From positions 1 to 29,722 of the IMG/VR virus record IMGVR_UViG_3300012952_000082: a DNA stretch of 29,722 nucleotides; one strand, given 5' to 3'. The notes beneath the pieces are model-generated. The model searched no databases and was not told the DNA's origin. It saw only the letters and a program-made list of their open reading frames with translations. Positions 1 through 29,722 of the stretch are shown here, one piece after another. The stretch is from a virus. Taxonomy: Duplodnaviria > Caudoviricetes. How positions within the stretch are numbered: position 1 is the stretch's first letter; each line of letters starts with the position of its first letter. The translations under genes were made by a program, and so were the position numbers.

Positions 1-1
1 A

Positions 2-364
2 GCCGGAGCAGTAGGTGAAATGCAAGCAGAACCAAGGGTATTTGCTCACGATGCTAGACTTTTAGATTTAACAATACCTACAACAGGTCCTAATAATGAT
101 CAAAACGCGTACGTAGACGTACTGCCAACAGGTACTCCAGTTGCTGGTGATCAAGTTACAGTTTTAGAAAGAGGTGCTTGTTTATACGTGGGTGGCGCTG
201 GTAATGTAGATGTAGAAATGGAAAGTGGTCAAAGAGTAACTTTTAAGGGAGTTGCTGCAGGTGCTTTTTTACCTATACTAGTAACAAAAGTTTACTTAAC
301 TGACGGAACTACACCATCTGGAGCACAAACAACTAATGCAACAGATATATTAGCATTATTCTAA
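2..364 (+). CDS. Head-spike base protein, RcGTA Rcc01079-like (probably 5'-truncated)
   Basis: The frame is open from position 2 (AGAVGEMQAEPR...), so the true start may lie upstream of the window. The C-terminal pattern LYVGGAGNVDVEMESGQRVTFKGVAAGAFLPILVTKV...TTNATDILALF matches my recollection of the Rcc01079 spike-base family. Confidence 0.7.
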   Translation, partial: AGAVGEMQAEPRVFAHDARLLDLTIPTTGPNNDQNAYVDVLPTGTPVAGDQVTVLERGACLYVGGAGNVDVEMESGQRVTFKGVAAGAFLPILVTKVYLTDGTTPSGAQTTNATDILALF

Positions 365-525
365 TGTCAGCAATAGGAATAACAAATACTATACCTTGGC
401 TAATTAATTTACCAGGTCAATCAGGTCCACCAGCGCCACCGCTAGGAGACTTTATAGCTTTAGAGTCAGCGTTAACTAATATCATGTTATTAGAAGATGG
501 TAGTAAAGTAGAATTAGAAACATAA
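364..525 (+). CDS. 53-aa small virion/adaptor-like protein (missing from ORF track)
   Basis: ATG at 364 overlaps the upstream stop (TAATG). It reads MSAIGITNTIPWLINLPGQSGPPAPPLGDFIALESALTNIMLLEDGSKVELET, with TAA at 523-525, 6 nt before the next ATG. It fills the gap and its N-terminus resembles that of ORF 3274. Confidence 0.75.
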   Translation: MSAIGITNTIPWLINLPGQSGPPAPPLGDFIALESALTNIMLLEDGSKVELET

Positions 526-531
526 TAAAAA

Positions 532-3270
532 ATGGCAAATAAACCAATTAGTGATAACACAGCGTTTCCTTTCGAGAATAATGTAAGAGCAATAGCGGGA
601 TTAGCTGGATATAAAACAGGTGCACCTAATAGTAATGTAAAAATAGGTGGAACAGAGTTAGTACAAAGCGTAATAAACGGTGGCACTGCCACTGCTGGCG
701 GATTAGCTGTATATGCTACTAGTGGATCAGTAAAAGAATTAGCAACTTATATAAGTTTAAATTATACTGCTGGCACTACAAGCGCGCCGGCAGTGTTAGA
801 ATTAGGAACACCTAGTCATCCAAGCACAGTGCAGATATCTGGTAATTTTAATGGCCCAGATCCTTTCGTTTCTCCTAAACTTACATTCTTAACTAAAAAC
901 ACAACAACAGGTTCTAATACAGTTTCTATTGAACCTAGTTCTGTTGCTACCGCTGATCAATCTTTAGTTTTACCACCAGCACCAGGTACGGCAGGGCAAG
1001 GTTTAAAAGCGGCAAGTGTTAGTTCTGGAGACGTATTGTTAGAATGGTATACAGTAACAGACGATGACACAACATACACATTTGATTCAACTCAAAGCAC
1101 CGCTGGAAGTGATGCTGATCCTTTTTTAACACTAACAGGAAGTGACACCACAACAGACAACGTGAAGCTAATAGGTGGTACATCAATAGGTATTAGTAGA
1201 AACGTAGCGGGCGATGAAGTTACAATAGCTTATACAGGTACTGATAGTGATACTACATATGATTTAGGCACATCTGCCTCAGGCGCTTTAGGACAAATAG
1301 ATTTAACTCCTAGCTCTGGAACAGCTGATTCAGTGCAATTACAAGGTTCAGGTACAGTAAGTGTCTCTTCTGACGCTAACGGATTAATAACTATAACTGG
1401 AACTAGTGGTGGTGGTAGTTTAGCTATAGAAGACGAAGGCACACAATTAACTGCAGCTGCTGATAAAATTAATTTTACTGGAGCTGGAGTAACAGCTTCA
1501 GCTGTGGCAAATGATGTTACAGTAAATATACCAGGTGGTGGTGGAGGAGCTAGTGCTTTTACTACAATCACAACTGATTCAGCTACGGGTAATGCAGAGT
1601 GGGATTACGCGAATGATGGACCCAATATTGAATGGACACCTGAATATCCAAATGGTGCTTTTTGGAATATACTAACGTTAAAAAACAATGTAATGCCATC
1701 TGATGGTGATCATGGTTATTTAATATTAACACCTAACGTTACTCAAACATTTCAACTACCATCAAATTCTTTAATTTTAAATGGAGACGTTTTACCAGGC
1801 GGTACTAACACTGTAACTTACGAATGGGTTTATGATGGAACTAATTTTCATTGGGAAAAACAGCCAAATCAAATTAACCCAATATATGCTCCGTTTAATC
1901 CTTTCCCAACAACTAATTTAATAGGTGTTTTTGATCCTGATACTATTAATCCAGCTATAATACAGTTTGGAAATCCATATGACGATGATGTAGTACCAGA
2001 TGATTCAGGAAGCACTACGGATATAACAGTTAATTATGCTGTACCGAATGGAGGAGTTTGGACTAATAGTTTATCTTCTGGAAATATTTTAGGTTCTCTT
2101 ACTGCGAACTCTAATCCTTTTGGTACTGGTAGCCAATACAAACCTTCTTTCGTTGTTAACTATGCTGGTGGAATCGCACTTGCTACTTATGATTCTACAA
2201 CTACACCAGAAGTTATAGTTCCAAATCCAGATTTAGCAAGCACAACAAATAGTCAAAGTTTTTATTTTCAAGATTTTACTCCAAACGGAACTGCAGGATC
2301 TTATACAACTGCAGCTGGAGATGTTTTAACTATTGTTGGGGGTGTTGAATCTGGAGAAAAAGCAGGGTTTGAATTAACTAGTGATGGAACTGATATAACT
2401 TCAATAGAAGTAACTACCACTGGTAAAGGGTATAGTTTAGGAGATTTAATCCAAATAGACATGGCTAGTTCTGGTCTTGGAACTGGAGAAATTTATGTAT
2501 TAGTTAACGACAAAGAAATGCTAGGTGGTACAGGTCCTGGTTCTAAAAGAGCTACTGCTGTACAAATAGGATATCCAGATCCAAGTGATGTAGGATTTGC
2601 ACATCCAGGTTTTGGTAGTGCAAGCAATAATGATCTTTATAGATTTACTGTTGCTAATACATCTACACCTGTAAGTGCCAATATTACTATTATAATGTGG
2701 CTTCACGGTCAGTATCCTAGCTCAGGAGCATATAACACTTTGTTTGACTTTACTAATACACCTAGTTCTAGTAATTATGATGAAGCTATGTATTTCAATG
2801 GAACTAATGGAACATTTGAACCAGATAGTTCTGGTGGAGGAAGTTTTACAGATTTACCTCAATTAGGAGATTATTCAGGTGGAGGTGGAAGCGCTGTAAA
2901 CTTTAATAATGAATGGACTTTTTTATCTTTTACATTTGTCCCAGCTGGAAGTGTGAGTCAAATAATAGCATTTATGAGAAATCAATCCACTACTAACAAC
3001 GCTGGAAATGCAGCGTGGGATTATGGTGGATCTAGAAACGTTGCTGTTGATGCAGATGGATGGTGTGGACAAACTCTAGCTTTCGGAACCCTAGACACTA
3101 CTTGGACGCAATTTTCTCTTGGAAATAGTTATTATATTTCAGGAGGTCCAGCAATAGAAGGTTGGAGATCAAAAGTTGGGAAATTTGCTATATACTCTAG
3201 CACAATTAGCGAAACTAATATTAAAGCTATTTATGATAATACTAAGGGTTATTACGGTATAACTAACTAA
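532..3270 (+). CDS. Large fibre/adhesin protein (912 aa) with internal repeats and probable C-terminal LamG/ConA-like domain
   Basis: G/T/S-rich beta protein. It has two DxDTTY...LTxS...DxVxLxG repeats (about 1060-1400), a LAIEDEGTQLTAAADKINFTGAGVTA fibre motif and a GKGYSLGDLIQI module. The C-terminus (ITIIMW...NEWTFLSFT...GKFAIYSSTISETNIKAIY) looks like LamG. Confidence 0.6.
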   Translation: MANKPISDNTAFPFENNVRAIAGLAGYKTGAPNSNVKIGGTELVQSVINGGTATAGGLAVYATSGSVKELATYISLNYTAGTTSAPAVLELGTPSHPSTVQISGNFNGPDPFVSPKLTFLTKNTTTGSNTVSIEPSSVATADQSLVLPPAPGTAGQGLKAASVSSGDVLLEWYTVTDDDTTYTFDSTQSTAGSDADPFLTLTGSDTTTDNVKLIGGTSIGISRNVAGDEVTIAYTGTDSDTTYDLGTSASGALGQIDLTPSSGTADSVQLQGSGTVSVSSDANGLITITGTSGGGSLAIEDEGTQLTAAADKINFTGAGVTASAVANDVTVNIPGGGGGASAFTTITTDSATGNAEWDYANDGPNIEWTPEYPNGAFWNILTLKNNVMPSDGDHGYLILTPNVTQTFQLPSNSLILNGDVLPGGTNTVTYEWVYDGTNFHWEKQPNQINPIYAPFNPFPTTNLIGVFDPDTINPAIIQFGNPYDDDVVPDDSGSTTDITVNYAVPNGGVWTNSLSSGNILGSLTANSNPFGTGSQYKPSFVVNYAGGIALATYDSTTTPEVIVPNPDLASTTNSQSFYFQDFTPNGTAGSYTTAAGDVLTIVGGVESGEKAGFELTSDGTDITSIEVTTTGKGYSLGDLIQIDMASSGLGTGEIYVLVNDKEMLGGTGPGSKRATAVQIGYPDPSDVGFAHPGFGSASNNDLYRFTVANTSTPVSANITIIMWLHGQYPSSGAYNTLFDFTNTPSSSNYDEAMYFNGTNGTFEPDSSGGGSFTDLPQLGDYSGGGGSAVNFNNEWTFLSFTFVPAGSVSQIIAFMRNQSTTNNAGNAAWDYGGSRNVAVDADGWCGQTLAFGTLDTTWTQFSLGNSYYISGGPAIEGWRSKVGKFAIYSSTISETNIKAIYDNTKGYYGITN

Positions 3271-3273
3271 GCT

Positions 3274-5307
3274 ATGATAGGTAATGCTCTTCCAATTCCG
3301 TGGTTGAGGAGCATATATAGTTCCTCTGGTCCATCAGGTCCACAACCTTTCATATTAAAAATAGATACTAATAATACTTTTGGTGGTCCAAATTACCCAT
3401 TCGGAATAAACACAGACTCTTTATATACTTACGATTATACCGTTGATTGGGGAGATGGAACTATAACAAGTCACACTGGTAACGCTAGTCACACGTATAG
3501 TACTCAAGCTATTTATGAAGTGAAAATATCAGGAGAATGTCCATGGATAAAATCATGGACTACTAGTACTGGTATAAATTATGTAGTTGACATAATACAA
3601 TGGGGTGATTTAGAGTTTAAAAGTTTAAAAGAAACATTCAAATCTTGTAGTATGTTAGGTAATCCAGATGGGACTAGTTCTACTCCTGGTATACCATTAA
3701 CAGTGACAGATACACCTACATTTGCAAGCGACTTTGCTTTTGATGGTTTATCTGGGTGGGCAGAAAGAACTTACTTCACCTCAATACCTAACCTAAATTC
3801 CTGGCAAATCCCAGATGTTTTAACTAGTCTTGAGAAGTGCTTTTACGATATGAAGTGGTGGAATGATAGTATCTCAAACTGGGATGTATCGCATGTTGGT
3901 AATTTTAAAAACATGTTTTTCTTCTGTAGAGAATGGACAAACAGTGGTGATGATTTGAATGGTTGGGAAGTTGGTAAAAATTATACTGGTGATTTAAACT
4001 TTGAATCCATGTTTTACTATTGTGACAAAATAGAAGATATTAAAATTTGGAAACAAGATTTGCATTTATTAAACATAAATTTTATAAATACTAAGTTTAT
4101 GTTTTATCAATGTGAAAAATGGAAACTAGAGTTAGAAAACTGGGATAATTCTTCAGTTAAGATAAACGAACTAGAAGGAATGTTTTACGGTGTTGGCTTT
4201 TATTACGCTGGTAATAACTCAAACGGAGGAGGACGCCAATATACTGATGAAGGTTTAAAAACTGATTTTTTTGGTTGGGATTTTAATACTAATAAAACAT
4301 CTCTTAGAGCTTTATTTTCTAATGCTTGTTTTGACGCAACGTTTAATGCAAACTTAGATGGTCATACGGCGACTAATATCACCGATTTTGATAATATGTT
4401 TGCTAATACTTTTATATGTTCTCCAACTAGTGTAGATAACTGGGTATTGGGAAATACACCTAATATTACAATGCGTTACACTTTTAGTGGTAGACCTTTC
4501 AATAGGTGGCCAGGTCCACAAGAAAGAAGAGCTTTGGATTGGAAAGGAGATTTTGGATCAGTTCAAACATTAAATGGGTGGGACGTCTCTAATGTTATAG
4601 ATTTTGACGGATGTTTCAATAGTGCACAGTTTGATACGGGACCAGATGATTGCAAACCAATACTAGGTAGTTGGACTATATGCACAGATCCAACAGTTAA
4701 CGTAAGCTTAAGTCGTATGTTCAGAAACAGTCAGTTCAACGATACTTTAGTAAATGATATAAACAAATGGGATTTAAGTAGTGTTACCAGTATATTTGAA
4801 ACGTTTGGAGGTTCTGGTGGAGTTAGATTTAATCAATCCCTAAGCAACTGGGACACTAGTAATGTTACAAATATGGCCCAGTTTGTTTATTACAACGTTT
4901 ACTTTAATCAAGACATATCTCATTTTAATTTAGAAAAAGTTACAACAGTAAATAGGTTTTTTGATAAAACTCAAAATTATTCCTATGGGATGGATTGGAT
5001 GGAAATGCCTTTGATAACAGACGGTGAAAGATTTCAATTTCAATGGAAGTTTGATACTCAAAAATATACGGACACTTTAAATGCTTGGGCTTTATATTAT
5101 TATAATAGAGTACAGGCTGGTTTAACAGTTCCTCAAAACATATTAATGACATTTAACACTATAGGTTATTGGGGTGTTACAAATTACTTTATAGCAGGGT
5201 TAAATACTTTACCAAACGGGTTAACTACTAGGGATTATTTAATAACCGCAACTACTGCTGGTGTACCTGGCTTAGGTTGGACATTACAAGATGGAGGAGG
5301 TATATAA
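3274..5307 (+). CDS. PKD-like domain plus BspA/DUF285-type repeat protein (677 aa), probable virion adhesin
   Basis: YTVDWGDGT...SHTY...YEVKISG is PKD-like. Repeats such as ISNWDVSHVGNFKNMF, LNGWDVSNVIDFDGCF, INKWDLSSVTSIFETF and LSNWDTSNVTNMAQFV are typical of DUF285/BspA-family proteins. Confidence 0.8.
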   Translation: MIGNALPIPWLRSIYSSSGPSGPQPFILKIDTNNTFGGPNYPFGINTDSLYTYDYTVDWGDGTITSHTGNASHTYSTQAIYEVKISGECPWIKSWTTSTGINYVVDIIQWGDLEFKSLKETFKSCSMLGNPDGTSSTPGIPLTVTDTPTFASDFAFDGLSGWAERTYFTSIPNLNSWQIPDVLTSLEKCFYDMKWWNDSISNWDVSHVGNFKNMFFFCREWTNSGDDLNGWEVGKNYTGDLNFESMFYYCDKIEDIKIWKQDLHLLNINFINTKFMFYQCEKWKLELENWDNSSVKINELEGMFYGVGFYYAGNNSNGGGRQYTDEGLKTDFFGWDFNTNKTSLRALFSNACFDATFNANLDGHTATNITDFDNMFANTFICSPTSVDNWVLGNTPNITMRYTFSGRPFNRWPGPQERRALDWKGDFGSVQTLNGWDVSNVIDFDGCFNSAQFDTGPDDCKPILGSWTICTDPTVNVSLSRMFRNSQFNDTLVNDINKWDLSSVTSIFETFGGSGGVRFNQSLSNWDTSNVTNMAQFVYYNVYFNQDISHFNLEKVTTVNRFFDKTQNYSYGMDWMEMPLITDGERFQFQWKFDTQKYTDTLNAWALYYYNRVQAGLTVPQNILMTFNTIGYWGVTNYFIAGLNTLPNGLTTRDYLITATTAGVPGLGWTLQDGGGI

Positions 5308-5555
5308 TGGATTTTGAAAAAGAATATACTAATCTTCACTTTAATGAAGATAGATTAGATGCTCCTATTTTTTATATAGGTTTTAGAGTTAAAAAAGCCT
5401 TAAGCTTAATAGTAACAGATAGAGAAGTAAGACAGTTTGGAGCCGTAAAAAGAATAGAAGATATAAAATCACTGTGGGAAGTGGAAACTTTCACAGAAGC
5501 AAGTGATTTCTATAAAAGAATACAAAAGTTTCTACCTATGGTAGTTACGTTATAA
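5307..5555 (+). CDS. Hypothetical protein (82 aa)
   Basis: ATG at 5307 overlaps the upstream stop (TAATG), which is more plausible than the TTG at 5277 used by the ORF track. Begins MDFEKEYTNL. Confidence 0.65.
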   Translation: MDFEKEYTNLHFNEDRLDAPIFYIGFRVKKALSLIVTDREVRQFGAVKRIEDIKSLWEVETFTEASDFYKRIQKFLPMVVTL

Positions 5556-5575
5556 TTAAAATTAAATTAAATAAA

Positions 5576-5839
5576 ATGAAAATTAAAGAAGAACAATTAT
5601 CAACAATTAAAGATCAACAACAGAAAATAAAAGATTTAGTTACTGAAATAGGTTTAATGGAATCTAAAAAACACCAACTATTACATGGGATAGCAGTTGT
5701 AAATCAAGAAGTTGAAGATTATAAAAAAGTGCTTGAAGAAGAATATGGTGCTATTAATATAAATGTAGACACTGGGGAATACACTAAGATAGAGAAAAAA
5801 GAAGAAAAAGAAGAACAATTAGAAACAAGTGATGTCTAG
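5576..5839 (+). CDS. Small acidic coiled-coil hypothetical protein (87 aa)
   Basis: Clean ORF with A/T-rich leader, heptad-like pattern and a LEEEYGAININVDTGEY motif. Confidence 0.75.
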   Translation: MKIKEEQLSTIKDQQQKIKDLVTEIGLMESKKHQLLHGIAVVNQEVEDYKKVLEEEYGAININVDTGEYTKIEKKEEKEEQLETSDV

Positions 5840-6059
5840 TGTAATAAGAAAAATTAGTATTGGTTCTGATTATAAAAACGAAGCTATGCACTATTCTGTA
5901 GGTCAGCAGGTCTATGGAGGTCATACTATTTGTAATATATTAAGTAGTGAGAAAAAAGGAGATTACATGATATATATTAAAAAGAATGATGAAGTTTTAC
6001 CATGGAAGAAATTTAATTCAAACATGGCTATAGCTGTTGAGTTTGATTTAGAATATTAA
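5832..6059 (+). CDS. Small conserved-type phage protein (75 aa)
   Basis: ATG at 5832 (MSSVIRKISIGSDYKNEAMHYSVGQ...) overlaps the previous gene by 8 nt and is coupled to the next gene by TAATG. Confidence 0.75.
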   Translation: MSSVIRKISIGSDYKNEAMHYSVGQQVYGGHTICNILSSEKKGDYMIYIKKNDEVLPWKKFNSNMAIAVEFDLEY

Positions 6060-6664
6060 TGAAGTCATTATATAGTTTTATAATAAAACCTTACAAAGAA
6101 CGATACAACAATGAAATTAATGTTGGTGATAAAAAACTAATATTAAATTCTAATATTGAAATTCATAGTTCAGTTGATAAGAGAGCAGTTGTAGTATCTA
6201 CTCCAGCTGCTTTTGACACTGACATTAAAGTGGGTGATGTTGTTTATGTTCATCATAATATATTTAGAAGATATTATGGCGTGAGAGGTGAGATAAGAAA
6301 TAGTAGTAGTTATTTTAAAGATGATTTATTTTTCTGTGAACCTCATCAAATATATTTATATAAATCAAATAAAAAGCTTAATTGCAATTTAGATTATTGT
6401 TTTGCATCTCCTGTTGAAAATGAGGATGTTTTAAGCTTAGAAAAGGAAAAACTAATGTTAGGTGTTATGAAGTACTGTAGTAGTTCCTTAAAAGATCTAG
6501 GAATAAATCCTGGAGATCTTATTACTTTTTCACCAGATTCCGAGTTTGAATTTATAGTGGAAAATGAATTATTATATTGTATGAAATCTAAAGACATAGC
6601 ACTAAAACATGAAAACAAAGGAAACAAGAAAAAATATAATCCAAGCTGGGCGAAAAGCAGTTGA
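6059..6664 (+). CDS. GroES-like co-chaperonin, apparently two tandem GroES-like units (201 aa)
   Basis: FIIKP...AVVVSTP...IKVGDVVYV, then a second unit GVMKY...GINPGDLITF...EFIVENELLYCMKSKDI. Both resemble the GroES beta-barrel pattern. It lies just upstream of the packaging genes. Confidence 0.65.
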   Translation: MKSLYSFIIKPYKERYNNEINVGDKKLILNSNIEIHSSVDKRAVVVSTPAAFDTDIKVGDVVYVHHNIFRRYYGVRGEIRNSSSYFKDDLFFCEPHQIYLYKSNKKLNCNLDYCFASPVENEDVLSLEKEKLMLGVMKYCSSSLKDLGINPGDLITFSPDSEFEFIVENELLYCMKSKDIALKHENKGNKKKYNPSWAKSS

Positions 6665-6881
6665 TGAATTAATTAAGGTTGCAAAAGAACCTATTGTAGA
6701 CACAGGAGAAGATGTTTCAGCAGATAGACTTAAAAATGCTGCTGCAACTAAAAAACTTTGTATTATGGATGCATTTGAAATATTACAAAGAATTGAAGAG
6801 GAAGAAGATAGACTAAGTGAAAAACCCAAAGAAGTTAAAGAAGAAAGAGTGTTTAAATTTGCAGAAGGGAGAAGTAGATGA
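6609..6881 (+). CDS. Putative terminase small subunit (90 aa)
   Basis: Small helical charged protein immediately upstream of terL, with an ATGA overlap at 6878-6881. It overlaps the GroES-like gene by 56 nt. Function is inferred from position. Confidence 0.55.
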   Translation: MKTKETRKNIIQAGRKAVDELIKVAKEPIVDTGEDVSADRLKNAAATKKLCIMDAFEILQRIEEEEDRLSEKPKEVKEERVFKFAEGRSR

Positions 6882-9106
6882 GTTATCAACAAACGTTAGT
6901 CGAAGAGTTAAATAACTACATAAATCCTAAAATTGTAAAAAAGAAAAATAAAACTAAATCTTGGGAATATGGATATAATAGCGATTACGATTTTGTAGTT
7001 ATTAGCAAAACTGGAAAAATTGGAAAGATCATTGAAATACAAAACCTCCGTATTGCTTTACCAGCAGAAGATGAACCTTTTAAACGAAGCGAAAAACAAG
7101 AGGAACAGTATTGGGAGCAGAAAGAATACCCAAAAGAACTAAAAAGAATTAAAAGTAGATTTGACTGGGAAGAATATCCAATTGATTTTAAAGAAGAATG
7201 GTTTGATTATATAGATAATGAGTTTAAAAAAAGAGACGAAGGGCATTGGTTCTATAATAACGGCGTTCCTACTTACATTACAGGTACTCATTACATGTAC
7301 TTGCAATGGTCAAAAATTGATGTTGGAGCACCAGACTATAGAGAAGCAAATAGACTCTTCTTTATATTTTGGGAAGCATGTAAGGCAGATAATAGATGTT
7401 ATGGGATGTGCTATCTTAAAAACAGACGGTCTGGATTTTCTTTTATGTCCTCAGCTGAACTTGTCAACCAGGCCACAATATCTTCAGATGCCCGATTCGG
7501 CATCCTTTCAAAAACTGGAGCAGATGCTAAAAAAATGTTCACAGATAAAGTTGTCCCGATATCCGTTAACTATCCGTTTTTCTTCAAACCGATCCAGGAT
7601 GGTATGGATCGTCCTAAGACCGAATTGGCATATAGAGTCCCAGCTTCAAAACTTACTAGACGTAAACTAGAGTCTAAGGAACAATTAAAAGAGCTGCAGG
7701 GTCTTGATACTACTATAGATTGGAAAAACACAGGAGACAACTCTTACGATGGTGAAAAGTTAAAAATACTAGCTCACGATGAAAGTGGTAAGTGGGAAAG
7801 ACCTGATAATATATTAAATAACTGGAGAGTTACAAAAACTACATTAAGACTAGGTAGAAGAATCGTAGGTAAGTGTATGATGGGCTCAACTTCAAATGCA
7901 TTAGATAAAGGTGGAAACAACTTCAAGAAACTCTATTACAATTCAGACGTTACAAAAAGAAATAGAAATGGACAAACAAGTTCTGGCCTCTACTCTCTTT
8001 TCATCCCTATGGAATGGAACTACGAAGGATACATGGATACTTTTGGATTTCCTGTATTCACTACGCCAGAAAATCCAGTCAAAGGAGTCGATGGTCTCCC
8101 AATTAACATTGGAGTCATCGAACATTGGGAAAACGAAGCAGATGGACTTAAGCAAGATCAAGACGGATTAAACGAATTTTATAGACAATTTCCGCGTACA
8201 GAAAAACACGCGTTTAGAGACGAAACCAAATCTAGTCTATTTAATTTAGTTAAAATATATCAACAAATAGATTACAACGAAGAAATCCACAATGTATCTT
8301 CAATAAGTAAAGGTAATTTTCAATGGGTTGGAGGAATAAAAGATACTACGGTAAAATTTTACCCTAATAGCAATGGAAGGTTTTATGTATCTTGGGTTCC
8401 AGACGGGCATCTACAAAATAAAATAATATTAAAAAATGGACTTAAATACCCTGGAAACGATCATCTCGGAGCATTTGGTTGTGACTCTTATGATATTAGC
8501 GGCACTGTCGACGGTAAAGGGTCTAAAGGATCACTTCACGGATTGACAAAGTTTTCTATGGACAACGTGCCACCTAATCACTTTTTTTTAGAATATATAG
8601 AAAGACCACCCACTGCTGAAACTTTTTTTGAAGATGTACTAATGGCGTGTGTTTTTTATGGAATGCCTATATTAGCTGAAAACAATAAACCTAGATTATT
8701 GTATTATTTTAAAAGAAGAGGGTATCGAGGTTATAGTATAAATAGACCTGACAAACTTTATAATAAACTATCTGTTGCAGAAAGAGAAATTGGAGGAATA
8801 CCTAATTCTAGTGAAGATGTTAAGCAAGCTCATGCTGCAGCTATTGAAACTTTTATAGAGGAAACTGTAGGTGAACAGCCAGATGGTACTTATGGTGATA
8901 TGTATTTTCAAAGGACATTAGAAGATTGGGCTCAGTTTGATATTAACAACAGAACTAAACACGATGCTTCTATTAGTTCTGGTTTAGCTTTAATGGCTTG
9001 TAATAAAAACAAATATAGACCACGCGCTAAAATTAATTTACAACCAATAGATATAGGTATGAGAAGATATGATAATAAAGGATTAATTTCAAAAATAATA
9101 GAATAA
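6878..9106 (+). CDS. terL: Terminase large subunit (742 aa)
   Basis: Deviant Walker A LKNRRSGFS, Walker B ILAHDESGKW, motif III MGSTS, and nuclease acidic motifs FGCDSYD, ILAENN and KHDASIS. Directly followed by the portal gene. Confidence 0.92.
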   Translation: MSYQQTLVEELNNYINPKIVKKKNKTKSWEYGYNSDYDFVVISKTGKIGKIIEIQNLRIALPAEDEPFKRSEKQEEQYWEQKEYPKELKRIKSRFDWEEYPIDFKEEWFDYIDNEFKKRDEGHWFYNNGVPTYITGTHYMYLQWSKIDVGAPDYREANRLFFIFWEACKADNRCYGMCYLKNRRSGFSFMSSAELVNQATISSDARFGILSKTGADAKKMFTDKVVPISVNYPFFFKPIQDGMDRPKTELAYRVPASKLTRRKLESKEQLKELQGLDTTIDWKNTGDNSYDGEKLKILAHDESGKWERPDNILNNWRVTKTTLRLGRRIVGKCMMGSTSNALDKGGNNFKKLYYNSDVTKRNRNGQTSSGLYSLFIPMEWNYEGYMDTFGFPVFTTPENPVKGVDGLPINIGVIEHWENEADGLKQDQDGLNEFYRQFPRTEKHAFRDETKSSLFNLVKIYQQIDYNEEIHNVSSISKGNFQWVGGIKDTTVKFYPNSNGRFYVSWVPDGHLQNKIILKNGLKYPGNDHLGAFGCDSYDISGTVDGKGSKGSLHGLTKFSMDNVPPNHFFLEYIERPPTAETFFEDVLMACVFYGMPILAENNKPRLLYYFKRRGYRGYSINRPDKLYNKLSVAEREIGGIPNSSEDVKQAHAAAIETFIEETVGEQPDGTYGDMYFQRTLEDWAQFDINNRTKHDASISSGLALMACNKNKYRPRAKINLQPIDIGMRRYDNKGLISKIIE
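7218..7670 (+). CDS. Candidate overprinted gene in +1 frame of terL, 150 aa, signal-peptide/lipoprotein-like N-terminus
   Basis: Stop-free for 150 codons while flanking parts of the same frame are stop-dense. Start context is TATATAGATA-ATG. N-terminus is MSLKKETKG-IGSIITAFLLTLQVLITC-TCNGQ. Confidence 0.45.
   Translation: MSLKKETKGIGSIITAFLLTLQVLITCTCNGQKLMLEHQTIEKQIDSSLYFGKHVRQIIDVMGCAILKTDGLDFLLCPQLNLSTRPQYLQMPDSASFQKLEQMLKKCSQIKLSRYPLTIRFSSNRSRMVWIVLRPNWHIESQLQNLLDVN
7911..8171 (+). CDS. Second candidate overprinted ORF in +1 frame of terL (GTG 7911 or ATG 7968)
   Basis: Stop-free window that coincides with atypical terL codons (CTC, GTC, ATC) in place of the usual TTA/GTA/ATA. Confidence 0.3.
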   Translation: METTSRNSITIQTLQKEIEMDKQVLASTLFSSLWNGTTKDTWILLDFLYSLRQKIQSKESMVSQLTLESSNIGKTKQMDLSKIKTD

Positions 9107-11518
9107 ATGCAAATAGAAACTAATTATAGTGCTTTTCCTAATCAGGTGGTACCTGTCGCAGAGAAAAACTCTTTAGACTACGGCTTGCAAGTTGGACGAG
9201 CAATAGAAGGAGAGTGGTTTAGAAACTATAGAGGTGGTTTAGGAGCGGCTTACCAGAATGGTGGTTATGCAGTTAACTTTAATGCTTATCATACCTTAAG
9301 ATTGTATGCTAGAGGAGAGCAACCTATACAGAAATATAAAGATGAATTATCTATTAATGGAGATTTATCTTACTTGAACTTAGATTGGCAACCTGTTCCT
9401 ATTATATCTAAATTTGTAGATATAGTAGTTAATGGAATGTCTCAAAGAAATTACGAGGTTAGAGCTTTCGCTTGTGATCCAGAATCTACAAAAAAACGTA
9501 CTGAATATGCTAACCTCCTAGCTAGAGATGTTGAAGAAAGAGAATTATTTGAGCAATTACGACAAACCCTAGGTATAGACATAAGAATGGAAGAATCTAA
9601 ATTATTAGCTTTAGAATCTCCAGAAGAACTTCAACTACATTTAGCTTTGGATTATAAACAGTCTGTAGAAATAGCTGAAGAAGAATTAATAAATAATGTA
9701 TTAGATAAAAACAAGTTTGATTTAGTTAGAAGAAGATTTGTTTATGATTTAGTAACCTTAGGGATAGGAGCAACAAAAACCGATTGGAATAAATCTGAAG
9801 GTATTACAGTAGATTATGTCGATCCAGCTAACATGGTGTACTCTTACACAACTGATCCCAACTTTGAGGATATATATTACGTGGGAGAAGTTAAGTCAGT
9901 TAGCTTAGAAGATTTAAAAAGACAATTTCCTTATCTTTCAGATGAGGAGATGAAGCAAATACAACAGTATAGAGGTAACGAAGAGTATTTAAGAAACTGG
10001 AGTGGAAGAAATGATAATAACACTGTTCAAGTTTTATATTTTGAATACAAAACATACGTGGATCAAGTGTTTAAAATTAAAGAAACACCTAACGGGTTAG
10101 TAAAAGCTTTAGAAAAACCTGATACTTTTGATCCACCTGAAAGTGAAAATTTTGAAAGAGTTTCAAGATCTATAGAAGTATTATATAGTGGCGCTAAGAT
10201 ACTAGGACATCCCCTAATGCTTAAATGGGAAATGGCTAAAAATATGACAAGACCTACTTCTAATATTTCTAAAGTAAATATGAATTACGTTATCTGTGCA
10301 CCACGAATGTACAAAGGTAGAATCCAATCTTTAGTTGGTAGAATAACAGGTTTTGCGGATATGATACAGTTGACTCATTTAAAGCTGCAGCAGGTGTTAT
10401 CTAGAATGGTTCCAGATGGTGTTTATTTGGACATGGACGGTTTAGCTGAAGTAGATCTAGGTAATGGAACAAATTACAATCCAGCAGAGGCTTTAAATAT
10501 GTACTTTCAAACTGGTAGTATAGTTGGTAGATCAATGACTCAGGATGGTGAAATGAACCATGGTAAAGTTCCAATACAAGAATTACAGTCTAGTTCTGGT
10601 GGTGCAAAAATTCAAAGTCTTATTCAAACGTATCAGTATTACTTGCAAATGATACGGGATGTAACCGGGCTTAATGAAGCAAGAGACGGCAGTACGCCGG
10701 ATAGAGACTCTTTAGTAGGTTTACAAAAAATAGCTGCTGCTAACTCTAATACAGCGACAAGACATCTAGTTCAAGCTATGTTGTATCTGTCTTCTAGAAT
10801 ATGTGAAAACATAACGTATAGAGTAGCAGATTCTTTAAATTACCCTTTAACTTACGAAGCTTTAAAAGATAGTTTAAATAGATATAATACCGCCACGCTG
10901 GATGAATTAAAAGATTTAAGTCTACATGATTTTGGTATTTATCTTCAACTAGAACCAGACGAAGAAGAAAAAGCTATGTTAGAGCAAAACATACAAATGG
11001 CTTTACAGCAACAACAAATAACGTTAGAAGATGCTATTGATTTAAGAGAAATTCCAAATATAAAGCTAGCTAATCAAATGTTGAAGCAAAGAAGAAAGAA
11101 GAAACAGCAAGAAGATCAAGCTCAACAACAGCAAATGATACAAGCACAAGCTCAAGCTAATGCTGAGGCAGCGGAGAAAGCAGCTATGGCAGAAGTTCAA
11201 AAACAACAAGCTTTAGCACAAACTGAACTACAAGTTGAACAAGGTAAAACTCAATTTGATATACAAAAAATGGAAGTCCAAGCGCAAATGAAGCAAAAAC
11301 AAATGGAACAACAGTTTCAGTATGACATGCAGCTTAAGCAAATGGATTTACAAGAAATAACAACTAGAGAGCAGTTTATAGAAGATAGAAAAGATCAAAG
11401 AACTAAATTACAAGCTTCTCAACAAAGTCAATTGATTAATCAGCGTAATGAAAACATGATGCCAATTAACTTTGAAGATCCAAACTATGCGGAAACAGGA
11501 GGTCCTGGATTAGCATAA
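9107..11518 (+). CDS. Portal protein (803 aa)
   Basis: Follows terL with no gap. Helical, with PVPIISKFVDIVVNG and IRDVTGLNEARDG segments and a long Q-rich coiled-coil C-terminus like the barrel of P22/crAss-type portals. Confidence 0.85.
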   Translation: MQIETNYSAFPNQVVPVAEKNSLDYGLQVGRAIEGEWFRNYRGGLGAAYQNGGYAVNFNAYHTLRLYARGEQPIQKYKDELSINGDLSYLNLDWQPVPIISKFVDIVVNGMSQRNYEVRAFACDPESTKKRTEYANLLARDVEERELFEQLRQTLGIDIRMEESKLLALESPEELQLHLALDYKQSVEIAEEELINNVLDKNKFDLVRRRFVYDLVTLGIGATKTDWNKSEGITVDYVDPANMVYSYTTDPNFEDIYYVGEVKSVSLEDLKRQFPYLSDEEMKQIQQYRGNEEYLRNWSGRNDNNTVQVLYFEYKTYVDQVFKIKETPNGLVKALEKPDTFDPPESENFERVSRSIEVLYSGAKILGHPLMLKWEMAKNMTRPTSNISKVNMNYVICAPRMYKGRIQSLVGRITGFADMIQLTHLKLQQVLSRMVPDGVYLDMDGLAEVDLGNGTNYNPAEALNMYFQTGSIVGRSMTQDGEMNHGKVPIQELQSSSGGAKIQSLIQTYQYYLQMIRDVTGLNEARDGSTPDRDSLVGLQKIAAANSNTATRHLVQAMLYLSSRICENITYRVADSLNYPLTYEALKDSLNRYNTATLDELKDLSLHDFGIYLQLEPDEEEKAMLEQNIQMALQQQQITLEDAIDLREIPNIKLANQMLKQRRKKKQQEDQAQQQQMIQAQAQANAEAAEKAAMAEVQKQQALAQTELQVEQGKTQFDIQKMEVQAQMKQKQMEQQFQYDMQLKQMDLQEITTREQFIEDRKDQRTKLQASQQSQLINQRNENMMPINFEDPNYAETGGPGLA

Positions 11519-11541
11519 ATTATTAATTATTATATTTTATT

Positions 11542-12654
11542 ATGTCAAAAACAAAACAAGAACAAGAGGCACAACCCCTCAAAATGAAAAAACCATCATT
11601 CAAAAGAGAAAATGATGCAACATTTAAACTAGATTTAACAAAAGATAAAGAAACAAAAGATGCCGTTCCAAAGCAAGAAACAGAGAAACCTGTGCTACAG
11701 ACTACTGAAAATGAAGAAAAACAAGACGTGGGATTGCAAGAAGTGGGACAGACACACGAAGAAGAAAAACCTACAATAACAGAAATTGTTTCTGAAAAAA
11801 AAGAAATACCTCAACCTCCTAAAGAAAATAAAGTTGAAATGCCAGAGAGCATAAACAAATTAGTTTCTTTCATGAAGGAAACAGGAGGTACTCTTCAAGA
11901 TTATGCAAGATTAAACGTTGATTTATCTAAAATTGATGATGACGCAATATTAAGACAATATTATTCTAGTACTAAACCTCACTTAAACCATGAAGAAGTG
12001 GACTTTTTATTACACGATAAGTTTACACCTGAAGAAAATGAAGATGAAAGAAGTACTAAGAAAAAGAAATTAGCCCTAAAAGAAGAAATAGCTCAAGCAA
12101 AAAACTATTTTGAAAATACTAAGAAAAAGTATTATGAAGATCTTAAGTTAAGATCTAGTAACGCAGATAGTAAAGCTCAAGAATTTTTCGATAGGTATAA
12201 TAAAGAGCAAGAAATTGCTAAACAAAAAGAGGGAGAGTTTGCAAGTAAAACGCAAGACTTTTTCAACAACGAATTCAAAGGTTTTGAAATTAAAGTTGGA
12301 GATAAAAAGTTTAATTACGGAGTAAAAAATCCTGACAACATAGCTCAACAACAGTCTAAAACAAACACTATTTTTAAAAAGTTTTTAGGAAATCAAGGTG
12401 AAATAACAGATTTACAGGGTTATCATAAAGCTGCTTACGCAGCAAACAACATTGATTCTATTGCTGAACATTTTTATGAGCAAGGTAAAGCCGATGCAAC
12501 TAAAAATATAATGGCTCAATCAAATAATGTTAGTACAGACCCTCGACCACAGGATGGTGGAGATGTCTTTATAAACGGTATGAGAGTAAAAGCCATTAGT
12601 GGAGTAGATAGTTCAAAGTTGAAAGTAAAATTCAAAAATAAAACTAAAAATTAA
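11542..12654 (+). CDS. Capsid scaffolding protein (370 aa)
   Basis: Lies between portal and capsid genes. Highly charged, with a disordered E/K-rich N-terminus and a helical C-terminus (HFYEQGKADA). Confidence 0.7.
   Translation: MSKTKQEQEAQPLKMKKPSFKRENDATFKLDLTKDKETKDAVPKQETEKPVLQTTENEEKQDVGLQEVGQTHEEEKPTITEIVSEKKEIPQPPKENKVEMPESINKLVSFMKETGGTLQDYARLNVDLSKIDDDAILRQYYSSTKPHLNHEEVDFLLHDKFTPEENEDERSTKKKKLALKEEIAQAKNYFENTKKKYYEDLKLRSSNADSKAQEFFDRYNKEQEIAKQKEGEFASKTQDFFNNEFKGFEIKVGDKKFNYGVKNPDNIAQQQSKTNTIFKKFLGNQGEITDLQGYHKAAYAANNIDSIAEHFYEQGKADATKNIMAQSNNVSTDPRPQDGGDVFINGMRVKAISGVDSSKLKVKFKNKTKN
11660..11779 (+). CDS. Overprinted 39-aa basic protein in +1 frame of scaffold gene (missing from ORF track)
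   Basis: Reads MPFQSKKQRNLCYRLLKMKKNKTWDCKKWDRHTKKKNLQ*, with an A-rich leader and A at -3. It resembles small phage proteins I recall starting MPFKSxxQR. Host-frame codons here are atypical (GCC, GTG x3, TTG). Confidence 0.6.
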   Translation: MPFQSKKQRNLCYRLLKMKKNKTWDCKKWDRHTKKKNLQ

Positions 12655-12659
12655 AAATC

Positions 12660-14186
12660 ATGGGATTTGTACAAGGCGGGAGTTTTCCTGCGTCATTAAG
12701 CCCTGCGGCAAAGAAAATGACTCTATCAACAAACTTTTTAAGTTTTGATGATAATAGTGGTAATGACTTTGCTCAGCAGTATCTACCAGAGCTTTACGAA
12801 GCTGAAGTAGAGAGATATGGAAACAGAACTATTTCTGGTTTCTTAAGAATGGTCGGAGCAGAAATGCCAATGACCTCAGATCAAGTAATCTGGTCTGAAC
12901 AAAACAGATTACACATTGCATACCAAAAAGCTCAATTAACAGCTGGCGCTGTAGTTGGTTTTGATGTAGATTGTACTATAGTACTTGACTTATCAGCAGG
13001 TGCTGGTGGTGCTGATGCTCCTTCAGGTGCTGTAAGAGTAGGACAAACTATTTTAATGGCTGACAATGCTACTGGACTAATTGTTCAAAAAGGTTTAGTA
13101 CAAGGTGTTGATAATACTGCTGGTAAACCAGCTGATACACTTTATGTTAAGTTTTACGGAACTGCTACTAATGCTTTACCAGAAACTCCAGCTGGAATAA
13201 ACTTATATGTTTATGGTGCTGACTTTGGAAAAGGTGCAGTAGGAATGAATGGTTCTATTGAGCCACAATTCACTCAGTATGCTAACAATCCAATTATCAT
13301 TAAAGATAACTTCCAGATCAATGGTTCTGACACTGCTCAGATCGGTTGGGTTGAAGTTGCTACAGAAGATGGTCAATCAGGATACCTTTGGTATTTAAAA
13401 TCTGAATCTGAAACAAGATTAAGATTTGAAGATTATCTTGAAATGGTAATGGTTGAAGCTTTACCAATGAACAACGCTGCTTACGCTGCTAATGTTAATT
13501 ACGATTTCGGTGGTGAAACAGCGGGTGCTGGTCCAGAAGCTGCTAACATTAACATTAAAGGTTCTGAAGGATTATTTGCTGCTATCGAAGATAGAGGTAA
13601 TGTTTATTCTGGTTTTGCTGGAGCTGCTGCTCCTGGTTCTGGTGCTTTAGGTGATTTCGATCAAATACTAAAACAACTAGATAAGCAAGGCGCTATTGAA
13701 GAAAACATGCTTTTCTTATCAAGATCTACAGCTCTTGATTTTGACGATATGGTTGCTGCTATGAATGGATCTTATGCATCTACTCAAGCTGCTTCATATG
13801 GTTTATTCGAGAACGATGGAGACATGGCACTTAACTTTGGTTTCTCTGGTTTTAGAAGAGGTTCTTATGACTTCTACAAAACTGACTGGAAATATCTTAA
13901 CGATGCTTCTTTAAGAGGTTTATCTAAAGAGATTGACGGTGTAATGATACCAGCTGGTACTACAACTGTTTATGACCAAATGATGGGATCAAATATTAGA
14001 AGACCTTTCTTACATGTAAGATATAGAGCTTCTGAGACTGAAGATCGAAGAATGAAGTCATGGATCACTGGTTCTGTAGGTGGTGCATACACTGACACTT
14101 TAGATGCGATGACTGTAAGTTTCTTGTCTGAAAGATGTTTAGTAACTCAAGCTGCTAACAATTTCGTATTGTTTAAAGGAGCTTAA
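12660..14186 (+). CDS. Major capsid protein (508 aa)
   Basis: Position after the scaffold gene, highly expressed-type codon bias (GCT, GGT, TTC, AAC) and a terminator immediately downstream. Motifs include QYLPELYEAEVERYGNR, WYLKSESETRLRFEDYLE and FLSERCL. Confidence 0.88.
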   Translation: MGFVQGGSFPASLSPAAKKMTLSTNFLSFDDNSGNDFAQQYLPELYEAEVERYGNRTISGFLRMVGAEMPMTSDQVIWSEQNRLHIAYQKAQLTAGAVVGFDVDCTIVLDLSAGAGGADAPSGAVRVGQTILMADNATGLIVQKGLVQGVDNTAGKPADTLYVKFYGTATNALPETPAGINLYVYGADFGKGAVGMNGSIEPQFTQYANNPIIIKDNFQINGSDTAQIGWVEVATEDGQSGYLWYLKSESETRLRFEDYLEMVMVEALPMNNAAYAANVNYDFGGETAGAGPEAANINIKGSEGLFAAIEDRGNVYSGFAGAAAPGSGALGDFDQILKQLDKQGAIEENMLFLSRSTALDFDDMVAAMNGSYASTQAASYGLFENDGDMALNFGFSGFRRGSYDFYKTDWKYLNDASLRGLSKEIDGVMIPAGTTTVYDQMMGSNIRRPFLHVRYRASETEDRRMKSWITGSVGGAYTDTLDAMTVSFLSERCLVTQAANNFVLFKGA

Positions 14187-14197
14187 ATTTACATAAT

Positions 14198-14229
14198 GTG
14201 GGGAGAAATCCCCACTTTATTAATCTTTT
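14198..14229 (+). terminator. Rho-independent terminator after major capsid gene
   Basis: GTGGGGA-GAAA-TCCCCAC (7-bp stem, GNRA loop) followed by TTTATTAATCTTTT. Confidence 0.8.
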
Positions 14230-14243
14230 AAATAATAGAAATT

Positions 14244-14555
14244 ATGGGAATATTAAAGATACCTTATAATGATGGTGGCTTTTTAACTATTGATGTAGAT
14301 GGTGTTTACGAAGTAGATACTTCATCTGCACCTGATATGGTTTTGAAGACTGACCGTCATATGGGAAGTACCGACGTAATCGGTATAACTCTTAAGTTTG
14401 ACTTAAGTAGTTTTAACGATGCTGATGGTCCAGGAATGGAAGCGGCTGTGTTAAAAGCATCACAAGAACCTGCAAGTTGTCACGTATTTGAATGCGCTGG
14501 CGGTATAGGTTTGGTACAAGACGAATCAATAGACATAGGTGCTGTAACAATTTAA
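14244..14555 (+). CDS. Putative capsid accessory/decoration protein (103 aa)
   Basis: Directly downstream of the capsid gene, acidic, and apparently paralogous to the next ORF. Confidence 0.5.
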   Translation: MGILKIPYNDGGFLTIDVDGVYEVDTSSAPDMVLKTDRHMGSTDVIGITLKFDLSSFNDADGPGMEAAVLKASQEPASCHVFECAGGIGLVQDESIDIGAVTI

Positions 14556-14565
14556 ACTTTAAATT

Positions 14566-15225
14566 ATGAGTAATTATATAAACGTGCCTATGGTTACCTC
14601 GTTTGGTAATGATGGGCCTTTAAAAGTTCAAGCCATTGATCCAGCAGATCCTAACGTAACTGTTGGTACTGGATTTAATGGTACAGGTACTTCTGCAGCT
14701 GTTGATATAACAGGTGGTGGATCTAGTGCAAGTGGTGGTAAAGCTACTATTACAACTGGTGCTGGTCCTGGTTTTGCAGTAACTGGCATTAACATTACTG
14801 TTGCTGGTAGTAACTATGAGATAGGACAAACTATAACAATAACAATACCTAATGGTGTTGCAATTAATAGTAGTGGCGCTGCTATTGATACTGAAATTGA
14901 AGTAACTGCTGCAATGTTGGATCAACCAACTAACACTGCAGATGTTATAAGTTTACCAGTTGACGACCTAATAGGAATTAGCGTTCCTGCTAGTGCTGAT
15001 GCTGCAACTACTTTTTCAGTTGTAAGTAGAAAAGACGAGGGCTCAAGTCCAACTGTTCTATCTACATGGACTTTTACTATAGAAATAGATGCGCCTAGCA
15101 CAGGTGCTGATGCTATGGTAGCGGTTTCAGAAGCAATTAGAAAAGCAAAACAAGCTGAAAATTCACAACCAACGGTCGAATGGCCAGCGGGTGTTGAATG
15201 CTACGCTTTAACTTTAGATACTTAA
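14566..15225 (+). CDS. Putative capsid accessory/decoration protein with inserted beta-rich module (219 aa)
   Basis: G/T/A-rich central insert (VTGINITVAGSNYEIGQTITITI) inside a frame resembling ORF 14244. Confidence 0.5.
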   Translation: MSNYINVPMVTSFGNDGPLKVQAIDPADPNVTVGTGFNGTGTSAAVDITGGGSSASGGKATITTGAGPGFAVTGINITVAGSNYEIGQTITITIPNGVAINSSGAAIDTEIEVTAAMLDQPTNTADVISLPVDDLIGISVPASADAATTFSVVSRKDEGSSPTVLSTWTFTIEIDAPSTGADAMVAVSEAIRKAKQAENSQPTVEWPAGVECYALTLDT

Positions 15226-15239
15226 TATCTAACAATTAT

Positions 15240-15264
15240 GCCCCGTTTCGGCGGGGCTTTTATA
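15240..15264 (+). terminator. Rho-independent terminator
   Basis: GCCCCGT-TTCG-GCGGGGC stem-loop (UUCG loop, one G-U pair) followed by TTTTATA. Confidence 0.85.
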
Positions 15265-15265
15265 A

Positions 15266-15285
15266 ATTATATTATATTATATTAT
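15266..15285 (+). repeat. (ATTAT)x4 tandem repeat forming the translation-initiation region of ORF 15284
   Basis: ATTAT ATTAT ATTAT ATTAT G. A related leader, AATTATTATATTTTATT-ATG, precedes the scaffold gene. Confidence 0.7.
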
Positions 15286-16033
15286 GGAAGAAAATAAAAA
15301 AAATTGGGAATACAAGGATAGAAATTATTATTTATTAAATAATAAAATGCCTTTAACCTATACAATGCCTAGTAGACACTCTCAAAAATATCCTTTAGTT
15401 TGGTTTGATCCAGAAAAAGGTTATGAAAGAGAATTAAGATATGCTACTAATCAAAAATCAATTTTTGTAGACGAGCAGAAAGGTCCTGCTACTATGAGAC
15501 ATATTGTGTTTGAAAAAGGGCATTTAATGGTTCCAAAAGAAAAAAGGAACTTACAAGAGTTTTTAGCTCATCACCCACATAAAGATAAAATTTTTGCAGA
15601 ACACGATAAAGAGGTTGTAGCAGAAGATCAATTTGACAGATTAGAACTAGAACTAGCAGCAACAAATTTAGCTTATGAACTTGATATTGAAAGTGCTGAA
15701 GCTATAATGAGAGTTGAAATAGGAGCTAGTATAAATAATTTAAGTTCTAAAGAATTAAAAAGAGATACTATTTTATTTGCTAAAAGGAATCCTAGGTTAT
15801 TTATTAACTTAGCTAACGATGATAATATTCAATTAAGAAATTTTGGTATTAAAGCAGTTGAAGCTAAAGTAATTAAACTAGGTGATAATAATAGAACTTT
15901 TACATGGGCGAGCAATGGTAGAAAACTAATGACTGTTCCGTTTGATGAACACCCTTACTCTGCGTTAGCCGCTTGGTTTAAAACAGATGAAGGTTTAGAA
16001 GTTTATCGATCAATAGAGAAAAAACTCAAATAA
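15284..16033 (+). CDS. Conserved-type morphogenesis-region hypothetical protein (249 aa)
   Basis: Clean ORF flanked by terminators, between head and tail genes. Function not recognised. Confidence 0.7.
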   Translation: MEENKKNWEYKDRNYYLLNNKMPLTYTMPSRHSQKYPLVWFDPEKGYERELRYATNQKSIFVDEQKGPATMRHIVFEKGHLMVPKEKRNLQEFLAHHPHKDKIFAEHDKEVVAEDQFDRLELELAATNLAYELDIESAEAIMRVEIGASINNLSSKELKRDTILFAKRNPRLFINLANDDNIQLRNFGIKAVEAKVIKLGDNNRTFTWASNGRKLMTVPFDEHPYSALAAWFKTDEGLEVYRSIEKKLK

Positions 16034-16034
16034 C

Positions 16035-16047
16035 AAGTGATAATAAA
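16035..16047 (+). promoter_or_regulatory. Repeated intergenic motif AAGTGATAATAAA, copy 1 (candidate phage promoter)
   Basis: An identical 13-mer occurs in the intergenic gap at 23340-23352. Confidence 0.45.
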
Positions 16048-16077
16048 AGGGTGGCTTAACCGCCATCCTTTTTTTTT
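16045..16077 (+). terminator. Rho-independent terminator (possibly bidirectional)
   Basis: AAAAGGGTGGC-TTAACC-GCCATCCTTTT followed by further Ts. Confidence 0.85.
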
Positions 16078-16091
16078 AACATAAAATAATT

Positions 16092-16826
16092 ATGGTATCA
16101 GTAGACGAAGTATATAAAACAGTATTATACATATTAAATAAAGAGCAAAGAGGATACATGAGTCCTGCTGAATTTAATAGTGTAGCAACCCAAGTTCAAC
16201 TTGAGATATTTGAACAATATTTTGAAGATCTAAATGTACAACTACGAGTACCTGAAAACGATAGTGAATATGCTAATCGTCAAAAAACTATTAAAGAAAA
16301 AATATCTTTTTTTGAAACTAATGACAATATAACTGGTGGTAGTCCTTTTGATTTGTCTGGATTAACAGCAAAAGTACATAGGTTAGGTACTATCGAATAT
16401 TTACCTCAAAACGCAGGTTTTGCGATAACAAGTTCTTATAATCCAGTGGAAGTACAAGAGGTTAGTCAACATGAGTTTAATCTAATTCGTAGATCTTCGT
16501 TAACAGCACCTTCTTACGATTGGCCAATTTTTACCTTAAAAGATGATAAAGTAATTACTCTACCAGACTTAGACAATATTGAAGTGTATTATGTTAAAAA
16601 ACCAAAAGATCCAGTATGGTCTTATAAAGTAGGTAGTTTAGGTCAATATATATATGATCCTAACGGTCCAATAGGGACACTTCAAAACTTTGAAATATCT
16701 AATATAGATAAAACAGAAATAATTTTAAGAATATTAGCTTACGCAGGTATTATAATAAGAGATCCTAATATAGTTAGCACCGCAACTCAAATGGCTATTA
16801 ATGAAGATAATATAGAAAAACAATAA
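16092..16826 (+). CDS. Tail ring/adaptor protein (244 aa)
   Basis: First gene of the tail block. N-terminal helices (VYKTVLYILNKEQRGYMSPAEFN), a YVKKP motif and a C-terminal helix fit the podovirus adaptor/ring type. Confidence 0.6.
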   Translation: MVSVDEVYKTVLYILNKEQRGYMSPAEFNSVATQVQLEIFEQYFEDLNVQLRVPENDSEYANRQKTIKEKISFFETNDNITGGSPFDLSGLTAKVHRLGTIEYLPQNAGFAITSSYNPVEVQEVSQHEFNLIRRSSLTAPSYDWPIFTLKDDKVITLPDLDNIEVYYVKKPKDPVWSYKVGSLGQYIYDPNGPIGTLQNFEISNIDKTEIILRILAYAGIIIRDPNIVSTATQMAINEDNIEKQ

Positions 16827-16827
16827 A

Positions 16828-17982
16828 ATGGGACTAATAACAGAGACAGATTATCAATATTACGAAGGTCAACAATTATTTCCTTGGGGATCTGCAGAAT
16901 ATCAATGTACATTCAATACTAAAATGTTAGACTTAGGTCCTAATCATCCTTCTAATTATTTTGTAGAATGGTCACCTACAAATCCTCCATTACCTAATGG
17001 TTGGAATTTATTAAATCCGGGTGTAGATTATGAATCTTGGGAAAATGTTTTAAAAGTTACAGCAGTTCAACCAACAGCTGTCTTACTTCGAGTTACTTTA
17101 ATTGAACCAGCTAAATGGGATAATTACGGAGGATATGAATATATAAAGTTAAACGATATTATAAACAACTTTATGGTTGCTTACGTTGGTGAAGATAAAA
17201 TAGTTGAAAGAGTAAAAAGATCAGATGTTATATTTCACGCTAAAAGAGGTTTACAAGAATTTAGTTATGACACTTTAAAAAGTGTTAACTCAATGGAAAT
17301 AGAAGTTCCACCTAGTTTATCTTTTCCTATACCACATGATTATGTTAATTATGTTCAGTTATCTTGGATAGACAACATAGGTATAAAACATATTATATAT
17401 CCTACAAATAACTTAACATCTAGTCCTACAGAAGTACCTATTCAAGATGGTGGTTATAATGCTTTACCAACTCAAGACTATTGGGGCGAAAACTTAGAAG
17501 CTCAACAATCTAGAACTAATGAAAGATGGAGAAGAGCAAACGATAGAGTAATAACAGGAGAAAGAGACGACCAGTATATAGGTGTTTATGATTGGAATTG
17601 GTGGAAAATGGCTTATGGTCAAAGATATGGTTTAGAACCAACTACAACACAGAAAAATGGTTGGTTTAATATAGATGAAAGAAGAGGTACATTTAATTTC
17701 TCTAGTGACTTAACTGGTAAATTAATAATGATAAATTATATATCAGATGGTTTAGCTTATGACACCAACATGAAGGTGCCTAAGATGGCAGAGGAAGCTA
17801 TGTATATGCATATACTATATTCTATACTGTCTACCAAATTAAACACTCCAGAATACATTGTTAGAAGATTTAAAAAAGAACGTTCATCTAAACTTAGAAA
17901 CGCTAAAATTAGGTTATCTAATATTAAATTAGACGCATTCACTCAAGTTATGAGAGGAAAGTCTAAGTGGTTAAAAAATTAA
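16828..17982 (+). CDS. Tail ring/tubular protein (384 aa)
   Basis: IPHDYVNYVQLSW, INYISDG and VPKMAEEAMYMHI resemble the LPxDY...YxxDG...PxxxEEA pattern of podovirus ring proteins. Confidence 0.6.
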   Translation: MGLITETDYQYYEGQQLFPWGSAEYQCTFNTKMLDLGPNHPSNYFVEWSPTNPPLPNGWNLLNPGVDYESWENVLKVTAVQPTAVLLRVTLIEPAKWDNYGGYEYIKLNDIINNFMVAYVGEDKIVERVKRSDVIFHAKRGLQEFSYDTLKSVNSMEIEVPPSLSFPIPHDYVNYVQLSWIDNIGIKHIIYPTNNLTSSPTEVPIQDGGYNALPTQDYWGENLEAQQSRTNERWRRANDRVITGERDDQYIGVYDWNWWKMAYGQRYGLEPTTTQKNGWFNIDERRGTFNFSSDLTGKLIMINYISDGLAYDTNMKVPKMAEEAMYMHILYSILSTKLNTPEYIVRRFKKERSSKLRNAKIRLSNIKLDAFTQVMRGKSKWLKN

Positions 17983-17985
17983 TAT

Positions 17986-20900
17986 ATGGCTAATGAACTA
18001 AGAAGTACCTTCATCAGATCTAAAATGAATAAAGATCTTGATGCAAGGATTGTACCACCTGGAGAATACAGAGATGCAGTTAACATAGCAGTAAGTAAGT
18101 CAGAAGGAGCTGATGTTGGTGCTGTAGAAAACGTTTTAGGAAATAAAATAGTTTCTGATTTTGGTCTTAATTCTACTTTTCCAAATACAGAGTGTATAGG
18201 TATATATGGAGATAAAACAAATAATAGAATATTTGTTTTCTTAACTGATTACACTGACAATTCTGAAGACCTACTTAGTAATAAAGCTTTTTCAGGAGCT
18301 TTTTGTGGTATATACGTTATTGACTTTGAAGCTGGAAATAATTATAAAAAGTTAGTTCAAGGGTCATGGTTAAACTTTTCTAAAAATAGCCCAATATTTG
18401 GTATTAGTTTATTAGAAGACACACTATTTTGGACAGATAATAGAAATCAACCTAGAAAAATAAGTGTTAGTAAAGCTTTAGATAGACCAGCGGATTCTGC
18501 TAATCCATATTACCAGATAGAAGAAAATATATCAGTTGCTACTTATTACCCTTATGAACCAGCACAAGTTTATGATGAATACGAAGTTGAGGTTGTTGTA
18601 AGAACTTCTAATATAAAAGCAGATACAAGAACTAACGCAGGTTGTAGTGTTGCAAGTCCTGGTATTAATCCAATACAAAACGCTGTAAACTTAGGTACTC
18701 CACCTGAACCACCTGAAAATTATCCTCAAACCGGTTGGCAAACTATGTTTCAAATAACTAGTGAAATACCAGAAGGTTTAAAATTACATCCTGGAATACA
18801 ATTTTATATAAAAAAATCAACGCCTGGCGAAAACCCATTAGTGCCAGGAACTACATTTGGTGCACTACAAAATATAACTTCGTATCCATATTATAATGAA
18901 ATAAGAAATTATCCTATAGCGTGGGGACCTAGTAATTTTGGAGACTGTTATAATGGAAGTACTAAATACGATTTAACTAGCGCTAATTTAGCTCTTAGAC
19001 CTCAAGCAGGTTATGGTACTGCACAAGAAAAAGGTAATGGATTAATTGGTATGTCTTGCTCTTATGAGTATTTAACTAATCCTGAAGCTTTATTAACAGC
19101 TAATGACGGTACTAGTGTTTTAACCGCTAATATAGGACCTGCATCGGAATTTCCTGTAGGCGCTGATTTTGGCCATGAAAGTGCCGATTATCAAGAAAAT
19201 TATTTAAAATGGTTTTATTCTAATATACCTTTATTAGATGGCAATGAAGATTATACAGATTCATTTAGTACAGCTTGGTATGGAACAGCTACATTAGTAT
19301 TTGTAGTACCTAAAATGGTTAATAAAACTGACCAATTTTTACCACCAACATATAGAAATAAATTTGAAGGATTCTATCCACATGATAGTGCTACAACATT
19401 ACCTGACACATCCTGTGAGGGTGATGCTGGAGTCGGTAATCGTAATTATCGACTTGCTTCTAATGGTGCTACTATAGATGAAGTAGAAGCTTTAGGTGTT
19501 AAAAATGTTACTGTTAATCAAAGTTGGTTTCCTAGAATTACAGGAGATTCCGATCTAGCTAATTACCCATATTACGATGGTAATATCAATCAGGGTGGAA
19601 ATGATATGATTCTAGTATCCCCAAATTACGGAGGTGATGGTAATACTCAAGTTACGTTGTTAACACCTTATCAACGATCTGTAAGCGCAGGAATGTTTAG
19701 GGTTCTTAATAATGTAAATGGTTACGAATTAGGTGGGGCTGGACTTGGTGATGGAAATGCTAGTTCTTCTTATTTAAAAAACTACTTACAACCAGGAATG
19801 AGAATTTACTCTCCTATGTTTAATAGATTACCGTATGATTTCTATATTGATCAAATATTTATTAAAACAGTACAAGGAATTACCGTTCCACTTGGTTATA
19901 CTTATTTTAGTGTGTATGCTAAAGACAAATTTGGAAATTATATAGAAGATTGGGTAATGCCAGGGTTTTGTGATGTTAAAGATGCATCTTGGATTGACTT
20001 CCAATTTGTTAACCCTTACTATGATCCTTTGTTTAGCGGGGATAAAGAATATTTAAAAGATAAATTTTGTAAACTATCTTATAGGTTTCAATTTGAAAAC
20101 AACGAGTTTTCTTTAATAGCTCCTTTTACTCAAACAATGTTTGCTCCACTAGATGAAGGTTATTATACTTTTAATGCGGATAGATGGGATATACAAGAAG
20201 GAGGTACAGCTTTCTTAATGAATGGAGGTGCTGAGCCAACTAGCTCTATAGAAACAACTTCTCAAGGAACTATAAATCCATTATATCAAAACAGTATTAA
20301 TGAGGTTTCTTTAGTTATTAAAGCACCTAGAGTAGGAACTGAATATATAAAGTGGAATGAAGCTGAAGATAAATTAAAAATAAAAAATTTACAGATAATT
20401 TTTTCAGAATCAGATAGCAATAATTTAAGATTGTTGAAATCGATTCCTATGTCAGATCCTACTGTTATTAGTAATGACACTGATTCTTATGTTTATGTTT
20501 GGCAAGGTGATAAACCAATAAAATCACTACCTTCTAATGAGTCAACTAGAGTTTGGGATCAAGTACCTTTAAGAGCTTTAGCACAAGAGATATCAGGAAA
20601 TAGAGTTATTTATGGTAACTTTGTTGATAAGCATAGTTCACCTGATTTTTTAGATTTTGATATTGGTGTAGATGGAAAATACAATGTGGATACAGAGTTT
20701 TCTAATGACGCTAGAGTTCAATACAAATATCAAACTTTAAAAGGTAACAGAAGTTATCAAGTAGGTGTTGTTTTAGCCGATAAATTCGGAAGACAAACTG
20801 ACGTTATATTATCTTCACCTTCTGTAATTACATCATCAAATAACGAAACTTTATTTAGCGGTGATACTTTTACAGCACCTTATTTATCTGAAGAAAAAGC

Positions 20901-23325
20901 TATAAGTCTGCTAAAAGTAACAGGTAACAATTTAAGTAATTGGGAAGGAGATAGTTTAAAAATGCTATGGAGAAACCCTATACCAAACTCTATAGCTGGA
21001 TTAGATGGGTATCCTGGTCTATACACGGAAGAAGGAGGAGTTTCAAGAGACAACAATAGTATTGTAGTAGAAACTGCAGGATCAGATAATTATAGTGTAG
21101 CTAGAAATGTACCAACTCTAGCAGTTACAGGTGTTGGAGAAGGATTAACATTTGACATAAACGATGTAGATAGCGGTCCTATTCAATTCCCTACTGATCT
21201 ATATGTAAATAAACCTGGTAGAGGATATAAACCAGGTGATATAGTTAAAATAGAACAAGGTGGTGCTGATCAATGTGAAGTAAGAATATTAAAAGTAACT
21301 GAAGAAAACACTTTAGGCTTTTATTCTTACAAGGTAGTTGTTAAACAAGATCAACAAGATTATTATAATTTGTATCTTCCTCAAATAATTAATGGAGAGC
21401 CATTAACTAGTCAAGCTTTTGCTGGCGGATTTAATGAAGATATTCTAGTAAGTCAAGATTCTAAATTAACTTTTCCTACAATAGGAGATAATGTTAATAA
21501 AATACAAAGAGACGTTGAAGAAAGCAATGATTTAATAAAATTTATATCTAGTAGTACTACTTTATGGCCAAGAGTATCTCAATTTGGTGGGGTTTATATA
21601 AATCCATGGGTTAATTCTACTTCAGGTTCAGGTGCTGGAAATGTATGGACAGTTGATGTTGGTACTATTCAAACTGGAAATGTATTTAATCAAAAAGTAG
21701 CGGATAGTGTTATAAACGTGGGTCAAGTAGATGACATATATGGTCAAAATGTTACTAATGTTACTTATCAAACAGTAGATGCTTTAGTATATAAACAACA
21801 AGCAAACCCATGGATAACTGTAGCGGAAAACGACGTTAACAGAAATCCATTTATGAAAAAGTGGGAAGCAGCTTATGGTCCTAATTATGGTGGTGGTGGT
21901 CCAACTGCCGGTGTATTAGCGGAAAATTACGCACAATATTATGATGCTATAGAATGTACTATTGATCAACGTATAATTCCAACAGGTGTTGGCGCTGCTG
22001 GTAATTTATCTCCAAATAATGCAACATCTCCTTCTTATAGTAATGTTACATTTGGAACTTTTAACTGTGGCTTAGCCGTTGTTGAAACTACGCCATTTGA
22101 ATCTAATATAGATATATATTGGGAAACTTCTACAGCTGGTACTATAGCAGATTTAAACTACGCTATAGAAACAAATGTAGATGAACAGCAATTATTTTCT
22201 GTAGATATAGATAGAAATCCAAATGGATGGAATGAAAATGATGAATCGTTATATTGGTTGCTTCAAGAAAATACAGCTCTACCAGCTGGTCAACCTTATG
22301 ATCCAGATAATTTTTATCCACTTTCTGGACCTAGTGGAGCGTATGATCCATGGATACTTTCAGTTACCCCTAAAAATGTAGTAGGTGGAATTATACCTCT
22401 AAATAGAGTTGTTGGCACACCAACAGTTACAGTTGTAGATAATTTAGGTAATTCATATCCAACTGTTTTTATAATGAATAATAATACTACAGGAACTAGT
22501 GAATTTAAACTTTATAACCTTTCTCAACAAATTCCTTATCTTTCTGCTCCAGGTCAAGGTCATACATTTACAGCTACAATAACTTTTGAAACTTTACCTG
22601 AGTTACCTATAGACCCTAACTTTATTAAAAGTTTTGATGTGCAATTTGATTTAGAAAATCATGAACCAGAAAGAATTACTAATCCAAGAAATCCTAGAAG
22701 AGACTATGGACCAGGAACTGCTGACTGGGGTGATCCTTGGCCTGTTCCTTCAGCAGAAGCTACTTGTGCTCCTCAACTTACAACTACAGATACTGGAGTT
22801 GTTGTAGGTAAAATACCTTGCCCATCTTTAGGGAGTGATCTTGGAGAAGAACCTAGTTATACTAATGGTATGTTTATACAGCCGTTTTTCCCTGTGGTAG
22901 GTGGACCACCTCCACCGACAGCAAATTGGGGAGCTCCTGAAGACACTAATTTCCAAGGTAGATTTGGTATACCAGAAAGAGCAGGTGACGAATTAAAATG
23001 GGAAATAACTAAATGTGTAACCGCTCAAATTGATGTAGTTAATAATATTTTAGTTCCTTTACCTACTACTGATCCTAATTATTATAATGCCTTAGCTAAT
23101 GTAGATTGGGTTTATGGAGATAATGGTTACTTTGATGATCCTGTTGGAAATGGAACAGGTTCACAGTTTAACGGGATAGAAGTAACAAGTGCTATACCTC
23201 AGACAGGTATATACTTGCTTGAGTGGAAGGTAACAGATGCAAATGATAATGACGCTGATGGTAATGAGTTATCATTGGCTTATCCAGAACCTGGTATAAT
23301 TCAAATGGCTTTTGAGATTGTGTAA
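17986..23325 (+). CDS. Tail stabilisation/muzzle protein, N-terminal part (1779 aa, large insertions)
   Basis: KMNKDLDARIVPPGEYRDAVN, LFWTDNRNQPRKI, SYRFQFENNEFSLIAPFT, QEISGNRVIYGNF and YQVGVVLADKFGR are motifs of crAss-like/P22 gp10-type stabilisation proteins. Confidence 0.7.
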   Translation: MANELRSTFIRSKMNKDLDARIVPPGEYRDAVNIAVSKSEGADVGAVENVLGNKIVSDFGLNSTFPNTECIGIYGDKTNNRIFVFLTDYTDNSEDLLSNKAFSGAFCGIYVIDFEAGNNYKKLVQGSWLNFSKNSPIFGISLLEDTLFWTDNRNQPRKISVSKALDRPADSANPYYQIEENISVATYYPYEPAQVYDEYEVEVVVRTSNIKADTRTNAGCSVASPGINPIQNAVNLGTPPEPPENYPQTGWQTMFQITSEIPEGLKLHPGIQFYIKKSTPGENPLVPGTTFGALQNITSYPYYNEIRNYPIAWGPSNFGDCYNGSTKYDLTSANLALRPQAGYGTAQEKGNGLIGMSCSYEYLTNPEALLTANDGTSVLTANIGPASEFPVGADFGHESADYQENYLKWFYSNIPLLDGNEDYTDSFSTAWYGTATLVFVVPKMVNKTDQFLPPTYRNKFEGFYPHDSATTLPDTSCEGDAGVGNRNYRLASNGATIDEVEALGVKNVTVNQSWFPRITGDSDLANYPYYDGNINQGGNDMILVSPNYGGDGNTQVTLLTPYQRSVSAGMFRVLNNVNGYELGGAGLGDGNASSSYLKNYLQPGMRIYSPMFNRLPYDFYIDQIFIKTVQGITVPLGYTYFSVYAKDKFGNYIEDWVMPGFCDVKDASWIDFQFVNPYYDPLFSGDKEYLKDKFCKLSYRFQFENNEFSLIAPFTQTMFAPLDEGYYTFNADRWDIQEGGTAFLMNGGAEPTSSIETTSQGTINPLYQNSINEVSLVIKAPRVGTEYIKWNEAEDKLKIKNLQIIFSESDSNNLRLLKSIPMSDPTVISNDTDSYVYVWQGDKPIKSLPSNESTRVWDQVPLRALAQEISGNRVIYGNFVDKHSSPDFLDFDIGVDGKYNVDTEFSNDARVQYKYQTLKGNRSYQVGVVLADKFGRQTDVILSSPSVITSSNNETLFSGDTFTAPYLSEEKAISLLKVTGNNLSNWEGDSLKMLWRNPIPNSIAGLDGYPGLYTEEGGVSRDNNSIVVETAGSDNYSVARNVPTLAVTGVGEGLTFDINDVDSGPIQFPTDLYVNKPGRGYKPGDIVKIEQGGADQCEVRILKVTEENTLGFYSYKVVVKQDQQDYYNLYLPQIINGEPLTSQAFAGGFNEDILVSQDSKLTFPTIGDNVNKIQRDVEESNDLIKFISSSTTLWPRVSQFGGVYINPWVNSTSGSGAGNVWTVDVGTIQTGNVFNQKVADSVINVGQVDDIYGQNVTNVTYQTVDALVYKQQANPWITVAENDVNRNPFMKKWEAAYGPNYGGGGPTAGVLAENYAQYYDAIECTIDQRIIPTGVGAAGNLSPNNATSPSYSNVTFGTFNCGLAVVETTPFESNIDIYWETSTAGTIADLNYAIETNVDEQQLFSVDIDRNPNGWNENDESLYWLLQENTALPAGQPYDPDNFYPLSGPSGAYDPWILSVTPKNVVGGIIPLNRVVGTPTVTVVDNLGNSYPTVFIMNNNTTGTSEFKLYNLSQQIPYLSAPGQGHTFTATITFETLPELPIDPNFIKSFDVQFDLENHEPERITNPRNPRRDYGPGTADWGDPWPVPSAEATCAPQLTTTDTGVVVGKIPCPSLGSDLGEEPSYTNGMFIQPFFPVVGGPPPPTANWGAPEDTNFQGRFGIPERAGDELKWEITKCVTAQIDVVNNILVPLPTTDPNYYNALANVDWVYGDNGYFDDPVGNGTGSQFNGIEVTSAIPQTGIYLLEWKVTDANDNDADGNELSLAYPEPGIIQMAFEIV

Positions 23326-23339
23326 TGTTTAGTAAAAAT

Positions 23340-23352
23340 AAGTGATAATAAA
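23340..23352 (+). promoter_or_regulatory. Repeated intergenic motif AAGTGATAATAAA, copy 2
   Basis: Identical to 16035-16047. It ends 2 nt before the ATG at 23355. Confidence 0.45.
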
Positions 23353-23354
23353 TT

Positions 23355-25292
23355 ATGGCAACAATAATAGAAATAGATTACTATAACGCTTTTTGGACTA
23401 AAAAGATATACACAGGACCAGGCGCTGCTCCAACAACTGGAGGTGAAACCTATGCTGGAGGATCTGCTTGTTATCCTGGACCAGTTGGATTTGGTGATTC
23501 TGTTAAAGGTTTAGGTAATATAACTACTTTTAGCGAGCAAGACGGTGGGCCAGTTCCATCTTCTTTAGATAAATGGCCTAATATTAATTCAGCTAATTTT
23601 GGAGTTCCTAGTGGTCCTTTAAATCCTGTACAACAACAAATATTAAGCACAAACTTTTACATAGAAGATAGTAGAATAAGAGGTGGTTATAATAATACAC
23701 AGGTAAATTTAGGTGTTAGGGCTTATTTGAACGAAGATAATCCTTTACAAAAACATCGTATAAACTCTTTAATATATTCAGGTCCACTAAATAGTTTAAC
23801 AAACTTTAATGAAACAAATGTATTTTCAATAGGAGAAAGTATAACTAAGTCGGTAGACCCATCTTATAACTCTATACAATATCTATCTGCTGACGATACT
23901 AACTTGCTTATAATGCAAGAGAATAAAACTAGCTATGCTTTAATTGATAAAGACGCTATATATTCTGCAGAAGGATCTGGAACTCCAGTATCTACAGAAA
24001 CGGAAGTTATTGGTCAAGTGGTTCCTTACTTAGGAGAATATGGTATAAGTAGAAATCCAGAATCATTTGCTAGATTTGGTTTTCAAAAATACTTTGTAGA
24101 TAAAGATCGTAGTGCTGTTATGAGGCTATCTAGAGATGGTTTAACAGAAATCTCTGAGTATGGCATGAAAGATTATTTTAGAGACGAATTAGAGCTTGTA
24201 ACTGATGAAATGAGATTAGATAATACTAACGTCTACAATACGTTTGGGGCTGGTGGAAGTTTGATTGGGGAATATATATACGTAGCGCAAGATCCTGGAG
24301 TTGTGGTTGCTCCACCACTTGGTAGTTTAGTTAGATTTGACAATTACACTGGTAATATGAGACCTTATGTTATAAGAGTAGTGGCAGTTGCTGGCGGTTG
24401 GGTAGCATACCTACGAGGTTGGCCAGAAGTTGGAGGAGTTAAAGTTGCTGTACCTGCTACTTGTTATTTTCAAACCAAAATAAAAGGTAGAGTTTTAGGA
24501 GCTTATGATATATATGGAAAACAATACACAGTTTCTCTACAGAAAAATCCAGCTACTAAAAACCAAATTGATTTAGAAAGTTTAGATGATTATCAAACAG
24601 TTGGTTTTGACGAGTCAATAAATGGTTGGGTAAGTAGATATACTTATAAACCTTGGCAAGCGGTTAGTTTAGAAAATAAATTCTATACTGTTGGTCCAGA
24701 TAATAGAAGATACAAAGTATGGCAGCAATATGAAGATACTGTTGATAGAGGAGACTTCTATAGTCAAGGTGTTCTTCCTTCAGCTATAACTTTCTTTGCT
24801 AATGGCGAACCTTCTCATAGTAAAGTTTTTCAAACTATTTCTTACGAAGGATCTAGCGGTTGGTATATTGCAAGTATACTCAGTGATGAAGAAGGAAAAG
24901 ATTTAGTAAATAATGTATGGGAAGAGTTTACTGATCAAACAACTGTTGTTTATAGTTATATAGAAGGACAGTATGAATTAAACACTCCTACTAATACAGG
25001 ATTAAACGCAGATCCGGCTGTTGATACTATTATACATGCTGGTTTTGATAGAAAAGAAAATAGATACGTAGCTAATTTAGTACAAAAAATAACACAAAAC
25101 GATCCAACACTTGGACCTCCAAATGATCCACCTTATTACCCAGTAAGACCAGGTGAAGTTATATCAGGTTCAGATATGAGTGGTATAAAAGGTTTTTATT
25201 CTACAATTACAATAGCTACTGATAACGTTACAGAAGTAGGTGGACCTAAAGAGTTATTTACTGTAGCAACTAAAGTAGTTAAATCATCTTAA
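23355..25292 (+). CDS. Tail stabilisation/muzzle protein, C-terminal part (645 aa)
   Basis: LIYSG, GEYGISRNPESFA, YFVDKDRSAVMRLSRDGLTEISEYGMKDYF, GWVSRYTYKP and KVFQTISYEG are beta-propeller-type motifs of the same family. Confidence 0.7.
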   Translation: MATIIEIDYYNAFWTKKIYTGPGAAPTTGGETYAGGSACYPGPVGFGDSVKGLGNITTFSEQDGGPVPSSLDKWPNINSANFGVPSGPLNPVQQQILSTNFYIEDSRIRGGYNNTQVNLGVRAYLNEDNPLQKHRINSLIYSGPLNSLTNFNETNVFSIGESITKSVDPSYNSIQYLSADDTNLLIMQENKTSYALIDKDAIYSAEGSGTPVSTETEVIGQVVPYLGEYGISRNPESFARFGFQKYFVDKDRSAVMRLSRDGLTEISEYGMKDYFRDELELVTDEMRLDNTNVYNTFGAGGSLIGEYIYVAQDPGVVVAPPLGSLVRFDNYTGNMRPYVIRVVAVAGGWVAYLRGWPEVGGVKVAVPATCYFQTKIKGRVLGAYDIYGKQYTVSLQKNPATKNQIDLESLDDYQTVGFDESINGWVSRYTYKPWQAVSLENKFYTVGPDNRRYKVWQQYEDTVDRGDFYSQGVLPSAITFFANGEPSHSKVFQTISYEGSSGWYIASILSDEEGKDLVNNVWEEFTDQTTVVYSYIEGQYELNTPTNTGLNADPAVDTIIHAGFDRKENRYVANLVQKITQNDPTLGPPNDPPYYPVRPGEVISGSDMSGIKGFYSTITIATDNVTEVGGPKELFTVATKVVKSS

Positions 25293-25303
25293 AATAATAA
25301 AAA

Positions 25304-26053
25304 ATGACAATACCTCCACAATTAATACAAGCAGGCGTCCAAGTTGGAATCGGTTTAATGGCTAAGGGAAAAGCTAATAAAATGGATGAGCAATTACAAA
25401 CTGCTCAAACAAATTTAGAAACAGCTATTGATAGTAGACCAGATATAATAAATCCATATGCCGGTGTTCAAGCTTACCAAGCTGAAGATTTATCACATAT
25501 GATAAAAAATCCTTATGCTAACCTTAGAGTAGCTACGAAAGCCACTGAAATACAGATGGAACAGACAGATCAAGCTCTAGCAAACACTCTAGACACTTTA
25601 GCCGTCAGTGGTATGGGGGCTGGTGGCGCAACAGCTTTAGCGCAAGCAGCGGCAAAAGGCAAACAAGATATTGCTGCTGATATAGCACAACAAGAGGTTA
25701 ATAATGACAAATTAAGAGCTCAAGGCGAAATGCAGGTTATGCAAGCTAAAATGGCTGAAGGTCAAAGAATACAAGGTATTGAACAATCTGAAGCTGCTAG
25801 GGTACAAAATGCAAACGCAGCTGGTGAACAATTTATGTTTCAACAAGCAGACGCAAGAGCAACACAAGACATGGATAGAGCTCAAGCAGAATTAGATAAC
25901 TTACAAGCTCAGCAAAATCAATACAACAGTGATGCGGCTAGTAGTTTTGGCTCTGCTGCTGGTACTGCTTTTGGAAGTGTTAGTATGAATTCTAGTGGAG
26001 ACTGGAGTTGGGCAACTTCTAACAATCAATCAAACACGCCGGGAAATCCATAA
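25304..26053 (+). CDS. Internal virion (ejection) protein 1 (249 aa; possible 281-aa frameshift isoform)
   Basis: A/Q/G-rich helical protein with glycine-rich hydrophobic stretches (GVQVGIGLM, GMGAGGATALAQAA), located after the tail genes as in podoviruses. Confidence 0.65.
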   Translation: MTIPPQLIQAGVQVGIGLMAKGKANKMDEQLQTAQTNLETAIDSRPDIINPYAGVQAYQAEDLSHMIKNPYANLRVATKATEIQMEQTDQALANTLDTLAVSGMGAGGATALAQAAAKGKQDIAADIAQQEVNNDKLRAQGEMQVMQAKMAEGQRIQGIEQSEAARVQNANAAGEQFMFQQADARATQDMDRAQAELDNLQAQQNQYNSDAASSFGSAAGTAFGSVSMNSSGDWSWATSNNQSNTPGNP

Positions 26054-26148
26054 CCGGGAGCGGTAATAATACTCAAAATGAATTTTCTGATGATGAATGG
26101 AACGCTATAAACTTTGGCATAGACGCTTTTAGCTCACTATATAATTAA
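26041..26148 (+). other. Candidate -1 programmed ribosomal frameshift site with 33-codon extension
   Basis: In-frame G_GGA_AAT at 26041-26047, a 5-nt spacer, then hairpin ACCG-GGAG-CGGT. The -1 frame is open to TAA at 26146-26148. Confidence 0.65.
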
Positions 26149-26152
26149 AACT

Positions 26153-28345
26153 ATGGGAACATACACACAACCTTCACAAATAATAGATACTTCTTTTGGA
26201 GACTTTTCAAAAGCTGCAACTGCTTCGTATGATAAAGAGCAAGCTAAAATAGCTGCTCGTCAAAAAAATATGCAGGCAATGGCTGCAAAAGTCTTAAAAG
26301 AAAGACAAAAGAAATTGCTAGCAGCTCAAAACGCTCAACTTAAAAAAGAAGGTGGAATTGCAGAAGAAGTAGCTAATACTGAAGCGGCTGTTCAAGGTTA
26401 TACAGATAACAGACAACATATGGGTTTGAAAATAACTCGTGATGATGGTGGAACCCAAGTAACTCAATTAAATGCAGATAATTGGAATAGCTATAGTAAA
26501 CTTATAGAAAATTACTCTTTATACTCCACTCCTATAAACACAACATCTGGTAAAGGTGAAAGACAATTGGGTTCTGGCTTTGAAGATGATGGATCTGGTA
26601 ATTTTACATATACAGGAGATGATCTATCTACGCCTGGCGTAACTGAATTAGGTTATCAAGTAAAGTTTTCTAAAGATGAGTTAGACTGGTTAGAGCATGC
26701 TATGGTTACAGAAAACAGGCAAGTTAAACTTAATAATAAATTGTTAGGTGGTACACCTAAGATTGAAAATGATCAAGAAACTGACATGCATATAACTGAT
26801 TGGTATAACAGTTATAAAGGTAAGTTTCAAAACGAAGGAGATCTTTCATTGGGTATAGATGGTAGCATGAATGCTCAAATAGAACTGGCAGGAGCTATGA
26901 TGGGTAAGTATGATAAAAACTCACCTCAATATCAACAAAATAGATTAATTTTAGAATCAACTCAAAAAGAAATGCCTGAGTTTATAGGTATGTTAAATAA
27001 TCTTAAAGACTTACAAAAGAAAATAACTAAAAGTAATGGAACTTTAAAAGAAACAAATCAAGTTAATTCTATTAGATATGATTTAGGAGGCACTCCTCAA
27101 GAGCAACAGCAATTTGAATTACAAACTAATTTTGCTCTTGACTGGGGACAGCCAAATACAGCACATAGATTTCACACGTTACTTTCCCCAACTGGTCCTA
27201 AAATAGTTTATTATAATCCTCACATATCTGATAAGGAGTTTATAGTTACTAAAGAAGATGTAGCTAAATGGGCAGAGAATAATGGTAACATGGGTGTTTA
27301 TACATTAGATCAAGAATCATTAGATGTAGTTGAAGAAAATCTGGAAAAAAGTATTAGAACTACAAAACCTGTTTATACAAGGAGTAACAATAAATATCAA
27401 ATAACTAGACAAGATGGTACTGTTACAGAGGTTAGTGAGTCGGAAGCTGCATTAGATTTTTCTACTCAAAATGATTTAACATATGAAGATATTCAATCAT
27501 TTTTCTATGATAAAGATAGAATAGTTGGAAATGGTTTTGGAAATGGAAGTGTAGATGCTGGAGATTTTGATGGACAAAATACATGGCAACTTATAGGTGG
27601 ACCTAAAGCTGAAGGAGGTAAATATGGTTTAAATTGGATTGATATAAGTAAATGTACTAGCGTTGAATGTAAAGAAAGAGCTAGAGCACAACAAGATTAT
27701 ATGGTCGAACATTACATGAATAAATATAGAAAAGATAATTATTCTACTTTAGATACTAAAACTATAAAAACTTTAAAGAAAGATGGAAACAAGCAAAAAG
27801 CAGATTCATTTGTTAGCGGTGAAAGTAAAATAACTTTTAATGATACTAGTTTAAGTGGTTATGGTTTTAAAAGAGATAGTGATGGAGAAAGCGAATATAC
27901 TGTAGAAGAAATAGCTAGTAAATATGATCAATTAAGAGTAACTAATAATAATGGGGTAAATGGTATAGCTGAATTGTTAAATAACGTAGCTAACTACGCA
28001 ACTAGTAGTGGATCACCTATTCAATATATGTCAGGTGCTCAATTAAGAAAAATGTACAGCGATAATGGTTTTCAAGTAGACGCTGCTGATTACCCTGATG
28101 AAGTTAATGGGAGATTAAATCTTTATTACATAGGTGGTAGTGGTACTCCTGCTTCTATATCAATAGGTAGTCAAGCTGAATTTATAAAAAGAGTTGCTAA
28201 ATCTAGCGGCGTTTCTAATGGTGTAGCGACACAGATACAATCAAGCTTTGGTAACACTACACAAGTAACTACAGATATAGTTATGAATAGAACAAATAGT
28301 GAAATATTCGACATGCTATCTTCAGATCTACCAACTTTAGGTTAA
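26153..28345 (+). CDS. Probable internal virion (ejection) protein 2 (730 aa)
   Basis: MGTYTQP start, N-terminal coiled coil, hydrophilic. Assigned by position between the small and the large internal protein genes. Confidence 0.55.
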   Translation: MGTYTQPSQIIDTSFGDFSKAATASYDKEQAKIAARQKNMQAMAAKVLKERQKKLLAAQNAQLKKEGGIAEEVANTEAAVQGYTDNRQHMGLKITRDDGGTQVTQLNADNWNSYSKLIENYSLYSTPINTTSGKGERQLGSGFEDDGSGNFTYTGDDLSTPGVTELGYQVKFSKDELDWLEHAMVTENRQVKLNNKLLGGTPKIENDQETDMHITDWYNSYKGKFQNEGDLSLGIDGSMNAQIELAGAMMGKYDKNSPQYQQNRLILESTQKEMPEFIGMLNNLKDLQKKITKSNGTLKETNQVNSIRYDLGGTPQEQQQFELQTNFALDWGQPNTAHRFHTLLSPTGPKIVYYNPHISDKEFIVTKEDVAKWAENNGNMGVYTLDQESLDVVEENLEKSIRTTKPVYTRSNNKYQITRQDGTVTEVSESEAALDFSTQNDLTYEDIQSFFYDKDRIVGNGFGNGSVDAGDFDGQNTWQLIGGPKAEGGKYGLNWIDISKCTSVECKERARAQQDYMVEHYMNKYRKDNYSTLDTKTIKTLKKDGNKQKADSFVSGESKITFNDTSLSGYGFKRDSDGESEYTVEEIASKYDQLRVTNNNGVNGIAELLNNVANYATSSGSPIQYMSGAQLRKMYSDNGFQVDAADYPDEVNGRLNLYYIGGSGTPASISIGSQAEFIKRVAKSSGVSNGVATQIQSSFGNTTQVTTDIVMNRTNSEIFDMLSSDLPTLG

Positions 28346-28361
28346 TATATAAAATAAAATA

Positions 28362-29722
28362 ATGGATAAATTAACATACGCACAATCTTTAATAGATCAA
28401 GGCTTAGATAAAGAAACTTTTATTTTGGAAATGGATAAATTTGATGCACAAAACATTGTTAATGATGTTGAATGTGGAGAAGGTTTTGAAAAAGACGAAA
28501 ACAATAATTGCGTTCCTGTGGGAAAGCAAGACCCCGCTGTAAATGCTGTGGAGACAGTGGATGTAGAAAACACAGTAGAAGATCCCAATGGGGATTTAGT
28601 ATCGGAAAATATTTTATCGGTATCCTCAGATGGTGATCCATTAAAGACTAATAAAGGTTTTACATATACGGAAACAGAAAAACCTTGGCAAGGAAATAGT
28701 CTTCAAGAAAACTTAGCTAAAATAACTAAAGAACAAGGATTAAGTGAAGATTTTTTTGAAGATCAAACAAATGTTAATAGATTTATAAAAATACTAGAAA
28801 GAGAATACGCTGACGCTACAGTAGAACAACCTAATTTAGACGAAGAATTAAACATGGGTGTTAATTCAATTAAGTCATGGGCTAAGAAGGGTAATAATTT
28901 TTTAAATGGTTATAATCTAAAAGATCCGAATTCTGGAGAACAGCCAAAGTTTGATGAAAATGGAGATATTACTGATCTTTACTTAACATATGTTCGTACT
29001 CATAAGGACTCTTATAATATATCTCCAGAAATTCTTGCTGAAGAAGGATTTGTAGATGATAATGGTTATTATACTTATAACGCTATGAGAGCTGGTTTAG
29101 GTAAGGAAGGTGAAACACCTAACTATCAATACTGGTATAATAAAGCTAAAAGAAATACTAGCGGAGAGCTTTTTAGAACCCCTATTAAGTATGAATTAGA
29201 CAATGATGGTAATATCATAAATTCTGAATTCAACAAACAATTAACTGAAAATACTTACGTAGATCAATTTGGTAATACTTTTAACGTAAACCCTAACTTA
29301 GGGGAATTTTTACCTACTCACATATTAAATGTCAATGAAGAGACAGGTGAAGTAACTAATATTCCAAATCCAGATTTAATTTCTGAAAACTCAACTTTAT
29401 ATCAAAGAGAACAAAACTTTAAAGAAGCTGCACTGAGTCAAGTACCAGACGTTAAAGCTGAAGATTATCAAGTATTAGGGTATGTTTACAAACCTACTAG
29501 TGTTGATGTGAATGTCATGGGTGAAAGAACGGGTGTAGAAAACGCTTTACAAAGAGAAAAATCCCTTGCAATTGCTAATGAAAAAAACATCGCTATAATA
29601 AACGATTTAAAAAGTCAACTTGAAGAATTTGATATTCAAAAAATTACAATTGGAAACGCTATAAAAGGTTTAGCAGAACAAATAAAAAACCCTGATAGTG
29701 ATAAAACCTTATCTGCTTTAAT
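28362..29722 (+). CDS. Large probable internal virion protein 3, 3'-truncated (at least 453 aa; missing from ORF track)
   Basis: ATG at 28362 after an A/T-rich leader. MDKLTYAQSLIDQGLDKETFILEMDKF... stays open to the window end (...PDSDKTLSAL). Very acidic and N-rich. Confidence 0.8.
   Translation, partial: MDKLTYAQSLIDQGLDKETFILEMDKFDAQNIVNDVECGEGFEKDENNNCVPVGKQDPAVNAVETVDVENTVEDPNGDLVSENILSVSSDGDPLKTNKGFTYTETEKPWQGNSLQENLAKITKEQGLSEDFFEDQTNVNRFIKILEREYADATVEQPNLDEELNMGVNSIKSWAKKGNNFLNGYNLKDPNSGEQPKFDENGDITDLYLTYVRTHKDSYNISPEILAEEGFVDDNGYYTYNAMRAGLGKEGETPNYQYWYNKAKRNTSGELFRTPIKYELDNDGNIINSEFNKQLTENTYVDQFGNTFNVNPNLGEFLPTHILNVNEETGEVTNIPNPDLISENSTLYQREQNFKEAALSQVPDVKAEDYQVLGYVYKPTSVDVNVMGERTGVENALQREKSLAIANEKNIAIINDLKSQLEEFDIQKITIGNAIKGLAEQIKNPDSDKTLSAL
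28520..28636 (+). other. Candidate -1 programmed ribosomal frameshift cassette with H-type pseudoknot
   Basis: In-frame G_GGA_AAG at 28520-28526 and a 7-nt spacer. Stem 1 is CCGCTGT/ACAGTGG and stem 2 is TGCTGTG/CACAGTA. The -1 frame gives 36 codons to TGA at 28634-28636. Confidence 0.75.

Follow-up and report, generated by a model that had tools for sequence, protein, structure and literature searches.

The window analysed here, a 29,722-nucleotide stretch of Caudoviricetes DNA taken at its full length, carries a 39-codon open reading frame inside a scaffold-like gene of the head module. The question is whether this frame is a gene in its own right, how it came to lie there, and what its product might do. 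The first-pass annotation described a basic +1-frame peptide with 14 lysines and arginines, two cysteines and two tryptophans behind an adenine-rich run, and each of these features is present in the sequence (11 K, 3 R, 2 D/E, 2 C and 2 W). The frame has its own start and stop wholly within the host gene, on the same strand and in a shifted frame. Uncommon GTG codons had been said to create both tryptophans and one cysteine, and the counts bear this out: GTG accounts for 33 of the 486 valine codons in 13 long genes of the window, and three of the four GTG codons of the host gene (codons 51, 63 and 68) fall in the overlap, where they give rise to Cys12, Trp24 and Trp29. Openness in a single genome was rejected as evidence for a gene, since an open frame with an ATG arose in 30% of trials when synonymous codons were resampled with scaffold residues 40-79 held fixed. 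The case goes beyond chance because relatives keep the ORF and because selection is specific to its frame. We judge it almost certain, from comparative sequence evidence, that the nested ORF is a real protein-coding gene missed by annotation, because related phages conserve its protein sequence.

Table 1. Features of the window discussed in the text
Feature	Position	Strand	Remarks
Terminase large subunit	6878..9106	+	PHROG 6681; probable second nested +1 gene inside
150-codon +1 ORF (probable gene)	7218-7670	+	Inside the terminase gene
Portal protein	9107..11518	+	PHROG 6547, E 9.6e-142
Host gene, 370 aa, scaffold-like by position	11542..12654	+	Between portal and capsid genes
Predicted translation initiation region, Bacteroidota type	11647..11659	+	A at -13, -12, -11 and -3; C at -6; no Shine-Dalgarno; weak folding
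Nested 39-aa basic gene (almost certain), MPF[KQ]S..Q family, two-cysteine subtype	11660..11779	+	ATG at 11660, TAA ending at 11779; +1 frame of the scaffold-like gene, host codons 40-79; Cys12, Trp24-Asp-Cys26, Trp29
Major capsid protein	12660..14186	+	PHROG 13704; relatives in Elemovirus and Cellulophaga phages

The host gene consists of a variable acidic linker (approximately residues 35-99), which contains the nested gene, and a conserved domain from approximately residue 100. It has no family match and no solved-structure match in Pfam, PHROGs and solved-structure sequences; the putative name 'scaffold' is taken from gene position alone, and its ortholog in Flavobacterium phage Elemo is annotated 'structural protein'. 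A GroES-like gene and the terminase precede the portal, host and capsid genes, an order common to three examined relative records. The capsid relatives comprise Elemo, Cellulophaga phages and a Maribacter phage. From the capsid relatives and the common gene order, we infer an Elemovirus-related marine Flavobacteriia phage with a flavobacterial host.

Conservation of the nested frame was assessed in two samples. Among 80 scaffold relatives, mostly 42-55% identical, 55 harbor a +1 ORF starting MP at the same site, one of which (L075) is degenerate beyond the first residues. In a terminase-anchored sample, which shares some contigs with the first, a 5'-complete scaffold gene was available at 46 of 80 loci; the ORF is present at 30 of the 46 by strict pattern and at 32 when profile matches are added. 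The ATG and the open frame are conserved in related scaffold genes, and together with selection on the +1 frame these counts support the first-pass view of a real hidden gene. In scaffold linkers that lack the gene, 11% of codons carry a +1 stop, and in-frame stops lie 0-13 codons upstream of the start at 56 of 57 nested loci.

Selection on the two frames was compared over the first 32 codons of the overlap, using 32 disjoint sister pairs from a set of 95 scaffold genes that bear the ORF. The overlap has a pN/pS of 0.15 in the +1 frame (pS 0.276, pN 0.041) and of 1.03 for the same bases in the scaffold frame. Because the overlap was aligned on the +1 protein, the comparison is tilted somewhat towards the +1 frame, though the pairs are close. 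The pS of the +1 frame equals that of the scaffold core (pS 0.274, pN/pS 0.21). Synonymous-site conservation, which the first-pass annotation had put forward as a check, is evident, with scaffold third positions differing by 0.044 in the overlap versus 0.18-0.20 elsewhere. Within the overlap, the small frame is under purifying selection and the scaffold frame changes neutrally. Variation in the DNA contigs of four runs, one of them a possible source, adds nothing to this: of 16 variant sites in 11400-12700, none falls in the ORF, an absence that carries no evidential weight because only about two were expected there. RNA runs contained only 4-10% of words, and promoter scans gave results at chance level.

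Translation initiation in Flavobacterium is favoured by adenines at -3, -6, -12 and -13, according to the available part of one study (PMC6847099). Against the background of a linker that is A-rich anyway, adenine occupies these four positions in 0.81, 0.92, 0.97 and 0.95 of 73 distinct nested starts, compared with 0.97, 0.71, 0.90 and 0.89 of capsid starts and 0.40, 0.49, 0.57 and 0.32 of other +1 ATGs. Folding energy is -1.5 for nested starts versus -5.3 for other +1 ATGs, and the spacing of the signal is fixed: 91 of 120 copies have AAA as host codon -4, versus 7-36% for the nine other upstream codons. The signal predicted from the sequence fits the ribosomes of a flavobacterial host. The initiation signal changes with setting: a Shine-Dalgarno-like motif lies ahead of the start in 2 of the 120 copies within scaffold genes, but in 8 of 15 that occupy other host frames and in 23 of 63 that stand free.

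The family of the peptide extends far beyond the scaffold genes. The peptide has the N-terminal M-P-F..Q8 motif, a later tryptophan and similarity to the family profile (98%, E 1.8e-13 in a comparison that is partly circular, as profile A2 includes a few nested rows). The first-pass annotation mentioned free-standing phage proteins that begin MPFKSxxQR, and free-standing MPF[KQ]S..Q proteins were indeed found; the tryptophan pattern that it gave is that of the common tryptophan subtype, to which the window peptide, a two-cysteine version, does not belong. A profile of nested peptides retrieved 1156 called proteins of 21-91 aa, and a wider profile retrieved 4089 clusters at 50% identity. Free copies are annotated in Streptomyces phage FlowerPower and phage 023Pt_psg01 and are present unannotated in S-CBS2 and C75C1. 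In Elemo, a close two-cysteine copy occupies the +1 frame of a giant structural gene, and a pattern search found no family copy in the surroundings of its scaffold gene. The 199 distinct copies, from samples selected by the peptide that therefore give no frequencies, fall into 120 within scaffold genes, 15 nested in other open frames and 64 that are free or fused. Of the 15, 14 lie in giant genes of several phage groups and one, at a GC-rich locus, is doubtful; 51 of the 64 free or fused copies have stops in the frame that a host would use.

Database searches place this family among proteins with no assigned function. The window peptide has no PHROG match at E<=1, no Pfam match and no match among solved-structure sequences. 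Six of 12 relatives match PHROG 1375, which has no known function, with tryptophan-subtype peptides reaching E 2.4e-5. In the ESM Atlas, clusters with 18-37% DUF3008 (PF11450) members were retrieved at 0.85-0.86, the others being unnamed; DUF3008, also with no known function, is only a lead. The window peptide itself matches neither PHROG 1375 nor DUF3008. Foldseek against viral models returned 30 matches, none with E<=0.001, the top ones being uncharacterised or unnamed. A literature search, mostly of listings and abstract openings, found nothing on the MPF[KQ]S..Q family or its nesting; one phage paper containing 'MPFKS' proved unrelated.

The first-pass term 'overprinted', which makes the small frame the new one, does not fit, since the small frame is widespread and selected and the scaffold frame there is neutral. 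The Keese-Gibbs criterion dates overlapping frames by their distribution, as set out in the available part of PMC8227390. A de novo frame would have a narrower distribution and no outside homologs, whereas the small frame is represented in 4089 clusters and is free in unrelated phages. The small frame is probably the older one, because its family is widespread as free genes, mostly next to terminase, portal or capsid genes, as N-terminal modules and as copies nested in giant virion genes. Given a widespread, selected small frame and a neutral scaffold frame, uptake of an already existing gene by a tolerant linker fits better than overprinting, the direction being read from these comparisons.

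Loss and exchange are both apparent in a quick tree of 99 scaffold cores that were not selected by the peptide. Of these, 57 have non-cysteine versions, 12 have the cysteine subtype, 27 are without the gene and three have broken copies. Absence needs 14 changes on the tree, eight of them forced by strong branches, and the cysteine subtype needs five. In the closest relatives of the window, L001 and L002, the ATG is lost and the core is shorter by 45 and 36 bases, in frame. No family member occurs anywhere in the L001 record, which is 94% complete. A family member was found in none of five gene-lacking records, four of which are 55-81% complete, versus five of five controls. On these comparisons, the nested gene is accessory and dispensable, and the closest relatives have lost it. 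Two loci, L035 and L036, have identical scaffold cores yet 12 differences in the overlap, which suggests exchange of the overlap as a cassette.

The structure proposed for the product is based on a free-standing relative, P0085, for which the model gives helices at residues 6-15 and 17-26 and a loose basic tail (pLDDT 77.6). Both cysteines are present in 64 of 193 peptides and neither in 129, never one alone, and the pairing holds across loop lengths differing by up to eight residues. This suggests that Cys12 and Cys26 may form a disulfide or a metal staple; the pairing may also be one inherited event. The mean net charge of the peptides is +0.27 per residue, and the basic tails are partly a free by-product of reading E/K linkers in +1. 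At 72 of 80 loci, the two nearest long genes were scanned, and a hand tally gave a named neighbour at 43: 28 head or packaging, four GroES, three tail, two lysis, five DNA metabolism and one glycosyltransferase gene.

The strong positive charge, the gene neighbourhood and the nesting in head or virion genes make a role in the head the most likely one, and we give about an even chance to the peptide being a late, head-associated accessory DNA-binding protein of two helices. On the late portal-scaffold-capsid message, the adenine signal would direct ribosomes to the internal ATG, and the product would fold as a two-helix hairpin with a lysine-rich tail, possibly stapled in the window by Cys12-Cys26. 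The peptide would then bind and neutralise DNA during or after packaging, inside the phage head or while it is being filled. An old free-standing gene would have been captured in frame within the acidic linker, which may tolerate it because the lysine-rich frame reads glutamate-rich one base back.

The role need not be in the head, because 11 of the 43 named neighbours are not head genes and relatives are found on chromosomes of soil Acidobacteria, among 62 genome loci. A real gene whose product acts on the host or in the cytoplasm, in DNA protection, anti-defence, or RNA or ribosome binding, is a tentative possibility. Accessory presence and subtype swapping on the tree, as well as the divergent overlaps of L035 and L036, would suit such a role, as would the free chromosomal relatives, two of whose eight scanned loci lie beside Ku or ATP-dependent ligase genes. 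Against it, head, packaging or GroES genes make up 32 of the 43 named neighbours, and nested copies are located in head-module or giant virion genes. The chromosomal relatives (L340-L374, from Acidobacteriaceae and one Verrucomicrobiae contig) are of approximately 51-59 aa and mostly have Shine-Dalgarno-like motifs; one scanned locus is beside Ku, DinB and UDG, and one beside an ATP-dependent ligase and SRAP.

By analogy with the T4 capsid targeting sequence, the N-terminal hairpin could instead serve as a targeting tag, binding the prohead, portal or terminase and bringing attached cargo along; we consider this improbable. The module does start no more than two residues from the N-terminus, with seven exceptions among the best 150 of the 4089 clusters, and those 150 matches include proteins of up to 767 aa. 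The long fusions are of low complexity, with a Pfam domain in none of 58 longer module proteins, and several come after the portal gene. However, the module is present in phages whose portal and terminase families differ, which argues against one protein partner, and the window version carries no cargo.

It is very unlikely that the +1 frame is made only as a frameshifted scaffold fusion or acts as a translation-control element of the scaffold. Two broken copies (L047 and L061) keep the frame with ATA replacing ATG, as such a role would allow, the third (L033) having an early stop. At L218 (3859-5044), a frame break at approximately 4085-4090 terminates the N-terminal part of the scaffold and fuses the peptide with its C-terminal domain; the break is an assembly error or a natural variant. 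The conserved ATG with its full start signal, the upstream in-frame stops, selection at the amino-acid level and the occurrence of the same protein as a free gene elsewhere all argue against this reading. A chance open frame from a low-complexity linker, despite the resampling result, is effectively refuted by the retention of the ORF in both samples of relatives, by the extent of the family, by the stop density of linkers without the gene, by selection on the +1 frame and by a motif common to free-standing genes of Streptomyces and Synechococcus phages.

Gene D of phiX174 is a scaffolding gene. Gene E, nested in it, is judged a de novo frame and encodes a membrane lysis protein (available part of PMC8227390). 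The window resembles this pair, for in both phages a small gene is entirely contained in another gene of the same strand. In the window, however, it is the nested frame that is widespread and selected, and its predicted product is soluble and basic. In lambda, Rz1 is embedded +1 in Rz, shares DNA with a flexible linker and is often missed by annotation, and spanins exist in separated and embedded layouts, although the study in question found no spanin family with both (PMC6139136). The +1 position in a flexible linker and the oversight by annotation are shared with the nested gene. In contrast, Rz1 is a lipoprotein and an obligate partner of the product of its host gene, whereas the window peptide is without a lipoprotein signal, dispensable and found in two unrelated host genes, and the MPF[KQ]S..Q family, unlike spanins, has both layouts. 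The peptide has no hydrophobic stretch, and its host is a soluble acidic head-module protein, unlike an embedded o-spanin and its host, an inner-membrane i-spanin. The genes of T4 internal proteins are not known to be nested. These proteins are small accessory head proteins whose lysines contact packaged DNA and which carry a conserved targeting sequence on diverse bodies (available part of PMC3012670); the likeness to the putative head peptide is a functional analogy only, with no sequence or fold link found. New with respect to phiX174 E and Rz1 is a nested frame that appears to be old, dispensable, and present in unrelated host genes and free positions.

Textbook overprinting is reversed here: a probably old gene moves into and out of head-module genes, and selection acts on the hidden frame but cannot be detected on the host frame. 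The intact, start-lost, deleted and swapped loci provide natural intermediates for the origin of nested genes. With the peptide, an abundant marine phage group gains a gene that its annotation lacks, and attention is drawn to a family of thousands of clusters for which Pfam has no model. Translation and virion location are directly testable, because cultured Elemo has a close copy in a giant structural gene. A virion proteome of Elemo or phi38:1 was not found in the literature, though subscription papers or supplements could hold one, and the available part of PMC7077304 does not mention Elemo.

The terminase gene probably contains a second hidden gene, as judged from the absence of stops. The +1 frame of terminase codons 116-254 has no stop in 56 of 81 sequences, each with about nine synonymous chances of one (null probability approximately 0.0004). 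In the other 25 sequences, the frame is broken and 51% of the stop chances are used; third-position GC in the comparison is 0.40 versus 0.23, a raised GC3. The ORF encodes a hydrophobic stretch at the N-terminus with cysteines behind it; searches of PHROGs and Pfam gave no family match, and the start of the ORF is not fixed. It is conceivable, as a speculative wider view, that tailed phages widely carry the MPFKS hairpin as an unrecognised module for head targeting or for binding packaged DNA, that the hairpin, as a dual-coding cassette equipped with a start signal, moves among scaffold genes, giant virion genes and free positions, and that this Flavobacteriia phage lineage hides several such genes in the +1 frames of core packaging genes, terminase included.

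Several minor observations concern further frames and neighbouring genes. A second stop-poor +1 stretch of the terminase gene (window approximately 7905-8170, plus strand; codons 343-405) has 0.003-0.005 stops per codon in codons 351-400, with only about three chances per sequence. The giant structural gene of Elemo (L081) contains an extra 40-aa basic +1 ORF at 2568-2690, and that of L084 contains a truncated 25-aa second family copy as a +1 ORF at 2326, which suggests duplication and decay. A second nested basic ORF with a PHRNKKKY motif is found in five of 120 scaffold copies (L089, L090, L092, L093 and L098); in the window, no second nested ORF lies behind the 39-aa gene. At L312 (1501-1842), a 113-aa basic protein with a distantly similar N-terminus adjoins a probable endolysin gene in phages that also carry the nested gene. 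In the window, a DUF285 repeat protein (3274-5307, E 3.4e-33) is encoded upstream of the packaging genes. The adjacent genes at 17986-23325 and 23355-25292 match different parts of PHROG 14478 and different parts of crassvirus muzzle Pfam models, below or near cut-off, as a split or expanded muzzle-like protein might.

Follow-up and report, generated by a model that had tools for sequence, protein, structure and literature searches.

Probable −1 frameshift cassettes in two internal-virion protein genes of a marine phage, distributed independently of one another among its relatives

The stretch of DNA analyzed here (29,722 nt; hereafter the window) belongs to a marine phage and carries the virion block of a Bacteroidota-type podovirus. 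The genes for terminase, a P22-like portal, a capsid-type structural protein and a two-part crAss-type muzzle are followed by three genes on the plus strand, which we term genes A, B, and C. Gene A (25304–26053) encodes a helical internal-virion protein of 249 amino acid (aa) residues, gene B (26153–28345) is the middle gene of the block, encodes 730 aa and yielded no cassette of the kind described below, and gene C (28362–29720) is a giant virion gene that runs off the window after 453 visible residues. The gene C counterpart in a close relative, L001, is at least 1888 aa long. The muzzle-type gene consists of two ORFs (17986–23325 and 23355–25292), which correspond to the beginning and a later portion of phrog_14478, respectively, and the same split was found in L002–L004. 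A DUF285 repeat protein (3274–5307) and a GroES-like protein (6059–6664) are encoded upstream of terminase, as in elemo and Panino.

In terms of the major capsid protein, the nearest cultured relatives of the window were Panino, Elemovirus, Pervagoviridae, and Pachyviridae (23–43% identity), and the gene order is shared with these phages. The counterparts of genes A, B, and C in phi40:1 and phi18:3 are annotated in the records as virion proteins detected by mass spectrometry (MS). No match was found when gene A was subjected to tblastn against cultured phages, and gene A was tied to them via the capsid protein and by its profile, which matched phi38:1 gp99 (probability 93.5); the profile comparison with phi18:3 gp120 gave no match (2.7). 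PF24072 was detected below the cut-off in 5 of 47 gene A homologs and in phi38:1 gp99, gene A matched (0.95) an atlas cluster that is 11% PF24072, and Foldseek returned a match to an "internal virion protein" with an E value of 1.7e-5 and a TM score of 0.39. By these sub-cut-off matches gene A leans toward T7 gp14/P22 gp7, which we regard as a lead only. The homology between gene C and the giant genes of the isolates is positional only, and no polymerase Pfam domain was detected in eight giant-gene proteins, several of which are partial. Altogether, we infer with good reason that the block of genes A, B, and C encodes ejection proteins.

We found 72 in-frame slippery heptamers in 23 ORFs of the window, four of them being GGGAAAN. 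One of the four is G_GGA_AAT at 26041–26047 (site 1; codons 247–248 of gene A, one codon before the TAA stop) and another is G_GGA_AAG at 28520–28526 (site 2; codons 54–55 of gene C), both on the plus strand and in frame, as an earlier note on this DNA had described. The −1 frames at sites 1 and 2 are open for 34 and 37 codons, respectively, and the remaining two GGGAAAN sites (4449 and 25366) hit a −1 stop after 3 and 2 codons, which agrees with the same note. A −1 frame open for at least 34 codons occurs at 1.1% of the codon positions in the ORFs of the window, and 2 additional heptamers among the 72 also stay open for at least 33 codons. In the muzzle gene, the −1 frames behind the TTTAAAA heptamers at 18777 and 20955 extend for 38 and 33 codons, probably by chance. 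Plain nested folding was insignificant at both sites (z of +0.30, +0.52, −0.82, and −1.92), and the Rfam search yielded two chance-level matches, neither at a site. The 3' structures that had been claimed at canonical spacing were nevertheless recovered as pseudoknots, with spacers of 5 and 7 nt and stems covarying across relatives. The claim that each site appends a tail held for the 33 and 36 new residues but not for the reading of site 2 as an extension, since the shifted gene C product would end at residue 91.

The relatives were sampled with an alignment of 47 sequences, namely gene A of the window and 46 of the 120 homologs listed. The search with this alignment supplied the best 80 viral loci (out of approximately 1,400 viral stretches) and the best 80 metagenome loci, to which four others were added. 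A gene A call was missing at two loci, gene B was present in 155 rows, and gene C was represented by 360 nt or more in 117 rows. These rows collapsed into 133 and 100 lineages, respectively, when clustered at 90%.

At site 2, the heptamer is followed after a spacer of 7 nt by an H-type pseudoknot (28534–28577, plus strand), of which stem 1 (S1) comprises 28534–28540/28554–28560 and stem 2 (S2) 28544–28550/28571–28577. The −1 frame (28526–28636, plus strand) adds 36 new residues with a net charge of +8, and the predicted product is 91 aa long. The frame contains a conserved motif, WGFSIGKYFIGI (28589–28624, plus strand), predicted to form a beta-hairpin, and the family consensus is YG[IF]x[FIL]G[RKS][YW]F[FI]G[IF]. 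Within the best-80 sets, 66 of 100 lineages carry the motif in the −1 frame of gene C, and 58 of these 66 possess both slip site and knot. When the same cassette scan was applied elsewhere, 3 of 100 gene B starts and none of 91 downstream stretches of gene C were positive. The slip sites varied among the relatives (G_GGA_AAG, A_GUA_AAG, G_GAU_UUU, A_AAU_UUU), and the first stem lies 5–7 nt downstream of the slip site in 48 of 65 cases. Across 29 hand-picked loci, 92% of the cells in the knot were paired with 43 double changes, a level attained by none of 500 shuffles, while, examined singly, just 33 of 65 knots beat all of their 25 shuffles. Seven more lineages have a slip site, a knot and a divergent tail, and approximately 27 of the 100 lineages lack site 2; the 91-aa product is thus not universal. 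The gene C starts of L022, L024, L033, L059, L069, L079, L089, and L179 show a slip site and a knot, followed by divergent aromatic tails that escaped the HMM or the pattern.

A six-frame HMM search gave no match scoring at least 11 bits other than in gene C or at the corresponding position just after gene B. Among the differing codons in 65 aligned cases (L102 dropped), 36% were synonymous in the −1 frame versus 10% in the 0 frame; three Gly columns in this comparison were preselected by the search pattern, and the count for the unselected F column was 61/65. Judging from this codon pattern, the motif is under selection in the −1 frame, and the hairpin is the selected part of the site 2 product. 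AlphaFold2 modeled the tail with low confidence (mean pLDDT of 61) as a two-strand hairpin (strands 25–31 and 34–40), which is predicted to have one hydrophobic face. Nothing usable was obtained when the tail was compared with PDB folds, the ESM Atlas and PHROGs. The tail profile had 28 matches among 1.84 billion proteins, mostly the N-terminal module with the tail in frame. We considered natural fusions for these matches and rejected them in favor of likely indels, since 10 of 10 looked up were single-member clusters. Two cysteines at site 2 are conserved at 90% or more. A metal site is disfavored, since the cysteines overlap the stems and are missing in the forms with A-runs (see below), and they are probably a by-product of the knot. 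In L165 (33550–33640), both outer Gly positions of the hairpin are occupied by Cys (RYCIKLGRYSICI), and this pair could form a cross-strand disulfide that fits the hairpin register.

Sister and cultured phages have a different arrangement. In all of the six contigs retrieved by a pattern that required nine As plus the motif, the same motif lies within a few codons of an A10 run, with neither a knot-length spacer nor a Cys cluster. As the motif is found under the knot-associated slip site and the A10 run alike, it is the product that is conserved, not the signal. Likewise, 10 of 10 annotated phage records have an A9–A11 run at codons 33–66 of the giant gene, and the frame entered after the run is basic and aromatic/Gly, similar to the site 2 tail but looser in sequence. 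The phages phi38:1, phi40:1, Calle, elemo, Panino, phi13:2, phi18:3, and Gundel share the gene order of the window but bear an A9–A11 run instead of heptamer and knot. No annotation of a shift was found in the records fetched for the cultured relatives. Transcription slips on stretches of nine As, and ribosomes shift on A_AAA_AAG (passages of PMC5009743). An A9 run splits the giant gene into a small and a long ORF in the records of L166 (31565–31760) and L169 (18119–18394), with equivalents in L171, L172, and L173, and the A-run accounts for a giant gene split in two in several public records. Obligatory slippage was considered for the A9 splits (Panino, phi13:2, phi18:3, phi19:3, and phi46:3) and set aside. 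They are probably homopolymer errors, because Panino was sequenced by Nanopore (parts of PMC11590407) and Gundel, of the same family, has A10 in frame. The Cellulophaga phage set was reportedly sequenced by 454.

Because of the anatomy and conservation of the two sites, we infer −1 slippage at both: a fraction of ribosomes would slip back one base at the heptamer by tandem −1 slippage stimulated by the knot. According to passages of PMC5009743, ribosomes of E. coli tend to shift at G_GGA_AAG and A_AAG, and the highly shifty sites named there do not include G_GGA_AAT. Slippage at site 2 would end translation early and release a 91-aa protein, in which the small N-terminal module of the giant protein is joined by a basic linker to an amphipathic beta-hairpin. 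By analogy to lambda gpGT, we tentatively propose that this product serves as an adaptor, of which the hairpin binds the membrane and the shared module holds the ejection-protein assembly. The position of the motif 3–15 residues from the C-terminus is also compatible with a site that mainly cuts the yield of the giant protein and marks the by-product for degradation by the hairpin. The early exit resembles that in copA (passages of PMC5009743), and the N-terminal-module ORF of phi18:3 (gp122) is not annotated as MS-detected. However, an immediate stop would be a simpler means to lower the yield, and a motif of 12 residues is kept under two distinct recoding signals; we regard this possibility as unlikely. 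The net charge of +8, the single hydrophobic face of the hairpin and the N-terminal module in common with the giant protein could alternatively suit a cationic hairpin peptide that would be packaged together with the ejection proteins and would act on the membrane of the host during entry. The missing annotation of gp122 as MS-detected in virions speaks against it, albeit weakly for such a small ORF, and we find a packaged peptide improbable as well.

In geometry, site 2 can be compared with E. coli copA/CopA(Z), where an 834-aa gene gives rise to a product of 70 aa through an early −1 shift (passages of PMC5009743), the predicted sizes at site 2 being 91 aa versus at least 453 aa. The likeness is one of analogy, and homology is not claimed. 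In contrast to copA, site 2 resides in a virion gene of a phage, and its 36 new-frame residues include a motif under selection.

At site 1, a spacer of 5 nt separates the heptamer from a compact H-type knot of 22 nt (26053–26074, plus strand), in which S1 (26053–26056/26061–26064) and S2 (26058–26060/26072–26074) are accompanied by an A-rich loop (26065–26071). The −1 frame (26047–26148, plus strand) encodes 33 new residues with a net charge of −5, is hypervariable, and stops 4 nt before gene B, so that the predicted long form is 281 aa versus 249 aa. Both stems covary in 13 sequences at a level reached by none of 500 shuffles, and the outer S2 pair appears as four Watson-Crick types, in an alignment that was partly fixed by the DNA search pattern. 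The scan of single loci found no knot in 4 of 16, and most of the others were not above the shuffles singly. Knots of the luteovirus type (BWYV, PLRV) have a short S1, a 3-bp S2, an A-rich second loop and a spacing of 5–7 nt. The site 1 knot shares this shape but differs in its bacterial host and has no Rfam match. The element is a candidate frameshift knot of 22 nt from a bacterial system, for which natural covariation is available.

Site 1 was found in 14 of 133 lineages (best-80 viral and metagenome loci). GGGAAAN lies within the last four codons in 13 of 135 gene A representatives, as compared with none of 461 other gene ends (p = 3e-9). In 17 of the 18 rows whose gap between genes A and B is 59 nt or longer, the last codons contain the heptamer, and the remaining row has G_GGG_GGA. 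In L103 (2185–2300), a variant of site 1 has G_GGG_GGA right before the stop, followed by a GC stem, and its −1 frame is open and terminates upstream of gene B. A DNA-only pattern, free of protein information, was run on 2.9 million contigs and gave nine matches, every one of them located at the end of gene A and followed by an open −1 frame of 19–47 aa; seven are distinct, including L001. In the quick tree, site 1 was scattered (11 changes for 13 rows, the shuffled mean being 12.6), and this scatter suggests repeated loss or exchange.

The poor support from shuffles of single loci would suit a knot that merely stabilizes the RNA at the gene end, with the open frame being incidental. Nevertheless, the in-frame heptamer and the spacing are fixed, an open frame is present at all six distinct loci that were recovered with no requirement for a tail (the shuffle probabilities multiply to approximately 6e-6), and an insertion distinguishing close strains is in frame. 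We therefore consider such an element very unlikely. On the sequence evidence, sites 1 and 2 are each likely to be a real −1 frameshift cassette within an internal-virion gene.

The tail behind site 1 behaves differently from the signal. The tails of the relatives are 17–47 aa long, open, rich in N, D, G, and S and of low complexity, and likeness between them is limited to a few pairs of relatives. The segment W-NAINFGIDAF is missing from a relative of 93% identity. Comparison of close strains in four runs showed no change in the heptamer or the stems, while the tail was either exchanged or differed at W, F, and G; one of the changes is a 27-nt in-frame insertion. Long in-frame tails are frequent in the gene A relatives without site 1, and the zero-frame C-termini past an anchor have a median of 44.5 residues with site 1 versus 54 without. 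Several gene A homologs (P0023, P0045, P0070, P0079, P0091, P0099, and P0117) carry an in-frame C-terminal intramolecular-chaperone (Peptidase S74) domain, which is another variable C-terminal option for this protein.

Slippage at site 1 would bypass the stop and generate a minor 281-aa form with a disordered, fast-changing tail. We give about an even chance to the idea that the cassette puts a tail, of the type often encoded in frame by relatives, on only some of the gene A subunits. The end point of the frame invites another view, in which site 1 acts via translation: the shifted ribosomes stop near the start of gene B, couple B to A, and set the A:B ratio. The tail is unconserved, and yet, among the 20 cases in which gene B is visible, 18 have the stop 1–21 nt ahead of it, the remaining two being a stop 45 nt ahead of gene B and an overlap of 8 nt. 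On the other hand, the A–B spacing is equally short in relatives without site 1, so that the end point may come from an in-frame tail, and some tails are common to relatives. This coupling is, in our opinion, rather doubtful. The setting of subunit ratios by each site separately is possible.

The proposed partial tailing of the gene A protein has parallels elsewhere. The slip site of lambda G/GT is G_GGA_AAG. In lambda G/GT, a −1 shift near the gene end produces a minor longer form with a common N-terminus (passages of PMC5009743), and site 1 has the same geometry. The present case differs in that the phage is a podovirus and the genes encode internal-virion proteins, that the extension at site 1 is short and unconserved, and that site 2 lies near the gene start and would truncate. 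In the long-tailed lambda, the chaperone is encoded between the genes for the major tail and tape-measure proteins; in the window, no match to the tail-assembly-chaperone family was found, the context being the P22-like portal, muzzle and internal-virion genes. Optional C-termini of virion proteins, in frame or shifted, are known in T7/T3 10A/10B and as Ig-like extensions in A2, A118, A500, and PSA (passages of PMC5009743). Those known extensions are on capsid or tail proteins and are often folded, Ig-like domains, whereas site 1 would add 17–47 low-complexity residues to an internal protein and is not in a capsid gene.

The earlier note had combined the two sites into one paired system, in which both proteins are partly tagged with the same aromatic/Gly type of tail. 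The two sites do use G_GGA_AAN in the window genome, where they coexist, as they do in L001 and in 9 of the 12 lineages with site 1. However, the survey of relatives placed the co-occurrence at the base rate: in the best-80 sets, 9 of the 12 lineages bearing site 1 also had site 2, compared with 57 of the 88 that lack site 1 (p = 0.75), and looser calling gave 9 of 12 versus 64 of 88 (p = 1.0). Site 1 occurs without site 2 in L094, L107, L118, L180, and L184. Nor is there a common tag, as the two tails share nothing, differ in charge (−5 versus +8) and conservation, and the W, F, and G of site 1 vary between strains. Finally, the gene A site would extend a protein and the gene C site would truncate one. 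We regard coupling as most improbable. Obligate pairing is excluded, and a weak association is still conceivable with 12 lineages. Sites 1 and 2 are distributed independently among the relatives.

Altogether, the observations are likely explained by covarying slip cassettes in genes A and C that are independent among relatives, with the shifting itself deduced from the sequences. We further propose, with less confidence, that the giant gene encodes an unannotated component of the ejection machine with a membrane hairpin, reached by two recoding routes (pseudoknot-dependent slip or A10), and that a luteovirus-like knot provides the gp14-like subunits of some lineages with a partial hypervariable tail. 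Our search of the openly accessible literature found no paper on either shift and none on frameshift in ejection-protein genes, and the word "frameshift" is absent from PMC8776804 and PMC11590407. Documented phage frameshifts are in tail chaperones or produce capsid or tail extensions. The site 2 product would represent a hidden protein that is conserved in a large group of uncultured phages (two thirds of them in the best-80 sets) and has counterparts in cultured ones. Genomes with two shifts have been described before (passages of PMC5009743), and the window genome combines one common cassette (site 2) with one rarer cassette (site 1).

Follow-up and report, generated by a model that had tools for sequence, protein, structure and literature searches.

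We found that the giant virion gene at the 3' end of the window carries, at codon 55, a predicted −1 frameshift signal leading into a conserved reading frame. The window is the whole stretch of DNA analyzed, 29,722 bases, and is an entire virus record that is about half complete. Our reading is that a slippery site and a pseudoknot at codon 55 cause a −1 shift and so give a 91-residue protein ending in a conserved hairpin; judging from the sequences compared, we put the probability of this whole explanation at about 0.8.

The window encodes a GroES-like gene, a terminase, a P22-like portal, and capsid, ring, and crAss-type muzzle genes. By terminase and portal, its nearest named relatives were Elemovirus, Pervagoviridae, Pachyviridae, Maribacter phage Panino, and a spring-water podovirus. 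The source is an uncultured flavobacterial-type short-tailed phage. Downstream of the muzzle genes lies a small-medium-giant trio, on the plus strand like all features below. It starts with a conserved structural gene of 249 aa (25304..26053), our synteny anchor, followed by a 730-aa gene (26153..28345). The third is the giant gene, whose 5' part (28362..29722) is truncated by the end of the record; the 90%-identical protein cluster of ORF 28362 contains a 3641-aa member. Searches of the giant protein in Pfam, PHROG, and NCBIfam returned no match, either to an RNA polymerase or to a cargo family. The trio is arranged like gp45-gp50 of PhicrAss001 and gp14-16 of T7, which are also small, medium, and giant genes downstream of the muzzle. 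The PhicrAss001 cargo proteins gp45-gp50 are expected to form a trans-envelope channel (PMC10172136), and the main text of that paper has no occurrence of "frameshift". From its position and this analogy, we infer a cargo or ejection role for the ORF 28362 product.

Codons 53-55 of ORF 28362 (GTG GGA AAG) contain, in phase, the slippery heptamer G_GGA_AAG (28520..28526). A 7-nt spacer (28527..28533) separates it from a predicted H-type pseudoknot (28534..28577) that shows covariation in the family. Stem 1 (28534-40/28554-60) and stem 2 (28544-50/28571-77) each have 7 bp, one of them G-U, and the pseudoknot loops are 3, 3, and 10 nt. The −1 frame tail (28526..28636) has 36 codons and a TGA (28634-36); within it, the conserved core (28583..28630) is predicted to form a two-stranded β-hairpin with a Gly-Lys turn and one hydrophobic face. 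The coordinates given in the initial annotation were all correct.

The 55 codons common to both products (28362..28526) encode an acidic N-terminal module with 2 Cys, as had been claimed (13 D/E vs. 5 K/R). The predicted product therefore has 55 + 36 = 91 aa and 2 + 4 Cys, and it is absent from the annotation. Its tail had been said to hold a basic Cys/His cluster; it is basic (9 K/R, 1 D/E) and has four Cys, with only one His. The four Cys codons (28538..28564), three of them within the pseudoknot stems, are specific to one class of relatives and not universal. Upstream, the −1 frame is closed by a TAA (28505-07). The claim that this frame has no ATG of its own stands, but the in-frame TTG directly after the stop (28508; both codons, 28505..28510), a possible unconserved start, had been overlooked. 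In the shared N-terminus, we also observed a two-Cys mini-motif, CxxGF...CV (28473-28514), that is missing from most relatives; it is like the repeats of P0127, an unrelated protein that looks secreted, and is found again in P0126.

There are 72 in-frame X_XXY_YYZ heptamers in the window (9748 codons), and 12 of them precede a pseudoknot of some kind whose stems are no shorter than 5 bp. Only the one at 28520 has a 7+7 bp pseudoknot, and among the −1 frames behind these heptamers its own ranks second in length (36 codons). In 500 dinucleotide shuffles, its stacking sum of −25.1 kcal/mol was never reached; this sum is a score of our own and does not amount to a complete energy model of a pseudoknot. 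The nested fold was unremarkable (z −0.6 to −1.9), the two stems coming out as near-equal alternatives, and the search for Rfam frameshift elements gave 0 covariance-model matches at E up to 1. One close relative (L002) retains the heptamer and the frame and has an A-U in place of the G-U of stem 1.

Homolog searches with the N-terminus of the giant protein gave only near-identical relatives, so loci were collected by synteny, through alignment on the 249-aa gene (80 viral, 80 metagenome, and 24 genome-bin loci). A profile HMM of the −1 peptide, built on 42 viral seeds, gave no match away from this position in 21,854 six-frame segments. Among the metagenome gene starts, 36 of 52 carried it, without exception in the −1 frame, and nothing else reached the threshold in 17370 six-frame segments; 28 of the 80 loci had been left out because they held fewer than 130 codons of the gene, and 4 of those 28 match too. 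Genome-bin starts gave the motif in 13 of 19 cases (5 of 24 dropped), again always in the −1 frame and with nothing else in 4318 segments. Some metagenome and genome-bin contigs duplicate seeds, which means that these sets are not fully independent. The 24 genome-collection matches (L304-L327) are all contigs from metagenome bins; about ten bear a Bacteroidota label, and none comes from a cultured genome.

The pooled viral and metagenome loci comprised 121 gene starts, 97 of them non-redundant. The same −1 peptide was present in 65 of these 97 syntenic genes, which bears out the conserved GxYFIG-like tail for which a check had been set beforehand. A DNA pattern for the motif found at least 120 viral loci, 112 of them distinct, and in all 112 the motif was −1 to the giant ORF; we estimate that about 230 stored viral stretches fit the strict motif pattern.

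Statistics on the 12-codon core were calculated for 61 of the 65 genes, as four had no pattern match. Amino-acid identity was highest in the −1 frame (0.59), compared with 0.36 for frame 0 and 0.33 for the +1 frame. The synonymous share of the differing core codons was 0.37 in the −1 frame vs. 0.09 (0 frame) and 0.06 (+1 frame), and a control stretch of the 249-aa gene gave the reverse (0.06 in the −1 frame, 0.51 in the 0 frame). Without the three Gly columns forced by selection, the core statistic drops to 0.23 (−1) vs. 0.11 (0 frame). TCG made up 78 of the 161 Ser codons in the core and 73 of 2568 elsewhere, an excess expected if its G starts a Gly codon in the −1 frame. From these comparisons, the −1 peptide is under selection, in that core substitutions spare the −1 frame and not the annotated one. 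The length of the open frame was dropped as evidence, since the +1 frame was open for 28 codons in 63 of the 97 starts; between the site and the tail end, the +1 frame has a stop in 59 of 62 genes.

The HMM missed 32 of the 97 non-redundant relatives. Because 10 of these 32 keep a long −1 frame, about 22 (about a quarter) are without the cassette. The absences are scattered over the tree, which suggests that the product is not essential in all lineages, and site types and cassette absences are interspersed on it; the tree, a quick one of the neighbouring anchor gene in which a long branch (L027) was mis-extracted, serves for this point only. Tails that diverge, being rich in Trp or having hairpin insertions, were seen behind the same kind of site at L024, L074, L080, L098, L100, L112, L318, and L325.

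A shift-prone site in the open −1 stretch was present in 62 of the 65 motif genes vs. 14.2 expected, under a pattern (NNNA_AAG, NNAU_UUU, or G_GGA_AAN) that was defined after seeing the data. A conserved heptamer-type site at this position had been anticipated and was confirmed. Its lambda-type specificity was not: G_GGA_AAG accounts for only 15 of the 62 sites, and G_GAU_UUU (12) and A_GUA_AAG (12), the other common ones, are equally used. In E. coli, G_GGA_AAG is highly shift-prone, and A_AAG is the basic bacterial site (PMC5009743). In the relatives, the −1 frame opens a few codons ahead of the site.

A strong pseudoknot (stacking sum of −20 kcal/mol or lower) followed the shift-prone tetramer in 47 of the 65 genes vs. 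4 of 476 control tetramers farther down the same genes; our search did not find one in the other 18. With the site fixed beforehand, 36 of 62 genes passed vs. 49 of 2480 shuffles. The spacer was 6-7 nt in 37 of the 55 genes with a called pseudoknot. Across 36 distinct cassettes, 81.5% of the alignment cells pair, compared with 27-49% in slid controls; these cassettes were preselected for a pseudoknot, and the window's stems have the family geometry in another register of that alignment. Double changes occurred in 15 of the 17 stem pairs, and none of 500 shuffles reached the paired share, in agreement with the stem covariation that had been foreseen. RNAalifold found stem 2 unaided. The sequence features by which −1 programmed frameshifting is recognized were found: an in-frame site, a covarying 3' structure 5-9 nt on, and a selected trans-frame ORF without a conserved start. 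On this sequence evidence, a −1 frameshift very probably yields a short second product.

In the mechanism that we propose, the pseudoknot would pause the ribosome and allow tRNA-Gly and tRNA-Lys to re-pair on GGG AAA. The majority of ribosomes would remain in frame and make the giant protein, and a fraction would shift −1 and make the 91 residues, so that the frameshift would set the ratio of short to giant protein. The short protein could then associate with the giant cargo protein through their shared N-terminal module. Its hairpin, with one fully hydrophobic face, three near-invariant glycines, and flanking K/R, may pack into a ring or onto a membrane during packaging or ejection.

Not all relatives have the site and pseudoknot. 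At 32 of the 112 pattern-found loci, an A9-10 run lies upstream of the motif in their place; 31 of the 32 have no pseudoknot, and 31 have no Cys between the run and the motif. Of the other 80 loci, 77 have a site and 46 a strong pseudoknot, with at least two Cys in 67 of 77. An A9-11 run was also found at the same place in eight named phage records and in two more Pachyviridae. A matrix of the core ranked the tail after the run first in phi18:3, phi13:2, Panino, and the spring phage (27,000-66,000 six-frame windows); in Gundel_1, phi38:1, Calle_1, and elemo, whose matches are weak, it came among the top 5-8. The equivalence of the giant genes in the named phages was taken from gene order and, in three of six, from HMM matches of the small gene; blastp of the giant protein P0004 vs. 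these six giant proteins showed no similarity. For the A-run class only, polymerase slippage is the likelier route.

In the five deposited genomes of four Cellulophaga Pachyviridae and Panino, which have an A9 run, the giant gene is annotated as split, which the element described here explains. With A9, the N-terminal module, the giant ORF, and the tail motif of phi46:3, phi18:3, phi13:2, phi19:3, and Panino fall in three frames (L091:24119-24760, L174:7310-7790, L175:8119-8600, L176:8056-8540, L173:18470-18900). This layout is probably a homopolymer error. The Cellulophaga phage genomes presumably come from 454-era sequencing, and Panino was assembled from Nanopore reads only (PMC11590407). 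A real three-frame arrangement was not accepted, since the A10 of Gundel_1 is in frame in the same context and the IMG/VR A-run loci are in frame in 32 of 32 cases. The hidden tail of Panino has the hairpin motif twice in tandem (L173:18640-18760, minus strand).

Six called proteins of 86-92 aa have the N-terminal module, a lysine run, and the tail motif in one frame; they may come from run-length variants, transcripts, or assembly error. The tail motif was seen in frame with the N-terminal module in P0129-P0134, P0135, and P0128, the last two of which resemble pseudoknot-class genes with a frame change.

Predicted products in the family have 67-120 aa (median 83). Their net charge is −6 for the N-terminal part and +6 for the tail. 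N-terminal modules, common to the short and the giant protein, vary by lineage and are often tandem helical repeats. The constant part is the basic tail, a predicted amphipathic β-hairpin with the consensus YGxxxGx(W/Y)FFG. Structure prediction placed the hairpin at residues 22-28 and 31-37 of 38 with pLDDT about 71, and the remainder was below 55. AlphaFold modeling of the one-frame protein P0133 without an alignment gave four helices in the N-terminal module and an unstructured tail, and the hairpin thus comes from one prediction. Core positions 1, 3, 5, 8, 10, and 12 are hydrophobic in 50-61 of the 61 genes, and the opposite face holds Gly, a small residue, and Phe. Searches with the tail in Pfam, PHROGs, PDB sequences, and the ESM Atlas gave no match, and P0133 matched only unnamed viral clusters, under the 0.9 lead threshold.

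What the short protein does can be read from these sequences only tentatively. It may be an adaptor for the giant cargo protein, a role to which we give somewhat less than an even chance, and a soluble, gpGT-like assembly chaperone comes close behind. The three strictly conserved glycines favour tight packing over loose lipid binding, and 7-residue strands are short for crossing a membrane. Selection on the tail sequence itself speaks against pure stoichiometry control, one of the roles first suggested. In phi18:3, gp122, the N-terminal piece, has no MS/MS note, and gp120, gp121, and gp123 have one; this is a weak hint that the N-terminal module is not in mature virions. A broader proposal is more tentative still. 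A widespread group of aquatic Bacteroidota podoviruses, cultured ones included, might have an unannotated fourth protein of the ejection module, made by recoding only, whose invariant hairpin would form a small ring or barrel and anchor the giant cargo protein at the envelope; the routes would have been swapped repeatedly between pseudoknot shifting on at least three site types and polymerase slippage on an A-run.

An improbable alternative is that the short product is made for metal binding, with Zn or Fe-S held by CxC/CC, for example as a metal-dependent switch or crosslinker. CxC occurs in 60 of 63 pseudoknot-class tails, two Cys columns are at least 90% conserved, and the G of the stem-1 Cys codon is kept even though A-U would pair (column pair 21-50: CG 17, UG 15, UA 0). 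However, the Cys cluster, which the initial annotation had stressed, is missing from 31 of the 32 A-run loci, and most cultured relatives carry none or one Cys. The Cys codons moreover sit in the stems and disappear when a stem is flipped, and the model leaves the region around them unstructured (pLDDT 52-54). As the general function, metal binding is excluded.

It is quite improbable that the tail is a membrane-active anti-host peptide, a lysis helper or envelope permeabiliser that has nothing to do with handling the giant protein. Cationic hairpin antimicrobial peptides are positively charged and Cys-rich and form an amphipathic hairpin, and the tail shares all of this, with a charge of about +6. 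The tail is, however, always fused to the acidic N-terminal module of the cargo protein, which such a role does not need, and it matches no family.

The TTG at 28508, immediately behind the upstream stop, and the A-rich stretch before it, like that at a real start, could mark the −1 frame as a separate 42-aa gene; alternatively, the frame could be the untranslated mirror of a conserved RNA or DNA signal. We regard both as very unlikely. A start codon (ATG/GTG/TTG) for the −1 frame is present in 1 of the 65 motif genes, that of the window, and missing in the other 64, and the frame is not open until a few codons ahead of the site. An untranslated signal does not agree with substitutions that obey the genetic code of the −1 frame, or with a core lying mostly beyond the pseudoknot.

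The shift could also merely trim the output of the giant protein and leave the short product as waste. Loss of the cassette in about a quarter of the lineages would suit this; we consider it most unlikely, since a stop right behind the site would suffice for trimming and the 12-codon motif is retained across phages whose giant proteins cannot be aligned. That RNA polymerase slippage, and not the ribosome, changes the frame in the window is scarcely credible: an A9-11 run stands here in 32 of 112 relatives and the eight named phage records, and runs of 9 A/T slip efficiently (PMC5009743), but the window's site has only three A's where at least 9 A/T are called for, it has the heptamer, spacer, and covarying pseudoknot, and only 1 of the 32 A-run loci combines run and pseudoknot, so that the two are nearly exclusive.

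The predicted −1 shift resembles that of lambda gpG/gpGT in the common N-terminus, the setting among virion-assembly genes, and the heptamer, which in lambda is reportedly G_GGA_AAG as well. Unlike lambda, the phage here is short-tailed with a muzzle and a P22-like portal, the gene does not lie between major tail and tape-measure genes, and the stimulator is a pseudoknot. The lambda shift at the 3' end gives a longer product, whereas here it would come at codon 55 of about 3600 and give a shorter one. Lambda gpG and gpGT are two products with a common N-terminus, made in a fixed ratio from a virion-assembly operon, and G_GGA_AAG is given for g-t of HCTV-5 (PMC5009743). Homology to tail-assembly chaperones was looked for in PHROG and Pfam, and none was found. 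The window element falls outside the lambda G/GT family and works like copA and dnaX recoding.

In copA, a stop is said to follow right after the shift, which releases the N-terminal domain alone. The window is like copA in having an early −1 shift in a long gene; unlike copA, it adds 36 selected new codons. The early −1 shift of E. coli copA is efficient and gives a 70-aa product beside the 834-aa one (PMC5009743). In E. coli, the tau and gamma products of dnaX arise by a ribosomal −1 shift; in Thermus thermophilus, they arise because the polymerase slips on a run of 9 bases (PMC5009743). The family described here likewise has two interchangeable recoding routes across lineages, the pseudoknot class and the A-run class, but dnaX recoding truncates; here, no element of the region is more conserved than the one that the new frame encodes. 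Capsid and tail frameshifts are known in gene 10 of T7/T3 and in Lactobacillus phage A2 (PMC5009743); these too recode structural genes of tailed phages, some of them podoviruses, but by 3'-end extension or gene joining. The nearest printed case is Alteromonas virus H4/4, for which a single sentence predicts an endolysin/internal-virion-protein shift (PMC5658483); there, the internal virion protein is the shifted product, and the layout differs from that of the window.

The mechanism is already known. What appears to be new is the locus, together with the selected tail and the exchange of one route for the other, as no description of them was found in the mainly open-access literature searched. 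If our reading is correct, a common aquatic phage group has a missing gene, and the most conserved protein sequence of this part of the genome is the one missing from every annotation. The family would also add a natural bacterial pseudoknot frameshift signal with real covariation and be a second clear case, after dnaX, in which ribosomal shifting and an A-run route serve one end. The cultured relatives phi38:1, Calle_1, elemo, and phi18:3 allow direct testing.

Several minor observations were made on other genes. The giant protein P0004 has an HExxH at residue about 1690 and a DxDxT (HAD-like) at about 2780; elemo, Gundel_1, and the spring phage have an HExxH in their giant proteins too. A probable fibre protein (3274-5307) has DUF285 repeats and a weak PKD domain. 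The muzzle-like protein is split over two ORFs (17986-23325 and 23355-25292), one matching the N-terminal and the other the C-terminal part of a single PHROG/Pfam family. Four codons ahead of its stop, the 249-aa gene has an in-frame G_GGA_AAU (26041-26146) whose −1 frame is open for 33 codons over the intergenic gap; no pseudoknot was called, and a shift there could lengthen the protein. Two U_UUA_AAA heptamers in the muzzle gene, at 18777 and 20955, have −1 frames open for 37 and 32 codons, and the one at 20955 has a weak pseudoknot; both are probably due to chance.
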